Virus record (IMG/VR): IMGVR_UViG_3300021963_005763 | Coordinates: 39,954 to 103,953 of that record | Length of the DNA stretch: 64,000 nucleotides | DNA from: a virus | Reading direction: 5' to 3' (one strand) | Shown here: positions 1 to 64,000 of the stretch, piece after piece | Layout of the letters: every line of letters starts with the position of its first letter | Position numbering within the stretch: position 1 is the first letter of the stretch | Position numbers and translations under genes: made by a program | The notes under the pieces: generated by a model | What the model was told of the DNA's origin: nothing | Databases searched by the model: none | The model's input: only the letters and a program-made list of their open reading frames with translations

Positions 1-2736
1 ATTATTTGATTTCTTAGGACTAAGAGCTCCTATGTTATCAACGTTTAATCTGCTTAGGTTAGATGGTATGCCTTCTATATACGAAACAGAATTAGGATCT
101 AATTCCAAATCTTCTTTGGTAATTTTTACTGTAGCACCTTCCCCTATTCCGCTTCCCGGATTGCTGATGAGTAGATTTTTTTCTAGACTCTCACTGACCA
201 ATGATGTAACTAAATCTTTTGACCTAGATCCGTCACTATAGGACAAAAGTGTTGCCACTGTCTGTCTAACTTTACTGGAATTTTCTAAAGATGTTTGGCT
301 AAGTTCTGCCAGTCCTTCCTGGCTTAATCTTATATTTCTAGCCATATCACTCGGAAGCGGCGCTCCAATTGGCAAACTATCAGATGATAGACTTCCATCC
401 AAAGGATATTCTCCGAATGATTGATTTTTCACGGTGTCTTCATTACCACCTAGCCCCCCTGTGGCATTGGTGAAATTAGTATCGTCACTGGGCAAACCTC
501 TGTCATTGGGCAATCTATCACTAAAATCGCTGGCAGGTGTTTGTGCCTCAATGACTTGATCTTTAGGATTAGGAGAAGTAATCATAGCATCAGCCGGATC
601 AGTTGGCTGTAGATTTTGATCTATAAGTTGCCCCGGAATACGAATAAGATTTAATTTCTGATAAAAGAATCCATCCTTAAAGGTATTCTTTACCGTAGTA
701 ACTTGAAAAACACCACTAAAGGGTATGCGATTACTGTCAAATATCATCATACCATTAGAACCTATGTCAATAGGATTTCTAAAATTTATAGCTATTAAAA
801 CTTGACCAACTATATGTGCTGCTTCCCCATCAACAGTTTCTAAATGAGTTGTTAAAGCAGGATTATAATTCCCTATTCCACCTGTTACAGTAAAAAATGG
901 ATCTCCAAGAATTTCAATTTCTGCTGTAGCAAGACTTGTACTGTTAAGAACCTTTTCGTGCATTGACCTAGCTAACACACTGTAAGGATCATTTTTTGGC
1001 AGTGCTGAATTATATCCGCTTGGAGGTAGAACACTGGTAGCAGTAGGATCTGTTCTTTTACTAGGTTGAGGTACTGTAGTGTCTGTATTCAATGTTGTAG
1101 GATTTTGTTTTACATTTGTACTATTACCAGGTCTAGCCGCAGTCTTTGTGCCTTTTTCATCTTTATTACCCATATTTTGAGGAATAGCTTCAAAATAAAG
1201 AAAATTAAAATTCAATCTAAAATTTCTAACATCTGTGTTTAAACCTGTATACAAATAATTGTATTCCCTTAACACTGACCTTTTTAACTTTTTTTCGTTA
1301 ACTAAGGAACTTTCTAAATTAGGAATATTTGTATAATGAATCCTATAGGGAGTTACAACATAGGTATATGTTTGGTAAGGCTTCTTGGTTTTATCATCTA
1401 TATTAGAAGAATTCTTAACCTCTGTTCTAACAATAAAATAATCAACCATACCATCATTGTCTATTTTAAGATCTTTGATTAAATTACTAACATATTCGCT
1501 ATCTCTAATAACAGCAGCAATAATTTCATGTAGACTTACATTTTCTGGAAACTGAGTAACTGTTTTTTTTGGTTCAAACTTTTTTTCATCTAAATCAGTG
1601 TCACCAGATGGAGCAACATCCTTGACTGTTTTATAATTTGTCTTTTTATCTGTTTGGCTAGGATCTATCATCTGATAAAGGTTACTATCTGTGCCTAATT
1701 CAGACAACTTAGATTTAGCTATAGCACCTTCACTGTCATCAGTCCATCCGTTTGCGCTAGGTTTAAGAAACTTAATTTCATAGGTATCATGAAATTGACT
1801 GCCTGCCTTTTTGGCATTTTGTTTTTCCTGATCAGTTACATTGTCCATGAGATCTTTCAATATCTCTCGAACATTTTCTCCTGCCATTTTTACAGATTTT
1901 TTCAGTTTACCCGGTTGGCCGTAGGCAGTTTCATTGAATGGAACTGCGCTACATCTATATTTTGTACCACGTTCAGTTACTTCAACTTCTACTCCTGTAA
2001 ATTTAAAAACAAAGTATCTTTCACTTTTAGGAACGAAATCCGCATCAGGAAATTGTACATCATCTTTATAACCAATAAACTGAAGTTTCAATACAAAACT
2101 CGCACTGGCATAATTAGGATACCCCGCCTTTACCGCAGATATCTGAAGTGCTTCTAAGAATCCATTTATACTGTATGGTTCAATAACTTCAAATTTAAGA
2201 CTGGTAGGCTGAGTGGTACCGCCTTGCTGACTAAAGGCCATTATAGTATCGATTTCTACATCGTCTATGAACATGTCAAATCTACCAGGACTATCTTTAT
2301 TGAAGCCGGAAATAGCCTGTAAGTTTTCTGCTTGCTGTGCTGCTTCTTTTTTTTCTTCGTCCGTTTTGGCCTTTGATTGGTTTACCTTTACTTTTTCTTG
2401 GTCTTGAATAGTAGGATATGCTATGGCATCTCTACCTTTTCCACCAGATCTTAAAATAACCAAATCTAGCTCACTATTTCTATAAGCAGCAGGATTATTA
2501 GCCACTGTTTTGTCTAAGGCAGCTAACACAAAATTATAGGTATATGATCTATAACTACTCAGAATATTTTTTTTGCCGCTACTGACAAATTCAGCCTTTT
2601 GATCTGCCTCTTTTTTGTCTTTGTTGGTAGCCTTTTCAGTTTTGGCTGTCTTTCTTTCTACTTTTTGATTCGTAGATTCAGAGGGTGTAGGAACAAAAGC
2701 AGACTCATAACCGGAATATTCATATTCATTGGCCAT
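1..2736 (-). CDS. Baseplate hub-like protein (gp27/VgrG/GpD-like), runs off the window edge; missing from the ORF track
   Basis: ATG at 2736 (MANEYEYSGYESFVPT...). Frame is open wherever spot-checked down to position 1. Contains EILGDPFF and FSGVFQVTTVKNTFKDGFFYQKLNLIR, typical of hub proteins. Follows the gp53-like gene. Confidence 0.7.
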   Translation of the reverse strand, partial: MANEYEYSGYESAFVPTPSESTNQKVERKTAKTEKATNKDKKEADQKAEFVSSGKKNILSSYRSYTYNFVLAALDKTVANNPAAYRNSELDLVILRSGGKGRDAIAYPTIQDQEKVKVNQSKAKTDEEKKEAAQQAENLQAISGFNKDSPGRFDMFIDDVEIDTIMAFSQQGGTTQPTSLKFEVIEPYSINGFLEALQISAVKAGYPNYASASFVLKLQFIGYKDDVQFPDADFVPKSERYFVFKFTGVEVEVTERGTKYRCSAVPFNETAYGQPGKLKKSVKMAGENVREILKDLMDNVTDQEKQNAKKAGSQFHDTYEIKFLKPSANGWTDDSEGAIAKSKLSELGTDSNLYQMIDPSQTDKKTNYKTVKDVAPSGDTDLDEKKFEPKKTVTQFPENVSLHEIIAAVIRDSEYVSNLIKDLKIDNDGMVDYFIVRTEVKNSSNIDDKTKKPYQTYTYVVTPYRIHYTNIPNLESSLVNEKKLKRSVLREYNYLYTGLNTDVRNFRLNFNFLYFEAIPQNMGNKDEKGTKTAARPGNSTNVKQNPTTLNTDTTVPQPSKRTDPTATSVLPPSGYNSALPKNDPYSVLARSMHEKVLNSTSLATAEIEILGDPFFTVTGGIGNYNPALTTHLETVDGEAAHIVGQVLIAINFRNPIDIGSNGMMIFDSNRIPFSGVFQVTTVKNTFKDGFFYQKLNLIRIPGQLIDQNLQPTDPADAMITSPNPKDQVIEAQTPASDFSDRLPNDRGLPSDDTNFTNATGGLGGNEDTVKNQSFGEYPLDGSLSSDSLPIGAPLPSDMARNIRLSQEGLAELSQTSLENSSKVRQTVATLLSYSDGSRSKDLVTSLVSESLEKNLLISNPGSGIGEGATVKITKEDLELDPNSVSYIEGIPSNLSRLNVDNIGALSPKKSNN

Positions 2737-2743
2737 AATCTAG

Positions 2744-3043
2744 TTACCCATTTAGCGCCTGTTTTATCACAGATAATTTTGGCAAATATATTTGTACTCC
2801 TGCCACCATATCAAAAACTGGATCCTTAATTCTATCTTTATTCCTAGCAGCAAATACCCACCAATATCCTGGATTTTTATAGAGGTCATAAGCCAATAGA
2901 TCAGGTCTAAATTCGTAGGTAGCAGTTATAGTAAAAAGATGATCATCAGACTGATAGGGAATATCTCGAAAATTTAATACATCTAAGTGATCGTTGACTA
3001 TGCTAGTAGTGTAATATGGACTTGTTGGATTATAGATGATCAT
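2744..3043 (-). CDS. Baseplate wedge protein, gp53/LysM-like
   Basis: RPDLLAYDLYKNPGYWWVFAARN motif; 99 aa; baseplate context. Confidence 0.75.
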   Translation of the reverse strand: MIIYNPTSPYYTTSIVNDHLDVLNFRDIPYQSDDHLFTITATYEFRPDLLAYDLYKNPGYWWVFAARNKDRIKDPVFDMVAGVQIYLPKLSVIKQALNG

Positions 3044-3044
3044 T

Positions 3045-3980
3045 TTAAATGAATCCTTTTCCTCTCATAACGCCATTGAGGTAGCTATTAACACTAAACC
3101 CTTGCATTTCGTCTCTACTATACATAGTAATAACCGTTATAGCCAATGTACTCATTGTAGGTACTGAAAAGATATTGGCAGAATCTGCCGACTTAAAGGT
3201 CATATAATCAACACTATCAGGTAATTCAATACGAAAATTAGTTATTGCTACAGGTACATTGTCTAACATTAAATCTCCGTAAGCAAACAATCTACATACA
3301 GGGGGCGGAGCGCCGCTATCTGGATCACCTGACCTTGCTCCTCCTGATCTCATACGTGTTAAAGCTCTGACCAAGGTCTTAGTGGCAATATAAATTTTTG
3401 CGTCGTTTTCATTTTGTATTGTAAATTTTCCAGTCAATGTAATTGAGCTTAATTTACTGCGTTGATAGAAACTTATAGAAAAGTTGCTGTGCATGGGATT
3501 TAATGTACCATAATCCGCACTGGCTTCATAGGTTATACTAGGAGTGTAAGGGAATAAAATACCGCCTTGTCCAGTTAGGGCAGACGTTAAACCTGTTAGG
3601 TATTTAGGTGGTACAAGTATTCTTACCCTAAGATCCTGTCCTTGCTTATTGCCATTAACATCAAAAAAATTAACTGTAGGATTAGGGATAGGTCTTTTTT
3701 CTGCACCAGTAGGAATCCCAGGCACTGATCTTTCTAATAATCCAACAGATTTCTCTCCGTTTATTTCTCTTTCATCATAATATTCGCCGTTGATGTCAAC
3801 TATATTCGAATTTTGATATTTTTCCAATGTGCTTTGATCAGAATTTGACTGGTTAGTGGCTAGATTGCGCTCTGCCGCCTGTAAATTTTCAACATTCTGT
3901 CTACTTTGTTGCGTAGACAATGGTTCAATTTCAGCTGTAGTTGTCTGGTTTGATGAAGCCACAGGGTTTAGAATAGCCAT
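3045..3980 (-). CDS. Baseplate/tail-tube-like structural protein
   Basis: FPYTPSI...ITLTGKFT...GAPPPVCRLFAYG...VPVAITNF pattern of tube-fold baseplate proteins; upstream of the gp53-like gene. Confidence 0.55.
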   Translation of the reverse strand: MAILNPVASSNQTTTAEIEPLSTQQSRQNVENLQAAERNLATNQSNSDQSTLEKYQNSNIVDINGEYYDEREINGEKSVGLLERSVPGIPTGAEKRPIPNPTVNFFDVNGNKQGQDLRVRILVPPKYLTGLTSALTGQGGILFPYTPSITYEASADYGTLNPMHSNFSISFYQRSKLSSITLTGKFTIQNENDAKIYIATKTLVRALTRMRSGGARSGDPDSGAPPPVCRLFAYGDLMLDNVPVAITNFRIELPDSVDYMTFKSADSANIFSVPTMSTLAITVITMYSRDEMQGFSVNSYLNGVMRGKGFI

Positions 3981-4011
3981 TGAAACAGTTTCCTAAATCA
4001 TTTTAATTTTA

Positions 4012-4028
4012 TATTTACCTTATAAATA
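4012..4028. promoter_or_regulatory. Back-to-back late promoters: TAAATA on - (4012-4017) and TATAAATA on + (4021-4028)
   Basis: Match to the T4 late promoter consensus TATAAATA in a divergent intergenic region. Confidence 0.6.
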
Positions 4029-4048
4029 AAGTGCCATTTTAGTACCTC

Positions 4049-4077
4049 TTGACCTTTTATCTCTAAGGTTATATACT
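4049..4077 (+). promoter_or_regulatory. Sigma70-type promoter for the late sigma gene
   Basis: TTGACC-17 nt-TATACT, then AAGGA SD before ATG 4102. Confidence 0.75.
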
Positions 4078-4101
4078 CCTGGATAAGGAAGATTAATAAT
4101 A

Positions 4102-4995
4102 ATGACTATAATAACAAAAAAGGTAAAATACCTTAACAATCGTGATCTATTAGAAGAAATTCATAAGAGTAAATGTAGTTTTTCATGTTTCAGTAGTAAA
4201 GAATATCAACAACACGACATAATCGTAGCAGATATAAAAAAAATCACAATAAGAACCATAAGCGATGCTAAGAAAAACCGTGCTAAACGAATAGGTTTGA
4301 AAAATTTCGTAGAAGCTAGAAAAAACGGAGATAAAAAAATTAAATTAGCAGACCTTACTCCAGATTATAAAAAAATATTAAAGACCGATCTTGTGTTTAG
4401 AGTAATGACATTCGAACACATACCACTTACTCCGGGTCGAAAAAAAACTACCAAGACTACTTCAGATAATCACGAAAAAGTAAATTTTCCTCCTTTCCAG
4501 CATTGGAAATTTAACGAAGAAAATGAATTGATCTGTGTGGGCAAAAGTCATTGGAAGGGCGGAATAAAGACAGGAAAATTTTCTAAAGAACACGGACGTA
4601 TTACCGAAGAACTAGGCCGTATGTTTATTAAACTTTCCGAACGTTATGCCCAACGTAGTAATTGGCGTGGCTATACCTATATCGACGAAATGCGTGGTCA
4701 GGCCATATTACAACTTAGCCAAATTGGTCTACAGTTCGATGAATCAAAATCAGAAAACCCATTTGCCTACTATACTGCTGCTGTCAATAATTCATTTACT
4801 CGTATTCTTAATATTGAAAAGAAAAATCAGAATATCAGAGATGACATGCTGATTGAAAACGGACTAACGCCTAGCTCAACTAGACAAAATTATCAGGAAT
4901 TCGCAGAAGAAATAGCACGACAGGCTAACTTATATAAAAATACAAGAATGCCAAAAGCAGCAGAAAATATAGAAGATGAAGAGGAGGCGGCTTGA
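4102..4995 (+). CDS. gp55: Late-transcription sigma factor, gp55-like
   Basis: N-terminal YLNNRDLL; NWRGYTYIDEM...FDESKSENPFAYYT...F.RIL..EKK motifs; adjacent to gp47/gp46 as in T4-like phages. Confidence 0.8.
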   Translation: MTIITKKVKYLNNRDLLEEIHKSKCSFSCFSSKEYQQHDIIVADIKKITIRTISDAKKNRAKRIGLKNFVEARKNGDKKIKLADLTPDYKKILKTDLVFRVMTFEHIPLTPGRKKTTKTTSDNHEKVNFPPFQHWKFNEENELICVGKSHWKGGIKTGKFSKEHGRITEELGRMFIKLSERYAQRSNWRGYTYIDEMRGQAILQLSQIGLQFDESKSENPFAYYTAAVNNSFTRILNIEKKNQNIRDDMLIENGLTPSSTRQNYQEFAEEIARQANLYKNTRMPKAAENIEDEEEAA

Positions 4996-5020
4996 CATTT
5001 AGATCTGTAATTGCTATTAT
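4992..5020 (+). promoter_or_regulatory. Sigma70-type promoter for gp47-gp46
   Basis: TTGACA-17 nt-TATTAT with extended -10 TG; GAGGAG SD precedes ATG 5038. Confidence 0.8.
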
Positions 5021-5037
5021 GCCACAGAGGAGAGTCT

Positions 5038-6051
5038 ATGGCATTGTTTAAAAAGGTAGCGTGTTTTACAGATCTACATGTTGGTGCTAAATCAAACAGC
5101 ACAGTTCACCTACAGGACTGTGAAGAATTTGTAGATTGGTTTATTGAATCGGCTAAAAGAGAAGGTTGCGAAACCGCAATCTTTCTCGGAGACTGGAGTC
5201 ATAATCGTAACAGTCTAAACTTATACACATTAGATACTAGCCTGCGACTGTTAGAAAAACTGGGTGCGGCCTTTGAACAGTTCTTTTGGTTTCCAGGCAA
5301 TCACGACCTATTCTACAAAGACAAGCGTGATATTCATAGTTCAGCGTTCGGGCGTCATATACCAGGCGTTACTGTGGTTGAAACCGTAACCACTATAGAT
5401 GATGTAACTTTAGTTCCATGGCTAGTAGGAGATGAATGGAAGGTTATGAAAAATGTTAAAAGCAAATACGTGTTTGGACATTTTGAATTGCCCAAGTTTA
5501 TGATGAATGCTATGGTTCAGATGCCCGACCACGGTGAACTGCGTGCTGAAGATTTTAAGGGACCAGACTATGTATTCAGCGGACATTTTCATAAACGTCA
5601 ACGGAATGGATGTGTAATTTATATAGGAAACGCCTTTGCTCACAATTATTCAGATGCTTGGGACGATGACCGAGGCATGATGACCTTAGAGTGGGAAGGG
5701 GAGCCAAAGTTTCATAACTGGGAAAATGCTCCTAAATTTAGAACCATCAAGCTAAGTGACCTCATTGATCGCAAAGACGAAATAATGAAGTCAAAAATGT
5801 ATATTAGAGTGAACTTGGACATTGATATCAGTTTTGAAGAAGCCAACTTTATCAAAGAAGAATTTACTAAGATTTATGACATAAGAGAAATCAGTCTTAT
5901 TCAAGACAAGAGTAATTTAGAAGGTTCCTACGAGGATAATCCAGATACACAATTTGAAAGCATTGATCAAATTGTATCAGAACAATTGACCAATTTAGAC
6001 AGTGGTAATTTTGACAAGAAACTATTAATGGACATTTATAATGACCTTTAA
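5038..6051 (+). CDS. gp47: Recombination endonuclease subunit (Mre11/SbcD-like)
   Basis: Metallophosphoesterase motifs DLH, GD, GNHD, GHF, SGHFH. Start moved from 5011 to the SD-preceded ATG at 5038. Confidence 0.9.
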   Translation: MALFKKVACFTDLHVGAKSNSTVHLQDCEEFVDWFIESAKREGCETAIFLGDWSHNRNSLNLYTLDTSLRLLEKLGAAFEQFFWFPGNHDLFYKDKRDIHSSAFGRHIPGVTVVETVTTIDDVTLVPWLVGDEWKVMKNVKSKYVFGHFELPKFMMNAMVQMPDHGELRAEDFKGPDYVFSGHFHKRQRNGCVIYIGNAFAHNYSDAWDDDRGMMTLEWEGEPKFHNWENAPKFRTIKLSDLIDRKDEIMKSKMYIRVNLDIDISFEEANFIKEEFTKIYDIREISLIQDKSNLEGSYEDNPDTQFESIDQIVSEQLTNLDSGNFDKKLLMDIYNDL

Positions 6052-7828
6052 GATTAAGACACTGACAGTAAAGAATTTCATGAGTGTAGGCAATCAAACT
6101 CAAGGTGTTGATTTTGATCAAGAGCAGTTGACCCTGGTGTTAGGATCTAATCATGACCTGGGTGGCGATGACACAGGTTCCAGAAATGGCACAGGTAAGA
6201 CCACAATAATCAACGCCTTGAGTTATGGCCTTTATGGCCAGGCATTGACCAACATTAAAAAAGAAAATCTAATCAACAAGATCAATAATAAACATATGTT
6301 GGTCACAGTTGAGTTTGAAAAGAATAATCTAAATTATCGTATCGAACGTGGTCGTAAACCCAATGTTCTCAAATTGTTTGTCAACAATCAAGAAATCACT
6401 GCAGACAACCATGGAGACGATGAAAGTCAAGGTGACAGCAGAGAAACACAAAAGTCAATTGAACAAATGTTAGAAATGAGTCACACTATGTTCAAACACC
6501 TCGTAGCTCTCAATACCTATACCGAACCTTTCTTGGCCATGCGGGCCGCTGATCAACGTGAAGTTATTGAACAACTGTTAGGCATAACCCTATTGTCAGC
6601 CAAGGCAGAAGAATTAAAAAATCGTGTAAAAGAAAACAAGGACTTAATTTCCAAAGAAAATTTTAGAATTGAAGGTATCAAATCGGCCAACGAAAATGTT
6701 CAGAAGAGTATAGAAAGCCTAAAACTTAAAAGTTCAGCTTGGCTCAATAAACATGACCAAGAATTGGAATCATTAGGTCGTGCCATTGTTAATCTCGAAG
6801 CAGTAGATATTGAAGCAGAGATACAGGCTCACGCTAAATTAAAGGCATGGTTAGACAATGATAAAAAATTAACCGGCTTAAGAAAGCAAAAGGCAACGTT
6901 GGAAACTGCTGTCATGCAGGCAGAAAAAACTGTGAAAAAATACACAGCAGAAGTAGAAAAATTAAAAGATCATAAATGTCATGCCTGCGATCAAAAACTT
7001 CAAGATCATAAACACAAAGAAATGTTAGATGATGCTGTCAAGCACAAGATGGAAGCAGAGGAATATGCTTTAAAAGTGGTCAATGACTACGGACTGATTG
7101 TCAATGACATTGAAAAAATCGGCAACCAAGGAGCAAAGCCTACTACATTTTACGAAACTGAGGTAGAAGCATTAGGTCATAAAAACAATTTAGGCAACTT
7201 AGAAAAGGCACTGATACAAAAATCAGAAGAATCTAATCCCTATGAAGAACAAATTGAAGAACTAAAAAATTCTGCTATACAAGAAATAGATTGGACATCA
7301 ATCAACGAATTAACCAAGTTGCGTGATCACCAGGACTTTCTTTTGAAATTGTTAACAAATAAAGATAGTTTCATACGAAAACGTATTATTGATCAAAATC
7401 TTTCATATCTTAATAAAAGGTTAAGTTATTACATTGACAAATTAGGGTTGCCGCATCGTGTGGTGTTTCAAAATGATCTCACGGTAGAAATAACTCAACT
7501 GGGACAAGATTTAGACTTTGATAATCTCAGCAGGGGTGAACGTAATAGATTAATTTTAAGTATGAGTTTTGCCTTTAGAGACGTATGGGAAGGCCTATAC
7601 CAACCTATCAATTTACTATTCATCGATGAACTTGTTGATTCAGGAATGGATTCAGCCGGTGTGGAAAGTGCTTTAGCAGTATTGAAAAAAATGGGCAGGG
7701 AACGTAATAAGAATATATATCTTATTAGTCACAAAGATGAACTACAGGGCAGAGTTAATAACGTGCTTAGAGTGATAAAAGAAAACGGTTTCACTAGCTA
7801 TTCAAACAGTTTAGAATATGTCAACTGA
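6041..7828 (+). CDS. gp46: Recombination ATPase subunit (Rad50/SbcC-like)
   Basis: Walker A NGTGKTT, coiled coil with CHAC zinc hook, LSRGE signature, Walker B LFIDE, ISH. Confidence 0.92.
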   Translation: MTFKIKTLTVKNFMSVGNQTQGVDFDQEQLTLVLGSNHDLGGDDTGSRNGTGKTTIINALSYGLYGQALTNIKKENLINKINNKHMLVTVEFEKNNLNYRIERGRKPNVLKLFVNNQEITADNHGDDESQGDSRETQKSIEQMLEMSHTMFKHLVALNTYTEPFLAMRAADQREVIEQLLGITLLSAKAEELKNRVKENKDLISKENFRIEGIKSANENVQKSIESLKLKSSAWLNKHDQELESLGRAIVNLEAVDIEAEIQAHAKLKAWLDNDKKLTGLRKQKATLETAVMQAEKTVKKYTAEVEKLKDHKCHACDQKLQDHKHKEMLDDAVKHKMEAEEYALKVVNDYGLIVNDIEKIGNQGAKPTTFYETEVEALGHKNNLGNLEKALIQKSEESNPYEEQIEELKNSAIQEIDWTSINELTKLRDHQDFLLKLLTNKDSFIRKRIIDQNLSYLNKRLSYYIDKLGLPHRVVFQNDLTVEITQLGQDLDFDNLSRGERNRLILSMSFAFRDVWEGLYQPINLLFIDELVDSGMDSAGVESALAVLKKMGRERNKNIYLISHKDELQGRVNNVLRVIKENGFTSYSNSLEYVN

Positions 7829-8141
7829 ATTTGAAGATAGATATCGAGAATTGTATTCAAGATACGTAGAGCTTAATATAAATCTGCATAATTACCATGT
7901 CGAGTTCTTCAGGCGTAAGTTAAAGAAAGATGCAGATAATATACGAGATTGTCTTGCCGAGATGAGAGAACTTGTATTGGATATGAAAAAGATAGTGTTA
8001 GCAGTAAGACGAGAACATGTAAAAAATTGGCGAGTAAAAATACAGGACAAATATTATTACTCTAAAGATGGAAAGAAAAAACTAAAGAGGTCAACGAAAA
8101 AAGATTATGGAAACTACAAACCACCTGAAAAAACTATTTGA
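7818..8141 (+). CDS. Hypothetical basic helical protein
   Basis: 107-aa ORF overlapping both neighbours in the operon. Confidence 0.55.
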   Translation: MSTEFEDRYRELYSRYVELNINLHNYHVEFFRRKLKKDADNIRDCLAEMRELVLDMKKIVLAVRREHVKNWRVKIQDKYYYSKDGKKKLKRSTKKDYGNYKPPEKTI

Positions 8142-8301
8142 AGAATTTCTCAAAGAAGATGAAAAGTTTACCAGCGGCAATGCTGCGGCTGGAACCAGAG
8201 CAAGAAAAGCATTAGCAGAAATTTCTAAGACAGTTAAAGCTCGTCGTAATGAAATTACAGAAGAAAAAAATGCTCGCAAGGAAGCCAAGGCCGCTAAATG
8301 A
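8107..8301 (+). CDS. Histone H1-like (Hc1-family) small DNA-binding protein
   Basis: GNAAAGTRARKAL.EI motif; 64 aa; Lys/Ala-rich. Confidence 0.7.
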   Translation: METTNHLKKLFEEFLKEDEKFTSGNAAAGTRARKALAEISKTVKARRNEITEEKNARKEAKAAK

Positions 8302-8304
8302 TTG

Positions 8305-8739
8305 ATGTCTTGGTATCATCAAGATACGATAGTCAATGAATTACCCGATGATTGTATTGGTTTTGTGTATCTCATCACCAATACAATCACAAATAAAAAA
8401 TACATAGGCAAAAAATTAGGCAAATTTTCAAAAACAACCTACAAAGTAGTAAAATTAAAAAACGGTACTAAGAAAAAGAAACGCATCAAAACAAAGATAG
8501 ACTCAGACTGGCAAACATATTACGGCTCAAACGATCAACTCACAAAAGATGTAGCACAATTAGGCACCGACAAATTTCACAGAGAAATATTATATTTTTG
8601 TAAATCTAAGGCAGAATGTAGTTACATTGAGGCACGCGAACAATTCACAAGAAAAGTATTAGAATCAGACGAATATTATAACGGACAGATATCTGTTCGT
8701 GTCCATGGCTCACATATCAAAGGCAAATTAATCGGTTAA
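8305..8739 (+). CDS. Stand-alone GIY-YIG family nuclease
   Basis: GFVYLITN...KKYIGKK, YYGS, E, YYN motifs; Lys-rich insertion; no appended DNA-binding domains. Confidence 0.8.
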   Translation: MSWYHQDTIVNELPDDCIGFVYLITNTITNKKYIGKKLGKFSKTTYKVVKLKNGTKKKKRIKTKIDSDWQTYYGSNDQLTKDVAQLGTDKFHREILYFCKSKAECSYIEAREQFTRKVLESDEYYNGQISVRVHGSHIKGKLIG

Positions 8740-8741
8740 CG

Positions 8742-9152
8742 GCTCGCACAGGCTAACTTCATGTGCCCTAAACCTGGACCTAGTGTCGCAGGGACGGAAT
8801 GCTCACCGCCGTAGTGAGAACTCAACCACTACCCATAAGGATGTAGATCACTAATCGCCGTGATTTGGTTGTTTGAATAGGTTAAACCCAAGGCAAAAAA
8901 GACGCTCTTAATCGAGCACGTTTTACAAATGTGATAGCGTATATTTGTAAGACCGCCGTTGTAATGAAGACGGGGATGGAGGTACCGGACAACCGCCTCT
9001 GCTAAACACCCTAACGCTGTGTGACTATGCTACTCAGATGATGCATAACTTCGCCCGCCCTGGGCGAAGTGTGACCACTTAATCTAGATGATACTAAAAG
9101 ACAAAAATGCTTCGAGTCTCGTAGACGAAGAAGCGAACGAACGTAGTTCGTT
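8742..9152 (+). ncRNA. Putative large structured non-coding RNA (family not recognised; strand assumed from flanking genes)
   Basis: No ORF of 60 aa or more; ~48% GC by hand count; at least 10 consecutive stems, a multi-way junction and a possible pseudoknot. Confidence 0.6.
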
Positions 9153-9180
9153 ACTAAATACCGGATACTGTCAATAAATC

Positions 9181-10464
9181 ATGAAATTATATCAAGCCCT
9201 CGGTCAAGAAACTATATTTGAAAGTATAGGTAGTAACGATCCCTATTTCCGTAAATGGCAAAAAGAAATACATCCTGTTCTATGTGAAGTTGCTCTACAA
9301 CCCGATCAAATAAATCAATTATTCAAATCGATTGAGAAGGGCGGAGGGAGAAGTCTCATAGGCAAGGCCAAGGATGCTGCTGGAAAAATTAACAACATAT
9401 GGTTTGATAAATTCGGTGGTATGTTACAAAATAGCACTCCTGTCCAAGCATTTGATCAAAAATATGAACAACTTAAATCAAGCATAGCTGCTAAGAATCA
9501 TAAGGTAGCTGCTAGTTTAGCCAAGTATGGGGATTTCGCAAAAAACAACCCTAAATTACAAAAATTTTTATTGGCAATCGCAGGCAGCGTGGCTGCTGCA
9601 CTAGGAGTAGCGTTTGCAGGAGGGGTAGGTGCTGGAGCATTAGCAGTGGGCACAGGTGCAGGCATAGCAACAGGTATCATTAATATTGCTGACCGTTTAT
9701 TACAAGGACAACGAGCCAGCACTGCTATTGGTAGAGGCGCTACTACAGGAGCCATTGCTGGACTAACTGCTGCGGCTGCTACAACAATTGCTGGATCGAT
9801 AGCAGATAGTTTTAGAGCAGAATATGTTCAAGCCAGAGGTGCTAACAATCTAATGAAAGGCACATTCGATCTCAATGGTCAATGGACCTTTGTCACAGGC
9901 AAAGCTGAAGATGTTCGTATGCTGAACAAACTAGTCGATGCTGGAGATATGAACGGTTTTTATAACCTAGTGGCCAAGATGCGAACTCCGGAATATGTTC
10001 AAGGATTGAACGCTTCTATGGACATTATCAAACAGGCTGCTCAACATTATCAAACAGCTAAGGATACACTGACAACATTGGCACAGGTAGCTGCTGCCGG
10101 AGCAGGCGGTGCTGTCAGTGCGGCTACAAGCGGTCAACCTACTACTGAATCAGTATCCCGTAGACAAATTACAGAATTATTTGGCATCACTGGTAATAAG
10201 ATAGATGCTAGTAAATTAGAAAAAGCATGGACACAGGCTGGCTCTCCTACAGACAGTGAAGAAATTAGAAAAATTTTACAAAGTGCGGGCGTCGAATCTA
10301 GCATTATAGATCAAGCATTTCAAGATATAGGTGTTCAAAGTTCTGTTGGAAACACAGCAAATAAAACAGTTACTCAAACGGTAAATACGCAGGAAATAGT
10401 AGCAAGAATACGAAAACTTACTCCTGCTCAACAAAAAGAAATTTTAGCCTTGTTAGGACAATAA
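9181..10464 (+). CDS. Hypothetical virion-associated protein with hydrophobic Gly/Ala segment
   Basis: TAAATA at 9155-9160 upstream; 427 aa; FLLAIAGSVAAALGVAFAGGVGAG segment. Confidence 0.5.
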   Translation: MKLYQALGQETIFESIGSNDPYFRKWQKEIHPVLCEVALQPDQINQLFKSIEKGGGRSLIGKAKDAAGKINNIWFDKFGGMLQNSTPVQAFDQKYEQLKSSIAAKNHKVAASLAKYGDFAKNNPKLQKFLLAIAGSVAAALGVAFAGGVGAGALAVGTGAGIATGIINIADRLLQGQRASTAIGRGATTGAIAGLTAAAATTIAGSIADSFRAEYVQARGANNLMKGTFDLNGQWTFVTGKAEDVRMLNKLVDAGDMNGFYNLVAKMRTPEYVQGLNASMDIIKQAAQHYQTAKDTLTTLAQVAAAGAGGAVSAATSGQPTTESVSRRQITELFGITGNKIDASKLEKAWTQAGSPTDSEEIRKILQSAGVESSIIDQAFQDIGVQSSVGNTANKTVTQTVNTQEIVARIRKLTPAQQKEILALLGQ

Positions 10465-10465
10465 C

Positions 10466-11314
10466 ATGAGAATTAATGAAATTATAACTGAAGAACAACT
10501 GGATGAATTAAACCTAAAGGGTCTAGGAACAGGGTTAGGTAAAGTTATCGGTGGAGCTGCTGGCGGTGTAGTTCAGGGTGCTAAAAATGTTTGGTCAGGA
10601 ATGAAACAAGGCTATCAAGGCGCTCAACAGGCATTAGCCCCGGATACAACTGGTACAACTGCTCCTGCAACAACTGCTTCTGGTGCTACTACATCTCCTA
10701 GTACCAGTGCAACACCTACTACGTCTACTGCTCCTAGTTCTAGCTCAGTCTCTCCGTCGACTGCTCAATCTACAACAACAGCTCCAGAACCGCAGGCAAC
10801 TCTGGATGAATTAGATAGTATCAAGGCGTTGGTTCAAAAATTAAATCCTGAACAAAAGCAAGAAGTAGCAGCTGAATTACAAAAACCTGAAATACAACAA
10901 CCGTCTGCACCTGCTCCCCAACAAGCACCTGCCGCTCCTACAGGAACAAGTGTAGATATAGGTCAGGTTAAGCAGCAAAGTGCTCAACAAGCACAGGCAG
11001 CGCAGACAGATAAAGCTACAGCACAGCAACAGATCGCAGCTACACAACAAGCAAATAGTCAAAAAGCCAAACAAGATGCTGCTATTAAGGCTGCTAAAGA
11101 TGCTGCTATGGCTAAACCAGCTTTCCAGCAGACAGCATCAGACAAACTGGCTATTCAAAAGGCACAGCAAATGGGTATTAGAGAAGCGGTAAGTGAGAGT
11201 AAACAACCTAAAAAGCCTGCACCAAAGCAGCCTGCTAAAAAGCCTACTCCTGGAAAGAAGAAAAAAATTGTTGTTGCGGAATTTAATAGTAAATTTCTAG
11301 GAATACCTATCTAA
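10466..11314 (+). CDS. Hypothetical low-complexity (Thr/Ser/Pro/Gln/Ala) protein, possible internal head protein
   Basis: 282-aa ORF, MRINEII start, co-oriented with the 9181 gene. Confidence 0.5.
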   Translation: MRINEIITEEQLDELNLKGLGTGLGKVIGGAAGGVVQGAKNVWSGMKQGYQGAQQALAPDTTGTTAPATTASGATTSPSTSATPTTSTAPSSSSVSPSTAQSTTTAPEPQATLDELDSIKALVQKLNPEQKQEVAAELQKPEIQQPSAPAPQQAPAAPTGTSVDIGQVKQQSAQQAQAAQTDKATAQQQIAATQQANSQKAKQDAAIKAAKDAAMAKPAFQQTASDKLAIQKAQQMGIREAVSESKQPKKPAPKQPAKKPTPGKKKKIVVAEFNSKFLGIPI

Positions 11315-11529
11315 AAGAACGGTAATCCAGATTCTTTAGTTGTCTTAAGATTATCTTCAATTAACTTAGCTATAATTTCTCGATCTTCGGGGGTTAACAT
11401 ATGACTTTGATCATATGTTAACCCACCTCGCATAAACCAACAGATTCTTAAAAGTTCTTGTTTTATGGCTTTTGTATCATTCTCATAGACTTTAACCATG
11501 TCGTCTATTCTGTCGGCGCTGAGATTCAA
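11311..11529 (-). CDS. Tail/baseplate assembly chaperone C-terminal ORF, probably expressed by -1 frameshift
   Basis: TTG start with no clear SD; lies in the -1 frame of the upstream gene and is open back to the slippery site at 11541-11547. Confidence 0.6.
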   Translation of the reverse strand: MNLSADRIDDMVKVYENDTKAIKQELLRICWFMRGGLTYDQSHMLTPEDREIIAKLIEDNLKTTKESGLPFF

Positions 11530-11534
11530 AAGCC

Positions 11535-12398
11535 TTATGCGAAAAAATTTGATGGATCAAACGTCAACGGTATGGTGATCATATCTTCTGTTACACCTTG
11601 CTCTCTCATTTCGTCAGTTACAGGAATTTCTATAGGCCTTACTGCATTTGATTGCTGAAGATTTTCTAGATGTTTTTGAATTCGGTTAAAGATTTCCTTG
11701 TCGGAATTCATTACAAATTCTCTAATATAGTCTTGGTCATCAACTGTACCTTCACTAGTTTCAATTTTTATTATGCTTTCTGATATTACAGACATTGTAA
11801 CATCTGTTAATTTGCTAAAACTATCTTTAAATATTTCAACTTTTTGTTCATCAGTTAATGTTTCATTGTTTACTGCCTGCATTATTTTTTGAGTTTCGAA
11901 TGTTTTTACTGCAGTTTTAGTCATTTGCCTATAGTTTAATGGTCGTACATAGACTGTCATCTCATCATTGATAGGGATAACAGGATCCCATCTAATGTTT
12001 GATAATAAATTATCCATAACTAGTCTAATATCTACCTGGTAATCAAATTCGAAACCTTCCTTTAAACTAACAGGAGTTTTCATTAATTCACCATAGGTAG
12101 CTAGACGAATTGAAAGTAGCAGAATATCTAGGTCTATACTAGGTATCATCCAGGCATTTTTGATTTGAGGAACACAGTTTTGAATGATATCAACTACTGC
12201 TTGTCCATTCATTAGGGCGTCCGGCACATTTAACATTAGTTCGTCTTTGGCAGTCATGCTATATACAGCCAATTGACCATTATCAGGCATGTCAATACTG
12301 TCCTCGGGATAATATGCTCCACCGCTAGGCAGTGAAATGTATATCTTAGGCTGTCTCATAAATGCCGCTAATGGGTTAGGACCACGGTTTTGAACCAT
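11535..12398 (-). CDS. Baseplate hub assembly protein / tail assembly chaperone, gp26-like
   Basis: NPL..FMRQPKIYISLPS.G..Y, MTAKDEL, DLDILLLSIRLATYG motifs; GGAG SD supports ATG 12398. Confidence 0.7.
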   Translation of the reverse strand: MVQNRGPNPLAAFMRQPKIYISLPSGGAYYPEDSIDMPDNGQLAVYSMTAKDELMLNVPDALMNGQAVVDIIQNCVPQIKNAWMIPSIDLDILLLSIRLATYGELMKTPVSLKEGFEFDYQVDIRLVMDNLLSNIRWDPVIPINDEMTVYVRPLNYRQMTKTAVKTFETQKIMQAVNNETLTDEQKVEIFKDSFSKLTDVTMSVISESIIKIETSEGTVDDQDYIREFVMNSDKEIFNRIQKHLENLQQSNAVRPIEIPVTDEMREQGVTEDMITIPLTFDPSNFFA

Positions 12399-12410
12399 TT
12401 TCAATCTCCG

Positions 12411-12444
12411 ATAAATAAACTGATATTAATATGACTCGTATTTA
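12411..12444. promoter_or_regulatory. Divergent late promoters (ATAAATA on + at 12411-12417; TAAATA on - at 12439-12444)
   Basis: Late promoter core on both strands between the chaperone and tape measure genes. Confidence 0.6.
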
Positions 12445-12470
12445 TCTACTACTATAACACCTAATTTACA

Positions 12471-14870
12471 ATGGCAGACGTAACCGGTAATATTGGCAAC
12501 GAAAATGTAACGCTGAATAATGCGGCTACTGAGGCTACGTTACGACTGTTACTACAAGCTACACTGGCAGCAAACAAGCAGAGTCTCAGTGCTGTACAAC
12601 AGTTAGCTCAATCGAGTGGTTTAAATCCTCAGGTAGTTCAGGCAGCTAGTCAAGGTCTTACTCAGACAGGTGCTGCGACTAAAAATACTACAGGAGCTTT
12701 AACAGGTTTAGGTACTACAATCGGTGTAGCACGTGCATTATTTGAACAATTTGACGGTGTCCTAAGAAAGGCAATTGATGGAACACTACAGACTAGTGAT
12801 GTATTTGCCAGTCTTAAAAGTCTACCTGGACCTATTGGTTTAGTAGCAGCAGGTTTTCAAAGGATAGCAGAATTTCAAGAAAATAATATGAAGACTTTTC
12901 AGCAGATCAGCTCCGTAGGTGCTAATTTTGCTGGAAGCTTGACAGGCATGCGCATGGCAGCAGCAGGCACACAGATGACCTTAGAACAATTTGGAGCTAT
13001 GGTTACAAAAAATGCTGATACCCTAAGCATGTTAGGTGGTGGTGTAGAGAATGGTACTAGAGCATTTGCACAATTGAGCAAGCAACTCTTAACCGGAGAT
13101 ACCGGCAAACAGTTAATGGCTATGGGCTATACAGCCAACGATGTAAATCAAGGACTATTAAATTATATACAAGTAACAGGTGGTCTTACTAGTGCGGAAT
13201 TAAAAAATGCCGCAGTAACGAAACAGGTTACTGAGGCGGCGGGTGAATATCTGGGACATCTCGATGGATTGGCAAGATTAACAGGCAAAAGCAGACAAGC
13301 TCAGGAAGAAGAGCTTGCTGCCGCCCAAAAGAACGCAGCCTTTCAGGCTTACATGCAAACTTTAAGTAAAGAAGAACAACTTAAAGCACAAAAAGGTATG
13401 GCTAGTGCTATGGCTTTGGGTGGAAAAGGCGCAGTAGATGCTTTTCAAAGTAAATTGATGGGTATAGCACCGGATAAGGCAGGTGCTATGTTTATTGCTA
13501 CTGCTGATAAGACTGCTAGGGTAGTAGATGATATGGCTGACATGGTAAAGGATGGTAATGCTAAATCTAGCGATATCAATAAAAAGACTGCAGAAGGTAT
13601 GCGTGCAGCACAACAGGATTTTGCCAAATATGGTAGAGAAGGATTATTTGCTATCATTAGACAAGGCGGTCCTGTTGCAGATGCTTTACAACAAATCGGT
13701 ATTACTGCTAATAAAGCAGCTACAATGACTGATGAAGAAATAGAACAGGCTTTGAAGAAGGCAGAACTAGAAAAAAGTGAAGCAGGTGCTATGGCTGAGG
13801 CAAATTCTAATTTGAAAAAATTAGGAGAAGCTTTAATTGGTATTATAAGTCCTATTGTTTCCTTACTGACTCCTGCCTTGTCAATGTTTTCGGGCGCATT
13901 ATCTTCTGTTGCAGAATTTATAAACGGTATGCCTGAACCTTTTAAAAAATTAATTGGTGTTGTAGGAATAGCTACTGCTGCACTAATGGCCTATGCTGCT
14001 ATGCAGAAAAAGGCAGCAATGACTCAGGCTGCAGGTAGTATATTACCTAGTGGAGGTGGTGCACCTGGTGGAGGTGGTGCACCTGGTGGAGGTGGCAGTG
14101 TGTTAGGCAGTCTATTACAGAATATAGGACCAGCAGCTAAAGCTTTACTCCAAGGATTTGCTGATGGTTTATTGGCATTTAAGAACCCCGCAGTGTTATT
14201 AGGTGCTGCTAATTTAGGCGGCAGCATAGCAATAATTATAACAACTATAGGTGCAGGTATTGCCGCAGCCAGTTGGATTATGGGCAAAGCATTACCGAGT
14301 CTTTCAGAAGGTATTAATTCATTTACAAATATTGACGGGGATAAGTTAGTAACAACTGCCAAGGGAATAACAGCATTAGGTGGAGCTCTAGTGGCATTCA
14401 GTGCAACAAGTTCTATAGCTACAGTTGGCAATACATTTAATAATATAATAGGCGGCATGGCTAAATTCTTTGGTGGTGAAGATATTGTAACAAAAATATC
14501 AAACATGGTTATGAGATTTAGTCCTATGGTACCTCAATTAACAGTTTTAGGTCCAGCTATTCAAGGATTTGGTTCAGGACTTCTAGATTTTAGCAAAGCA
14601 ATTAATTCAATTGATTTAAGCAAAGGTGAACGGGTTAGAGAATTATTAGCAAGTTATGCCTCATCTGGTGCTTTAAAAGCTATTCCTGGAACAACCCCAG
14701 AAACAGTGCCTCCTGCTGCCGTCGGCACACAAGAAAGTTCAGCAGCGTCTGTAGAAGCCTTAAATAAAACAATGGCTGAATTGTTAAAATATACAAAAGA
14801 AATGGCCGAAAACACCAAGAGGACTATGGATGGTGTTAAGGCGCTGAATCCTAATTTATTCGCAGGTTAA
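12471..14870 (+). CDS. Tail tape measure protein
   Basis: 799 aa, Ala/Gly/Leu-rich helical protein with hydrophobic segments; next to the chaperone gene. Confidence 0.65.
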   Translation: MADVTGNIGNENVTLNNAATEATLRLLLQATLAANKQSLSAVQQLAQSSGLNPQVVQAASQGLTQTGAATKNTTGALTGLGTTIGVARALFEQFDGVLRKAIDGTLQTSDVFASLKSLPGPIGLVAAGFQRIAEFQENNMKTFQQISSVGANFAGSLTGMRMAAAGTQMTLEQFGAMVTKNADTLSMLGGGVENGTRAFAQLSKQLLTGDTGKQLMAMGYTANDVNQGLLNYIQVTGGLTSAELKNAAVTKQVTEAAGEYLGHLDGLARLTGKSRQAQEEELAAAQKNAAFQAYMQTLSKEEQLKAQKGMASAMALGGKGAVDAFQSKLMGIAPDKAGAMFIATADKTARVVDDMADMVKDGNAKSSDINKKTAEGMRAAQQDFAKYGREGLFAIIRQGGPVADALQQIGITANKAATMTDEEIEQALKKAELEKSEAGAMAEANSNLKKLGEALIGIISPIVSLLTPALSMFSGALSSVAEFINGMPEPFKKLIGVVGIATAALMAYAAMQKKAAMTQAAGSILPSGGGAPGGGGAPGGGGSVLGSLLQNIGPAAKALLQGFADGLLAFKNPAVLLGAANLGGSIAIIITTIGAGIAAASWIMGKALPSLSEGINSFTNIDGDKLVTTAKGITALGGALVAFSATSSIATVGNTFNNIIGGMAKFFGGEDIVTKISNMVMRFSPMVPQLTVLGPAIQGFGSGLLDFSKAINSIDLSKGERVRELLASYASSGALKAIPGTTPETVPPAAVGTQESSAASVEALNKTMAELLKYTKEMAENTKRTMDGVKALNPNLFAG
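14050..14095 (+). repeat. 18-bp tandem repeat (GGTGGAGGTGGTGCACCT, ~2.5 copies) encoding GGGGAP
   Basis: Directly visible in the sequence. Confidence 0.85.
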
Positions 14871-14881
14871 TTAAATATACT

Positions 14882-16606
14882 ATGTCTTGGAAAAAATACT
14901 TTACTCCTGTAAAACCCACAACTGGCCAACTTAGTGTGATAAGTGGTTCTGGAGTAGGGCATACTAATCCTGCGCATCGCAATTATTCAAGTTACTTACC
15001 TGATGTTTATTCAGGACATCCTAATCGTCTAGAACGGTATGGTCAATATGATACAATGGATAGTGACAGTGAGGTTAATGCTGCTTTAGATATTCTAGCC
15101 GAATTCTGTAGTCAGACGAATGATGAAAATGGTACACCCTTTAGAGTTTTCTTTAAAGAACAGGCAACAAATGCTGAAATAACCGTAATTAAAAAATATC
15201 TACAACAGTGGACTAAACTCAATAAATTTCAATTAAGAATATTCAAACTCGTGCGTAATGCTTTCAAATATGGGGATGTATTTTTTGTACGAGATCCTGA
15301 GACACAAAGTTGGTTATTCGTAGATTCTGCCAAAGTTGACAAGATTGTTGTAAACGAAAGCGAAGGTAAAAAACCTGAACAATATCACATCAGAGATTTT
15401 AATCCAAACTTAGAAACTCTAGCAACTACGGCTATCAATCCCAGTAATGTAACTGGAGGAGGAAGTCAATATGCTAGTAGCTTTGCGGGAAATGCAGGTG
15501 GTGCAGGTTATAGCCGAGGCATGACAGGCGCATTTCCGACAAATATATCAGGCACTCGATTTGACAAGAATGAAAGACAATATGTTATAGATGCTAGGCA
15601 TATTATACATATCTCAATGAGTGAAGGTTTAGATAATAATTATCCTTTTGGAACTAGTCTATTAGAAAGTATTTTCAAAGTTTACAAACAAAAAGAACTT
15701 TTAGAAGATGCTATTATTATCTATAGAATACAACGAGCACCAGAGCGACGTGTTTTTTATATAGATGTAGGTAATATGCCAAGTCATATTGCTATGAGTT
15801 TTGTTGAACGAGTAAAAAACGAAGTAAATCAACGCCGTATACCTTCAGTAACTGGTGGAAGCCAAAGTGTTATAGATGCAGGATATAATCCTTTATCAAT
15901 AAATGAGGATTATTTCTTCCCACAGACAGCAGAAGGTCGAGGATCTAAGGTAGAAGTATTGCCTGGTGGAACTAATCTGGGAGAAATAGATGACCTCAAA
16001 TACTTTACCAATAAGTTATTCCGTGCTCTGCGCATACCTAGCAGCTACTTACCTACAGGCCCAGATGATGGAGGGAGTAATTTTAATGATGGAAGAGTGG
16101 GAACAGCTTATATACAGGAACTTAGATTCAACAAGTACTGTGAACGACTACAATCATTAATGAATGAACAATTTGATACTGAGTTCAAATTATATTTGCA
16201 TAATAAAGGTATTAATATTGACAAAAATTTATTTGATCTAAAATTTAATCCTCCTCAAAATTTTGCTGCTTATAGACAAGCTGAAATGGATACAGCTAGA
16301 ATTAATACTTTTAATACTGTAGTAGCTATACCATTTGTTAGTAAGAGATTTGCTATGAAACGGTTCTTAGGCATGACTGCTGAAGAAATAGCAGAAAATG
16401 AACGTATGTGGCGTGAAGAAAATATAGATGAGGGTGTAGAATTACCTGCTAGTGCTGAATTAAGAAGTATAGGAGTAAGCGCAGGCGGCATGAACAGTGA
16501 CTTATCAAGTATATCAAGTGCAACTGTTCCTCCACCTTCATCACCTTCAAACCAAGAATCTGCAGATACCGCTGCTCCGGCTGGAGCTCCTACTCCTACA
16601 ACATAA
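14882..16606 (+). CDS. gp20: Portal protein
   Basis: LLEDAIIIYRIQRAPERRVFYIDVGNMP, EDYFFP..EGRGSKVEVLPGG.NLGEIDD..YF..KL.RAL.IP motifs. Confidence 0.95.
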   Translation: MSWKKYFTPVKPTTGQLSVISGSGVGHTNPAHRNYSSYLPDVYSGHPNRLERYGQYDTMDSDSEVNAALDILAEFCSQTNDENGTPFRVFFKEQATNAEITVIKKYLQQWTKLNKFQLRIFKLVRNAFKYGDVFFVRDPETQSWLFVDSAKVDKIVVNESEGKKPEQYHIRDFNPNLETLATTAINPSNVTGGGSQYASSFAGNAGGAGYSRGMTGAFPTNISGTRFDKNERQYVIDARHIIHISMSEGLDNNYPFGTSLLESIFKVYKQKELLEDAIIIYRIQRAPERRVFYIDVGNMPSHIAMSFVERVKNEVNQRRIPSVTGGSQSVIDAGYNPLSINEDYFFPQTAEGRGSKVEVLPGGTNLGEIDDLKYFTNKLFRALRIPSSYLPTGPDDGGSNFNDGRVGTAYIQELRFNKYCERLQSLMNEQFDTEFKLYLHNKGINIDKNLFDLKFNPPQNFAAYRQAEMDTARINTFNTVVAIPFVSKRFAMKRFLGMTAEEIAENERMWREENIDEGVELPASAELRSIGVSAGGMNSDLSSISSATVPPPSSPSNQESADTAAPAGAPTPTT

Positions 16607-16614
16607 ATAGTTCT

Positions 16615-16857
16615 ATGTTTCTAAGAGAGTTCATATATTTTGATAAGAAAAATCCCGAGATGGTAGATGATTCGCGTTATCTATCCGACAATGACTCTTC
16701 TATTTTGAATCTAAATGATACTCGCAAAACACGACTAACTTTAAAAATGTTAAGTGAACTTAGAAAAGCAGGTGAAGCTAGAGAAAAAGAGTATAAGGAA
16801 GAAATGGGATTAGTTAGAAAAATGTATGCTGCTCCCCCTCCTGAAGCCGCCGTGTAG
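16615..16857 (+). CDS. Small head-module protein
   Basis: 80 aa between portal and core genes; own TAAATA at 16604-16609. Confidence 0.6.
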   Translation: MFLREFIYFDKKNPEMVDDSRYLSDNDSSILNLNDTRKTRLTLKMLSELRKAGEAREKEYKEEMGLVRKMYAAPPPEAAV

Positions 16858-16988
16858 GAAAAAATTAATTTTTTTCTAACCATTAGAGGCCAAAATTCTT
16901 CATTTTAGGCCTATTTTCTACCGAGTTTTTAATCAATTTGTAAATATCCTTACAGCCTTGCCGCTACCATTTAAGGAGAATACAAGTC

Positions 16989-18017
16989 ATGACGAAGTTT
17001 GAACAACTTCTAGACTACATTGTTAACGAAGAACATGATAAAGCCAATGAGCTTTTTCATGAAATCGTTGTAGAAAAATCTAGAGAAATTTACGAAAATT
17101 TAATTGCCGAAGAACAAGATGAAGATATGGACGAAGCTTCTGAAGAAGAAGCAGATGAGTCTGTAGATGAAGCAGCTGATGAAGAAATGGATGAGTCAGA
17201 AGAAGAAATGGACGAATCTGCTGACGAGGAAATGGATGAAGGTGAAGACGAAGAAGCCGATGAAAGCATGGATCTAGAAGATTCATATATGATGGACGGT
17301 GACGACGAAGAGCCTATGGGCGGAATGGACGACATGGGTGGTGATGCCACAGATGACCTAGAAGGTGATGTTAGTGCCGACAGCCCAGAAGAAGAATTAA
17401 AAATGAGCATTAAAAATGCTATGGCAGAACTACAGGCTGCGTTTGACGCTGCTGAAGATATGTCAGGCGGAGACATGGGCGGTGATGATGAATTCTCTGC
17501 CGGTGACGATGACATGGGCGACGAGATGCCAAAAGAGGATGATATGATGGGCTTTATGGAAGGTCGTCGTATGACTCGTGAGTATATTGAAAAAGTTGGT
17601 AATGATTGGGACAAAGGTTCAAGTCAAAAACAACAGGCTAAACATGTTGGTGCAGGTTCAGGTGAAACAGCAAGTGCCCCCTCAGAAGGACGCAGTCCAA
17701 TCAGTAGCGGTTCTGGAAAACCTACAACAGGCGCACATGCTAAAAATTTAGTACAACATCACGCAGAATCAGCTCCTGACGGTACAACACCACATGGTAA
17801 AGCAGGTGGATTTTTAAGTAGTGCTAAGGATATGGGCACAGGCAACGGTAACGTTCCTGGTGGTAAGATGGGCGTTAAGAATCTAAAGAAAGTCAGTGGA
17901 GGTCACGGTGCTGAGAAGAAAGGTTCTGGTCCAGGTCCAGTTGGTTCAGGAACAGGCGATAAAGCAGGCCAGACCAGCATGGGTAACCAAGCTCAATTGA
18001 TCAAGCACATTAAGTAA
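16989..18017 (+). CDS. Highly acidic prohead core protein
   Basis: Asp/Glu-rich (EEMDES repeats); AGGAG SD; lies between portal and protease. Confidence 0.6.
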   Translation: MTKFEQLLDYIVNEEHDKANELFHEIVVEKSREIYENLIAEEQDEDMDEASEEEADESVDEAADEEMDESEEEMDESADEEMDEGEDEEADESMDLEDSYMMDGDDEEPMGGMDDMGGDATDDLEGDVSADSPEEELKMSIKNAMAELQAAFDAAEDMSGGDMGGDDEFSAGDDDMGDEMPKEDDMMGFMEGRRMTREYIEKVGNDWDKGSSQKQQAKHVGAGSGETASAPSEGRSPISSGSGKPTTGAHAKNLVQHHAESAPDGTTPHGKAGGFLSSAKDMGTGNGNVPGGKMGVKNLKKVSGGHGAEKKGSGPGPVGSGTGDKAGQTSMGNQAQLIKHIK

Positions 18018-18030
18018 TTAGAGAATCTGG

Positions 18031-18663
18031 ATGAAACAAATTTCCTATCTACGAGAACACCTGAGCTTCGATCAAGCTCAGGTGATTCTTGAATCTGACG
18101 ACAAGGAAGGCAAAAATCTTTATCTTAAAGGTATTGCTATCCAAGGCGGTATTAGAAATGCAAATCAGCGTGTGTATCCTGTAGATGAAATAGAGCGTGC
18201 GGTGAAAACATTGAACGATCAAATTCAAAGTGGATATTCAGTGTTAGGTGAAGTAGACCATCCAGATGACCTTAAAGTAAATTTGGACCGAGTAAGCCAC
18301 ATGATAACACAGATGTGGATGGAAGGTCCTAATGGATATGGGAAGATGAAAATTCTTCCCACTCCTATGGGCAACTTAATTCGTACCATGTTAGAAAGCG
18401 GTGTAAAACTTGGTGTCAGTTCAAGAGGCAGCGGCAACGTTGATGACTATTCTGGCAAAGTATCCGATTTTGAAATTATTACGGTTGACATAGTAGCCCA
18501 GCCCAGCGCACCTGGTGCCTATCCTACTCCTGTTTATGAGCATTTGATGAACATGAGAGGTGGAAACAAAGCATTAAAGGTTGCAAAAGAAGTAAAAGAA
18601 GATCCAAAGGCCCAGAAATATCTTCAAGAAAGTCTCTTGAATATTATTAAAGGTCTAAAATAA
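18031..18663 (+). CDS. gp21: Prohead protease
   Basis: NANQRVYP, LGEVDHP, VSH, GVSSRGSG, DIVAQPSAP motifs. Confidence 0.93.
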   Translation: MKQISYLREHLSFDQAQVILESDDKEGKNLYLKGIAIQGGIRNANQRVYPVDEIERAVKTLNDQIQSGYSVLGEVDHPDDLKVNLDRVSHMITQMWMEGPNGYGKMKILPTPMGNLIRTMLESGVKLGVSSRGSGNVDDYSGKVSDFEIITVDIVAQPSAPGAYPTPVYEHLMNMRGGNKALKVAKEVKEDPKAQKYLQESLLNIIKGLK

Positions 18664-18681
18664 GCCCGAGGAGAAACATAA

Positions 18682-19770
18682 ATGTTGGACGCATTCAAAA
18701 AATTAGTAGAGAGCGGCGCAATTTCAGAAGATGTTGGATCTGAACTGCAGAATGCTCTTGCTGCTAAACTTCAAGAGAATCGCGACCAAGTAACCGCTGA
18801 ACTTCGTGAAGAATTTGCTCAGAAGTACAATCATGACAAAAGTTTAATGGTTGAAGCAATCGACAAGATGTTAAGCGACAGATTGGCCGCAGAAATGGCC
18901 GAACTGCATGAAGACAAAAAAGCTCTATCAGAAGCAAAAGCACAGTACAAACAACGTATCAGTGAAGATGCTAAGAAATTAGAAAGTTTTGTAATCAAGC
19001 AACTAGGCAAAGAGTTAGTAGAATTTCAAGGTGATCGTAAGAAGGTCAGTGAGAATTTTACAAAACTAGAACAGTTTGTTGTACATGCCTTAGCTAAGGA
19101 AATAAATGAATTTGCCATAGATAAGCGTGATTTAGCTGAAACAAAAGTTAAATTAATTCGCGATTCTAAAGCAAAGTTCGAAAGTATTAAGGCTGAGTTT
19201 GTAAGCAAGGCTTCAAAGTTAGTAGAAAATGTAGTAACAAGTAAATTGAATTCTGAAATTAGCCAACTAAAAGAAGATATTCATAGCGCTCGTAATAACG
19301 ACTTTGGACGTAGAATTTATGAAGCTTTTGCGCAGGAATATTCTGCTTCTTATCTAAATGAAAAATCTGAAACTAGTAAATTATTAAAGATTATTCAAAA
19401 GAAAGAACATGAACTTGCCGAAGCTCAAAAAGCAATAGCTGAAAAGACAACCATTGTAGAATCAAAAGATCGCGAAATTCGCGTTACAAAAGATTTAATG
19501 GAACGTAAACAAGCTATGAATGAATTGTTATCACCATTAGGTGCTGACAAAAGGGAGCTGATGCATACGCTTCTAGAGTCTGTACAGACAAAAGATCTTG
19601 CAAAGGCATATGAGAAATACCTACCAACAGTGATGGAAGGCGAAATTAGGAAGACAGAAAAGAAACCTGTTCTAACCGAAGGAACCGAAGTAACTGGTAA
19701 TCGTGAAGCAAAGCCCGAGGTAGGCTTAGATAACATTATAGACATCCGCAAATTAGCGGGTCTAAAATAA
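18682..19770 (+). CDS. gp22: Prohead scaffold protein, gp22-like
   Basis: Coiled-coil 362 aa between protease and major capsid; GRRIYEAF motif. Confidence 0.75.
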   Translation: MLDAFKKLVESGAISEDVGSELQNALAAKLQENRDQVTAELREEFAQKYNHDKSLMVEAIDKMLSDRLAAEMAELHEDKKALSEAKAQYKQRISEDAKKLESFVIKQLGKELVEFQGDRKKVSENFTKLEQFVVHALAKEINEFAIDKRDLAETKVKLIRDSKAKFESIKAEFVSKASKLVENVVTSKLNSEISQLKEDIHSARNNDFGRRIYEAFAQEYSASYLNEKSETSKLLKIIQKKEHELAEAQKAIAEKTTIVESKDREIRVTKDLMERKQAMNELLSPLGADKRELMHTLLESVQTKDLAKAYEKYLPTVMEGEIRKTEKKPVLTEGTEVTGNREAKPEVGLDNIIDIRKLAGLK

Positions 19771-19789
19771 TTCAAGGAGAAGACATAAA

Positions 19790-20965
19790 ATGTCAAAACT
19801 TTTAAATGAAAGATGGTCAGAGACCAAAGACGCTCTGCTTGAAGGCCTACAAGGTAACCGTCGTCAATCTATGGCAGTTTGCTTGGAAAACACACGTCGT
19901 TACTTGGCTGAAGCAGCAACAGCAGGTGCAACCAGCACTGGTAACATTGCTACATTAAATCGTGTGATTCTACCGGTAATCCGTCGTGTAATGCCAACAG
20001 TTATTGCTAACGAAATTGTTGGTGTACAACCAATGACAGGTCCAGTTGGTCAAATTCATACTCTACGTGTTCGTTACGCTGACAGCGGTAACAATGTTGT
20101 AGCAGGTGAAGAAGCACTAAGCCCATTCAAGATTGCTGCTGCTTATTCTGGTAACGATGTTGACGCAACTCCTAAAGCACAGGTAACAAGTGCTCTAGAA
20201 GGTGCACCAGGTAAGCGTATGAGCATTCAGATCTTGAAAACACCAGTTGAAGCTAAGAGCCGTAAGCTATCAGCTCGCTGGACATTCGAGGCTGCACAAG
20301 ATGCACAGGCACAACAAGGTATTGATATCGAAGCAGAAATCATGGCTGCTCTAGCTCAAGAAATCACAGCTGAGATTGACCAAGAAATCCTAGCTTCTCT
20401 ACGTGGTCTTGCTGCTGTTGAAGAAACATATGACCAGTCATTAGTTTCTGGTACAGCTACATTCGTTGGTGACGAGCATGCCGCTCTTGCTATTCAGATC
20501 AATCGTGTAAGCAACTTAATTGCTCAGCGTACACGTCGTGGTTCTGCTAACTGGGCAGTTGTTTCTAACCAGGCTCTAACAATTCTACAGAGCGCAACAA
20601 CTAGTGCGTTTGCTCGTACTACAGAAGGCACATTTGAAGCACCTACAAACACCAAGTTTGTTGGTACATTGAATGGCGCAATGCGTGTATATGTAGATGC
20701 ATACATGAGTGACACCAGTGACAACAACCAAGTCTTAGTTGGTTATAAGGGTACAAGCGAAGCTGATGCTGCTGCTTTCTATTGCCCATATATACCTTTA
20801 ATGAGTTCTGGTGTTGTTCTAGATCCAGCAACATTCGAGCCAGTAGTTGGCTTCTTAACACGTTACGGATATGTTGAGTTAACAAACACAGCTAGCTCTC
20901 TTGGTAACGCTGCCGACTATCTAGGTAAGGTTGCAATCACATCTGCTAATGTAAGCTTCAAATAA
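19790..20965 (+). CDS. gp23: Major capsid protein
   Basis: VGVQPMTGPVGQIHTLR, SRKLSARWT.E.AQD, EI..EIDQEI, FYCPYIPL, TRYG motifs. Confidence 0.96.
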   Translation: MSKLLNERWSETKDALLEGLQGNRRQSMAVCLENTRRYLAEAATAGATSTGNIATLNRVILPVIRRVMPTVIANEIVGVQPMTGPVGQIHTLRVRYADSGNNVVAGEEALSPFKIAAAYSGNDVDATPKAQVTSALEGAPGKRMSIQILKTPVEAKSRKLSARWTFEAAQDAQAQQGIDIEAEIMAALAQEITAEIDQEILASLRGLAAVEETYDQSLVSGTATFVGDEHAALAIQINRVSNLIAQRTRRGSANWAVVSNQALTILQSATTSAFARTTEGTFEAPTNTKFVGTLNGAMRVYVDAYMSDTSDNNQVLVGYKGTSEADAAAFYCPYIPLMSSGVVLDPATFEPVVGFLTRYGYVELTNTASSLGNAADYLGKVAITSANVSFK

Positions 20966-20990
20966 TTGCTTATATACAGAGTATAACATT

Positions 20991-21012
20991 AAGCCCGCCA
21001 TGCGGGCTTTTT
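20991..21012 (+). terminator. Rho-independent terminator after the major capsid gene
   Basis: AAGCCCGC-cat-GCGGGCTT followed by T run. Confidence 0.85.
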
Positions 21013-21086
21013 GTTAACAGCCTTAACAGGTTTATGCGGTACCCGCCGCGTAGTGGCTAGAACCCACATACATTGAGGAGAAACAA

Positions 21087-21800
21087 ATGGGACGTCCGAT
21101 TAAAGAAAAGTTTTTTGGTAATACAAATTCACCTTACACAAATGTAGCAAGAGGTGGAACATCAGGAGTAGGTGGGGAAGGATTTGGTGCTGTTGCAATT
21201 TTAAATACAGCAACAAATAGCGGATATTCTACTTCTACAACTGTTACATGGACAGGAAGCACACCGCAAGTTCCGGGTGGTGTAGCAGCTAGCGGTACTG
21301 CAAATGTGCAATTTATTGGTGGAACTGGGCGTATTCAAAGTCTTAATATAACTACCGCTGGTACTGGTTATACATCAACATCTAGCGTTACTATAACATT
21401 TAGCCCAGCAACAGGTGGTACTGCTGCTACGTATGCTATTACTGCTTTAACATCAAGTCGCCAAAATGCGTTGAGAGGTTTCGCATACCTAACGACTGGA
21501 AGTAGTGCTGTTCCTTATGATATTATGGAACAAAGAAGTAGCCGCAGGTATTTAGTGAACACAAGTCAAGGTAGGGGCGTGGTTAAATTAGCTACTACTA
21601 CAACCTTAACAGCAGGAACAATGAATTTAGAAGCTACTGATGCAAATAGTAATAAGTATCTTGTTAAGAAATTAACAGGACGCCGTGCTGTTCTTGTAAG
21701 AACAACAGCTAGCGGAGCTTGGTTATTTGCTACAAATGCTGCCGCAGGGTGGACATTTAATTCTGCGAGCACAGGCACAGTTAGTTTAGCAAATAATTAA
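21087..21800 (+). CDS. Putative head decoration/virion protein
   Basis: Thr/Gly-rich beta-type sequence; strong GAGGAG SD; directly after the capsid gene. Confidence 0.5.
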   Translation: MGRPIKEKFFGNTNSPYTNVARGGTSGVGGEGFGAVAILNTATNSGYSTSTTVTWTGSTPQVPGGVAASGTANVQFIGGTGRIQSLNITTAGTGYTSTSSVTITFSPATGGTAATYAITALTSSRQNALRGFAYLTTGSSAVPYDIMEQRSSRRYLVNTSQGRGVVKLATTTTLTAGTMNLEATDANSNKYLVKKLTGRRAVLVRTTASGAWLFATNAAAGWTFNSASTGTVSLANN

Positions 21801-21821
21801 TTTTATTAAGGTGGTGATTTC

Positions 21822-21842
21822 AAGGGGCTTAGGCCCCTTTTT
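21822..21842 (+). terminator. Rho-independent terminator
   Basis: AAGGGGC-ttag-GCCCCTT followed by T run. Confidence 0.8.
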
Positions 21843-21861
21843 GTTTTTGGTAAATACTGGT

Positions 21862-22386
21862 ATGGCTACTCCTTGGACTTTTCCATCAACAGTTACGCAA
21901 TATGCTCAGACCGGAGCAGAACAAGCCCATATTTCTTGGTTGGAAATAGATAATTTCAGTGCTTTAAAAAGTTTAAATCAACAACATATTAAAACCACCA
22001 GAGACCTTGTTCATATTGCTAGAGATCCTAGACATGATATTGTAGAAAAAACATACTATCTTAAACTTACAAATTTTGTTTTTCAAAATTTACCAAGTAC
22101 ACTGTCCGGTATCCAAGTAAGATTAACTATGAAAAGATTTGGTAGAATCACAGACGATGAAATTTTTCTTTGTCTTAATAATGATATTGTAGGGGATAAT
22201 TTTGGTGACCTGGATTTGTCCCCTACTAAAATTTATGGAAGCGAAACTGATACATGGAACACATCACTTACAATATCAGATGTTCAACATTCTTCTTTTG
22301 GAGTTGTATTAAGATTCAAAAGTCATCCTCAATGGCCGCATAAGTCCAGCGCACTTATTGACGCAATTGAAATAAGAGTTCATTAA
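21862..22386 (+). CDS. Hypothetical virion protein
   Basis: Start moved from GTG 21811 (which spans the terminator) to ATG 21862, 5 nt after TAAATA. Confidence 0.55.
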   Translation: MATPWTFPSTVTQYAQTGAEQAHISWLEIDNFSALKSLNQQHIKTTRDLVHIARDPRHDIVEKTYYLKLTNFVFQNLPSTLSGIQVRLTMKRFGRITDDEIFLCLNNDIVGDNFGDLDLSPTKIYGSETDTWNTSLTISDVQHSSFGVVLRFKSHPQWPHKSSALIDAIEIRVH

Positions 22387-22411
22387 AATAAATACATTGA
22401 GGAAAACTTAA

Positions 22412-25400
22412 ATGCCAGTAAATGTTCTTAATATACCAGGTGATTACTATATTACAGCCAATAATGGCCTAATTCAGGTAAAAGCAGGCCAAAGTGTTAC
22501 TAATCAAGCCGGGTCATATCTATTAAATACCGCAGGGTCATACCTGCGTAATAATGCTGGATCTTTTTTAGAAAATGTTGCTGGTACATCACTAACAAAT
22601 ACGGCTGGTACTTCTCTCACAAATACTGCAGGAACAAATCTTACTAACGTAGCTTCTGGAATTTTAGCTAACTCTGCTGGCACAAACATGACCAATAATG
22701 CCGGCGGGAATATGGTTAATGTTGCCGTTGGAAATATTACGAACCAGGCTGGGGGTAATCTAACCAATCAGGTCACAGGTAATTTTGATAATACAATAAG
22801 CGGAAATTTTAATAATGTTATTACTGGTAGCATTTTAAATTTATCTAATAATAATATAACTAATAATGCTATAGGTAATATTTCAAATGTAAGTCAAAAT
22901 TTTTCAATTTATGCAGATGTTATTCAACTAGGTGAAAATTCTGCTGATAAAATAAATCCAGTTGGCTTGTTTAATAATAATCTTGTCCCAGATGTAGATA
23001 TTACCTATGATTTCGGTACAAGTTTAATTTCCTGGCGTAAAGTTTATGCTGAAGAATCATATCTAAAAGGTACCGATAACGTTGATAATCCCTATCTACG
23101 TCCATACAATCCGGCAGATATTTATGGTACAGCGGCTCAAAGACAAGCCGGTGCATTTTACGTAGCAGGTGGTGTAGGTATTGAAAAAGACCTAAACGTA
23201 GGTGGTTTCATCTACGGCCGAGTAGAAACTGCTAATACTAGTCTAAGTATCAACGTAACAGCAACAAATGTAGATCAAGTGTTTTATTCTACATTTGCTG
23301 TGAACACAGGCAATCAATTCTTGTTCATAGATAATGCTGGACCTTTTGGTGGATTTACCTATAACCCCAGTGAAGGAAAACTAACAGTTGATCGTGCCCG
23401 TGTTGCGCAAACTGATAATTCAGTTTCTACAATGACAGGTGCCTTTACAATTACTGGTGGTGTAGGTATTGGGAAAGATGTTTATGTTGGTGGAAATATT
23501 CTACCTGGAGCAGTGAACACAGGCAGTCTAGGTAAACAAGATCTAGAATGGTACCAAGGTTATATTGACAACCTATATACAAAAGTTATTGGTAGCACAG
23601 CCAGTAATTTAACTGTAGCCCCAGGTAGCGGTATGACTGATGTATTTGGGGACATCAGAGTACGCGGTACTAACCCAATAGGCACTGCACCTGTTGTTAG
23701 AAATACATTATACGTAACTATGGACGGCAATGATACCAATGATGGTAGAGCAATGGATGCTAGCCGTGCTTGTAGAACAATTGGTGGAGCTCTTAGAAGT
23801 CCTTATTATCAGGAAGGTACACAGATCTTAGTCAGCGCAGGGCACTACCTAGAAGACAATCCCCTACCTATGAAACGCTATACAAGCATTCGTGGTAGTG
23901 ATATTAGAACAACTTTTATTGAACCAATCAATAAGACGCAGGATCTTTTTCATGTCAATAGTGGATGTTATTTAAATTACATGACATTCTTAAATGGTCG
24001 TAGCGGATTACTAGAAGGACCATATGAACAAGGCTTTAATCGTGGTGCCTATTGTACTGCGTTTCCTCCATTAAGCGGCGATGACAGAATAACACTAAAT
24101 CAAAGTCCCTACATCCAAAATTGTACTAATCAAAGTGGACCATGGCTTAAAGATGGAACAATGTTTATTCCAAATCAGACTATTCAGGTTCCTGTAGCGG
24201 TTGGAACAGGCACTTGGGCTGCTAATACTACACAAATTGTAGTGTCTGTAAGTACTGGCACAATTGAATTAGGAATGACAATCAATGCAGGTAATCAGAA
24301 TCCGGGATTCTATGACGCTAGAACACTCTTATTGGCCAATAAAGGATTTATCCAAGAACAGGTAGTAACTTTTGTAGATCAAACATTTAACAGTGGTAAC
24401 TTTTCTTACGATGCTATTAAGTGTGCTAGAGATACTGGATTAATAGTTGAAAGCATTGCCATAGACCTATTACAGAATTCTGATAGTGACAGCATATTTG
24501 CAGGATTACAATATTGGAGACAGGATGGTTTTGTAGATGCTATAGGCAACCAAATTACAACTACAACTAATGCCATAGCTTATCTTAGAAATATAACTTC
24601 TGCTACAGTTGCTACAAGCACTGAGAAGGGTATAGTTTTTAATAGATTCAATGATATATTAGATGTTCTAAATAGTGGAACTACATATACTATTGAATTA
24701 CAAAATGGCACGTTTAGCGAGTGGATTACAAATAAGATACAATCAAACTACACAGGTACTACAGCCAGCTCATATCTCGCTGCTGCTAATGCTATTATTT
24801 CTAATAAAACAACCCTAACAAATCAAACTATAGCCTATATACAAAGTACCGCTCCTACATTTACGTTTAATACTAGTACTTGCCGCAGAGACATTGGTTT
24901 TATCTTAGACAGTGTGGTATTTGATTTACTTCATGGTGGCAATAAACAAAGTATTAAGTCAGGAGTTTACTATTTTCAATACACAACAGGTACTAGTGAA
25001 GTAGTTGCTGAAGTTCCACAAGTACAAGCAGCATATAGATTTATGAAAGGGCTTGTACAAAATGTTGTAAAAGGTAATGTAGTTGTTACCAAATATCAAA
25101 ATACAATTACTCAGTCTGTAGCTGGATTTAACAGTGCAACAATTTATGAAGCTGACGCATTGGCAGATAAAATTGATATTATTACAGGAATTATAAGAGA
25201 CGGTCCAGAAGATTATTATGCTGTAGGAAAAAGAGTTCCTATTCTTTTAACCAGCAACTCATCTACTGCTGTACAAAATGCCTATAATTTATTGTTAGCA
25301 AATAAACAATTTATTGTAGCAGAAACAATTGCCTACATAAATTCTACATCTAATTTCTTTGATTATAATAGAGAAAAGTGTAGACGAGATGTTGGTATAT

Positions 25401-28400
25401 TAGTTGAGAATATAGCATACGATGCTACATTTGGCGGTAATCAAAAAGCAGTAGAAAGTGGTCTAGCCTATTTTGATGGTGTGATTAGTAAAATATCTGG
25501 ACAAGAAACACAGACAATTAGCGCCATCGATTATTTGGCCAGCCTAGCTCAAAAGATTATAATTAATGACCCGTGTACTGATCTATTATCCGGAACAGGA
25601 ACCTATGCTCAAGTAATTAACACTGCGTTAATAGGCGGCGGTATAGCATTTGATTCGATTGAAAATCTCAAAAATATTATTACTACAATTATCGATAATG
25701 GTCCTGATGCTGCTCCTGTTATCTACACCAGTCCAGGACCAGATAGTGCATTTGTCAGTGCTGAAATTTTGATTCAGGCAAACAGGAAGTTTATACAGCA
25801 AGAAACTGTTAATTATATCAATCATGTCATTATACCAGCTACTAATCCTGGATATTTTCCGTATAGCGAAATTAAGTGTCGTAGAGACACAGGACTAATC
25901 ATTGATTCATTTGCGCAAGACTTGCTATATTATACAAATAGTCATAGTCAAAGTACATTTGCAGGATTACAATATTGGGGACAAGACTTTTATGTAGGTG
26001 ATATTGCTGACCAATTGAACCCTACTGTAGAAGCAATTAAATATCTAAAAGCCACTGCTGTTAAAATTATTCAAAACATTACTCCAAACGATGATCTTAT
26101 TGCTAGATATCAAACTGTAGTTGCCCAGAATACAACAACCTATCAAGCAGCTACTTTAAATGAAGCAGCTATTATTTCAGCAAGATTTAACGAAATCATA
26201 GATATTGTTAGCGGCAATAAAACAGGATGGACTGATAGAATAATTTCTAACGCAACTGCTAGTAATATTGTCAGTACTATCAACGCTTATAATAATTTAC
26301 TCTTACATAAAAATTACCTTGCCAGTGAAATTAATGCCTTTGTAACAGCTACTAATTTTGGCTTTGTCTACGATGCTATAAAATGTGGCCGTGATGTAGG
26401 CTATATGATAGATGCAGTGGCATTTGACTTGCTACACGGCGGTAATAGACAAAGTGTTCAAAATGGCCTGTATTATTATGGATTTAGTACAACTAGTACA
26501 AATATCTATAATGAAACAACACAAACAGTAGCAGCATTTAATTATCTAGCCTCGATAGCAGGGCAGGTGGTTAGAAATCAAACTGTTACAGCTAGACAAA
26601 CTGAGGTTGTGCAAGTTTTCACTACTTCGACAGGAACGACCAGCGAAGCAACAGCTATAACAATAAGTGTTAACACTATTACCAGTATTATAACCAATGG
26701 TCCTGGAGTAGCAGCTAGTCCGAGTGCTATAGCTATGACAGCTAGTTCTACTGCTACAGTAATTGCTGCCTACGATTTGTTGTATGCAAACAAGAGCTTC
26801 TTAATAGAAGAAACTATTGCCTATATTGATCAAACATTTAATTCAGGAAAGTTTAATTACAATGAGGCCAAGTGTTTTAGAGATGTTGGTTTAATCTTAG
26901 ATGCTGTAACACAAGACATATTATTAGGCGGAAATAGTAAGAGTGTGGAAGCAGGCCTAAGTTATTGGAGTAACGGATACAACTCAGTAGGCGGCCAAGA
27001 AACTACAACCACATTGGCTTTAAACCGAGCAAGAGATGTTGCTCTACTGGTTGCAGCTAATCAAACAGTTACAGTTACTACAGGTACTATAATCCCACAG
27101 ATAATTAACACCTTCTTTGATTATGGTTATGAGTACGGTCCTCAAGAAGGTATCACAAGAAACTTTGGTATAATAAATCGTATTATTGAAAACGGTCCAG
27201 CATATGCGCCGCCTGTATTCAAGGGAGGAGGGCTATTCAGTCTAGTTGGTATTAATGGTGCTGATGTAAATGTTACACCTAAAGTAGTATCTGTTGTTCA
27301 AACAGGAACTAATTTTAGAATTGGCTTAGATATACCGACTATTGGCTTTGGAACAAATGCTACATTATACTTTGGTGACACAGAAATATATCCATTACGT
27401 GATTATCAAGTTGATGAACTAAGTTTTGAAAGAACAGGCAATACTAGTACTTGGGCTCTTAGAAAGATCGATCAATTTGGAGGAATGGGTGGGGCTTTAA
27501 TTGATGGTGCGGTAATTGCTGATAATTCACCTATTCAATCTTTTGTATTTGATGCTTACACTCAATTAACTCAAGGTGGTAGAGGTGTTCATATTAAAAA
27601 CGATGGCTACGCTCAGTTGGTTAGTGTATTCACAATCTTTTCTAGTATAGGTGTAGAAGTAGAAAGCGGCGGCATAGCCAGTATTGTTAACAGCAATGCT
27701 AACTTTGGAAATATTTGTTTACAGGCAAATGGTTTTGGTCGTCGTAAGTTTACAGGACACATTTACAATCCTCCTTACAAGGCATATCCAGAAAGCCCAG
27801 TAGGACTTGTAGGTAGTGAAGGATTGAACCAATATTATCCTAGCGGGTTCTGGCCAAATAATGCACAGGTAATGGTATTTTTACCTGATACAGCAGATAG
27901 ACCACATATTTCTTTAGTCATGGAAGTTGAACCTCCAGAAACTGTAAGAGATTTTACCGGACAATTAACAGCACAATTAAATGAACAAGGATTCCCAGGT
28001 TTCTTAAATGCTAATCCTACCACTGGGACTTTAACAACCAGTACAATTACCCTTACAGGTATTAGTACAGATGGTATATTTGTAGGAAATGCTGTTTATG
28101 CTAGAGATCAATTTGGTCGTTCAACAAGTACCAATCTAGATGTTAATGGTAATTATATACAATATATTGCTTCAGGTACAGTTGTTACTGCTCTAGGATT
28201 TAATTCTATAACATTGAATAAACCTGTACAAGCGGGAGGATCTGATCCTACAAATACAACGAACAGTTACAATGCTAACTATTTTGATTTATATTTCTGC
28301 GGTAATGCCTACTACACTGTGTTAAGTAGTGAAATAGGAAGTAATCCACAATATAATACAATTAATCAAGTTATTCCCGATGGAGAAAATATCCTTAGCA

Positions 28401-29344
28401 CAGCAAGTTTAGGTCTAAGTGTGGGTCAATTACCTGCTCATATACAGGCTATGCGTCATTTAAATACCATTACAAATTTAATTGTCAGCAACAGCATAAT
28501 ACCAGCAAGTAGCGCAGGAACAGTTAAGATTTATCAAACTGGAACAAATACTACAACACAATATAGTAATTTATTGTTACAGGATGGTTCACAGGCCATA
28601 ACATTTATTAATTTAAGATTCAATGATATGATCAATATCATTGCTGCTCCTAATCTTACAAGTGCCGAGAACGTTGTTAGACAAAACAATAGAAATACTA
28701 CAGGACCAGCAGTACAAGGAGCAGGAGCGGCAGTTAGTCTTATTGAAAACAACATAGAATTTCTTGCAGATGAGGTCGCTGCATTCGTTGCTTACTATAA
28801 TTATGGTCCAGGTGGAAGCGGATTTTCTAGTTACTCTACATCCGTAAGAGAGCAAATCAGCGTAAAATGCCAAAGAGATGCCAAGATAATACTTCAACGA
28901 TTAATATATGATATTGAATCTGGTGGTAATTATAACATGGTCATGTCTGGTCTAAGTTATTGGAGACGTACTGGTACTTACCATATAGTGAGTTTAGGTG
29001 AAGGTGTTACTAGAACTGACTTATTCCCAGACGGAGCAACTGTAAATTTCTATCAAAGAAGTTACATGAGTGCCAGTGGTTATGTATTTGAATATGTAGG
29101 AGCTGGTATTGATTACGGAGCATTACCTCAACGTGGTGTAGCTGATCCGCAGCAAAGTAGAGAAGTAGTTCAATTAAATGCTGGTAAGGTATTCTTTACA
29201 TCAACTGATCAAAATGGTGATTTTAGAATTGGCCCAGGGCTAGTTATCAGTCAGGCTACTGGTGTTCTTAGCGGTAGAACATTTACAAGATCTTTGTTCG
29301 CCAATCTAACACCGTTTATATTGGCTATTGAGGCGGGCGGTTAA
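22412..29344 (+). CDS. Giant repeat-containing virion structural/adhesin protein (2310 aa)
   Basis: N-terminal 8-aa NxAG repeats; beta-helix-like start (LYVTMDGNDTNDG...ILVSAGHYLE); seven CxRD...GGN repeats. Confidence 0.7.
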   Translation: MPVNVLNIPGDYYITANNGLIQVKAGQSVTNQAGSYLLNTAGSYLRNNAGSFLENVAGTSLTNTAGTSLTNTAGTNLTNVASGILANSAGTNMTNNAGGNMVNVAVGNITNQAGGNLTNQVTGNFDNTISGNFNNVITGSILNLSNNNITNNAIGNISNVSQNFSIYADVIQLGENSADKINPVGLFNNNLVPDVDITYDFGTSLISWRKVYAEESYLKGTDNVDNPYLRPYNPADIYGTAAQRQAGAFYVAGGVGIEKDLNVGGFIYGRVETANTSLSINVTATNVDQVFYSTFAVNTGNQFLFIDNAGPFGGFTYNPSEGKLTVDRARVAQTDNSVSTMTGAFTITGGVGIGKDVYVGGNILPGAVNTGSLGKQDLEWYQGYIDNLYTKVIGSTASNLTVAPGSGMTDVFGDIRVRGTNPIGTAPVVRNTLYVTMDGNDTNDGRAMDASRACRTIGGALRSPYYQEGTQILVSAGHYLEDNPLPMKRYTSIRGSDIRTTFIEPINKTQDLFHVNSGCYLNYMTFLNGRSGLLEGPYEQGFNRGAYCTAFPPLSGDDRITLNQSPYIQNCTNQSGPWLKDGTMFIPNQTIQVPVAVGTGTWAANTTQIVVSVSTGTIELGMTINAGNQNPGFYDARTLLLANKGFIQEQVVTFVDQTFNSGNFSYDAIKCARDTGLIVESIAIDLLQNSDSDSIFAGLQYWRQDGFVDAIGNQITTTTNAIAYLRNITSATVATSTEKGIVFNRFNDILDVLNSGTTYTIELQNGTFSEWITNKIQSNYTGTTASSYLAAANAIISNKTTLTNQTIAYIQSTAPTFTFNTSTCRRDIGFILDSVVFDLLHGGNKQSIKSGVYYFQYTTGTSEVVAEVPQVQAAYRFMKGLVQNVVKGNVVVTKYQNTITQSVAGFNSATIYEADALADKIDIITGIIRDGPEDYYAVGKRVPILLTSNSSTAVQNAYNLLLANKQFIVAETIAYINSTSNFFDYNREKCRRDVGILVENIAYDATFGGNQKAVESGLAYFDGVISKISGQETQTISAIDYLASLAQKIIINDPCTDLLSGTGTYAQVINTALIGGGIAFDSIENLKNIITTIIDNGPDAAPVIYTSPGPDSAFVSAEILIQANRKFIQQETVNYINHVIIPATNPGYFPYSEIKCRRDTGLIIDSFAQDLLYYTNSHSQSTFAGLQYWGQDFYVGDIADQLNPTVEAIKYLKATAVKIIQNITPNDDLIARYQTVVAQNTTTYQAATLNEAAIISARFNEIIDIVSGNKTGWTDRIISNATASNIVSTINAYNNLLLHKNYLASEINAFVTATNFGFVYDAIKCGRDVGYMIDAVAFDLLHGGNRQSVQNGLYYYGFSTTSTNIYNETTQTVAAFNYLASIAGQVVRNQTVTARQTEVVQVFTTSTGTTSEATAITISVNTITSIITNGPGVAASPSAIAMTASSTATVIAAYDLLYANKSFLIEETIAYIDQTFNSGKFNYNEAKCFRDVGLILDAVTQDILLGGNSKSVEAGLSYWSNGYNSVGGQETTTTLALNRARDVALLVAANQTVTVTTGTIIPQIINTFFDYGYEYGPQEGITRNFGIINRIIENGPAYAPPVFKGGGLFSLVGINGADVNVTPKVVSVVQTGTNFRIGLDIPTIGFGTNATLYFGDTEIYPLRDYQVDELSFERTGNTSTWALRKIDQFGGMGGALIDGAVIADNSPIQSFVFDAYTQLTQGGRGVHIKNDGYAQLVSVFTIFSSIGVEVESGGIASIVNSNANFGNICLQANGFGRRKFTGHIYNPPYKAYPESPVGLVGSEGLNQYYPSGFWPNNAQVMVFLPDTADRPHISLVMEVEPPETVRDFTGQLTAQLNEQGFPGFLNANPTTGTLTTSTITLTGISTDGIFVGNAVYARDQFGRSTSTNLDVNGNYIQYIASGTVVTALGFNSITLNKPVQAGGSDPTNTTNSYNANYFDLYFCGNAYYTVLSSEIGSNPQYNTINQVIPDGENILSTASLGLSVGQLPAHIQAMRHLNTITNLIVSNSIIPASSAGTVKIYQTGTNTTTQYSNLLLQDGSQAITFINLRFNDMINIIAAPNLTSAENVVRQNNRNTTGPAVQGAGAAVSLIENNIEFLADEVAAFVAYYNYGPGGSGFSSYSTSVREQISVKCQRDAKIILQRLIYDIESGGNYNMVMSGLSYWRRTGTYHIVSLGEGVTRTDLFPDGATVNFYQRSYMSASGYVFEYVGAGIDYGALPQRGVADPQQSREVVQLNAGKVFFTSTDQNGDFRIGPGLVISQATGVLSGRTFTRSLFANLTPFILAIEAGG

Positions 29345-29355
29345 AAGGAAAAAAT

Positions 29356-29769
29356 ATGGCTCTTATACCATTAAATTCATTTAAAACAAAAACTACTGTA
29401 CTAACAACATCTAGTACCTATTTTAGTCCAACAATAGGAGGATCAACAAGTACAGTTTATACAGCACCAATTGGTGTTACTAGTATTATACTAATGGCGC
29501 AATGCTCTAACCTAACTAATAATACTCAATATGTTAGTTTTGTTCATCACAGAAATAGGCCTGTATTAGCAGATGCCCAAGGTAATGGTGCGCAGGCAGC
29601 TAATGTTGATAGTTATTTGGTTAAAGATTTTAGTATACCTGCAGGTGATGCTGGTACAGTGTTAAGTGGAAAATTAGTTTTAGAAAGTTTAGATAGTCTA
29701 AGAGCATATTCATTATCCAGTGGCACCGTTCAGTTGGTGCTGAGTATTTTAGAAACTGCTAACAATTAA
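29356..29769 (+). CDS. Small virion protein of the fibre module
   Basis: VYTAP.GVTSIIL...N and final LSILE pattern; fibre operon. Confidence 0.55.
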   Translation: MALIPLNSFKTKTTVLTTSSTYFSPTIGGSTSTVYTAPIGVTSIILMAQCSNLTNNTQYVSFVHHRNRPVLADAQGNGAQAANVDSYLVKDFSIPAGDAGTVLSGKLVLESLDSLRAYSLSSGTVQLVLSILETANN

Positions 29770-29780
29770 TTGAGAAATAT

Positions 29781-31466
29781 ATGCCAAGTTTATTAAGCGG
29801 ATCAGTACTAAGATCAGGAGGAAGCGGGCAGTTCCTTGACCTAGCCAGAGCTCAGCCTCAACTGCCTGCAACTCTAACTACACTTACTGGTTTCACGATT
29901 GCTACAGATGGTACCTTAATATCAACATATAGATCTAGCCTTGGGTTTGTAGAATTTTCTACTGCTTCGCTATATAGCGCATTACCAGAAGGTACAATTA
30001 GAATATTGGCTTCAGGTACTGCTTATCTATCAACAACTACTGCTACTGGGCTTCTTGTAGTACAAGGTGGTATAGGTGTAGGCGGCAATATGACCGTGGC
30101 CCAAGATATTCAAGTGAATGGTGTTACTGTAGGTCAAGGATATCAAGGTGTTAATAATATTGTTCTAAGAGGAATAGCTAATACAAACACATCTGTTTTA
30201 GAAAACGGCCAAAACAGTATTGCTATCGGATACGATGTGTTAACTGGTTTACTTACTGCTAATAAAAATATAGCAATCGGTAGAAAAGCACTTAGTTCAG
30301 GGACTAATATTAGTAATACGATAGCTATAGGTGATACAGCACTGGCTAGAATGGGTACGAATAATTACCCTTTCATTTCTACAATTTCAAATGTTACAAT
30401 TGTTCCAAGTACAAGTGTTACAAATATAACTAATACAACACCAATTCAAATTACAGCCGCTGCCCATGGCCTAAGCTCTGGTACTAAAGTGGTTCTCAAT
30501 GGAGTCATAGGTTTAGCTACTGCTACAGGAGCCCCTAGTGTAATCAATGGAACATCTTATTGGATAAGCTATATCAATGCCAATACTTTTAGTTTATATA
30601 ATAACAGAGCATTAACAATTCCTAGTAACGGATCTACAACAACCTTCAATGGAAGTATAGTATCGTTAACAAATTATATAAGTGGCGGAACCGTTGTAAG
30701 TCCTGTAAAAGTTAGTGTTAATACCTTTATTAATACTGGAACTGACATTTACATAGATGGCGTGGTAGGAACTACTCAACTTAATTTTAGACATTTCTAT
30801 GTAGATAATATCAATAGCACAACTATTGCCTTATACCAAAATAGTATTTTAGATCAACCAGAAGATTCAACCGGATACACTGCTTACAGTAGTAGTGGTA
30901 CAGTTTATAGATATGTTTATAATGATAATAACCTAGCGTTAGGTGTTAATTCAGCGCCAGTTTTAGAAAATGGGGCAAACAATTTCTTTTTTGGTAATAA
31001 CCTAGTAACATCAATGATAACAGGTAGTAACAATACCTTTATCGGACATAATGTAGGCGCTAACTTAGTCAATGTAAATGGTACTATAGCATTAGGCGGT
31101 GATAATTTGATCGATAATAGAGATAATCAGATCAATATCGGTAGTGTGTTTTACTATGATGGAGTAGGAAATACAGATATAAATTCAGATACTAGATTAG
31201 GATTAGGCACTGATTCAACAGGAACTGACACAGGCGCTTTAGTTGTAATTGGTGGAGCTGGTATTAAGGGTAAAGTATACAGCTATGGTAGCGGAGTACC
31301 TGACGAAAATTACGAACTATACACCCCAATAACTACAATTACTACTGGAACAGCACCGGCTAATCCTAGATTAGGAGATATTTGGATTAATACTAGTATT
31401 TTTGGTTATTTTCAGTATATACAAGATGGTACAAGCACCATATGGTTACAAATTGTACAACTATAA
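29781..31466 (+). CDS. Tail fibre-like protein
   Basis: GxLVVxGGxGxGG repeats and NIAIG-type trimeric beta repeats. Confidence 0.65.
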   Translation: MPSLLSGSVLRSGGSGQFLDLARAQPQLPATLTTLTGFTIATDGTLISTYRSSLGFVEFSTASLYSALPEGTIRILASGTAYLSTTTATGLLVVQGGIGVGGNMTVAQDIQVNGVTVGQGYQGVNNIVLRGIANTNTSVLENGQNSIAIGYDVLTGLLTANKNIAIGRKALSSGTNISNTIAIGDTALARMGTNNYPFISTISNVTIVPSTSVTNITNTTPIQITAAAHGLSSGTKVVLNGVIGLATATGAPSVINGTSYWISYINANTFSLYNNRALTIPSNGSTTTFNGSIVSLTNYISGGTVVSPVKVSVNTFINTGTDIYIDGVVGTTQLNFRHFYVDNINSTTIALYQNSILDQPEDSTGYTAYSSSGTVYRYVYNDNNLALGVNSAPVLENGANNFFFGNNLVTSMITGSNNTFIGHNVGANLVNVNGTIALGGDNLIDNRDNQINIGSVFYYDGVGNTDINSDTRLGLGTDSTGTDTGALVVIGGAGIKGKVYSYGSGVPDENYELYTPITTITTGTAPANPRLGDIWINTSIFGYFQYIQDGTSTIWLQIVQL

Positions 31467-31478
31467 TGAGACAGTAAC

Positions 31479-32516
31479 ATGGCAATATTAAATTTTCCTC
31501 CCAATCCTACGCCCGGACAAACATATACAGTAGGAAATAGAACTTACATATGGAATGGTCAAGCTTGGATAATCGGTCCAGTACCAGGAAATTTTTCTAT
31601 CATTACAGGTACAAACTTAGTTTTAACAACGACTACAAACGCTGTAAGTCTTACAACAGGTGGAGGACTTACTGTTTATGGCGGCGCTGCTATTGCCCAA
31701 GATTTGATATTAGGTGGAAGTTTAATTGGGTTAAGTACAGGTACAGGTGGCGGAGTAGGCGCTATTATTGCTCAAACCGGTACATTTCAAAGATTATTTG
31801 TTTTAGGGGGTATTGCTACTACTAGCACAAATTCGGGAGCATTGGTTGTTAATGGCGGAGTGGGCATAAGCGGTGATTTATTCATGGGCGGAACTATATT
31901 TGCCGGTGGATCTCCTGTACTAACTACTGCTAGTTTTAATAACTCAGTAGCAGATGGAATTGATATTGACATCGTTGATGTCGGTGGCGGTGTTTTAGAA
32001 TTTAACGATATTTCTACACTTCAATCTGTTACCGGTAGAGGTTTTACCACAACATATAGAATTAATATTACAAATGCTACTTCTAGTACAAATACTACCA
32101 CAGGTGCTCTAACAGTAATCGGCGGGGTAGGTATAGGCGGAAGATTGAATTCAGAAAGTGTAAAGATACAAGACACCGTTTTTGATTCTACAGTTCAAAC
32201 GGTAAATAGTGTAGTACCGACGGTTATAGATGAATTTTCGTTTGGAGAGTTTAGATCTGCCAAATATCTAGTACAAATAGATGAAGGCACATCAAGTTCT
32301 CAAAGATGTCAAGTAACGGAGTTACTAACATTGGTTAGTAACACAGGGAGCGTAATTTTAACTGAATATGGTTCTGTTGTTACAGATACAGATCTAGGTA
32401 ATTTTGATGCTATGACTACGGTGGTAGGATCAGAAACAATGGTTAGATTATTTTTTATAGCAACAGATACTGTGCCAAAAACTGTAAAGGTGATGAGAAC
32501 AGCGATGGCAAAATAA
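31479..32516 (+). CDS. Tail fibre-like protein
   Basis: FPPNPT.GQTY...W.WNG..W N-terminus; TGALxVxGGVGIGG repeats; C-terminal FRSAKYLVQ domain. Confidence 0.65.
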   Translation: MAILNFPPNPTPGQTYTVGNRTYIWNGQAWIIGPVPGNFSIITGTNLVLTTTTNAVSLTTGGGLTVYGGAAIAQDLILGGSLIGLSTGTGGGVGAIIAQTGTFQRLFVLGGIATTSTNSGALVVNGGVGISGDLFMGGTIFAGGSPVLTTASFNNSVADGIDIDIVDVGGGVLEFNDISTLQSVTGRGFTTTYRINITNATSSTNTTTGALTVIGGVGIGGRLNSESVKIQDTVFDSTVQTVNSVVPTVIDEFSFGEFRSAKYLVQIDEGTSSSQRCQVTELLTLVSNTGSVILTEYGSVVTDTDLGNFDAMTTVVGSETMVRLFFIATDTVPKTVKVMRTAMAK

Positions 32517-32528
32517 AGGAAGTGGAGC

Positions 32529-35090
32529 ATGCCTATATTTTCGCAGAGTAGGGATTTTGTAACTAAGAATGGTATTGTAACTGAAGGGACAGGTGTCGCA
32601 ACTAGTTCTACAGGTGGCAGTAATATCATTCAATCTGGAGGTGGTCTAGCGGCTGCTGGTAACCTTGTTGTCGGCACCTCAGCTACCATTTACAGTGAAT
32701 TAGTTGTTTATGGTACAACTACTACCGTTCAAACACTTAAAGCAACCATAGTTACAGCTACTCAAACTTCTACCTTTGTTGATTTATTTGTAAGAGATAT
32801 AACTGCTAGTGGTACAATCAGTGGTACTGTAACAGGGAATATTAATTCTGCAACAAATCTAGCTAACGGTACAGCTGGTCAAGTTCCATATCAGTCTGCG
32901 GTTGGTGTAACAGCCTTTGTAGGCGGAGCAGCCAGTGCAGGTAATGTTTTCGTAAGTAATGGAACAGCAGCACCTGCATTTAAGAACACATTAACACTGA
33001 CAGGTTCTACAGTTGCTTCAAACACCAATAGCGGTGCATTGGTAGTTCAAGGTGGTGTCGGTATTTGGGGGGCATTATATGTAGGAGGAAGTTTAACTGC
33101 AGCTAGTGTAGTAGGTACTAGTACTAATGCCATTACTGCCACAAATATTGCTTTAGGAACGGCGGGACAACTTCCATATCAAAGTGCTATAGGCGTAACA
33201 GCATTTACAGGTCCAGGAACCACAGGCGAAATTCTAGTCAGCAGGAACAGTTCAGGTCCTGTATTTCAAAACACTCTAACATTAGCAGGTACAACTTCCG
33301 CAACATCTACAAATTCAGGTGCTCTACAGGTAGTAGGAGGTGTAGGTATAGGTGGAGCCCTATATGTAGGTGGATCCATAACTGGGTCATTAACTGGTAC
33401 GGCTACAAGTGCTAATAACCTAACAGGTGGCGCAGCAGGCAGTATTCCTATTCAAAGCGCAAGCGGTACAACTGCTTATATTCCGTTAGGCCTAAACGGA
33501 TATATTCTCAGTGTTACAGCAGGTAACACGGCAACATGGGTAAGCACAGCAGGTCTAAGCGCAGGTAATGCTACAACTTCTAGTAACTTATTAGGTGGTA
33601 CAGCAGGTCAAGTACCTTATCAAAGTAGTCCTGGAATAACAACCTTTACTGGACCCGGCAGTGAAGGTGAAATCCTGGTCAGCAGAGGCACAACTGGCCC
33701 AATATACAGCAATACTCTAACTATTGGTGGTACAACAAATGCTACAAACAGTTATACAGGTGCTCTACAGGTTAGAGGTGGCATAGGTATTGTTAAAGAT
33801 TTATATGTCGGTGGTTTAGCAGGTATTGTAGGAAACGTAACCTTAGAAAGTTCAGGGGCAAGCACTGCTACAGGCGCCACAAATGCTCTTTTTGTCAAAG
33901 GTGGTGTTTATATAAATCGAACATTGGTAGTGAAAGATCAAGCTACCTTTGAAGGTGCTGTGGTATTTGCCGGAACAGCTACATATGCCTACAGTACTAA
34001 TACGGTTTTCAGTGACAACCTAATTAATATTCATGTACCACCCGGATCTACAGGTAGTAATCATACATGGACTTTAGATGATGGCAAAGATATTGGACAC
34101 ATATTTCACTACTACAAATCAGGACAAGATAAGGATGCGTTTTTAGGATTAGCCAATGACACCAGTTACCTAGAATGGTATGATAATGGAACTGAAAGTG
34201 GAGGTGTATTTACCGGTACAAGTTATGGTATATTTAAGACTGGTGGTATACGACTTGTCGGGGGTGTAGCTAATAATGGAGATGCTAGTTCTGGAGATCT
34301 TCAGATAACCGGTGGTGTAGGCATTGGAGGTAGAATATATGTTGGATCTACAGCGACATACAATGCTAGCATATTACCGACTAGCTCAAATGTTAACCTA
34401 GGTAGTGCTAGTCAAAGATTTGGAACATTATTCGTAACCAGCAGTACAATAGATATTGGCGGTGTGCCATTAGGCAGCGATGGTTCCAGTTTACTGCTAG
34501 CACCGGGTGCTAGATTTACTGCCACAACAGTGGCCAGTGCTACAAATACAGGTGCTTTACAAGTTGTAGGAGGTTTAGGTGTAGGAGGATCTGCTTATTT
34601 TGGTGGTAGCGGTAGTTTTGCCTCAACCTCAGCTTCAACCTCTCCCTCTACAGGCGCACTGGTTGTGTCAGGTGGCGCAGGCATAGGTGGTAACCTGAAT
34701 ATCACTGGTACTGCCGCATTTGGTACAACTTCAAGCAGTGCTGTAGTCATGGGCTATGTTACAAACAATTCAGCTTATGCTACCTATACAAGTCCTGCTA
34801 TCATTAATACTGTTCAACAAGTTTTAGATACTTTTAGCACTTCTACGTATAGAACAGCCAAATATACAATTCAAATTGTTGATGGTGCCAAGTTCCACGC
34901 ACAAGAATTATTATTGTTCCATGATAACACACAGATTTATAAAACTGAATACTCAATAATTTTTAACAATGCTGAACTAGGAACCTTTGACGCAGATATT
35001 TCAAGTGGTAATGCTAGATTATTATTCACTGCTGCCGCAGGTGTAAGTAGTCTTGTGGTCAAGTTAAATCGAACCACGATAACCTCTTAG
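32529..35090 (+). CDS. Tail fibre-like protein
   Basis: SGALQVVGGVGIGG and GTAGQxPYQS repeats; C-terminal YRTAKYTIQ domain. Confidence 0.7.
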   Translation: MPIFSQSRDFVTKNGIVTEGTGVATSSTGGSNIIQSGGGLAAAGNLVVGTSATIYSELVVYGTTTTVQTLKATIVTATQTSTFVDLFVRDITASGTISGTVTGNINSATNLANGTAGQVPYQSAVGVTAFVGGAASAGNVFVSNGTAAPAFKNTLTLTGSTVASNTNSGALVVQGGVGIWGALYVGGSLTAASVVGTSTNAITATNIALGTAGQLPYQSAIGVTAFTGPGTTGEILVSRNSSGPVFQNTLTLAGTTSATSTNSGALQVVGGVGIGGALYVGGSITGSLTGTATSANNLTGGAAGSIPIQSASGTTAYIPLGLNGYILSVTAGNTATWVSTAGLSAGNATTSSNLLGGTAGQVPYQSSPGITTFTGPGSEGEILVSRGTTGPIYSNTLTIGGTTNATNSYTGALQVRGGIGIVKDLYVGGLAGIVGNVTLESSGASTATGATNALFVKGGVYINRTLVVKDQATFEGAVVFAGTATYAYSTNTVFSDNLINIHVPPGSTGSNHTWTLDDGKDIGHIFHYYKSGQDKDAFLGLANDTSYLEWYDNGTESGGVFTGTSYGIFKTGGIRLVGGVANNGDASSGDLQITGGVGIGGRIYVGSTATYNASILPTSSNVNLGSASQRFGTLFVTSSTIDIGGVPLGSDGSSLLLAPGARFTATTVASATNTGALQVVGGLGVGGSAYFGGSGSFASTSASTSPSTGALVVSGGAGIGGNLNITGTAAFGTTSSSAVVMGYVTNNSAYATYTSPAIINTVQQVLDTFSTSTYRTAKYTIQIVDGAKFHAQELLLFHDNTQIYKTEYSIIFNNAELGTFDADISSGNARLLFTAAAGVSSLVVKLNRTTITS

Positions 35091-35163
35091 GGAGAAACCA
35101 GTCTATAGCATCATTAACTGGTTAAATATCGAGTTATAAGCCTGTAGGTGGAAAGGGAAACTG

Positions 35164-38100
35164 ATGGCATTGGATAAAGATTTTAAGGTCAAAAATGGAC
35201 TGGTAGTTGTATCTACACTAACCATCCAATCAACTTCACAGAGTATTTCAACAACCACAGGCGCTGTTCAAGTAGTAGGAGGCCTAGGCCTAGCAGGTAA
35301 TCTAATTGTAGGTGGTAATCAAAACACAGCGGGTATTTTTTCCGTTACTAATACCACCTTAGCGACATCAACAGCTACAGGTGCCTTACAAGTAGCAGGT
35401 GGAGTTGGTATTGGCGGTGACGTATGGATTAGAGGCCAACTAAACGTAGCAGGTGGTATCAATGCGGTAATTACTGGTACTATTTCTACTGCTACAAATA
35501 TTCAAGGCGGGACAGCAGGTCAATTACCATATCAAAGTAGTCCAGGAAACACTGGTTTTGCCGGGCCAGGAACAGCAGGGCAAATTCTAATCAGTGGAGG
35601 AACAAGCGGCCCTAGTTTTGTTAATACTGCTAGTTTTAAAGTTGGGTATGCTGATAGTGCCGACAAATGGACTACATCTAGGACATTAACCTTATCCGGT
35701 GACCTATCTGGAAGTGCTTCTTTTGACGGCAGTTCGAATATTACTCTTACAGCCACAGTGGTTACAGATTCAGTTGCGTTAGGCACTGACACTACAGGTA
35801 TATATGTTGCTCAAGGTAGTACTGCTGGGTTTGGTATTAGTGGTAGTGCTAATACAGAAGGATCAACATTTACAATAACATCTAATGCTACAAGTTCTAA
35901 TACTGTAAGTTCGTTAGTTTATAGGGATGCTTCTGGAAATTTTTCTGCTGGAACTATCACTGCTAGTTTAACAGGCAATGTAACAGGAAATTTAACAGGC
36001 ACAGCAGATAGTTCAACAAAATGGACTAGCTCACGAACATTGACTTTGGCCGGAGATTTATCTGGTAGTGCGTCATTTGATGGCAGTTCTAATTTTACTC
36101 TAACTGCTACAATTGCAAACGATAGTGTAGCATTAGGAACTGATACGACAGGTATATATGTAGCACAGGCAGCAACAAGTGGATTTGGTATCAGCGGCAG
36201 TGCTAATACAGAAGGTTCGAACTTTACCGTGAGTTCTAATGCTACGAGCTCTAATGTAGTAAGCACTATTGTTTTTAGAGACGCATCTGGTAATTTTAGA
36301 ACTAATGCTTTAAACATTGATTCTACTACAAACTCAAATGCTACTAATTCCGGAGCACTACAGGTAGCAGGAGGCGCTGGTATTGGCGGCAATTTGTATG
36401 TAGGTGGTACAATTGTTGCGCAACAATTGACTATAGAATATACCACTGTTACTACCACTCTTGTCACAACTGATGATATAATACAGACAACTAATACTTC
36501 TTCAGCTAGCTCAACATCTACTGGTGCGCTACGAGTATCAGGCGGGGTTGGAATTGGAGGTGCTGTATATATAGGAGCTACCAGTTTTATAGCTGGTTCA
36601 CAGATTGTAACAACTTCTACGCTTGGTACAGTTGGTGTTAGCAGCATTACTGCTGGTACAGATACTCAAGTATCGGCTAGTACAGGAGCCGTATCTATAT
36701 GGGGAACATCGACCTTACAAAGTGTTACTAATAGAGGATCGTCTACTAATAACGCAGTATCTATTACAAATACAACTACTGCATCATCTACAAATTCAGG
36801 AGCACTTCAGGTAGTCGGTGGTGTCGGCGTAGGCGGAAATTTATTCGTCGGTGGCAATGTAAATATACGTGGTGTTGCGACAGGAACTATTACCACTGCT
36901 ACAAATGTTGCTAACGGCACAGCAGGACAACTGGTCTATCAAAGTAGCCCAGGTGTAACAGCATTTGTTGGTCCAGGGGCAGCAGGACAATTACTATTAA
37001 GTGCTGGTACAGGTGCTCCTGTTTATTATAACACAGGAAGTCTTGTAGTAGGTTACAGTTCAAATATTTTATTAGGCACCGCAGGGCAGCTTTTATATCA
37101 AACAGCACCAGATGTTACAGGATTTGTTGGACCAGGAACAGCAGGTCAAATTCTGTTAAGTCAAGGTGCTAACATTCCTGTATATAGAAACACCAGTAGT
37201 CTATTGGTTGGATATAGTTCTAATATTTTTGGCGGTACTATAGGACAGATTCCTTACCAAAGCGCCCCAAATACTACATTATTTGTAGGACCTGGAACCG
37301 CAGGACAAATTTTAGTTAGCACAGGAGCTAGTGCCCCCCAATATCAAAACACTTTGACATTGGCAGGAACTACAGCAGCGACATCTACAAATTCTGGAGC
37401 ATTTCAGGTAGTAGGTGGTGTAGGTATTGGTGGAGCAGTATACATAGCAAATACTAGCTTTATTTCAGGCGCACAGATTTTAACCACTGCTACAGTGAAT
37501 TCATTTGTTACTTCAGGTGTTAGCTCTGTAACTGCCGGCACAGACACTCAGGTCAGCACTTCCACTGGAGCCGTATCTATATGGGGAACATCAACCTTAC
37601 AAAGTGTTACAAATCGAGGATCATCTACTAATAACGCAATATCTATAACAAATACAACCTCAGCTACATCTACAACAACAGGGGCTCTAATTGTAACCGG
37701 AGGTGCTGGATTTGGCCAGGACGTTTATATTGGTAGAACTCTGTCTGTAGGTGGTGCTGCAGGTGGAAGTATAACTGGTGTAACATATCTAACAGCAACT
37801 AATGTATTCGTAGATGGAACGACCGCAGCTACATCAACAAATACAGGTGCTTTACAGATTATTGGGGGTGTTGGAGTAGGAGGTAATCTATTTGTAGGCG
37901 GTAATCTTAATATACGGGGTATTGCCACAGGAACAATCACTACTGCGACCAATCTTGCAGGAGGCACACCTGGTCAAGTTCCTTATCAAACGGCAGCAGG
38001 TTTAACTTCTTTTTACGGGCCAGGTACTGCTGGAAATATTTTAGTTAGTAACGGAACAAGTGCTCCTAGTTATAATAATACTTTGACTCTTACAGGAGCA

Positions 38101-40335
38101 ACTGCGGCTACCTCTACTAATTCAGGGGCATTACAGGTTGTAGGTGGAGCCGGTATTGGTGGAAAATTATATGTAGGAGGTCTAACTCAAAGCACTACAA
38201 CAGTTATAATGTATTATAACAGTTCAACTGGAGAAATTAGTTATGGCCCTTACTTTGCTTCTAGTGGAGGGGGTAGCGGTGTAATAAGCCCCTATAGTGG
38301 TATTTTCACTATCACCAATACAACTCAGGCAACAAGTACAAATACAGGCGCACTTCAAGTAACAGGTGGAGTAGGAATAAATCAGAATCTTATAGTAGCA
38401 GGTCAAACCACAGTTACAAATACCACGCAGGCGACATCTACACTTACAGGCGCACTTCAGGTAAGAGGTGGAGCAGGTGTTGGAGGTAACATATATGTAG
38501 GTGGTAGTGTAGTTGTAGGATCTGGTACAGGGGGCAGTATTGATGGCATTAATATATTAACTGCTACCACTGTTATCATATCAGGATCAGCTAATAGCAC
38601 AAGCACTAACACTGGAGTATTACAGGTAGCAGGTGGGGTTGGTATCAACCGAGATCTTTATGTAGGTGGCACAGTCAGCATAGGCACAGGTAGTGGAGGA
38701 GTACTTACAGGATTGGCTGGTGTTACCACAACTAATCTTGTAGTATCTGGGCTAACTAATTCTACCTCAACTACGACTGGCGCACTTCAGGTTAGAGGTG
38801 GAGTAGGTATTGGTGGTAATCTTGTTGTAGGTGGTGCAATAACCGCTACCAGTATTGTTATAAATGGCTTTTCAGTCAGTACTTCTTCAGGAGGAACTAC
38901 CAGTCCTTACAGTGGTATATTTACTATGACTAATTTTACCTCTGCTACAAGCACAAACACAGGTGCTCTACAAGTAGCAGGAGGAGTTGGCATAGGTGGA
39001 GAAATCTATGCTGGTGGACATATTGTTTCTGATAGAATCATACAATCACCCTTCCCAATTAGTAGCCCACGAAATGTTTTATTTAGAGGAACTGGAGTAT
39101 TAACGTCTGGAACATCATTCTCTGCTGCATTTACAGGACCTACAAAGTCCACGGTTCATCCCAATGGTATGTTTTTAGCTGTGGCATTTTATGGTGGGAA
39201 TGGCGTCCAGGTTATGTCCATAAACACATCTACAGGTCTACTTTCTAGTACTTTTAGTCAAAACGGACTAGGTAACTGTTATGATATAACCTTTCATCCT
39301 AAAGGTAAGTTTGCCTATGTTGCTGGTTACCAAAACAATTTAATCTATGCCTATACAGTCAGCCAACTTATTGGGGTGTTAACGCCGATAACCAGTTACG
39401 CCACAGGCAGTGCAAATCCTCAAAGTGTTTGGGTTGATCCTACAGGCAGATTCTTGTTCTCTGCCAATTATACTGGTAACAGTGTTTCTGTATGGCGTAT
39501 AGATCAAACTAGCGGAGCTTTGACCAGCGTTCAATCGGGCTTAGGAATAGGTGGACTTGCTGTAGATCTTTGTACTGATAACACGGGTCGATTTTTGTTT
39601 GTATTGAATAGATCTACCAATAGTGTAATGACTTACAGTATTAATCAAGTTACAGGACAACTTACATCACTTTCTTCAATAAACACAGGAATAAATGGAC
39701 CTTACACACTTACCCTACATCCCAATGGCCGATTTATCTATGTAGCCAGTGGATCAAACAGTGCTATATGCTACTTTGAAATAAATCAAACTACAGGCGC
39801 TCTTACTTATATAAACAGTGTAGCGGCAGGATCAGCTAATGGATTATATCAAATTAAGATAGAACCAACTGGTAATATTCTTTACGCCTATAACTATACT
39901 GATAGTAGATTTTTTCAGTATTATATTGATCCTGGTTCAGGAGATCTGAAACAAATAGGTGCTACACCTACTGTGCTTCAAGGACAATATTTCAGCATTG
40001 ATCCTACCGGTAAGTACCTTTATCTCAGCTACCTTAATGATCAAAGAGTATCACCGTTTATAATCAATAACTTTCATGTAGGATCATTAACAGTAGCAGG
40101 ATCAATAGTAGTAGGTACTGCAGGCACAGGTAATATAACTAATGTAGGATTATTCAGTGCTACTACAGTAGTGGTTTCTGGAGCAACTGCTTCTACAGGA
40201 ACAAATACAGGGGCATTGACTGTTACAGGCGGAGCAGGCATAGGTGGTGACTTATATGCCGGCGGAAATGTCTATGCAGGCGGTGTAGATGTTAAAGCAT
40301 TAGCATTAGCAATGAGTGTAGCGTTTGGTATGTAA
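35164..40335 (+). CDS. Long tail fibre-like protein with lactonase-type beta-propeller near the C-terminus
   Basis: More than 10 GALQVxGGxGIGG repeats; blades HPNG/HPKG/DPTG/DNTG followed by (F/Y)xY at about 39130-40070. Confidence 0.72.
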   Translation: MALDKDFKVKNGLVVVSTLTIQSTSQSISTTTGAVQVVGGLGLAGNLIVGGNQNTAGIFSVTNTTLATSTATGALQVAGGVGIGGDVWIRGQLNVAGGINAVITGTISTATNIQGGTAGQLPYQSSPGNTGFAGPGTAGQILISGGTSGPSFVNTASFKVGYADSADKWTTSRTLTLSGDLSGSASFDGSSNITLTATVVTDSVALGTDTTGIYVAQGSTAGFGISGSANTEGSTFTITSNATSSNTVSSLVYRDASGNFSAGTITASLTGNVTGNLTGTADSSTKWTSSRTLTLAGDLSGSASFDGSSNFTLTATIANDSVALGTDTTGIYVAQAATSGFGISGSANTEGSNFTVSSNATSSNVVSTIVFRDASGNFRTNALNIDSTTNSNATNSGALQVAGGAGIGGNLYVGGTIVAQQLTIEYTTVTTTLVTTDDIIQTTNTSSASSTSTGALRVSGGVGIGGAVYIGATSFIAGSQIVTTSTLGTVGVSSITAGTDTQVSASTGAVSIWGTSTLQSVTNRGSSTNNAVSITNTTTASSTNSGALQVVGGVGVGGNLFVGGNVNIRGVATGTITTATNVANGTAGQLVYQSSPGVTAFVGPGAAGQLLLSAGTGAPVYYNTGSLVVGYSSNILLGTAGQLLYQTAPDVTGFVGPGTAGQILLSQGANIPVYRNTSSLLVGYSSNIFGGTIGQIPYQSAPNTTLFVGPGTAGQILVSTGASAPQYQNTLTLAGTTAATSTNSGAFQVVGGVGIGGAVYIANTSFISGAQILTTATVNSFVTSGVSSVTAGTDTQVSTSTGAVSIWGTSTLQSVTNRGSSTNNAISITNTTSATSTTTGALIVTGGAGFGQDVYIGRTLSVGGAAGGSITGVTYLTATNVFVDGTTAATSTNTGALQIIGGVGVGGNLFVGGNLNIRGIATGTITTATNLAGGTPGQVPYQTAAGLTSFYGPGTAGNILVSNGTSAPSYNNTLTLTGATAATSTNSGALQVVGGAGIGGKLYVGGLTQSTTTVIMYYNSSTGEISYGPYFASSGGGSGVISPYSGIFTITNTTQATSTNTGALQVTGGVGINQNLIVAGQTTVTNTTQATSTLTGALQVRGGAGVGGNIYVGGSVVVGSGTGGSIDGINILTATTVIISGSANSTSTNTGVLQVAGGVGINRDLYVGGTVSIGTGSGGVLTGLAGVTTTNLVVSGLTNSTSTTTGALQVRGGVGIGGNLVVGGAITATSIVINGFSVSTSSGGTTSPYSGIFTMTNFTSATSTNTGALQVAGGVGIGGEIYAGGHIVSDRIIQSPFPISSPRNVLFRGTGVLTSGTSFSAAFTGPTKSTVHPNGMFLAVAFYGGNGVQVMSINTSTGLLSSTFSQNGLGNCYDITFHPKGKFAYVAGYQNNLIYAYTVSQLIGVLTPITSYATGSANPQSVWVDPTGRFLFSANYTGNSVSVWRIDQTSGALTSVQSGLGIGGLAVDLCTDNTGRFLFVLNRSTNSVMTYSINQVTGQLTSLSSINTGINGPYTLTLHPNGRFIYVASGSNSAICYFEINQTTGALTYINSVAAGSANGLYQIKIEPTGNILYAYNYTDSRFFQYYIDPGSGDLKQIGATPTVLQGQYFSIDPTGKYLYLSYLNDQRVSPFIINNFHVGSLTVAGSIVVGTAGTGNITNVGLFSATTVVVSGATASTGTNTGALTVTGGAGIGGDLYAGGNVYAGGVDVKALALAMSVAFGM
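35665..36297 (+). repeat. Internal duplication (354-nt period, KWT.SRTLTL...RDASGNF x2)
   Basis: Two near-identical protein blocks starting at 35665 and 36019. Confidence 0.85.
36634..37660 (+). repeat. Dispersed ~145-nt direct repeat (about 36634-36780 and 37516-37660)
   Basis: Includes an identical 26-nt stretch GGAGCCGTATCTATATGGGGAACATC at 36685 and 37567. Confidence 0.85.
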
Positions 40336-40356
40336 ATAAAGAATTAGAGGAAAATT

Positions 40357-43242
40357 ATGGGAAAAAGACAAGAACGAAGTTGGGTTTTTACACCGGGGGC
40401 TATTGGTGTGGGGACTATCGTTATTCCAGGTAATATACGATTAGAACAAATATTATTAATAACTAATGTAACAAGAAACATAATTCTTTATAATTTTGCC
40501 GATGTTGCTTATGCCAGCACTACTGTAGTTCATACAGCTAGCGATCAAGCTACTAATTTTCCTAAAATTACTCAACGTGAATCTGGTTATACTACTATTA
40601 CACTACGTGTAAACACAACTAGTCATAATGCCAACGACAGATTAAGTATTTTAATAGAAGAAACTGAAGCACTGTTTAGACCATTTAGATTTGGTACAGA
40701 CGCAATTGAACGTATAAGAATAAGTCAAGGCCAGTCTATGATTGATGCTGACTTTGAATACGGGCTACAGCCTACTAAGTGGGCAGCGTATGGTCTTGTT
40801 AGGGGTTATAATTCTATATACGAAATTCCTGGTGTAGATTTGACAATTACCAGCATTATCACAGAAGGACAAAGCCCTAAGAGTACTATTTCTTTGGTTA
40901 CTAATATCCCTCATGGCATATCACCGGGACAGGCTGTTAGTGTTACCGGAGTAAATGATAACATTACAGGATTCAGTCGAGCAGATGGTTTATTTTTTGT
41001 ATCTTCTGCAAGCAATGTCACAATTACATATACAGCATGGGGAGTAGTTGGTTCTGCCGGACAGTCTTTATTGAGTGATGCTACAAATATCAGACGTGCT
41101 GGCATTTACACTGGCGCAACTTTGAATGTTGCATCAATTTCGGGGGGTGGAACTACAATGACTGTTACATTTAACAGTAATCACGGGCTAGTTCCAGGAA
41201 GTCCAATTTTTGCCAGTGCCTCTGGAGGAACTAACCCGCAAAATGCCACAGGCCCATTTTATGTAACATCAGTCCCTAGCGCAATTCAAATTACTTATAC
41301 AGCAGTTGCAACTTCATCACCTACCTCGGTGGCTATCTATTGTATCAGCGGAGCTCAAATTATTCATAGACCGTTTGACGGCGGAGTAATATTATCAACC
41401 GGTGTGCCGAGTTATGGTGCTAATGTCATTAGAATTAGTAAAAAGTATTTTAGATATCAATCTGGTAAAGGATTGTTATGGTCCACAGGCACCCTATTCA
41501 AACCTAATTACGATATAGAAAATCTAACACAGTCAGGATCAGTTGCAGGCAGCACATTGACTATAACTGTAGACAATATTGTTCACGGATTACAGGTAGG
41601 TTGTCAAATTCGAGTTGAAGGATTTACAGCTACTCCTGAATATAATCAATTATATACAGTGGCCAGTATCGTAGATGATTATGCTTTTACAGTTACTACA
41701 CCGACCGCAGTAAACCCATCAGGACCTACATTTGGGCAAACTCAAAAAGTGGTAGTAGAGAACTGGCACGGAGCAACAATTAGGGCAGGGTGTTTTGATG
41801 ATCAAAACGGGATGTTTTGGGAATTTGATGGTATGAATATCTGTGTGGTTAGAAGGGCAGCTACACAACAGTTATTAGGATTAGTAACAATAAACAGTAA
41901 CAGCAATCAAGTAACAGGTGCGACTACTAAATTTAGATCACAAGTTAGAGCAGGAGACAAGATAGTTATACGAGGAATGACACATGTTGTAACTGCGGTT
42001 AACAGCGACACGTCTATGTTTGTTAATCCTGACTACAGGGGTTCTACAAACGCAGTTCAGGTTAAAGCTAGTATTGTGATAGAAACACGAGCAAGACAAC
42101 AAGAATTTAATATTGATAGGTTTGACGGGACTGGCCCATCTGGATTTGTGTTAAATTTCAATCGTATGCACATGCTTGGTATTCAGTACACATGGTACGG
42201 TGCTGGTTTTATTGACTTTATGTGTAGAGGCAGTGACGGTAATTGGTTGTTTGCACATAGAATTAAAAATAACAATATTAACTATGAAGCTCATATGAGA
42301 ACCGGTAATTTACCTGTACGATATAGCATTGAAAATGAACCTGCTGTAAACTCTTATCTCACAGCAGCTATGACTTCTATACAAAATACCATAACTTTAC
42401 AAGACAATACATTTTATCCAAATACAGGCACTGTTTATATAGATAACGAATTGATAAATTATACAGGAAAATCAGGACTGACATTGTTAACAGGCTGTAC
42501 TCGAGCAGCTACTCTAACTCAATGGATTAATGGAGGCACACAGTCATTTACAGCAGGCACAGCTGACATTCATTCAGTTGGTACCGGAGTGTTATTGATT
42601 TCAAACTATGCCAGTCCCACTTTGAGTCATTGGGGTAGTGCGTTATTATGTGACGGTATGTTTGATAATGATCGTGGTTACATTTTTAGTTATCAACGAA
42701 CAGACCAACAAATTGTATTGAGCAATGGTACTAGTACACAATTTGTGTTAAGATTAGCACCTAGTGTGAGCAATGGACAAATAGGTAACCTAGGCACTAG
42801 AGATTTATTAAATAGAAGTACTTTGTTACTTCAAAGTATTACCATATCTACTTCTAGATCAGCCAACCAACCAAACAGTGTGATTTGTGAAGGTGTTCTT
42901 AATCCGAAAAATCTAACAGGTGCTACGTACTTTGCCTTAAACGGCGAATCGGTAGGTGGACAACCTAGTTTCGCACAAATCGGAACTTCCCCTTCATTTA
43001 GCAGCGGCACTTATGCCTTACCGGGTGAACAGGTTTTTGCTTTTGCCTGTAACCCTAACTCTGACGCAACCTTAGACCTAACTCAATTGAAGGAATTATC
43101 TAACAGTCCATTTGGCGGTTCGGGTGTATATCCAGATGGACCGGATACATTGGCCATTAATGTACGTGTGTCTGGTGGCCAAAGTGGTAGTGCTGAAGTG
43201 AGACTGGCTATTTTATTGCGTTGGTCAGAAGCTCAAGCCTAA
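40357..43242 (+). CDS. Large virion structural protein (fibre/baseplate-associated)
   Basis: LLITNVTRNIILYNFAD and IDADFEYGLQPTKW motifs; TAAATA at 40333-40338. Confidence 0.6.
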   Translation: MGKRQERSWVFTPGAIGVGTIVIPGNIRLEQILLITNVTRNIILYNFADVAYASTTVVHTASDQATNFPKITQRESGYTTITLRVNTTSHNANDRLSILIEETEALFRPFRFGTDAIERIRISQGQSMIDADFEYGLQPTKWAAYGLVRGYNSIYEIPGVDLTITSIITEGQSPKSTISLVTNIPHGISPGQAVSVTGVNDNITGFSRADGLFFVSSASNVTITYTAWGVVGSAGQSLLSDATNIRRAGIYTGATLNVASISGGGTTMTVTFNSNHGLVPGSPIFASASGGTNPQNATGPFYVTSVPSAIQITYTAVATSSPTSVAIYCISGAQIIHRPFDGGVILSTGVPSYGANVIRISKKYFRYQSGKGLLWSTGTLFKPNYDIENLTQSGSVAGSTLTITVDNIVHGLQVGCQIRVEGFTATPEYNQLYTVASIVDDYAFTVTTPTAVNPSGPTFGQTQKVVVENWHGATIRAGCFDDQNGMFWEFDGMNICVVRRAATQQLLGLVTINSNSNQVTGATTKFRSQVRAGDKIVIRGMTHVVTAVNSDTSMFVNPDYRGSTNAVQVKASIVIETRARQQEFNIDRFDGTGPSGFVLNFNRMHMLGIQYTWYGAGFIDFMCRGSDGNWLFAHRIKNNNINYEAHMRTGNLPVRYSIENEPAVNSYLTAAMTSIQNTITLQDNTFYPNTGTVYIDNELINYTGKSGLTLLTGCTRAATLTQWINGGTQSFTAGTADIHSVGTGVLLISNYASPTLSHWGSALLCDGMFDNDRGYIFSYQRTDQQIVLSNGTSTQFVLRLAPSVSNGQIGNLGTRDLLNRSTLLLQSITISTSRSANQPNSVICEGVLNPKNLTGATYFALNGESVGGQPSFAQIGTSPSFSSGTYALPGEQVFAFACNPNSDATLDLTQLKELSNSPFGGSGVYPDGPDTLAINVRVSGGQSGSAEVRLAILLRWSEAQA

Positions 43243-43352
43243 ACGATTTGTAGGTAAATAACTGATTATATCAGTTTATATTATGACTTTATCTCAAAAA
43301 AATTGTTTAGGATTATCTGCGTCTATAAATAGAGGTGCCATTAGGTAATTAT

Positions 43353-43589
43353 ATGGCAAATTTAATCCCGCCAACAGGTGCTCAAATATCGTTCGGTGCT
43401 GTAAATCAGGCATTTACTAACCTTACACCAGGATCGACAGGTAATGCTCCAAGTGGCGGTCAAAATATTAAACTTAGCGCGGTGTTAGGATCAAAACCAA
43501 CCTATGGAATTGGACAAACTACAGGAACACAGATTAGTTTTTCACTGACCTTCGGCGGGAAATCCACACCTTACAATTATCCAGGATAA
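43353..43589 (+). CDS. Small hypothetical protein
   Basis: TATAAATA at 43324-43331; ATG 43353 (MANLIPPTGAQISF); internal QISF repeat. Confidence 0.5.
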   Translation: MANLIPPTGAQISFGAVNQAFTNLTPGSTGNAPSGGQNIKLSAVLGSKPTYGIGQTTGTQISFSLTFGGKSTPYNYPG

Positions 43590-43591
43590 GC

Positions 43592-44062
43592 ATGAAAGTA
43601 ACTGATATAGATAAAATATTAAAATCAGCAACTACAACTACAAAATGGGAATTAGATAATATAGTATATTGGGATAGAACAACCAATCCTCAAACATTAT
43701 TAAATTTCCTCAATAGAATACTACATCTTAGTCATATAGAATTTAAAAGTTGTACTGAAACTGTAGAATTAGAATATCTATTGTCTATGTTAGACGATTT
43801 AGATGTTAGAGAATGTTGTGATATTTTAGATTCTAGTAATGATGAAGATGTTAAAATGAGATTTATAGAAAATCTAGCTAGAACTTGTGCCATAGAAACG
43901 TTAACTATGGGTAAGCTCAGTTTTGAAAGCATGAATACCGCTTGTAAATTAAGTCCTACTGATTTTATACTATGCGCTAAACGCACCCAGGATCTAATTA
44001 ATGCCATACATGGTTTAGTAATAAAGGGTGAAACTCTAAGCAAAGATGTGGCGGGCGCATGA
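43592..44062 (+). CDS. Hypothetical protein
   Basis: 156-aa ORF coupled to the glycosyltransferase gene by an ATGA overlap. Confidence 0.55.
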   Translation: MKVTDIDKILKSATTTTKWELDNIVYWDRTTNPQTLLNFLNRILHLSHIEFKSCTETVELEYLLSMLDDLDVRECCDILDSSNDEDVKMRFIENLARTCAIETLTMGKLSFESMNTACKLSPTDFILCAKRTQDLINAIHGLVIKGETLSKDVAGA

Positions 44063-44712
44063 AAAAGTCAGTTTTTGGAACTACAACATGGAGTAATAAG
44101 AAAGGTAAGCTAGCTGTATGTATTCCAGTGCGAGATACCTTACATAGTGCTCATGCTCTATGTCTAGCTGAAATGGTAAAATTAAACACTCAAAATAATA
44201 TAGATACGCATGTTTTTATGGATGCCAGTACCATATTATTAACGCAACGTGAACACCTAGCCACTGAAGCACTTAATTTAGGGTCAGAATATACTTTATG
44301 GTTAGACAGTGATATTACTTTCCCTAGTAGCATTGCTATGAGATTAATGTCACATAATGAACCTTTGGTAGCATGTAATTACATAAGGCGCCAACTACCG
44401 GCAAAAGGTGTGGCCTATGAAGTTATAGGAGATTGGCAAAACCCACTATCCTTTGACATCGAGGATGAATTAGTTGATGTACAAGGAGTAGGTATGGGTT
44501 GTATGCTTATGAAAACTGAAATTTTAACTAAGATACAAAAACCTTGGTTTGAATTTGGTTGGAGTCCAGACTCTAATGACTTTCTTGGAGAAGATATGCT
44601 GTTTTGTCAAAAGGCTACAAAGGCTGGATACACGGTAAAAATTGATACAGCATTGAGCCACGAATTAAGGCACTTAGGAACCTGGGCGTTTGGTCCTGAT
44701 TTGTTAGATTAA
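44059..44712 (+). CDS. GT-A fold (family 2-like) glycosyltransferase
   Basis: VCIP start, LWLDSD (DxD), GMGCMLM, GED..FC, H.G motifs. Confidence 0.75.
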   Translation: MKKSVFGTTTWSNKKGKLAVCIPVRDTLHSAHALCLAEMVKLNTQNNIDTHVFMDASTILLTQREHLATEALNLGSEYTLWLDSDITFPSSIAMRLMSHNEPLVACNYIRRQLPAKGVAYEVIGDWQNPLSFDIEDELVDVQGVGMGCMLMKTEILTKIQKPWFEFGWSPDSNDFLGEDMLFCQKATKAGYTVKIDTALSHELRHLGTWAFGPDLLD

Positions 44713-45144
44713 TTCTAATATAAGTTCTAACTTTGCCTTAATAATTTTATTATTGAAACTGTTCTTAACACCTTGATGTAATGGTCTAGGCCATTGTGAA
44801 TAATTACACCAAGCATAACCAGCATGTTCTAAATTTAGTCTAGGTATAAATTCGTTTTCAATAACCAAAACATAGGTATTATATTGAAATTTTTGGTCGT
44901 AACTGACAAATAACTCTAGAGGAATAGTTTTGATTATATCAGGAATATCTCCAATCTCTTCCTCGATTTCTCTCTTTAGAGTGTCGTAGGCTGTATTATC
45001 ATTGGGTTCTTTTTTGCCACCTACAAATCCCCACTGACCTGCCGTTTTGCCCTGCGTCCTCAGTAAAAATAAAAATCTTTGAGTTTCTTTAGATAAAAAT
45101 AAACCACCACTACATATAATTTGATTTAGAGAACTAGGCGCCAT
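44704..45144 (-). CDS. Nudix hydrolase
   Basis: Nudix box GGKKEPNDNTAYDTLKREIEEEIG. Confidence 0.85.
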   Translation of the reverse strand: MAPSSLNQIICSGGLFLSKETQRFLFLLRTQGKTAGQWGFVGGKKEPNDNTAYDTLKREIEEEIGDIPDIIKTIPLELFVSYDQKFQYNTYVLVIENEFIPRLNLEHAGYAWCNYSQWPRPLHQGVKNSFNNKIIKAKLELILELI

Positions 45145-46523
45145 AACTTGCTATCGTATACTCCTTCAAAGGTCTTACTCCAATCGCCATTGTTATATTG
45201 ATATTGCGTGCCTGTGAAAGAATTAGTAACATATATTACACTAGAAGAAGCACTAGAGTCAAATATTAAGGACCATGAGGAACCATTCCATTCTATTATA
45301 TCATTGGCGCTTGCACGAAAATCTGTTAGATTAGAATTTTTCCATGCTACTGGACCATCATAACCTACAGAGCCAAACTGTGCGTTATCGTTGATGCCTT
45401 CTAGGATTAAGAATCTAGTACCTGCTGTTAATCCACTTGGATTGTAGGTCAATGGATTAACTATAGCATCTATTGTTCCTCTACCCGATAAAATAGTATT
45501 TGTGGGTATGGTATCAGTGTCAACATTCAATACCATGGCAAAATCATCTGTGGGATTTAGGCTTATATAGGCAATAATCTCAGTACCACCTTCTTGACTA
45601 AATCGTAGAGTGCTTATACCCGCACGAAATTTGCCAGGATATAGATTTAACAATGCGTGCCATGATACACTGTTTCTAGGATCTGTAAGATCTATTTGAT
45701 CGCCTACTGTGCCGTCTAAAATTAACCTTGCAGACCCATTCAATACTAGCAATTTGTAGTTGCCAGGTGTAACTATAATATCTGTATCTGGACTTATACC
45801 ATCGAAAACATTGCTAGCGCCTGAAATATTATAACTTGTTTGAATTGTGCCCTGTGCTCCAGAGCCAAATATGTTGTTTATAATCTTAGTTACTACCCCT
45901 AATTTCTTTACCTTAGCAGGTGGAGTAATCCAAATTGGAGCACTAAAAGTTAGAGTAAGTATATCTATATCTTCTGCCACACCCTGCGGGATGGTTCTTG
46001 ATGTAAATGTCTGACTGTCTAGGTGTAAAACACTCAGACTGGTCCAATCGATGTAGTTGTCGGTGGTCTGTATTTCAAAACTCGGGTTAAAAAATACAAC
46101 TATTTGTTCCCAAATTTGTAATTTTTGATCTACACTAGTAGACCATATATCTGCATTCATGGTTAAAGTATATGGACTTGGCATTATACGTTCTACTGTA
46201 TAATTTGATCCCTGCGTGTTTATATAATCTCCCTGAGCATTTACATCACGTTCTCTGATATTAATCTTGCTGATAAATGTGGGATCTTGTAGCCTAGGCC
46301 TGTCATATTGAATATCTTTTATGTAGCAGGCAATAAACGGCGCACTAGGCATGGTATTTTCACTGTTTTTCTTAAGAATTTGTGCTACCTGTCTACTCAT
46401 GTCTCCATATCGTACAGGAATTTGTACTATATTACCTCTGCCATCTTTATAGGCAAAGTTGCTCATAACATTCATAAATTGGCTGACAAATCGTCTTACT
46501 TGGCCGTCATAAAAATAATCCAT
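45126..46523 (-). CDS. gp15: Tail terminator / sheath stabiliser, gp15-like, with C-terminal extension
   Basis: YFYD.Q.RR..QF, IPVRYG, P.PY.L, QI.EQI..FF.P motifs; next to the neck genes. Confidence 0.75.
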   Translation of the reverse strand: MDYFYDGQVRRFVSQFMNVMSNFAYKDGRGNIVQIPVRYGDMSRQVAQILKKNSENTMPSAPFIACYIKDIQYDRPRLQDPTFISKINIRERDVNAQGDYINTQGSNYTVERIMPSPYTLTMNADIWSTSVDQKLQIWEQIVVFFNPSFEIQTTDNYIDWTSLSVLHLDSQTFTSRTIPQGVAEDIDILTLTFSAPIWITPPAKVKKLGVVTKIINNIFGSGAQGTIQTSYNISGASNVFDGISPDTDIIVTPGNYKLLVLNGSARLILDGTVGDQIDLTDPRNSVSWHALLNLYPGKFRAGISTLRFSQEGGTEIIAYISLNPTDDFAMVLNVDTDTIPTNTILSGRGTIDAIVNPLTYNPSGLTAGTRFLILEGINDNAQFGSVGYDGPVAWKNSNLTDFRASANDIIEWNGSSWSLIFDSSASSSVIYVTNSFTGTQYQYNNGDWSKTFEGVYDSKLWRLVL

Positions 46524-46524
46524 A

Positions 46525-47712
46525 TTATAAATCTGCCCTTGGTTTTAGTGCTTTGCTTAGTGCCTGACGTTCTTGAACAATCTCGCCTGCTACAGTGGCA
46601 GTGTTTATATTATTGACAAAAGTGGCTTTGAGTTTTTGTCTTACCAAATTACTGTCATTTGTCTGTGTGGGTCCTAAAGTACTGACGGTCATACGAACAT
46701 TATCCTCAAATCTTGTCCAAACAGTGCCGCTATATCTATACAATCTATTAGGAAGATAGTCGGTTCTTAGAAAAAATTGACCTTGTACAGGGCTACTTGG
46801 GAACACAATACCAAATCCATAAGGGGCACCATCTGGCGGAACTCCATCACCTGTAAGATATCCTATGTAATAATTCTGTGAAGGTGTTTCTAAAGTGGCC
46901 GCAGCATTAATAACGGTTGAACTGGCATCTAAATCGGTGTCGCTAACATCTGCTGTGTCTACAAGATTACGTGTATTTTTTGGTATGATAAAAAATTGTC
47001 TAGTTTCATAACCACTTTTTGGAACATCTTCTTCTGCTTGTAGAATAACCTGCTCATTGATTTCGATACTACGATTATATTCACTTAATAAATCTCTCAA
47101 ACTCGTGCCATCGTCTGCTCCGGCATCTTGATCCAGTATCTGACTGAATTCTTGGCGATCAACCAATGGTTGACATTTGGCTCTAATTAAATGAGGATAC
47201 CAAGTTTGACTGTAACCGCTAGCAGGTCTTGTCACTTCACTGACTACATAAAACCTTTTTAACGCAACTAGGTTATCATCTAGTGCGTACTCATCTTTTT
47301 GATGTGGTAATTCTAATACATCACCTGCCATGATTTTTCTTCCAAGAGCATCATAACTGCTTCTAAGATGAAAAGTGATCATTATATTATCGTTTTGTAG
47401 AAACAGACCAAATTGACTGAGATTGAAATCAACATCCTGTAAAGTATAAATGCCTCTTACTACATAGACATCTTCGTCATATTTTCTATCTCTATTTTCT
47501 AAAAACAATAGATCTTGTATACCTAATTCTGGTATGGCGTTAGATTGATTAGGTTGACTTGGTGTACTTTCGCCTGCGTCAGGTTCAACAGGTCCTACAT
47601 ACTTATGTATGAAAATATCAGTACCGCCGACTTGAAATTGTTCATTAATCGCACGGTCTAGAAAACGAAAATCCTTACCCTTTTCTGGGCGGTACAGGGA
47701 AAGTCTAGGCAT
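46525..47712 (-). CDS. Neck protein, gp14-like
   Basis: LSQFGLFL, GDVLELPH motifs; start moved to ATG 47712 (MPRLSLY), 7 nt from TAAATA. Confidence 0.65.
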   Translation of the reverse strand: MPRLSLYRPEKGKDFRFLDRAINEQFQVGGTDIFIHKYVGPVEPDAGESTPSQPNQSNAIPELGIQDLLFLENRDRKYDEDVYVVRGIYTLQDVDFNLSQFGLFLQNDNIMITFHLRSSYDALGRKIMAGDVLELPHQKDEYALDDNLVALKRFYVVSEVTRPASGYSQTWYPHLIRAKCQPLVDRQEFSQILDQDAGADDGTSLRDLLSEYNRSIEINEQVILQAEEDVPKSGYETRQFFIIPKNTRNLVDTADVSDTDLDASSTVINAAATLETPSQNYYIGYLTGDGVPPDGAPYGFGIVFPSSPVQGQFFLRTDYLPNRLYRYSGTVWTRFEDNVRMTVSTLGPTQTNDSNLVRQKLKATFVNNINTATVAGEIVQERQALSKALKPRADL

Positions 47713-47719
47713 AGTCGTA

Positions 47720-47734
47720 TATTTATGGTAAATA
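47720..47734. promoter_or_regulatory. Back-to-back late promoters for the two neck genes
   Basis: TATTTA 47720-47725 (TAAATA on -) and TAAATA 47729-47734 (+) within a 27-bp gap. Confidence 0.7.
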
Positions 47735-47739
47735 GCAGT

Positions 47740-48498
47740 ATGAATGAAAATGACCAAGAGCGCCAAAAAGTCATAGATTACTGCCAAACAATGTTGGGTG
47801 GTTCTATGATAGATGTTGAATTAGATCCTAAAGACTATAATGTTGCCATAGATAGAGCTTTGGCTAAATTTAGACAAAGAAGCAGCAACGCTACCGAAGA
47901 AAGTTTTGCCTTTTTAACTGTTATAGTTGATCAAAATGAATATACATTGCCTGGTGAAATAGAAAATGTAAGGCAAATATTTCGTAGAAGCATAGGGTCC
48001 AGATCAGGTGGAGGTCAGGGTGGTACTCTTTTCGAACCATTTAATCTAGCATATTCTAATACCTACCTACTTGCTGCTACCAACATGGGCGGTCTAGCCA
48101 CTTATTATGCTTTTGCCAGCTATCAAAAACAGGTAGGTAAAATGTTTGGTAGTGAAATTAATTTTACATTCAATCGCACTTCTAAAAAATTAACCCTAAT
48201 GCAAAGACCTAGAAGTGAAGAAGAAGTTTTGTTATGGGTTTATAATTACCGTCCTGATTTTAATCTATTACAGGATAATTTTGCCAAACAATGGTTGAGA
48301 GATTATAGTCTAGCAACTTGTAAAATCATGTTAGGTGAAGCTCGTGAAAAATTCGCACAAATAGCCAGTCCACAAGGGGGAACCAGTCTAAATGGAACTG
48401 CCCTAAAGGGTGAAGGCAAGGCGGATATGGAAGTTTTGGAACAAGATCTGATCAATTATAAGGACGGCGGCACACCACTTACATTTGTCATTGGATAA
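47740..48498 (+). CDS. gp13: Neck protein, gp13-like
   Basis: YC..MLG...IDVEL, WLRDYSLA..K..LG..R.KF...PQGG..LNG motifs; start moved to ATG 47740. Confidence 0.75.
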   Translation: MNENDQERQKVIDYCQTMLGGSMIDVELDPKDYNVAIDRALAKFRQRSSNATEESFAFLTVIVDQNEYTLPGEIENVRQIFRRSIGSRSGGGQGGTLFEPFNLAYSNTYLLAATNMGGLATYYAFASYQKQVGKMFGSEINFTFNRTSKKLTLMQRPRSEEEVLLWVYNYRPDFNLLQDNFAKQWLRDYSLATCKIMLGEAREKFAQIASPQGGTSLNGTALKGEGKADMEVLEQDLINYKDGGTPLTFVIG

Positions 48499-48510
48499 TC
48501 AGAGGAAATT

Positions 48511-51510
48511 ATGCCATCATTAGATCTAGGCAGCGGCCAATTTGACGCAAATTTATCAATAAATATGATTCCCTTATTTGGGGTAACTAACTCAGCTACA
48601 GCAATAAACGAAGGTAGTTCTCTACTTGTAACAATTACTTCAGAACTGGTACCTGATTCTACGACGCTTTATTGGAGCGTAAGTAGACCAGAAGATTTTT
48701 CAACAGGATCTGGATCTGTAGTGGTAATTGGTAACACTGCCAGTTTTACGCTGACTGCTACTAATGATTTTACCACAGAAGGTGATGAAGTTGTATATGT
48801 CTATATTAGAACAGGCAGTCAATTAGGACCTATTGTTGCTCAATCTCAATTTTTATTGTACGACACCAGTCTAAATCCAACTTATTCAGTTACCAGTTCC
48901 GTTGATTCTATTAATGAAGGTGAAAATGTTTCCTTTACTGTGACAACAACAAATGTACCAAACGGAACCACACTATATTGGACCAATGATGGTACATCGA
49001 CTTCTAGTGATTTTACAGGGTCTCCTGCGCAAAGTGGTAGTTTGGTTATCAACTCAGGGACTGCCAGTTACGGCACCACAGTGGCTATAAATGACGTCAC
49101 CACTGAAGGTGCTGAAACTATAATCTTTAACCTTCGTACAGGTAGCACATCTGGTACTATTGTAGCCAGCAAGACAGTGATTCTTCGTGATACCAGTCAA
49201 GCACCTAGCTACAACATCACTCCATCTGTAACTTCTTTCAATGAATCTGGATCAGTGACCTTTACTGTGGCTACAACAGGTATTGCTAACGGCACAGTTC
49301 TATATTGGACAGCCGCAGGATCAATAAGCGGGACAAATGGAGTTGATGTCAATGTAACAAGTGGATCTGTTACAATTAATAGCAATTTAGCTACATTTGT
49401 TATAAGTGCTGTAGCAGATCTTACCACAGAGGGCAACGAGGTTTTCAATGTAACGCTGAGAAGTGGTAGTACCAGTGGACCAACACTGGCCATAAGTGAT
49501 ACAGTAACCCTATTAGATAGCAGTCTGTCTCCTACATATAGCATAGGTATTCAAGGTGGAAATTACAGTAGAAATGAAGGTACTGATTTTACGCTAGAAA
49601 TAAACACTACTGGTGTTGCCAACGGAACACAGTTATATGTTACGTTTTCTGGCACAATAGTGGCAGATGATATCGTTGGGGGACTAGATAGATTCCTTAC
49701 AATAAATTCTAATTATAGTAACCAATTAGTGAGTATCGTAGGTGATTTAACTACTGAAGGATCAGAAACATTTGTCATGCAGGTTAGAACAGGTAGCACT
49801 GTTGGTCCTATCGTAGCTACATCACCTCTTGTTACGATTAACGATACCAGTCTAAGTATCAGTGTAAATTGGGCTAATTTAAGCGTTAACGAAAATGCCA
49901 ATATGGCAGGAACAGTGACAACTACAGGTCTAGCCAATGGTACTACTCTTTATTGGACTATAAATCATATTACAACAAATGCATCTGATTTTATTGCTGA
50001 GACGGGCTCATTTACTATCAATAGTAACCAAGGTACTGTTAATATTTTCCATTTGGCAGACTTTACCACTGAGGGTAATGAAACATACACAGTCAGTATA
50101 CGAACAAACAGTGTTACAGGTCCAGTCAAGTATACCAGTCCTACGCTCACTATTGTGGATAGCAGTAAAACTCAATCAGTATCTATTACACCCAGTACTA
50201 CTACTCCAACTGAAGGTACTACGGTTACTTTTAACGTCACAGGTACCAATATAGATGATAACACTACTTTATATTGGAGTAATATAGGTACAACTACTTC
50301 GGCTGATTTTACACAGGCCAATAATGATGGATCTTTTCTTTATTTTAACCCAAATATTGTAGGCGTATCACGTACCTTGGTAAACGACCTAACCACTGAG
50401 GGCCTAGAAACTATCATCATCAGGGTATGGAGAGGTGGAGTAGGTTTCTTTTTATTAGGACAAGCTGTTCAAGTTAATGTAAGTGACACTAGCCAAACTC
50501 CTGCCATTACTGTACAGTGGCTGGGTGGTGCAGGGGGTGGTGGTGGAGGTGGTTCAGGATGTGGAGGTGGAGGTGGTGGTGGTGAATTCTATGTAAGTAG
50601 CTTTAGTGCTCAAGTAGGTTCAAACTATAATATAACAGTAGGTTCTGGTGGTCAAGGTGGAGGCATTCCAGCCGGCGGCGACGTAGGTGGTGCACAAGCC
50701 ATAGGGCAAAACGGACAAAATACTCAAATAGCAGGCCTAGCACTTTTCGGTGGAGGCGGAGGCGGTTCAGGATACACAACTTATAGGCCCACCGCCAGTG
50801 CAGCAAGACAAGTTGGTAGAAGCACTTTATGGGGCAGAGATGGTAATGGTGCTCCTGCCTACACCGGCGGTGGAGGTGGTGGTATGAGTCCTGCTGTGTT
50901 CAGTAAAGGCGGCGTAGGGCAGGCACCACTCGGTCTTTTCGGTGGCTTTGGAAGAGGAATACCTAGTTTTGTTAATAGAATGGGAGGAGGAGGTGCGGGC
51001 GTATTAGGCAACGGACAATCCGGGGTAAATCCTGCTCCTTATATATCTACTCTATTAAGGGGAGGTAATGGAGGGGGTGGAAGAACAGTTAGTAGTATAT
51101 ACGCACCCGCTAGCAACCCAATAGAAGGTGGAGGTGGTGGAGGTGGTGGAACTTTTGCTGTTCCCTTATATTCTAATAGAGCAGGAACAGGTGGTACAGG
51201 CTTGGCTCAAGGAGGAACAGGAGCCGGGCCTGGAATAGGAAATGGAGGCAATGCCCAATTCTCTGTATCTACAGGAGGTGGGGGTAGCGGAGGCGATGGA
51301 CCAAGCTCACCATTCCCAAGTAATCCTGCATGGCTAACTGCGGGTGGAGCAGGCAGCGCAGGAACAGTTATCATTAAATATCCGAGCTCAGCAAACACTG
51401 TTCAATTTACAGGCCTAAGCGTGTTTGGTCAAAACCCTGACACAACATCTAGCCCTGGTTTTAAAATTCATAGAATTGCTCCTGGTTCTGGTACAATTAG
51501 ATTTCCATAA
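48511..51510 (+). CDS. Ig-like/Calx-beta-like repeat protein with Gly-rich C-terminal domain
   Basis: Six ~110-aa repeats (EG...TTLYW...D.TTEG.E) then a GGGGG-rich domain ending GTVIIKYP. Confidence 0.65.
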   Translation: MPSLDLGSGQFDANLSINMIPLFGVTNSATAINEGSSLLVTITSELVPDSTTLYWSVSRPEDFSTGSGSVVVIGNTASFTLTATNDFTTEGDEVVYVYIRTGSQLGPIVAQSQFLLYDTSLNPTYSVTSSVDSINEGENVSFTVTTTNVPNGTTLYWTNDGTSTSSDFTGSPAQSGSLVINSGTASYGTTVAINDVTTEGAETIIFNLRTGSTSGTIVASKTVILRDTSQAPSYNITPSVTSFNESGSVTFTVATTGIANGTVLYWTAAGSISGTNGVDVNVTSGSVTINSNLATFVISAVADLTTEGNEVFNVTLRSGSTSGPTLAISDTVTLLDSSLSPTYSIGIQGGNYSRNEGTDFTLEINTTGVANGTQLYVTFSGTIVADDIVGGLDRFLTINSNYSNQLVSIVGDLTTEGSETFVMQVRTGSTVGPIVATSPLVTINDTSLSISVNWANLSVNENANMAGTVTTTGLANGTTLYWTINHITTNASDFIAETGSFTINSNQGTVNIFHLADFTTEGNETYTVSIRTNSVTGPVKYTSPTLTIVDSSKTQSVSITPSTTTPTEGTTVTFNVTGTNIDDNTTLYWSNIGTTTSADFTQANNDGSFLYFNPNIVGVSRTLVNDLTTEGLETIIIRVWRGGVGFFLLGQAVQVNVSDTSQTPAITVQWLGGAGGGGGGGSGCGGGGGGGEFYVSSFSAQVGSNYNITVGSGGQGGGIPAGGDVGGAQAIGQNGQNTQIAGLALFGGGGGGSGYTTYRPTASAARQVGRSTLWGRDGNGAPAYTGGGGGGMSPAVFSKGGVGQAPLGLFGGFGRGIPSFVNRMGGGGAGVLGNGQSGVNPAPYISTLLRGGNGGGGRTVSSIYAPASNPIEGGGGGGGGTFAVPLYSNRAGTGGTGLAQGGTGAGPGIGNGGNAQFSVSTGGGGSGGDGPSSPFPSNPAWLTAGGAGSAGTVIIKYPSSANTVQFTGLSVFGQNPDTTSSPGFKIHRIAPGSGTIRFP

Positions 51511-51513
51511 TCT

Positions 51514-51541
51514 TTGTTTTTCACTCATAATATGCTAAAAT
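51514..51541 (+). promoter_or_regulatory. Possible sigma70 extended -10 promoter for the dNMP kinase
   Basis: TTGTTT-16 nt-TAAAAT with TG extension. Confidence 0.4.
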
Positions 51542-51565
51542 AATTTTATATTGTAGGATATTATT

Positions 51566-52225
51566 ATGATTATAGGGTTTGTAGGATTTATAGGCTCTGG
51601 AAAAGATACTGCTGCTGATTATCTCGTAAATTTCCATGGATTTCGTAGAGATAGTTTTGCTAGTTCACTAAAGGACGCAATAAGTGTTATATTCAGTTGG
51701 GATAGAACACTTATGGAAGGACGCACTAAAGAAAGTCGAGAATGGCGTGAACGGGTCGATACCTGGTGGGCAGACCGTCTTAATATTCCAAATCTAACTC
51801 CTAGATGGATCATGCAATATTGGGGTACAGAAGTTTGCCGTCACGGATTTCACGATGATATTTGGATAGCCAGTGTAGAAAATCGCATGCGAAAAACTAC
51901 TGACAACATTGTTATCAGTGATGTGAGATTTCCTAATGAAATAATGGCCATTCATAAAGCAGGTGGAAAGGTTGTTCGAATCAAAAGAGGATCCGATCCT
52001 GAATGGTATCAGGATGCTGTAAACGTTAATTCTGGCCCGTCTAATATGACTTGGGCAATAAGTAAATCTAGACTAGAAGAACTTAAGATTCATGCCAGTG
52101 AAACCAGTTGGGTAGGTGGAGATATTGATTATACTATAGATAATGATTCTACAATAGATGATATGTTTTCACAATTAGAAGAATTAGTCATAGGTCAGGT
52201 GCAATACTGCTCTTCCGCCATTTAA
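51566..52225 (+). CDS. gp1: Deoxynucleoside monophosphate kinase
   Basis: IIGFVGFIGSGKDT P-loop, TPRWIMQYWGTE, ISDVRFPNE, HASE. Confidence 0.88.
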   Translation: MIIGFVGFIGSGKDTAADYLVNFHGFRRDSFASSLKDAISVIFSWDRTLMEGRTKESREWRERVDTWWADRLNIPNLTPRWIMQYWGTEVCRHGFHDDIWIASVENRMRKTTDNIVISDVRFPNEIMAIHKAGGKVVRIKRGSDPEWYQDAVNVNSGPSNMTWAISKSRLEELKIHASETSWVGGDIDYTIDNDSTIDDMFSQLEELVIGQVQYCSSAI

Positions 52226-52526
52226 CATGTTCCTTATCTAGTACCGATTCGCAATTAGCACAAATTGTTTTAAGATTAGGAAATCTACAATTCTGAAGGT
52301 TTCCGTCAATATGATATACCCTAAAGGGTTCTGAATATTTGCTATTAAACCCGCACCTATCGCATATAGTCTTTTTCCTATATCCCGCCCTATACCATAG
52401 GGGAATACCATTAGCCCTATTTTTAGAACAATGATCACATAGCGTTCTAAAATAGGTCTTACCTTCTTTGTGATAATTAATAGCCACAGGTCTCTGTTGG
52501 CATTTTTTACAGAGTTTTCTATTCAT
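52188..52526 (-). CDS. Zn-finger / HNH-like protein
   Basis: Four CxxC pairs; VYHIDGNLQNCRFPNLKTICANC. Confidence 0.7.
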   Translation of the reverse strand: MNRKLCKKCQQRPVAINYHKEGKTYFRTLCDHCSKNRANGIPLWYRAGYRKKTICDRCGFNSKYSEPFRVYHIDGNLQNCRFPNLKTICANCESVLDKEHVKWRKSSIAPDL

Positions 52527-52622
52527 ACGCCCTTTTCAGCGCCCTTTTAGGGGTATTTAGCCTGGATTTTTTTTAATCAATGTCATAAATATATCAAAGT
52601 AATCCATTTAGGAGATTGAATA

Positions 52623-55592
52623 ATGGCAACATTAAATTCACCAGGTGTAGCAGTAACAGTAATTGACGAAAGTTTTTATACACCTGCCGCTACAGGAACC
52701 ACACCTATGATTTTTGTGGTAACCGCTCAGGATAAAACCAATCCTAGTGGTACAACTGCCGCTGGCACCACCAAGGCCAATGCGGGTAAAGTATGGTTAA
52801 TTAGCAGCCAAAGAGATCTAACAGATACTTTTGGTACACCATTATTTTATACAGATAGCAGTGGAAATCCCCTACATGGTAATGAATTAAACGAATATGG
52901 TCTACAAGCAGCATACAGTTCTCTAGGTGTAAGCTCTCGTTCTTATGTTGTAAGAGCAGACGTTAATCTAACAGAACTGGCTCCTAGTTCAAGTGTACCA
53001 GTAGGCGATCCAATTTCTGGCACATATTGGGTAGACACAGCTTCTAGTCTATTTGGTATTAAAGAATGGAATGCATCTACACAGAAATTTACTGTAAAGA
53101 CCCCTATCGTATTAGATGACAGTTCAGATGCTGCTAGTTTTTCCGGAGTTGCTCCTGCCATCAGTGTTGGATCTATCGGTGATTACTGTATGGTGGTAAC
53201 AAATGACAATGCCAACAGATTATATTATAAGACAACCAGTAACGTTTGGACATCAGTTGTAAACACTTTTGACAACGGTAAAAATTTGAAAATCGGTGCT
53301 CATTATGATTATCCTGTATACAATGGAAGTACAGCTACAGGTAGTATATGGGTAACTTCAACAACACCTAGCAATGGCGCCAATTGGAGTGTGAAATATT
53401 ACAGTGGCTCAACAGAAACATGGAGTTCTGTGTCAGCACCTATCTACACAGATATGGTGTCAGCTATCTATAGTTTAGATTCAGTAGGTGGTGGTAAAAA
53501 TATTGCTGTAGGTTCTGTGTTTATTGACAGCAACTATGATGAAATTGCCAATGAAGTTGCTAATTTCAAACTATGGAGACGTAATTCTACAGGTAACACT
53601 GTATTGAGCTCTAGCGCAGTTTCTACCACAGCCACAAACGGAACGACATATACCTTTCAAATCGCTGAATCACGTTCAGGTCAGGGAACCTATGCTTCTG
53701 CTGTAACAATTAATTTAACAGCTACAAATGTATCAACTGTGTTAGGTTCTTTACTACCAGCCGCTATAAGTGCTGTTGGTTCAGGTTTAACCAAGACCAC
53801 AGCATCATTCAATACAAACACTGGTGTCACAACCCTTACACATTCAGAAGGTGGTGTAATTAAAATTACAGCGATGAGCTCAACTGTACAAACTCTATTA
53901 GGATTAACAGCCTATGATATGAGTACATTATCAGGTACAGCTAATTTTTATACAAGAACAAGCTCAACAACTACTGACTTTTTAGTAACAAATTGGAAGC
54001 CTTTGGTATATGAAGCTCGTGCTAATGCTCCTACAACCGATCCAGTAGATGGTACATTATGGTATAGTAATGCCTTTGATCAAGTTGATCTAATGGTTAA
54101 TACAGGCACAGCTTGGGCAGCATATATTCACGTGTATCCAAACACAGATCCTAATGGTCCGATTATCCAAGCCACTGAACCTACTACACAAAGTGATGGT
54201 AGTCAGCTAGAAGCCAACGATGTTTGGATTGATACCAGTGATCTAGAACAATATGGCAAGAATATCTATGTTTATGATCCGACCGTGTCTGGCAGCAATT
54301 GGGTACTACAAGATACCACAGACCAGTCAAGCCCAGATGGATGGGTATTTGCTGATGCTCGTTGGTCAACTTCAGGTGAAACAGAGACAGCCAGCACAAT
54401 GAGTGCGCTACGTGTCAGTGATTATGTAGATCCTGATGCTCCAAATCCTGCGCTATATCCTAAATATATAAAATTATGGAACACACGTAGATCCGGATTT
54501 AATGTTAAAAAATACATTGTAGGACATATAGATATTCTAGCAAATAACGGACTAAACACTCGTTATCAAAATCAGTCAATGACAAATTATGCCGCTAACC
54601 GCTGGGTAAGTCAGTATCCAACAGCAGCAGATGGAAGTGGTGTGTTTGGTAGAAAGAGTCAAAGACAAATTATTACCAAAGCTATTAAAACCATGGTAGA
54701 TACTAATGTTGCTATTAGAGATACAGACACATTGAACTTCAATTTAATAGCATCTCCTAGCTATCCAGAATTAATTCCAAACATGGTTAATTTTAATACA
54801 GATAGAGGAACTACAGCATTTGTAGTAGGTGATACACCATTTAGACTACAGCCAACTAGCACAGGATTAACTTCCTATGGCCTAAATAGCAACGGGGCAG
54901 TAGAAACAGGTGAAGATGGTGCGGTTACATACAACGAATACATGGCCATGTTCTATCCAAGTGGTTACACTACTGATAACACAGGCAATAAGATTGTAGT
55001 CCCTGCTAGTCATATGATGTTACGTACTATGATTAATAGCGACGCTAAGAGTTATCTATGGTTTGCACCAGCTGGAACACGTAGAGGCACCATTGATAAT
55101 GTATCATCAATAGGTTATATAGACGCTGAAGGCGAATTTAAGACAACCACAGTACCACAAAGTCTTAGAGATGCATTAGATGACGTGAAAATTAATCCTA
55201 TAAGCAATTTAACAGGTGTAGGTTTAGTTAATTTTGGTCAAAGAACAAGAGCAGCATCAGCGAGTGCTCTAGACAGAATCAATGTTGCAAGACTGGTTGC
55301 TTATCTACGTAGACAATTAGATGTTCTTTCAAGACCATTCTTATTTGAACCAAATGATGCTCAGACACGTAGAGAAATTAAAGCAGCAGCAGAAAGTCTA
55401 CTGTTAGAATTAGTAGGTCAAAGAGCACTTTATGATTTTATTGTAGTCTGCGATGAAACAAATAATACCGCAGCTAGAATTGATCGTAATGAGCTTTACA
55501 TGGATATTGCTGTTGAACCTGTTAAGGCTGTTGAGTATATCTATATACCTTTAAGAATTAAAAACAAAGGTGATATAGCAGCAGGATTATAA
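52623..55592 (+). CDS. gp18: Tail sheath protein with large insertion domains
   Basis: SPGVAVTVIDES N-terminus; WFAPAGTRRG, INPI, DRINVARL, FEPND..TR, VCDETNNT, P.KAVEYIYI; TAAATA 52586 and AGGAG SD. Confidence 0.93.
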   Translation: MATLNSPGVAVTVIDESFYTPAATGTTPMIFVVTAQDKTNPSGTTAAGTTKANAGKVWLISSQRDLTDTFGTPLFYTDSSGNPLHGNELNEYGLQAAYSSLGVSSRSYVVRADVNLTELAPSSSVPVGDPISGTYWVDTASSLFGIKEWNASTQKFTVKTPIVLDDSSDAASFSGVAPAISVGSIGDYCMVVTNDNANRLYYKTTSNVWTSVVNTFDNGKNLKIGAHYDYPVYNGSTATGSIWVTSTTPSNGANWSVKYYSGSTETWSSVSAPIYTDMVSAIYSLDSVGGGKNIAVGSVFIDSNYDEIANEVANFKLWRRNSTGNTVLSSSAVSTTATNGTTYTFQIAESRSGQGTYASAVTINLTATNVSTVLGSLLPAAISAVGSGLTKTTASFNTNTGVTTLTHSEGGVIKITAMSSTVQTLLGLTAYDMSTLSGTANFYTRTSSTTTDFLVTNWKPLVYEARANAPTTDPVDGTLWYSNAFDQVDLMVNTGTAWAAYIHVYPNTDPNGPIIQATEPTTQSDGSQLEANDVWIDTSDLEQYGKNIYVYDPTVSGSNWVLQDTTDQSSPDGWVFADARWSTSGETETASTMSALRVSDYVDPDAPNPALYPKYIKLWNTRRSGFNVKKYIVGHIDILANNGLNTRYQNQSMTNYAANRWVSQYPTAADGSGVFGRKSQRQIITKAIKTMVDTNVAIRDTDTLNFNLIASPSYPELIPNMVNFNTDRGTTAFVVGDTPFRLQPTSTGLTSYGLNSNGAVETGEDGAVTYNEYMAMFYPSGYTTDNTGNKIVVPASHMMLRTMINSDAKSYLWFAPAGTRRGTIDNVSSIGYIDAEGEFKTTTVPQSLRDALDDVKINPISNLTGVGLVNFGQRTRAASASALDRINVARLVAYLRRQLDVLSRPFLFEPNDAQTRREIKAAAESLLLELVGQRALYDFIVVCDETNNTAARIDRNELYMDIAVEPVKAVEYIYIPLRIKNKGDIAAGL

Positions 55593-55613
55593 TTTAAGAA
55601 TAAGGAGCATTAA

Positions 55614-56264
55614 ATGCCAATCGCAAGTTTAAGAAATTTCACAGTTCCTATCGCAGGAGCACAGGCAAGCCCTACACAGGGCCTATTGATGCCAAAATTA
55701 AAATATCGCTTTCGCGTTACTTTAGACGGCTTTGGTGTTGCAGGCGCTCCTACTACAGAACTAACAAAACAGGTAATGAATGCTACTAGACCTGATGTGA
55801 CTTTTGAAACTGTAGTATTACCTGTATATAACAGTCAGGTTAAAATCTTAGGCAAACACAGTTTTGCTGACGCTAAATTAACACTACGAGACGACGCAAG
55901 TGGAGTAGTCAGTCGTAAAATAGGTGAGCAATTACAGAAACAGTTTGATTTCTTTGAACAAGCAGGTGCTCAAAGTGCTATAGATTATAAATTTAGAATG
56001 CGAGTAGAAATTCTAGATGGCGGTAATGGTGGATATGAGCCAGTTACTTTAGAAAGTTTTGAATTTTTAGGATGTTTTGTAAAACAAGCTACTTATCAAG
56101 GTGGTGATTATAATAGCAATGAGGTAATGGACATTGCTCTAACAATAACTTATGACAACGCAATTCAACTCGAAGCACCAGGGGGAGCAGCCAGTGGACT
56201 AGGTGTAAATGTAGGTCGAGTGGTTCGCCCTGCCAACGCACAAGGTTTATCTACCGGCGGTTAA
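55614..56264 (+). CDS. gp19: Tail tube protein
   Basis: PKLKYRFRV...LTITYDNA; directly after the sheath gene. Confidence 0.8.
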   Translation: MPIASLRNFTVPIAGAQASPTQGLLMPKLKYRFRVTLDGFGVAGAPTTELTKQVMNATRPDVTFETVVLPVYNSQVKILGKHSFADAKLTLRDDASGVVSRKIGEQLQKQFDFFEQAGAQSAIDYKFRMRVEILDGGNGGYEPVTLESFEFLGCFVKQATYQGGDYNSNEVMDIALTITYDNAIQLEAPGGAASGLGVNVGRVVRPANAQGLSTGG

Positions 56265-56290
56265 TAATTACAACTTTATTAATCCAAAAC

Positions 56291-56315
56291 AAGCCCGACA
56301 AAATCGGGCTTTTTT
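56291..56315 (+). terminator. Rho-independent terminator
   Basis: AAGCCCGA-caaaa-TCGGGCTT followed by T run. Confidence 0.85.
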
Positions 56316-56333
56316 GTTCTTATAAATATATAC

Positions 56334-57617
56334 ATGAGTAAAACCAATAATTATATAGGAGTAGGTAATAAGGCCACGGGACTTGTAGACGGTTCGGGAA
56401 CTCCTGGGGTAGCCAGATTACAAGATTATCGTCATGCTGGTAGATTGTATGTTGACGATTATCAAATTAGAGCTCCTAAATATGGTTTCTTATATTATGT
56501 AAATTTTATTATCAATCAAAATGCTGTAATTGATAAATTAGATCGTAATATAGGAGTTTATGTAAAACGTATAGACCTTCCTAAATTTTCTCTAAAGACT
56601 GAAACACTTAATCAATATAATAGAAAAACCACAGTTACTACCGGTTTGACCTATAGTCCTGTACAAGTAGAATTTCATGACGATAATGCTGGTATAACAA
56701 ATGAGCTATGGGCTAGTTACTACAAACACACTGTGGCTGATAGTAATTATGATATTGAAAATAGTGATGTACCTAGACAATTTAAAGATACCAAATTTGG
56801 CTCTATAGACTATGAATATGGTATGTATAATAGGGGAGTGTCAGATCAATTTTTCGAAAGAATTGATGTCTACATGCTACATCATACACTTCATGAATTT
56901 ACTAAAATTAGTCTTATAAATCCCAGGATCACAGAATGGCGTCATGACAGTCTAAATCAAAGTGAAGGTACAAAATTACTAACTAACATGATGACTATTG
57001 CCTACGAAAATGTTTTATACAGTAAAGGCGCTCATAACGGTAATCTTAATAGATTGCCCGGATTTATCAATGAGTTTTATGATCCTAGTCAAAGTCCTCT
57101 TACTATAGGCGGCAATCCTCAAAATGAACCTGTGTTAAATGATTCAGCTCCGCTGCGTCCAGGAAATGCTGTTATTTTTGATAAGCCTCAAACTGCTATT
57201 CAAAATAATCCATTATTTGACAAGGCAGGTAAGGCTAGAGCTTATAATAATCCAGTTAAGAAAATCACCACTTTTGATAGAGCAGCAGGGCCTAGACAAT
57301 ACGGGTTGGTCAATAGTCCATATAGCCCGCAGAATCAACTTTTGGATATCGCTGCTATTCTTGCCAAAGATTATATTAATAAAAATGGATTAGGAAGAGT
57401 TGGACCTAGAGGTTATAACATCGCCAGTAGTGCCTTAAATTATTCAACGAGAGCACCAGCAGGCAAATATTATGAACCACCAAGTAATCAATATAATCCA
57501 GGTGTTTTGAACCTACCAGGTGGAATAGGCGTAAATGTTTTTAAGGGACTTAATACAGGAGTAGATGGCAAATTACGTGTTAACCCTGCGGCTGTTATCT
57601 TTCCACCTAAGAGATAA
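56334..57617 (+). CDS. Tube-fold baseplate/tail tube initiator-like protein
   Basis: VKRIDLPKF...NQYNRK...Y.PV.VEFHDD...MTIAYE; TATAAATA at 56321-56328. Confidence 0.6.
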   Translation: MSKTNNYIGVGNKATGLVDGSGTPGVARLQDYRHAGRLYVDDYQIRAPKYGFLYYVNFIINQNAVIDKLDRNIGVYVKRIDLPKFSLKTETLNQYNRKTTVTTGLTYSPVQVEFHDDNAGITNELWASYYKHTVADSNYDIENSDVPRQFKDTKFGSIDYEYGMYNRGVSDQFFERIDVYMLHHTLHEFTKISLINPRITEWRHDSLNQSEGTKLLTNMMTIAYENVLYSKGAHNGNLNRLPGFINEFYDPSQSPLTIGGNPQNEPVLNDSAPLRPGNAVIFDKPQTAIQNNPLFDKAGKARAYNNPVKKITTFDRAAGPRQYGLVNSPYSPQNQLLDIAAILAKDYINKNGLGRVGPRGYNIASSALNYSTRAPAGKYYEPPSNQYNPGVLNLPGGIGVNVFKGLNTGVDGKLRVNPAAVIFPPKR

Positions 57618-57619
57618 TA

Positions 57620-57988
57620 ATGAGATCAAATTATACAAATTTACCTAGTAAGGCAGACAAAAATGCCACTGTCAAAGCCTTTGAAGGTTATCAAAATCTT
57701 CCAATTGGTATAGATCCTACAGTGTTTGCGGCAGTATCAGGATTTTTCACTACTCGTGGGTTTAGTGAAGTAGCTGGCGAATTATTGGCAGAAACAATCA
57801 TTGTACAGGCTAGAACAGACGGATATAATCCCATGCAAATATTAGATACACTACGAGGATTAACAGATGTTGATCTTTCGGGATTGGTTGCTGAAGTTCT
57901 TAACTATAATAGATATAAATCTAGTAGTCTAGGATATGCGGCTAAGACTATGACTCATCCCGAAATAGAGAGAAATCTTGTTGTATGA
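57620..57988 (+). CDS. Hypothetical protein
   Basis: 122-aa ORF in the late operon. Confidence 0.55.
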   Translation: MRSNYTNLPSKADKNATVKAFEGYQNLPIGIDPTVFAAVSGFFTTRGFSEVAGELLAETIIVQARTDGYNPMQILDTLRGLTDVDLSGLVAEVLNYNRYKSSSLGYAAKTMTHPEIERNLVV

Positions 57989-58431
57989 GTTTGAAATTCA
58001 GCAAAGATTTTTACAAGGTAAGAAACCTTGAAAAATATGTAGGCACAAAAGATCCGCTGTATAGAAGCAGTTGGGAACTGACATTTATGCTGTTTTGTGA
58101 TAACAACCCTAGCATACAGCAGTGGTCCAGCGAACCAGTGAAAATACCCTATATGGATCCGTTAACAGGTAAACAAACAGTGTACGTACCTGATTTTCTT
58201 ATTATGTACCTTGATAAAAATCTTAAAAAACATGTAGAGCTTATAGAAATTAAGCCAGCCAAACAGACATTAAAAGAAAAGGTAGGAAAAAATCCCTACG
58301 ATCAGGCCCAATATGTAAAAAATATGGCTAAGTGGGGAGCGGCTAGCGAATGGGCTAGAAATCATGGTATTAAATTTCGTGTTATAAACGAACAAGATAT
58401 TTTCCATTCCGGGAAAAAATCAAAAAGATAA
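57985..58431 (+). CDS. gp4: Head completion nuclease, gp4-like (TnsA-like PD-(D/E)xK)
   Basis: KYVG...YRSSWE..FM.FCD.NP....WSSE...IPY, YVPDF, IEIKP..Q, N.AKW.AA. Confidence 0.85.
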   Translation: MSLKFSKDFYKVRNLEKYVGTKDPLYRSSWELTFMLFCDNNPSIQQWSSEPVKIPYMDPLTGKQTVYVPDFLIMYLDKNLKKHVELIEIKPAKQTLKEKVGKNPYDQAQYVKNMAKWGAASEWARNHGIKFRVINEQDIFHSGKKSKR

Positions 58432-58438
58432 GTACATC

Positions 58439-58915
58439 ATGACAAAAAAATTAGAAACTTTATTCAACCTACCAGGGCAAGAAGAATTTATTGATCCTAA
58501 GACATTTTCAAATTTGCCGTCTACTATCGATTTACAGGAAAAATTAGAGGAATTTGATAAAATCTCTAGTGCCTTACCTAAGGTAAAGGGCTTGGGAGAT
58601 ATGGCAGATAGTGAACTAGATGCTCTTGCAGCCAAGGCAGAACAGGCATATGACGACCTTATGGATCTTGGTATGAACGTAGAAGTAAGATATGGTGCTA
58701 GAATGTTTGAGGTAGCAGCTAATATGATGAATGCCGCCATTCAGGCAAAAAGTGCCAAAATTGATAAAAAATTAAAGATGGTAGATCTTCAGTTGAAAAA
58801 ACTTGCGATTGATAAAAAACACTCATCAGCAGAGACTAATACCATTGAGGCAGAGGGTTATGTTTTATCGGACAGGAACAGCCTGTTAGAAAAACTTAAG
58901 AATATGAATAAATAA
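58439..58915 (+). CDS. Hypothetical helical protein (possible small terminase)
   Basis: Coiled-coil 158 aa upstream of the large terminase; the function is a positional guess. Confidence 0.35.
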   Translation: MTKKLETLFNLPGQEEFIDPKTFSNLPSTIDLQEKLEEFDKISSALPKVKGLGDMADSELDALAAKAEQAYDDLMDLGMNVEVRYGARMFEVAANMMNAAIQAKSAKIDKKLKMVDLQLKKLAIDKKHSSAETNTIEAEGYVLSDRNSLLEKLKNMNK

Positions 58916-58919
58916 TACT

Positions 58920-59513
58920 ATGAAAACCTTTACAGAATATCTAACCGAAAGTCAAAAGCGTTATGATTTCAAAATCAAAATCGCCGGCAATATGACTAAC
59001 GACCAAGAAACGGTGTTAAAAAACAGCCTAGAAAGGTTCGTTACCAGCAGTTTCAAAAAATCAGGCAAGACTCCTATTCAAGAACTTCCTTTAGATTTTC
59101 CACATGTGAAAAATATGGAAGTGAATATTTACGAAGTAAGTTTAGGCTATCCCACCACACAGCATGAATTAACTGAGTATGTCAGCCAGGCTCTAAAATT
59201 AAATAAATCAATGGTTGTTGTAAAAAGACCCGGCGAGCCTAGTGAAGAATATCAAACTCCTGCAGCAGAGCGTAAAGGAGCACTGTTAGACGATCCAGAT
59301 TATAAAGAAGCTCCTAATGCCAAATTTGAAGATTATTACGGCGACAAATATAATTCGGGGTTTGTAAAAGAACTTAATGATATTCTTAAACTACAACGCA
59401 AAGAGCGTGGTGAGCAAAGACCTACCGAAGGTGATGCTAAATTTAGTACAGATTCGCCTGCAGGTACACAAAGTCCAATAAAGGCAACGGACTATAACCC
59501 GTTAAGGAAATAA
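58920..59513 (+). CDS. Hypothetical late protein
   Basis: 197 aa; TAAATA at 58909-58914. Confidence 0.55.
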   Translation: MKTFTEYLTESQKRYDFKIKIAGNMTNDQETVLKNSLERFVTSSFKKSGKTPIQELPLDFPHVKNMEVNIYEVSLGYPTTQHELTEYVSQALKLNKSMVVVKRPGEPSEEYQTPAAERKGALLDDPDYKEAPNAKFEDYYGDKYNSGFVKELNDILKLQRKERGEQRPTEGDAKFSTDSPAGTQSPIKATDYNPLRK

Positions 59514-59515
59514 TT

Positions 59516-60271
59516 ATGCAGATGCTAGATGTATTGAAAAGATTAGCAGAACTAGATTCCGGCAATCCAAGAGTTTATAATGACACGCCTACTCTTAATA
59601 ATGAGAGCAAGGATGTAGATGAAGAAAAAGCCGATGAAGGTCCTGAAATCCTAAAAATAAAATCAGATCAAGCCAAATCTAAAGGTGAGAAATCTTTCAA
59701 AGTAGGCGACAAAACTTTCCCGGTAAAAGAAGGCGAAGACGAACAGGTTGAAGAATGCGGTATGATGCCTGCAATTGGCGGTATGAATGATCATCATACT
59801 CCGGCCAGCATAAACATTTCAGCAGATAGCGGTGATGAACTAAGTGCCATGTTACGTGATATAATGACACTGGCAGGTCGTGATCATCATGATCATGGTA
59901 ACATGGACATGTCGGAGCCTATGGGAGATATTCCTCCACCAGCAGAAGTAGATACAGACAGTAGTAACGACATGGGTATGTATGAACCAACAATGATGCG
60001 TAGTATGATTGACAAATTAAACCCCGGCGACGATGAAGGAGGTGACCAAGACGGCGACCAGGAAGACGACGAAGAAGTTAAAGAATACGACAACGAACCT
60101 AACCCTACAACATCCGGTTATGCAAGTATGACTCCTACAGGCAACGACCTAAGCAGTCATGGGGATAATGAAGCAAGCAAAGTTAATGGCGGCGGCAACC
60201 CTTATACTCGTACAATGGAACAAATTGAACAAAGTTTGTTTACAGAGTATAAGAAATTCGTGAACGAATAA
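59516..60271 (+). CDS. Hypothetical acidic protein, possible internal head protein
   Basis: 251 aa, Asp/Glu-rich, contains IMTLAG. Confidence 0.5.
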   Translation: MQMLDVLKRLAELDSGNPRVYNDTPTLNNESKDVDEEKADEGPEILKIKSDQAKSKGEKSFKVGDKTFPVKEGEDEQVEECGMMPAIGGMNDHHTPASINISADSGDELSAMLRDIMTLAGRDHHDHGNMDMSEPMGDIPPPAEVDTDSSNDMGMYEPTMMRSMIDKLNPGDDEGGDQDGDQEDDEEVKEYDNEPNPTTSGYASMTPTGNDLSSHGDNEASKVNGGGNPYTRTMEQIEQSLFTEYKKFVNE

Positions 60272-60291
60272 GGCAATGATTTGTTCACATC

Positions 60292-60319
60292 AAATAGCCC
60301 CTTAGGGGGCTATTTTTTT
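60292..60319 (+). terminator. Rho-independent terminator
   Basis: AAATAGCCCC-ttag-GGGGCTATTT followed by T run. Confidence 0.85.
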
Positions 60320-60333
60320 CAGTAAATAATTAT

Positions 60334-61914
60334 ATGGCTATTACTAAAGATTACAAGTTGGTAAAAAATGCTAATGTCCAACAAAAATGGACAGAAGCTG
60401 AAATCAATGATCTTCTAACCTGTTCTGATCAAGAAAAAGGTCCGCACTATTTTCTAAACAATTTTTTCTACATACAACATCCTGTAAGAGGCAAGTTAAA
60501 GTACGAAGCATTTGATTATCAACGTCGTTTAGTTGATAGTTATCATCAACACAGATTTAACATTAACCTACTGCCCCGCCAAACAGGTAAGACTACGACA
60601 GCCGCAGGTTATCTGCTTTGGTTTGCTATGTTTATTCCAGATAGTACCATACTTGTAGCAGCACACAAATACACAGGTGCGCAGGAAATCATGCAGCGTA
60701 TTAGATATGCCTATGAATTATGCCCAGATCATATTCGCTGTGGCGTAGTCAGTTATAACAAACAAAGTATAGAGTTTGACAACGGTAGTCGTATTGTAGC
60801 ACAGACTACAACAGAAACAACAGGTCGTGGTATGAGTATTTCCTTACTCTATGCTGACGAGTTTGCCTTTGTAGAACCGAACATTGCTACAGAATTTTGG
60901 ACTTCAATTCGTCCTACCTTGGCCACAGGTGGTAAGGCCATACTTACATCTACACCAAACTCAGATGAAGATCAATTTGCTCTAATTTGGAAAGACGCCA
61001 GTTACAGGTTTGATGAACATGGTAATACAACCACAGTAGGACGCAATGGATTTTTTCCATTTAGAGCACACTGGAGCGAACATCCTGAACGTGATGAAAA
61101 ATGGGCTGAAGTAGAGCGTGCCAGTATAGGTGAAGAACGCTTCCGACGTGAGCATGAATGCGAATTTTTGGTCTTCGATGAAACGCTAATCAGCAGCCTA
61201 AAATTAGCTACTTTAGAGGGCAAAGAGCCATTTATGAAGATGGGACAGTGTCGTTGGTATAAGAAGGTCAAACCCAACTGCTCATATATTGTTGCCCTCG
61301 ATCCCAGTCTGGGCACAGGTGGAGATCCAGCGGCTATACAGATATTAGAAATTCCCAGTTTCGAACAGGCGGGTGAATGGCAGCACAACCTTACCACTAT
61401 ACAAGGGCAGGTTCGGATACTTAGAGATATCTGTAATTACATCAATGACGAATGTGCTAGACAAGGTAGTCAGGCCAACCTATATTTCAGTGTGGAAAAT
61501 AATGCTGTAGGTGAAGCAGCACTTGTGGCCATATCAGAATTAGGTGAAGAAAGCATACCAGGTCTGTTCCTCAGTGAACCCATAAAGAAAGGTCATGTGC
61601 GTAGATTTAGAAAAGGTTTTAACACCACACACTCAGCGAAAATATCTATCTGTGCTAAGTTAAAACACTTAATTGAAAGTGATCGTCTTAAAATCTACAG
61701 CAAGCCATTGGTAAGTGAGTTAAAGACCTACATAGCCAAGGGCATAAGTTTTGCGGGTAAAGTAGGAGCAACTGACGACTTAGTTAGCAGCATGTTGTTA
61801 GCATTACGTATGGTAATGATGCTACAAGAATGGGATCCTTCTATATACGATAAAATGCGTGAAGAACGAGAAGATGAGTGGATTATGCCCATGCCCATTT
61901 ACATAACGCACTAA
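60334..61914 (+). CDS. gp17: Terminase large subunit
   Basis: PRQTGKTT Walker A, LLYADEFAF Walker B, TSTPN, ALDPS, ENN, DDLV nuclease motifs. Confidence 0.95.
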   Translation: MAITKDYKLVKNANVQQKWTEAEINDLLTCSDQEKGPHYFLNNFFYIQHPVRGKLKYEAFDYQRRLVDSYHQHRFNINLLPRQTGKTTTAAGYLLWFAMFIPDSTILVAAHKYTGAQEIMQRIRYAYELCPDHIRCGVVSYNKQSIEFDNGSRIVAQTTTETTGRGMSISLLYADEFAFVEPNIATEFWTSIRPTLATGGKAILTSTPNSDEDQFALIWKDASYRFDEHGNTTTVGRNGFFPFRAHWSEHPERDEKWAEVERASIGEERFRREHECEFLVFDETLISSLKLATLEGKEPFMKMGQCRWYKKVKPNCSYIVALDPSLGTGGDPAAIQILEIPSFEQAGEWQHNLTTIQGQVRILRDICNYINDECARQGSQANLYFSVENNAVGEAALVAISELGEESIPGLFLSEPIKKGHVRRFRKGFNTTHSAKISICAKLKHLIESDRLKIYSKPLVSELKTYIAKGISFAGKVGATDDLVSSMLLALRMVMMLQEWDPSIYDKMREEREDEWIMPMPIYITH

Positions 61915-61926
61915 TAAATATACATT

Positions 61927-63831
61927 ATGAAACCTATACAGATTATCAGCCAAGATCTATTTGACAAAGTTCGCAGCCGTTTTAGCAATTTAGAAATGGG
62001 TGACGAAACCGGTGCTGTGACCATTGATCCAGCAGAAGCACGTTTTTTCGACTTTGACTTTGTGAGAGAAGGTGTAGATCTTGGTCGTGTCAGCATTAGT
62101 CTAAATGATTTAGGCAGTCTCAAAGTATACTACAGCCAAGGTATCACAGAAGGTCAGGATATCATGGGCAAGAAATTGTGGTATGATTTTCTCAAAGAAA
62201 TGCGTTACTTCGCCATGCGCAGACTATTGAGATTTGACACTAGAGACATAGCCAAGACTAACTTAGACAAAAACGATTTTCAACATTTAGCAGCCACGCA
62301 GGGCCCCAAGGAAGAAGATATGGCAAACATAGCAGAAGGACGTTGGAACGGTCGCAGCAGTTCTAAAACCAGTCGTGCTGTCAAGGGACGCACAGAAGTT
62401 ATCATTAGACACAACAAGCCTGTGGAAGAAACATTCCCAGGTGCTCGCAGCCAACGTAAAAACATCAAGGCAATCTTTATACAGAACAGAGATGGTGAAA
62501 GATTCAAATATCCTTTCATTCATCCCGCAGGCGCATTTGCCATGGCTCAGCATGTAGATCACGGTGGAGTTCCGCATGATCCAGCAGGCAAGGCCATTAT
62601 ACGTATGAGCGAAGAAATTGCTCAATTGGCAGAATTTCAAAAGACAGTAAGGGGCGCTACTCTACACGATGACGCATTGGGTATAACAGAAAGGGCCATA
62701 GGCCGACTACAAGAATTAAAGGCACAGATTGAAAGTTTGAGCAAGCGCCCACATTATGAATCATGGATGGCAGAATTTACAGCCACAGAAGATGATGGCT
62801 TACAGGCAGAATTAGATGCTGTTACAATGGAAGATTATAAGGCAAAATTTACAGAAAAAAATTATCAAGAATCACTTAGTCAATACTTCCCCCTACTACA
62901 TCGCATAATGAGTGAGGCTAACAAGGTAGATTTAGAATCATATGTTGAAGAAACAGATCAAGTAGAAGAACAGGCACAAGAATCAGTCAGTGAAACCGTC
63001 CCCCTAGGCAAATTAGATCAGGCATTCGCAGAGTGGGCAGAAGACGCCGCCAGTATGGAATTCGATGCGGCAAAATTGGCACAGGCTCTCCAGGAACTTC
63101 CACAACCATTAACACTTAGTGACGAAATGGCAGCGGACGAGGTAGTGCGTTTCTTCAGCGAATATGGCGTCGAAAGTCCCGAGTTAGCAGACAATCTCAA
63201 AGACCAAGCGAGAATTAATCCCGGTGCAGATCCTATTCAAGATGTGATCATGCCCTGGGCAATGAAACCAGAAAATCAAGACAAGTTTCCAGGATTGGCA
63301 GACATATTTCAAGCACCCGCTCCTGAATCCTCAGCAGCACCTGCTCCTGAACAACCACAGCCTGTGGCAGAAGATCGCGACATGAAGGCCATGATCGGTG
63401 AGGTTGCTCGCATTGTAAAAAGTTTCTATAATAGAGACAATCCCAATGTAGGACCTTTTCGTTCAGAAGAAGGTATTGCCATTGATGTGGAAAAAGAAAT
63501 CTCAGAAAAGTTCGGTGATGAGGCAGGCCAACATGCTCGAGTGCTGGCAGAAAAGTTCATGGCCAAACTTACCCAAGAATGGGCACAGCGTCATAGGGGT
63601 GATAGCCTAATGGGTGAGAAAGGTGTGGCGGAAGGCGATGATGAAGCCTTAGAAGCAATGAGTCGCCATGCTAAGGGCTACGAAAAATATGGCAAGAAAG
63701 GTATGGACGCTCTAAGACGAGCAGCACAGAATGGTGCTGGCGAAGAAAAAATGGATCAAATCCGCGATAAACATGATCGCTACGATGAAGAAGTTGATTT
63801 AATTCGTAAATTAGCAGGTATGGCAAAATAA
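61927..63831 (+). CDS. Hypothetical late protein (634 aa) ending IRKLAGMAK
   Basis: Long ORF; TAAATA at 61915-61920; acidic C-terminal half. Confidence 0.6.
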   Translation: MKPIQIISQDLFDKVRSRFSNLEMGDETGAVTIDPAEARFFDFDFVREGVDLGRVSISLNDLGSLKVYYSQGITEGQDIMGKKLWYDFLKEMRYFAMRRLLRFDTRDIAKTNLDKNDFQHLAATQGPKEEDMANIAEGRWNGRSSSKTSRAVKGRTEVIIRHNKPVEETFPGARSQRKNIKAIFIQNRDGERFKYPFIHPAGAFAMAQHVDHGGVPHDPAGKAIIRMSEEIAQLAEFQKTVRGATLHDDALGITERAIGRLQELKAQIESLSKRPHYESWMAEFTATEDDGLQAELDAVTMEDYKAKFTEKNYQESLSQYFPLLHRIMSEANKVDLESYVEETDQVEEQAQESVSETVPLGKLDQAFAEWAEDAASMEFDAAKLAQALQELPQPLTLSDEMAADEVVRFFSEYGVESPELADNLKDQARINPGADPIQDVIMPWAMKPENQDKFPGLADIFQAPAPESSAAPAPEQPQPVAEDRDMKAMIGEVARIVKSFYNRDNPNVGPFRSEEGIAIDVEKEISEKFGDEAGQHARVLAEKFMAKLTQEWAQRHRGDSLMGEKGVAEGDDEALEAMSRHAKGYEKYGKKGMDALRRAAQNGAGEEKMDQIRDKHDRYDEEVDLIRKLAGMAK

Positions 63832-63854
63832 CCTATTTTCTAAATCAAAATAAC

Positions 63855-63883
63855 TTGACAAACTAAATACTCATGCGTATTAT
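63855..63883 (+). promoter_or_regulatory. Sigma70 promoter with a late promoter embedded in its spacer
   Basis: TTGACA-17 nt-TATTAT; TAAATA at 63864-63869. Confidence 0.75.
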
Positions 63884-63965
63884 TGTAATACGCACTTTTT
63901 CTTTTTAGTCAGTGGGCTAAGAAGAAGTGGCAAATACAAAGGCATAAACATTAAGGAGAAACATT

Positions 63966-64000
63966 ATGGCAACTTTGGCAGAGATTCGTGCGAAACTTCA
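63966..64000 (+). CDS. Start of probable single-stranded DNA-binding protein, gp32-like (truncated by the window end)
   Basis: MATLAEIRAKL after an AAGGAG SD; only 11 codons visible. Confidence 0.5.
   Translation, partial: MATLAEIRAKL

What the first reader, a model, noticed from the sequence alone, without database searches (positions are those of the whole stretch)
8305..9152. Minimal GIY-YIG nuclease immediately followed by a ~410-nt highly structured non-coding element: candidate nuclease-RNA system
Seen: the largest intergenic gap in the window starts right after the GIY-YIG stop codon. It is ~48% GC (196/410 by hand), well above the AT-rich gaps elsewhere. Stems cover almost all of it: GCACA/TGTGC (8746-8766); CCTG-GAC/GTC-CAGG (8773-8792); CTCAC/GTGAG (8802-8818); a junction closed by CAACCA/TGGTTG (8823-8871) enclosing CTAC/GTAG and ATCAC/GTGAT; GCTC/GAGC (8904-8917); a ~14-bp stem with G-U pairs (8920-8953); CCGTT/GACGG; GGAGGT/GCCTCT; TATGC/GCATA; a perfect ACTTCGCCC/GGGCGAAGT (9048-9070); AACGAAC/GTTCGTT (9136-9152). 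G-U pairs favour an RNA fold over a DNA cruciform. The protein is only the catalytic domain plus a very basic insertion (KVVKLKNGTKKKKRIKTK). Known: GIY-YIG homing endonucleases such as I-TevI need extra DNA-binding domains, and IscB/TnpB get specificity from an adjacent RNA. Inference: this may be an RNP in which RNA scaffolds or guides the nuclease. Alternatives are an independent large phage ncRNA or ribozyme, or a replication origin.
Basis: partly seen in the sequence, partly recalled or inferred. Interest (0 to 1): 0.9.

Follow-up and report, generated by a model that had tools for sequence, protein, structure and literature searches.

The report
Twin-box phage RNA beside nuclease gene
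The gene-free stretch behind a small nuclease gene of this uncultured T4-like freshwater phage encodes a real, roughly 415-base, knotted non-coding RNA. Its first third is the catalogued orphan motif Polynucleobacter-1, the nuclease looks like a habitual neighbour rather than a partner, and what the RNA does is still unknown.

Summary
Window 8740-9180 is the largest intergenic gap, has 47-48% GC against 39% for the window, and is structured on the + strand.

Bases 8741-8874 match Rfam RF01718 (Polynucleobacter-1) at 113 bits. Conservation and covariation continue to about 9155. On 45 diverse copies I counted 95 pairs in 19 helices, 73 of them with compensatory changes, including three pseudoknots. 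The RNA is therefore about three times longer than the catalogued motif.

It carries two 7-nt boxes (9036-9042 and 9086-9092) that are identical in 89 of 89 copies despite 8 variants.

The RNA-guided-nuclease reading is not supported:
- A complete phage genome with a 69%-identical GIY-YIG lacks the RNA.
- Some phages carry the RNA behind an unrelated PDDEXK_15 nuclease, or behind another gene.
- Burkholderiales chromosomes carry full-length copies in islands, with no adjacent nuclease in most.

Still, 72 of 75 phage copies follow a small nuclease gene, so a link is not excluded.

Best reading: an independent, mobile-element-borne large ncRNA whose twin boxes are read by an unknown outside partner.

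This scan has already found the same family on other genomes. New here are the nuclease swap, the bacterial full-length copies and the negative searches for a complement to the boxes.

The parts
8305..8739 (+). 144-aa stand-alone GIY-YIG nuclease gene with a basic beta-hairpin insertion at residues about 40-66.
   Evidence: PF19835 at 2.5e-32 and phrog_447 at 3.9e-36 over the full length. The motif and catalytic-candidate residues are invariant in 27 homologues. AlphaFold model pLDDT 88. Best PDB match is the I-TevI catalytic domain, Z 9.0, rmsd 2.6 over 84 residues.
8740..9155 (+). The whole conserved non-coding RNA (extended Polynucleobacter-1, 'twin-box' RNA), about 415 nt.
   Evidence: Conservation runs from 8740 to about 9160 in 54 homologous loci and falls off after that. 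95 pairs in 19 helices; 88.7% of cells paired against 72.7% in shuffles; covariation 0.450 against 0.177 (0 of 500 shuffles reach it) and 0.07-0.10 when slid. G-U 6.7% against A-C 2.6% places it on the + strand.
8741..8874 (+). 5' domain, the catalogued Polynucleobacter-1 motif: three hairpins (8746-8766, 8774-8791, 8802-8818) and a three-way junction (stem 8823-8827/8867-8871 enclosing 8833-8840 and 8846-8865). Probable small pseudoknots at 8741-8743 x 8752-8754 and 8792-8793 x 8809-8810.
   Evidence: RF01718 at 113.1 bits (gathering score 37), model positions 1-141 of 141. Helices 1-8. Mutual information.
8875..8919 (+). A-rich linker of variable length, then the variable hairpin 8904-8917.
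   Evidence: Alignment A1. Helix 9: 62% paired, 3 of 4 pairs with double changes; the alignment is poor here.
8920..8953 (+). 13-bp hairpin of hypervariable sequence with a conserved loop (GAUAGCGUAU).
   Evidence: Helix 10: all 13 pairs with compensatory changes, 94.6% paired.
8934..9020 (+). Long-range pseudoknot: hairpin loop 8934-8939 pairs with 9015-9020.
   Evidence: Helix 11: 6 of 6 pairs with double changes, 97% paired. High mutual information.
8954..9011 (+). Pseudoknotted core. 8958-8962 x 8989-8993 crosses the stacked helices 8978-8982/8996-9000 and 8973-8975/9009-9011. Invariant GGUACCGG..ACCGCC and GAAGAC.
   Evidence: Helices 12-14 (97.8%, 100% and 72.9% paired). Invariant columns.
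9019..9043 (+). Twin unit 1 (GUGUGAC-N-CUC-box). Box 1 is 9036-9042, AGAUGAU.
   Evidence: Identity covariation 9036/9086, 9040/9090 and 9042/9092. Boxes identical in 89 of 89 copies, 8 variants.
9048..9070 (+). 9-bp GC-rich hairpin between the twin units.
   Evidence: Helix 15 (81% paired, 2 pairs with double changes).
9069..9093 (+). Twin unit 2. Box 2 is 9086-9092, AGAUGAU, exactly 50 nt after box 1.
   Evidence: The same twin arrangement, with other box sequences, is present in Burkholderiales copies.
9109..9152 (+). Two 3'-terminal hairpins (9109-9134 and 9136-9152). The last is the probable 3' end or terminator.
   Evidence: Helices 16-19 (71-99% paired; every pair has compensatory changes). 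No canonical U-tract in this copy; many relatives have UUUAU after the stem.
9154..9160 (+). CTAAATA, a late-promoter-like box after the RNA and ahead of the 427-aa ORF (9181-10464).
   Evidence: Read from the sequence. Many relatives end in TATAAAT. That it is a late promoter is inference from T4 late promoters and from the earlier notes.

Best explanation
The gap is the gene of a roughly 415-nt structured non-coding RNA, the full-length form of the orphan Polynucleobacter-1 motif. This RNA family is carried by mobile elements: T4-like freshwater phages and rare Burkholderiales genomic islands.

In this phage it is most likely transcribed as the tail of the gp47-gp46-...-GIY-YIG unit (inferred). 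It starts at the nuclease stop codon and ends at the hairpin 9136-9152, just before a late-promoter-like box.

The fold is shown by covariation. It has a 5' three-hairpin plus three-way-junction domain, a long hairpin whose loop is tied by a 6-bp pseudoknot to the 3' part, and an H-type pseudoknot core.

On either side of a GC hairpin the RNA displays two identical 7-nt boxes, for which no pairing partner was found inside the RNA. These boxes change quickly between relatives but always change together.

Inferred mechanism: the RNA acts in trans and does not depend on the nuclease. It serves as a rigid scaffold or decoy that presents the twin boxes to an outside reader with two equivalent reading sites. 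The boxes would then act as a fast-evolving specificity determinant.

The GIY-YIG protein is an ordinary catalytic-domain-only DNA endonuclease that keeps its place next to the RNA through conserved gene order.
For: The RNA is real.
- RF01718 scores 113 bits.
- Conservation reaches about 9160.
- 95 pairs, 73 with double changes; covariation 0.450 against 0.177 in shuffles and about 0.08 when slid.
- Strand-specific G-U pairs.

The RNA does not depend on the nuclease.
- G159, a complete phage genome with a 69%-identical GIY-YIG, lacks the RNA, with positive controls ringing.
- GIY-YIG loci in other contexts, and the cultured relatives Melnitz and S-RIM2, lack it; the protein family has one copy in each of 489 cultured-phage records.
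- The RNA follows PDDEXK_15 instead in L129, L197, L120, L156 and L108, whose records have no GIY-YIG match.
- It follows unrelated 257-aa and 334-aa ORFs in L124 and L063.
- L173 has the RNA with no nuclease nearby.
- 12 Burkholderiales loci, including isolate genomes, carry copies of about 500 nt with the same architecture and twin boxes. They lie next to a divergent DUF6641 gene and, in some, an integrase.
- The RNA is patchy in bacteria: 1 of 151 genomes of that family.

The twin boxes.
- Identical in 89 of 89 copies.
- They switch independently of nuclease divergence, and L129's box behind PDDEXK_15 reads AGATAAT, the commonest variant in the set.

Expression. RNA-library contigs from 4 studies cover relatives' GIY-YIG gene and RNA, and 3 of them bridge the stop codon. 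This is a weak hint only.
Against: In the set of phage loci found through a 3'-core motif, independently of the nuclease, 72 of 75 assessable RNA copies have a small nuclease gene upstream on the same strand: 67 GIY-YIG (61 within 120 nt) and 5 PDDEXK_15. Replacement of one nuclease fold by another at the same spot could mean that a nuclease is wanted there.

No reader of the twin boxes was found, so the trans-acting mechanism is inference. No discrete transcript ends, promoter or terminator are shown for this copy. The phage loci are related by descent, so the counts are not independent events in either direction.
Confidence: 0.6

Rival explanations
1. Nuclease-RNA particle. The RNA binds the GIY-YIG or PDDEXK_15 nuclease. 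The two identical boxes act as twin guides that aim a dimeric nuclease at a target with two equivalent 7-nt half-sites.
For: 72 of 75 phage RNA copies lie just behind a small, domain-only nuclease gene, and a second nuclease family takes the same place. The nuclease has no DNA-binding domain but has a basic beta-hairpin. The boxes vary independently of the protein, as guides would. In Polynucleobacter rarus an ORF whose N-terminus reads by eye like a GIY-YIG motif follows the RNA; Pfam gave no hit on its first 153 aa.
Against: A complete phage genome and many loci have the nuclease without the RNA. The RNA occurs without the nuclease in L173, after other ORFs, and in the bacterial islands, where similarity searches found no neighbouring nuclease. 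One scaffold serving two unrelated folds is unlike known RNA-guided nucleases. Phage contigs do not avoid the cognate 7-mer or its complement.
Confidence: 0.06
2. Selfish free-standing homing endonucleases. GIY-YIG and PDDEXK_15 genes have settled next to a highly conserved RNA gene that holds or adjoins their cleavage site, as Seg and Mob genes do in T-even phages.
For: Two unrelated nuclease families occupy the same intergenic site directly upstream of a very conserved sequence. Pfam files the protein with the SegE GIY-YIG domain.
Against: No empty sites were seen among T4-like loci: 72 of 75 are occupied. The family has one copy in each of 489 cultured-phage records, which looks like a core gene. 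There is no DNA-binding domain for a long target; the whole family is about 145 aa. Close homologues sit in other contexts without the RNA.
Confidence: 0.12
3. Cis-acting 3' element or RNA antidote. The structure stabilises or regulates the nuclease mRNA, or sequesters the nuclease protein to protect phage DNA.
For: The RNA begins at the stop codon with no terminator between. RNA-library contigs bridge gene and RNA.
Against: The bacterial copies are separate units with their own upstream intergenic region, and similarity searches found no nuclease next to them. The same RNA follows unrelated ORFs. 415 nt with three pseudoknots and invariant junctions is far more than an mRNA stabiliser needs.
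Confidence: 0.07
4. RNA-only quaternary assembly like ROOL, GOLLD or OLE. The RNA multimerises, and the twin boxes are inter-subunit contacts.
For: Its size, its ornate pseudoknotted fold and its phage or mobile-element habitat resemble GOLLD and ROOL, which form homo-oligomers (PMC12286853, abstract).
Against: There is no Rfam similarity to those families. Inter-subunit pairing predicts complementary or palindromic elements, not two identical ones. Box 2 with its 5' flank is palindromic only in some variants (my own reading).
Confidence: 0.1
5. DNA-level element: a replication origin, or two 7-bp crossover cores for a site-specific recombinase.
For: Identical 7-bp cores are what tyrosine recombinases need. 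Some bacterial islands carry a small integrase near the RNA.
Against: Compensatory changes keep G-U but not A-C pairs, which points to RNA on one strand. I saw no inverted binding arms around the boxes. 50 bp is, as far as I know, too short for synapsis. No recombinase turned up in the phage loci examined, though I ran no integrase search on them. The one deletion variant (L088) does not break at the boxes.
Confidence: 0.03

Closest known systems
Polynucleobacter-1 RNA motif (Rfam RF01718; Weinberg et al. 2010, PMC2864571)
   Same: Bases 8741-8874 are a full-length, high-scoring member (113 bits). The same habitats apply (fresh water, Burkholderiales). The 2010 note that most copies lie downstream of one gene family (GOS11034, said to resemble PSSM2_218 of cyanophage P-SSM2) fits the GIY-YIG neighbour seen here.
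   Different: The catalogued motif is 141 positions. The conserved, covarying RNA is about 415 nt in phages and about 500 nt in bacteria, with three pseudoknots and twin boxes that are not in the model. The 2010 paper found no copy in any purified phage; here it lies in hundreds of T4-like viral contigs.
Large ornate bacterial and phage RNAs of unknown function (GOLLD, ROOL, OLE, HEARO)
   Same: Several hundred nucleotides, many covarying helices and pseudoknots, invariant junction nucleotides, carriage by phages and mobile elements, no known function.
   Different: No sequence or structure match in Rfam. The identity-covarying twin boxes have no counterpart that I know of in those families.
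Phage immunity antisense RNAs with repeated boxes (P1/P7 C4 RNA; P4 CI RNA with seqA/seqC) - from my own knowledge
   Same: Short direct-repeat boxes in one transcript that must stay alike between themselves while differing between related elements, giving specificity groups.
   Different: Those systems have a complementary third box in the same transcript. None was found here in the RNA, the flanks or the bacterial loci. Those RNAs are also far smaller.
RNA-guided nucleases with an adjacent scaffold RNA (IscB/TnpB omega-RNA, Cas9/12)
   Same: A nuclease gene with a large structured RNA directly at its 3' end.
   Different: Protein and RNA are separable in both directions. Two unrelated nuclease folds neighbour the same RNA. 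There is no long variable guide, and no transposon ends were recognised in the loci examined.
GIY-YIG endonucleases of T-even phages (I-TevI, Seg proteins, endonuclease II)
   Same: GIY-YIG catalytic core with the motif and candidate catalytic residues. Nearest solved fold is the I-TevI catalytic domain (Z 9.0).
   Different: No linker or DNA-binding domain. A 20-27-residue basic beta-hairpin is inserted after the YIG strand. The gene is single-copy and near-universal in Kyanoviridae rather than sporadic. T4 endonuclease II did not appear among the structural matches, which leaves kinship with it open.

Membership tests
Polynucleobacter-1 RNA (RF01718) | Covariance-model score above Rfam's gathering score over the whole model. 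| tested here: met
   113.1 bits against 37, model 1-141 of 141, E 9e-24.
Polynucleobacter-1 RNA (RF01718) | The helices of the model are kept by compensatory changes in relatives. | tested here: met
   Helices 2, 3, 5, 6 and 8: 88-99.6% paired, most pairs with double changes.
Polynucleobacter-1 RNA (RF01718) | Lies downstream of a GOS11034-family gene (Weinberg 2010 supplement). | not testable with these tools
   No GOS11034 sequence is held. The upstream gene here is a PF19835 GIY-YIG whose cyanophage homologues are common, which fits but does not prove identity.
GIY-YIG nuclease superfamily | GIY and YIG motifs with the conserved Arg, Glu and Asn. | tested here: met
   G19, F20, Y22, Y33, G35, R93, E109 and N126 are invariant, and I34 nearly invariant, in 27 homologues. 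PF19835 at 2.5e-32. Assigning these residues to catalytic roles is by analogy with I-TevI.
GIY-YIG nuclease superfamily | The GIY-YIG alpha/beta fold. | tested here: met
   Model pLDDT 88. I-TevI catalytic domain Z 9.0, rmsd 2.6 over 84 residues; PD-T4-3 GIY-YIG restriction enzyme Z 7.6.
Free-standing homing endonuclease (Seg / I-TevI type) | A C-terminal DNA-binding module that recognises a long target. | tested here: not met
   144 aa, catalytic domain only. phrog_447 profile is 148 long, and the 120 closest relatives listed (searched only among proteins of 79-252 aa) are 141-149 aa.
Free-standing homing endonuclease (Seg / I-TevI type) | Sporadic presence or absence at one site among close relatives. 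| tested here: not met
   72 of 75 assessable sites are occupied. One copy in each of 489 cultured-phage records.
Free-standing homing endonuclease (Seg / I-TevI type) | Cleaves nuclease-less alleles and is copied into them. | not testable with these tools
   Needs enzyme assays and mixed infections.
RNA-guided nuclease with adjacent scaffold RNA (IscB/TnpB/Cas-like) | Obligate co-occurrence of the protein and its RNA. | tested here: not met
   Nuclease without RNA: G159 (complete genome) and other loci. RNA without this nuclease.
RNA-guided nuclease with adjacent scaffold RNA (IscB/TnpB/Cas-like) | A variable guide segment within a conserved scaffold. | tested here: inconclusive
   The only fast-varying segments without an internal pairing partner are the two 7-nt boxes. 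No target was found.
RNA-guided nuclease with adjacent scaffold RNA (IscB/TnpB/Cas-like) | RNA-dependent, sequence-programmed cleavage. | not testable with these tools
   Needs biochemistry.
Group I intron carrying a GIY-YIG ORF | A group I core and an interrupted host gene. | tested here: not met
   No intron model matches even at E up to 5. The flanking ORFs are complete and differ between loci.
C4 / CI-type immunity antisense RNA | A third box complementary to the repeated boxes. | tested here: not met
   No cognate-specific complement in the RNA, the phage flanks, the nuclease 5' end or the bacterial loci.

The most novel reading that the evidence does not exclude
The twin-box RNA is the programmable half of a new kind of RNA-guided nuclease. 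A dimeric domain-only nuclease (GIY-YIG, or interchangeably PDDEXK_15) docks on the scaffold. The two identical 7-nt boxes pair with the two strands of an inverted-repeat DNA target. This would give a restriction-like double-strand cut whose specificity evolves by changing both boxes together.
Probability: 0.04. Interest if true: 0.95.

Novelty: new variant of a known kind. Interest (0 to 1): 0.6.

Why it matters
Large, intricately folded bacterial and phage RNAs are rare, and each class found so far has opened a new line of work.

This result shows that a 141-position orphan motif catalogued in 2010 is only the first third of a roughly 415-500-nt RNA with several pseudoknots. The RNA is abundant in freshwater T4-like phages and is also present in isolate genomes of Limnohabitans and Polynucleobacter, which makes it reachable by experiment.

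Its two boxes, always identical yet fast-changing, are an unusual form of covariation: identity rather than complementarity. That pattern points to a reader that has not been identified.

The work also removes a tempting false lead. The neighbouring minimal GIY-YIG nuclease is, on present evidence, not an RNA-guided enzyme.

Tried and rejected
1. Pairing of the twin boxes with the 5' end of the GIY-YIG mRNA. The window has an 11-of-12 match at 8314-8325, but cognate and non-cognate complementarity are equal across 83 loci (8.34 against 8.35). Rejected.

2. A complementary third box inside the RNA. There are no cognate-specific sites, with Watson-Crick pairs alone or with G-U, at 0 or 1 mismatch.

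3. A complement in the phage flanks. There is a slight excess (0.090 against 0.054 per kb), but the clusters lie in gp46 coding sequence and in the first codons of the downstream MRINEI-type ORFs, and they do not follow the box variant.

4. A complement in the bacterial loci. No enrichment.

5. Avoidance of the cognate 7-mer in phage contigs. None.

6. Homology between the phage MRINEI ORFs and the similar-looking bacterial ORFs. BLASTP is not significant.

7. Kinship of the GIY-YIG protein with T4 endonuclease II. There is no PDB sequence hit, and it is not among the structural matches, so this stays open.

8. tRNA or tmRNA in the gap. None.

9. Promoter and terminator consensus scans. Nothing above chance on the + strand.

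10. RNA-library contigs. They give no discrete ends, and parts of the RNA have no cover. This says nothing about absence.

11. Cultured phages. No blastn match to the RNA.

12. A first pattern with one base too many gave false zeros. It was corrected and positive controls then matched.

13. mafft-qinsi is not installed. A covariance model of the whole RNA was not attempted because it would exceed the tool's 400-column limit.
Full report
OBSERVATION. The finding is real at the stated coordinates. ORF 8305-8739 encodes a 144-aa protein that matches Pfam PF19835 (SegE GIY-YIG domain, 2.5e-32) and PHROG 447 over its whole length. The stretch 8740-9180 has no + strand ORF of 30 aa or more. It is the largest true intergenic gap in the window. 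It has 47.9% G+C against 38.7% for the window. Single-sequence folding is only mildly better than shuffles (z -2.54 on +, -0.96 on -), so the case rests on comparison with relatives.

WHAT IT IS. Rfam places 8741-8874 in RF01718, the Polynucleobacter-1 RNA, at 113 bits (gathering score 37) over the whole model. Nothing in Rfam covers 8875-9180. The only paper in the held library that describes this motif is Weinberg et al. 2010 (PMC2864571). Its supplement says that most copies lie downstream of genes of family GOS11034, with possible homology to PSSM2_218 of cyanophage P-SSM2, and that none was seen in a purified phage.

I collected 80 viral contigs encoding relatives of the nuclease. In 59 of them a conserved element begins at or near the stop codon. 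Conservation runs from 8740 to about 9160 and then collapses.

Forty-five copies under 93% identical (mean 65%) were aligned as A1. A structure built from Rfam, RNAalifold and mutual information on 89 copies has 95 pairs in 19 helices. Of its cells, 88.7% are standard pairs, against 72.7% in shuffles. Seventy-three pairs show changes on both sides. The covariation score is 0.450, against 0.177 in shuffles (0 of 500 reach it) and 0.07-0.10 when partners are slid by 1-3 columns. G-U cells outnumber A-C cells 6.7% to 2.6%, which places the RNA on the + strand. The catalogued motif is therefore only the first third of an RNA of about 415 nt.

ANATOMY (window coordinates).
- 5' domain: hairpins 8746-8766, 8774-8791 and 8802-8818, and a three-way junction closed by 8823-8827/8867-8871.
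- An A-rich linker and the variable hairpin 8904-8917.
- A 13-bp hairpin, 8920-8953, in which every pair covaries. Its loop (8934-8939) pairs with 9015-9020, with 6 of 6 pairs showing double changes.
- An H-type pseudoknot core: 8958-8962 x 8989-8993 crosses 8978-8982/8996-9000 and 8973-8975/9009-9011. It holds the invariant GGUACCGG..ACCGCC.
- Twin unit 1 (9019-9043), a 9-bp GC hairpin (9048-9070) and twin unit 2 (9069-9093).
- Two terminal hairpins, 9109-9134 and 9136-9152.
- A late-promoter-like CTAAATA at 9154-9160.

TWIN BOXES. Positions 9036-9042 and 9086-9092 (AGAUGAU) are identical to each other in 89 of 89 non-redundant phage copies, although eight variants exist. The mutual-information signal is one of identity, not complementarity (AA/GG, AA/GG, UU/AA). 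The boxes change fast. Among nuclease pairs 90-95% identical only 7 of 15 share a box, and below 80% sharing is at the random level. L129's box behind the PDDEXK_15 gene reads AGATAAT, the commonest variant in the set. I found no complementary partner in the RNA, in the phage flanks, at the nuclease 5' end or in the bacterial loci. The phage contigs do not avoid the 7-mer.

LINK TO THE NUCLEASE. To escape ascertainment through the protein, I fetched loci by a 3'-core DNA motif. Of these, 89 of 119 carry the RNA. Among the 75 with enough upstream sequence, 67 have the GIY-YIG gene upstream on the same strand (61 within 120 nt), 5 have a PF24608 PDDEXK_15 phage endonuclease instead, and 3 have neither.

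The records holding the PDDEXK_15 loci have no GIY-YIG match at E <= 0.001. One of them is a 302-kb contig estimated 85% complete. In six loci another ORF lies between nuclease and RNA; in the two I looked at, the RNA then begins 14-27 nt after that ORF. L173, a contig with a permuted tmRNA, has the RNA with no nuclease nearby.

In the other direction, about 17 loci with 69-77% identical GIY-YIG genes in a different gene context lack the RNA. The complete 161.9-kb genome G159 has neither RF01718 nor the 3'-core signature, while the positive controls ring. The protein family has one copy in each of 489 cultured-phage records, mostly Kyanoviridae and often mislabelled NAD synthetase. The RNA gave no blastn match in any cultured-phage record, and the two records I inspected lack RF01718: S-RIM2, where a tRNA follows the gene, and Methylophilales phage Melnitz.

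BACTERIA. A motif scan of one genome per species found 37 hits. Three are short phage-like contigs in metagenome-assembled genomes. At least 12 Burkholderiales loci score 86-104 bits for RF01718. They include isolate genomes of Polynucleobacter rarus and Limnohabitans sp. Bal53 and a Burkholderiaceae assembly filed as a chromosome.

Aligned, these loci are conserved for about 500 nt with the same order of elements, including ACCGCC, the GC hairpin, the terminal hairpins and twin boxes of different sequence that again change together. Similarity searches with the phage GIY-YIG and PDDEXK_15 proteins found no nuclease next to them. The exception is an ORF after the P. rarus copy whose N-terminus reads by eye like a GIY-YIG motif; Pfam gave no hit on its first 153 aa. 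The constant neighbour is a divergently transcribed DUF6641 gene, and some loci have a small integrase. Only 1 of 151 sampled genomes of the Limnohabitans family carries the RNA. In bacteria it is therefore cargo of a rare mobile island.

THE PROTEIN. The GIY and YIG motifs and the conserved Arg, Glu and Asn are invariant or nearly so in 27 homologues. The model (pLDDT 88) is a GIY-YIG core with a long basic beta-hairpin at residues about 40-66. The nearest solved structures are the I-TevI catalytic domain (Z 9.0, rmsd 2.6, 84 residues) and the PD-T4-3 GIY-YIG restriction enzyme (Z 7.6). There is no extra DNA-binding domain.

EXPRESSION. Contigs from four metatranscriptome studies lie on relatives' GIY-YIG gene and RNA, and three bridge the stop codon (8679-8829, 8697-8886, 8670-8834). 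Contigs cannot show strand or ends, and DNA carry-over is possible. This is only a weak hint of co-transcription.

HOW IT MOST LIKELY WORKS. Shown: a large, pseudoknotted + strand RNA, separable from the nuclease, borne by phages and islands, with two identity-locked boxes. Inferred: it is made as the 3' tail of the nuclease transcription unit in this phage. It acts in trans as a scaffold or decoy that offers the two boxes to an outside reader with two equivalent sites. The boxes serve as a fast-evolving specificity determinant, as box sequences do in the P1/P7 C4 and P4 CI immunity RNAs (my own knowledge), although the complementary box of those systems is missing here.

Confidence is about 0.6 for this package: 0.95 that the RNA is real, about 0.75 that it works without the nuclease, and about 0.35 for a base-pairing reader.

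NOVELTY AND EARLIER NOTES. The scan's notebook shows that other agents have already described this family on at least eight other genomes as an extended Polynucleobacter-1 'twin-box' RNA of unknown function, with the nuclease as a neighbour. My independent analysis agrees.

As far as two look-ups of those notes show, the following are added here:
- the in-place swap to PDDEXK_15;
- the complete genome with the nuclease but no RNA;
- the full-length twin-box copies in isolate Burkholderiales genomes with their DUF6641/integrase context and patchy spread;
- the independence of box variant from nuclease divergence;
- the negative searches for a complement.

In the literature I could search, only the 141-position motif is described. 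I class this as a new variant of a known kind.

Noticed in passing
window 21012-21089 (+): A second orphan Rfam motif, freshwater-2 RNA (RF02980, 58 bits against a gathering score of 49.9), lies in a small gap of the late-gene region.
   Followed up: no
window 8107-8301 (+): A 64-aa ORF just upstream of the nuclease matches the chlamydial histone-H1-like Hc1 family (PF07432, 3.3e-15). That is an unusual DNA-condensing protein for a phage.
   Followed up: no
window 10466-11314 (+); also L077, L176, L033, L079, L129, L075 and others: ORFs that begin M-[KR]-I-[NT]-E-[IL]..E.Q.DE follow the RNA in 22 of 76 phage loci, and 14 of them start within 80 nt of its end. Two bacterial islands (L205 3670-4074 on the minus strand, and L229) have Q/A/P-rich ORFs starting MRISEI or MRINEI two genes from the RNA. 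BLASTP shows no significant similarity.
   Followed up: partly
L129 3963-4481, L197 8819-9382, L156 9348-9851: PF24608 PDDEXK_15 endonuclease genes sit directly upstream of the RNA, where the GIY-YIG gene normally is. The whole records have no GIY-YIG match.
   Followed up: yes
L088 8480-8650: A natural deletion variant of the RNA lacks box 1, the GC hairpin and the 3' strand of the long-range pseudoknot. The break points are not at the boxes.
   Followed up: partly
L063 3960-4068 (-): An inverted partial second copy of the RNA's 3' part abuts the full copy.
   Followed up: no
L173 3911-4304 and 8395-8850: This phage contig carries a permuted tmRNA (RF04321, 92 bits), a tRNA and the twin-box RNA, with no nuclease gene beside the RNA.
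   Followed up: partly
L219 (Polynucleobacter rarus) 2-2398 (-): The bacterial RNA copy is followed by a long ORF whose N-terminus reads by eye like a GIY-YIG motif (GIYILVG...LYIGEG). Pfam gave no hit on its first 153 aa, and much of the ORF is masked as N in the held copy.
   Followed up: no
phage records (for example KX349298.1, NC_027204.1): This stand-alone GIY-YIG family (phrog_447) is widely labelled 'NAD synthetase' in GenBank phage records. Pfam and the fold show that this is a misannotation.
   Followed up: partly
window 11311-12404 (-): The genes on the opposite strand that usually bound the locus (the 72-aa and 289-aa ORFs, labelled gp51-like and gp26-like in earlier notes of this scan) are conserved in most related loci. 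The frameshift that other notes propose there was not examined.
   Followed up: no

What the first reader, a model, noticed from the sequence alone, without database searches (positions are those of the whole stretch)
9019..9092. Two constant-variable-constant units with an exact 50-nt period inside the putative RNA
Seen: GTGTGAC-[TATGCTACTC]-AGATGAT at 9019-9042 and GTGTGAC-[CACTTAATCT]-AGATGAT at 9069-9092. The flanks are identical, the 10-nt inserts differ, and a perfect 9-bp hairpin separates the units. Known: GUGA and GAUGA resemble box D (CUGA) and box C (UGAUGA) motifs of kink-turn/guide RNAs. Inference: these could be paired protein-binding sites or short guide cassettes, or iteron-like DNA sites. 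With only two copies the evidence is limited.
Basis: partly seen in the sequence, partly recalled or inferred. Interest (0 to 1): 0.7.

Follow-up and report, generated by a model that had tools for sequence, protein, structure and literature searches.

The report
Matched twin boxes in phage RNA

Summary
In detail: GTGTGAC-N10-AGATGAT occurs at 9019-9042 and 9069-9092, separated by a 9-bp hairpin.

The units lie in the 3' half of an RNA of about 415 nt (8741-9154). Its first 134 nt match Rfam Polynucleobacter-1 (113 bits). Covarying helices and two pseudoknots support the rest.

Across more than 200 related loci:
- The 50-nt period is not conserved (47-65 nt).
- Only 5-8 nt of each insert vary; ACUC (unit 1) and AUCU (unit 2) never change.
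- Unit 1's variable patch pairs with the linker behind it. Unit 2 shows no such stem.

The 7-mer after ACUC/AUCU (here AGAUGAU) has 9 variants. It was identical in both units in 189 of 189 loci sampled blind, with at least 46 mirrored changes on a tree. Targeted scans found rare mismatched pairs: unit 1 G with unit 2 A in 15 loci, the reverse in one. Identity is therefore strongly selected but not absolute.

K-turn/box C/D, guide-cassette and iteron readings fail their tests. No complementary partner and no covarying neighbouring protein was found. The most likely reading is two matched sites for one unseen reader.

This scan has already reported the same "twin-box" RNA in more than ten other genomes.

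The parts
8741..9154 (+). Full-length structured non-coding RNA (extended Polynucleobacter-1, 'twin-box' RNA)
   Evidence: The whole spacer is conserved in relatives whose downstream protein is only 49-69% identical. An nhmmer profile finds it end to end in about 190 loci. On alignment A2, 84% of cells are paired against 67% in shuffles, and the covariation score is 0.478 against 0.167 (0 of 500 shuffles reach it).
8741..8874 (+). 5' domain, the part catalogued as Rfam RF01718 (Polynucleobacter-1)
   Evidence: cmscan scores 113.1 bits against a gathering score of 37, covering model positions 1-141.
8922..8951 (+). Long covarying hairpin. Its loop AGCG (8936-8939) pairs with CGCU (9015-9018) just 5' of unit 1, forming pseudoknot 1.
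   Evidence: All 11 stem pairs show changes on both sides. The loop-to-CGCU helix is 100% paired, with CG to UA in 9 sequences and GC to AU in 4.
8958..9012 (+). Pseudoknotted core: GUUGU (8958-8962) with ACAAC (8989-8993); GGGG (8972-8975) with CCCU (9009-9012); GGAGG (8978-8982) with CCUCU (8996-9000)
   Evidence: Helices 4, 5 and 6 are 99%, 97% and 78% paired, and each has pairs with changes on both sides.
9021..9047 (+). Unit 1: GUGAC (9021-9025), variable patch (9026-9031), invariant ACUC (9032-9035), box 1 AGAUGAU (9036-9042). In this window the stem is UAUGC (9026-9030) with GCAUA (9043-9047).
   Evidence: Sequence. The patch and the linker behind box 1 co-evolve: native duplex energy is -4.22 against -3.12 when permuted, z -9.8. 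The register shifts between lineages, so only 54% of cells pair in a fixed register.
9036..9042 (+). Box 1, the 7-mer matched to box 2
   Evidence: Identical to box 2 in 189 of 189 loci across 9 variants. Parsimony gives at least 23, 5, 11 and 12 changes at positions 1, 2, 5 and 7, each mirrored in box 2.
9048..9070 (+). Central hairpin between the units
   Evidence: The 8 inner pairs are 94% paired, and one of them covaries (UA, GU, CG, AU, GC). The ninth, outermost pair (9048-9070, A-U) is specific to this window and its closest relatives: it is paired in about 5% of sequences (helices 9 and 8; per-sequence folds).
9071..9093 (+). Unit 2: GUGAC (9071-9075), variable patch (9076-9081), invariant AUCU (9082-9085), box 2 AGAUGAU (9086-9092), then A
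   Evidence: Sequence. There is no co-evolving stem with the tail (z -0.6). A matched zone runs from -6 to +10 around the boxes. The fixed differences between the units are CUC versus UCU and G versus A.
9109..9154 (+). Two 3' hairpins (9109-9134 and 9135-9154) that close the RNA
   Evidence: Helices 10 and 12 are 89% and 91% paired, and 5 of 5 and 6 of 7 of their pairs show changes on both sides.
8302..8739 (+). Neighbouring SegE-type GIY-YIG gene (145 aa). It is a constant neighbour and probably not a partner.
   Evidence: Pfam PF19835, E 2.6e-32. It lies directly upstream of the RNA in 143 of 160 loci with enough flank. None of its columns tracks the box variant. Cultured relatives carry the gene without the RNA.

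Best explanation
The two units are the 'twin boxes' of the 3' domain of a multi-pseudoknotted non-coding RNA of about 415 nt, the full-length form of the orphan Polynucleobacter-1 motif.

Shown:
- Unit 1 sits on a short hairpin. Its variable patch is the 5' strand and the linker behind the box is the 3' strand.
- Unit 2 follows the central hairpin, and no stem of its own could be detected.
- Each unit displays A-YYY followed by a 7-nt word, here AGAUGAU.
- The word drifts quickly between phages but is kept the same in both units by selection. Mismatched pairs are rare.

Inferred:
Both boxes are recognition sites for one and the same partner. That would explain why they must change together. 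The partner could be a nucleic acid that pairs with either box, since every fixed difference between the units is a transition that a G or U opposite would tolerate. It could also be a symmetric reader. The partner has not been found.
For: The RNA is real and folded.

Box identity: 189 of 189 loci sampled blind, across 9 variants. In 157 unique RNAs, position 1 is GG 87 and AA 70, and position 5 is GG 82 and AA 75, with no mixed pairs. At least 46 changes of box state on a tree are each mirrored in both units.

ACUC and AUCU stay different in all loci, which argues against homogenisation by gene conversion.

The matched zone extends from -6 to +10. Identity is 76% at -5 (37% expected), 75% at +9 and 68% at +10. 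The four fixed differences (C/U, U/C, C/U, G/A) are all transitions.

Divergent bacterial and viral copies carry quite different words, again alike in both units: GCGAAAG and UCGAAAG twice each, and GCAAAC with GCAAAAC, which differ by one inserted A.

Rare intermediates exist, as expected for selection rather than copying. At position 1, G in unit 1 with A in unit 2 occurs in 14 loci. At position 5 it occurs in 1 locus. The reverse occurs in 0 viral contigs and 1 metagenome contig.

The unit-1 stem is supported by co-evolution.
Against: No partner was found.
- No RNA column covaries with the boxes; the highest normalised mutual information is 0.44.
- No reverse complement that tracks the variant lies within 3 kb.
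- There is no excess of extended complements in the window's own record or in 10 large related records.
- No column of the GIY-YIG, gp46, gp47 or baseplate-hub proteins tracks box positions 1 or 5.

If a pyrimidine partner allowed wobble pairing, mixed G/A states should be commoner than observed, and the G,A versus A,G asymmetry would remain unexplained.

The tree-based change counts may be inflated by recombination between phages. The firm minimum is about 8 double changes for 9 variants.
Confidence: 0.5

Rival explanations
1. Direct box-to-box contact. The two boxes lie side by side in the folded RNA and touch like with like (homo-purine and U.U contacts). Identity would then be a structural requirement, with no outside partner.
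For: Only a position-by-position contact yields an identity rule without a third party. No third party was found. The allowed states at position 1 (GG, AA, rarely G,A, almost never A,G) resemble the tolerance pattern of one asymmetric non-canonical pair. Purine always faces purine and pyrimidine always faces pyrimidine across the 17-nt matched zone.
Against: The bacterial-type boxes contain C and quite different words (GCGAAAG, UCGAAAG). A like-with-like C.C contact is unlikely at neutral pH. I know of no natural RNA with a 7-position parallel homo-pairing. No antiparallel register explains the identity (my own pairing analysis of the sequences).
Confidence: 0.12
2. Function at the DNA level. 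The units would be two core sites for a site-specific recombinase, whose 7-bp crossover region must match, or iteron-like protein-binding repeats.
For: Matched but freely drifting 6-8-bp overlaps between conserved arms are typical of tyrosine-recombinase sites (established knowledge). One bacterial-type copy lies between two Phage_integrase genes.
Against: The phage loci show no recombinase next to the RNA; gp47, gp46 and the GIY-YIG gene lie upstream and a baseplate-hub gene lies downstream. The repeats are direct and only 47-65 bp apart, so recombination would delete part of a conserved RNA. In phages the arms are not inverted repeats. The surrounding stems show compensatory changes that only an RNA needs. 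Box variation is restricted to purine-for-purine changes plus position 7, so it is not free.
Confidence: 0.06
3. GUGA and GAUGA would form kink-turns that bind an L7Ae-type protein, with the 10-nt inserts acting as guides.
For: There is a superficial likeness of GUGA to box D and of GAUGA to box C, and there are two copies, as in C/D plus C'/D'.
Against: The Watson-Crick C-stem beside the GA pairs cannot form, because C.C or U.C face each other. The order is D-like then C-like. Natural variants GAAUAAU and GCGAAAG abolish the motif. The inserts are partly invariant, vary in length, and one pairs locally. Neither insert matches elsewhere above chance.
Confidence: 0.03

Closest known systems
Polynucleobacter-1 RNA motif (Rfam RF01718; Weinberg et al. 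2010, PMC2864571)
   Same: The first 134 nt match the model at 113 bits. The 2010 supplement already noted that most examples lie downstream of one gene family related to a cyanophage gene, and that none was found in sequenced purified phages. Both points hold here.
   Different: The catalogued motif is 141 positions long. Here it is only the 5' third of an RNA of about 415 nt with two further pseudoknots and the twin boxes. None of that is in Rfam.
Box C/D guide RNAs (C/D plus C'/D' kink-turns)
   Same: Two copies of a short bipartite motif in one RNA, with GA-rich words.
   Different: No C-stem, reversed order, variable 'C box', no target matches. The membership tests fail.
Large ornate phage-associated RNAs (GOLLD, ROOL; cryo-EM homo-oligomers, PMC12286853)
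   Same: A large, multi-pseudoknotted orphan RNA carried by phages and mobile elements, with no known function. RNA-to-RNA quaternary contacts are one possible use for matched loops.
   Different: There is no sequence or Rfam relationship. The RNA is much smaller. Oligomerisation was not tested here.
Matched short sequences required by a shared pairing partner (for example T4 gene 60 take-off and landing codons, or recombinase crossover regions)
   Same: Two short sequences about 50 nt apart are kept identical while free to drift, in a T4-like phage next to a homing-endonuclease-type gene.
   Different: No reading frame crosses the units; stops lie at 9022-9024 and 9046-9048 in the GAU GAU frame. 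Identity spans 7 nt plus flanks, not 3 nt. No recombinase lies nearby. These are analogies only.

Membership tests
Polynucleobacter-1 RNA (RF01718) | Match to the covariance model above the curated gathering score | tested here: met
   113.1 bits against 37, model positions 1-141, at 8741-8874. Seven relatives score 112-119 bits.
Polynucleobacter-1 RNA (RF01718) | Lies downstream of the GOS11034 / PSSM2_218-like gene family (2010 supplement) | tested here: met
   The SegE-type GIY-YIG gene ends 2 nt before the RNA. It is directly upstream in 143 of 160 loci. The same protein family is widespread in cyanophages.
Kink-turn / box C/D RNA | Tandem sheared G.A/A.G pairs flanked by a Watson-Crick C-stem and a 3-nt bulge | tested here: not met
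   With either GA of the box, the position next to the bulge would be C.C in unit 1 or U.C in unit 2. No register gives a C-stem (sequence analysis and the alignments).
Kink-turn / box C/D RNA | Conserved box C (RUGAUGA) and box D (CUGA) | tested here: not met
   The 'C-like' word varies: GAUAAU, GAUGAA, AAUAAU, and GCGAAAG in bacterial copies. The order is D-like then C-like.
Kink-turn / box C/D RNA | L7Ae-family protein partner | not tested
   No search for such a protein was made. The phage record is only 29% complete.
Guide-RNA cassette (constant flanks, hypervariable fixed-length guide) | Insert wholly variable, of fixed length, and complementary to a target | tested here: not met
   ACUC/AUCU are invariant. 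Unit 1's insert is 10-13 nt. Patch 1 pairs locally. Matches elsewhere in the window are at chance level.
Iterons / DNA-binding repeats | Several repeats conserved as DNA, with no RNA-level constraint | tested here: not met
   There are two copies only, inside an element with 40 base pairs that show compensatory changes.
Tyrosine-recombinase core sites | Inverted arms around a matched 6-8-bp overlap, with a recombinase gene nearby | tested here: inconclusive
   The matched 7-mer is present. The arms are inverted only in some bacterial-type copies (ACUC...GAGU). Integrases flank one bacterial copy but none lies next to the phage copies.

The most novel reading that the evidence does not exclude
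The twin boxes are a fast-evolving 'address' that is read twice. An unseen nucleic acid or symmetric factor, possibly from the host or a competing element, recognises the same 7-12 nt in both units. This large phage RNA would then be a two-site decoy or scaffold whose specificity is re-tuned by paired point changes. Alternatively, the two boxes touch each other like with like, a contact type not yet described in natural RNA.
Probability: 0.25. Interest if true: 0.85.

Novelty: new variant of a known kind. Interest (0 to 1): 0.7.

Why it matters
Polynucleobacter-1 has been an orphan motif since 2010. This work shows that it is only the head of a large, doubly knotted RNA that is common in uncultured freshwater T4-like phages and sporadic in Burkholderiales.

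Its most striking feature is an unusual kind of covariation. Two separate 7-mers are kept identical instead of complementary, through dozens of changes. Standard base pairing does not produce that pattern. It points either to a shared reader with a rapidly changing code or to an undescribed RNA-to-RNA contact.

The rare and lopsided intermediates (G,A but almost never A,G) give a concrete handle for mutational tests.

Tried and rejected
- **Group I intron or other catalogued RNA covering the units.** Rfam finds only RF01718 in the spacer.
- **Closing R-U pair around a GNRA-like pentaloop (GAUGA).** The GAA and GAG box variants break it.
- **Complementary strand in cis.** Neither mutual information over 157 RNAs nor reverse-complement searches (7-mer, 6-mer, 5-mer, with wobble) found a partner that tracks the variant. 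The only enriched hit is a coding sequence in one clade.
- **The invariant GUUGUUU at about 8867-8873.** It could wobble-pair with every purine variant, but that would not enforce identity.
- **Phage-encoded trans partner with flanks (5'-U, box complement, GGG, U).** Nothing beyond chance in the window's own record or in 10 large related records. One 11-pair match at window 16059-16070 (- strand) lies antisense inside a 574-aa ORF and is probably chance.
- **Protein co-variation.** No column of the GIY-YIG, gp46, gp47 or hub proteins tracks box position 1 or 5.
- **Pairing of patch 2 with the tail, with patch 1 or with the linker.** No signal. There is one weak, unconvincing signal at 8831-8842.
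- **Translational bypass as in T4 gene 60** (matched GGA or AGA followed by a UGA/UAA stop, about 50 nt gap, hairpin). No conserved frame or start exists, and landing would meet a stop at once.
- **Coding reading.** In the frame GAU GAU all changes look conservative, but that frame is open for 8 codons at most.
- **CsrA-type GGA sites.** About 45% of the RNAs have AGA.
- **Gene conversion.** It would also erase the CUC/UCU and G/A differences, which are fixed.
- **Relatives among cultured phages.** No DNA match to the spacer among 50,697 phage records.

Full report
**Observation.** The window reads GTGTGAC-TATGCTACTC-AGATGAT at 9019-9042 and GTGTGAC-CACTTAATCT-AGATGAT at 9069-9092. A perfect 9-bp hairpin (9048-9056 with 9062-9070) lies between them. 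Within the window the pattern is only mildly unusual: 2 matches against 0.41 expected, and 7 of 100 shuffles reach 2. Its reality rests on conservation.

**Context.** The window is part of a 104-kb IMG/VR record of an uncultured T4-like phage. The gene order is a gp47-like and a gp46-like gene, a small ORF, an Hc1-like gene and a 145-aa SegE-type GIY-YIG gene (8302-8739). A 441-nt spacer free of ORFs follows. Then come a 427-aa gene with no family match and, further on, a baseplate-hub gene.

Rfam places Polynucleobacter-1 (RF01718) at 8741-8874 with 113 bits. The only paper on this motif lists it as an orphan candidate from Burkholderiales and freshwater or estuary samples. Its supplement notes that most examples lie downstream of one gene family related to a cyanophage gene, and that none was found in purified phages.

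**One long RNA.** In seven related viral contigs the whole spacer is conserved, although the downstream protein is only 49-69% identical. A profile of the spacer finds it end to end in about 190 further loci. The Rfam motif is therefore only the 5' third.

A structure assembled from mutual information and RNAalifold was scored on alignment A2:
- 84% of cells are paired, against 67% in shuffles.
- 40 pairs show changes on both sides.
- The covariation score is 0.478, against 0.167 in shuffles (0 of 500 reach it) and at most 0.105 for slid controls.

The structure includes:
- a long hairpin whose loop AGCG pairs with CGCU at 9015-9018, two nucleotides before unit 1 (100% paired; CG to UA in 9 sequences);
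- a second pseudoknot, GUUGU with ACAAC;
- the central hairpin between the units;
- two closing hairpins at 9109-9154.

In many relatives a TATAAATA-type late promoter follows directly; the window has CTAAATA at 9154-9160. The downstream gene therefore has its own start signal, and the RNA belongs with the upstream transcript. No promoter-like site separates it from the GIY-YIG gene.

**What the units are.** Across 189 loci the period between the units is 47-65 nt. Unit 1's insert is 10-13 nt and unit 2's is 10 nt, rarely 11. Of each insert only 5-8 nt vary. The last four, ACUC in unit 1 and AUCU in unit 2, never change.

The 5' part of unit 1 (GUGAN plus the patch) co-evolves with the linker behind the AGAUGAT word. 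Native duplex energy is -4.22, against -3.12 for permuted partners (z -9.8). The register shifts between lineages. Unit 2 shows nothing comparable (z -0.6). Unit 1 therefore sits on a short hairpin, and for unit 2 no stem of its own could be detected.

**The matched 7-mers.**
- In 189 of 189 loci fetched without regard to it, the two words are identical. There are nine variants: GGAUGAU 49, AGAUAAU 43, GGAUAAU 34, AGAUGAU 34, GGAUGAA 17, AGAUGAA 6, GAAUAAU 3, GAAUGAU 2 and AGAUGAG 1.
- In 157 unique full-length RNAs, position 1 is GG 87 and AA 70, and position 5 is GG 82 and AA 75, with no mixed pairs.
- A tree was built from the RNA without the boxes. On it, parsimony needs at least 23, 5, 11 and 12 changes at positions 1, 2, 5 and 7. 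Every change is mirrored in the other unit. Recombination may inflate these counts. Even so, nine variants, with all four combinations of positions 1 and 5, need about eight double changes at the least.
- Likeness extends from -6 to +10: 76% identity at -5 (37% expected), 75% at +9 and 68% at +10.
- The fixed differences between the units, CUC versus UCU and G versus A, are all transitions. Their persistence argues against gene conversion.
- Divergent copies carry quite different words, again alike in both units: GCGAAAG and UCGAAAG twice each, and GCAAAC with GCAAAAC, which differ by one inserted A. These copies come from Burkholderiales genomes (4-5 of 151 searched), two MAG contigs and two viral contigs. 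One viral contig has A-GCGAA-U against U-GCGAA-G.

**Identity is strong but not absolute.** Earlier notes of this scan call the boxes "always identical". I searched specifically for mismatched pairs.
- In viral contigs, G in unit 1 with A in unit 2 at position 1 occurs in 14 loci from about seven lineages. The reverse occurs in none.
- At position 5 the counts are 1 and 0.
- In the far larger metagenome collection the reverse pattern gave 24 hits. Only one of them is a member of the RNA family.

Rare intermediates fit compensatory evolution under selection and do not fit a copying mechanism. The lopsidedness (G,A far commoner than A,G) remains unexplained.

- No column of the RNA covaries with the boxes; the highest normalised mutual information is 0.44.
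- No reverse complement that tracks the variant lies within 3 kb.
- No extended complement exceeds chance in the window's own record or in ten large related records.
- No column of the GIY-YIG protein, gp46, gp47 or the hub protein tracks position 1 or 5.

The GIY-YIG protein keeps its catalytic-type residues. 42 positions are at least 97% conserved among 136 sequences whose pairwise identity goes down to 49%. It lies directly upstream in 143 of 160 loci. Its homologues in cultured Kyanoviridae (Melnitz, S-SRM01) have no such RNA, and one bacterial copy lies between integrase genes instead. The nuclease therefore looks like a constant neighbour and not a partner.

**Reading.** The k-turn/box C/D, guide-cassette and iteron readings each fail defining tests (see the membership table). 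The best-supported account is descriptive: two display elements of a compactly folded RNA, kept alike by selection.

The simplest mechanism is one reader for both. A nucleic acid would best explain how the code can change dozens of times, and why all fixed differences between the units are transitions that a G or U opposite would tolerate. That partner was not found.

A direct like-with-like contact is the main rival. It needs no third party and could explain the asymmetry, but it is hard to reconcile with the C-containing bacterial boxes. A recombination-site reading at the DNA level fits the "matched but drifting core" pattern. It is contradicted by the RNA-level covariation, the 47-65 bp spacing and the lack of a recombinase in the phage loci.

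**Novelty.** The 5' domain has been known since 2010. I found neither the full-length RNA nor the twin boxes in Rfam or in the held literature. This scan has already reported the same RNA in more than ten other genomes.

New in this report:
- the mismatch census and its asymmetry;
- the 17-nt matched zone with transition-only differences;
- the co-evolving unit-1 stem;
- the negative tests for cis, trans and protein partners.

Noticed in passing
window 21012-21089 (+): Rfam freshwater-2 RNA (RF02980) at 58.1 bits against a gathering score of 49.9. This is a second catalogued orphan RNA motif in the same phage.
   Followed up: no
window 9154-9160; relatives in alignment A2, columns about 611-625: A T4-type late-promoter box follows the last hairpin of the RNA directly, 20-30 nt before the downstream start codon. 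It is TATAAATA in many relatives and CTAAATA here. It marks the 3' limit of the RNA.
   Followed up: partly
window 9109-9134 and the same hairpin in relatives: In most relatives this hairpin carries a conserved inner motif, UGAGC-GNNA-GCGAA. That is a 2-bp stem with a GNNA loop flanked by GA and GAA, so it may be a tandem-GA internal loop (k-turn or loop E type). The window has a different inner sequence.
   Followed up: no
window 8107-8301 (+): A 64-aa ORF matches Pfam Hc1, the chlamydial histone H1-like protein, at E 3.3e-15. This is unusual in a T4-like phage. It is present only in the closest relatives.
   Followed up: no
window 8302-8739; GenBank phage records: The SegE-type GIY-YIG family (PHROG 447) is labelled 'NAD synthetase' in many cyanophage and rhizobiophage records. 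This looks like a propagated misannotation. The family occurs in 489 phage records and behaves as a conserved gene, not a sporadic homing endonuclease.
   Followed up: partly
L088:2750-3260 (Aquabacterium MAG), L093, L102-L105: Bacterial-type full-length copies of the RNA are about 520-560 nt long. They have the same 5' domain and the same closing hairpins but a different middle. They occur sporadically (4-5 of 151 Burkholderiales genomes, mostly 1.7-1.9 Mb). One lies between two tyrosine-integrase genes and has no GIY-YIG gene.
   Followed up: partly
L114 (viral contig), units near locus positions 4400-4480: In this divergent copy the two boxes differ at both ends (A-GCGAA-U against U-GCGAA-G), while 6 nt after each box (AUAUCC) are identical. 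The end positions could form A-U and U.G closing pairs.
   Followed up: no
box positions 4-6 in all nine phage variants: Every variant keeps U-R-A (UGA or UAA) at positions 4-6, preceded by GGA, AGA or GAA. No reading frame supports a coding or bypass role, so the regularity is unexplained.
   Followed up: partly
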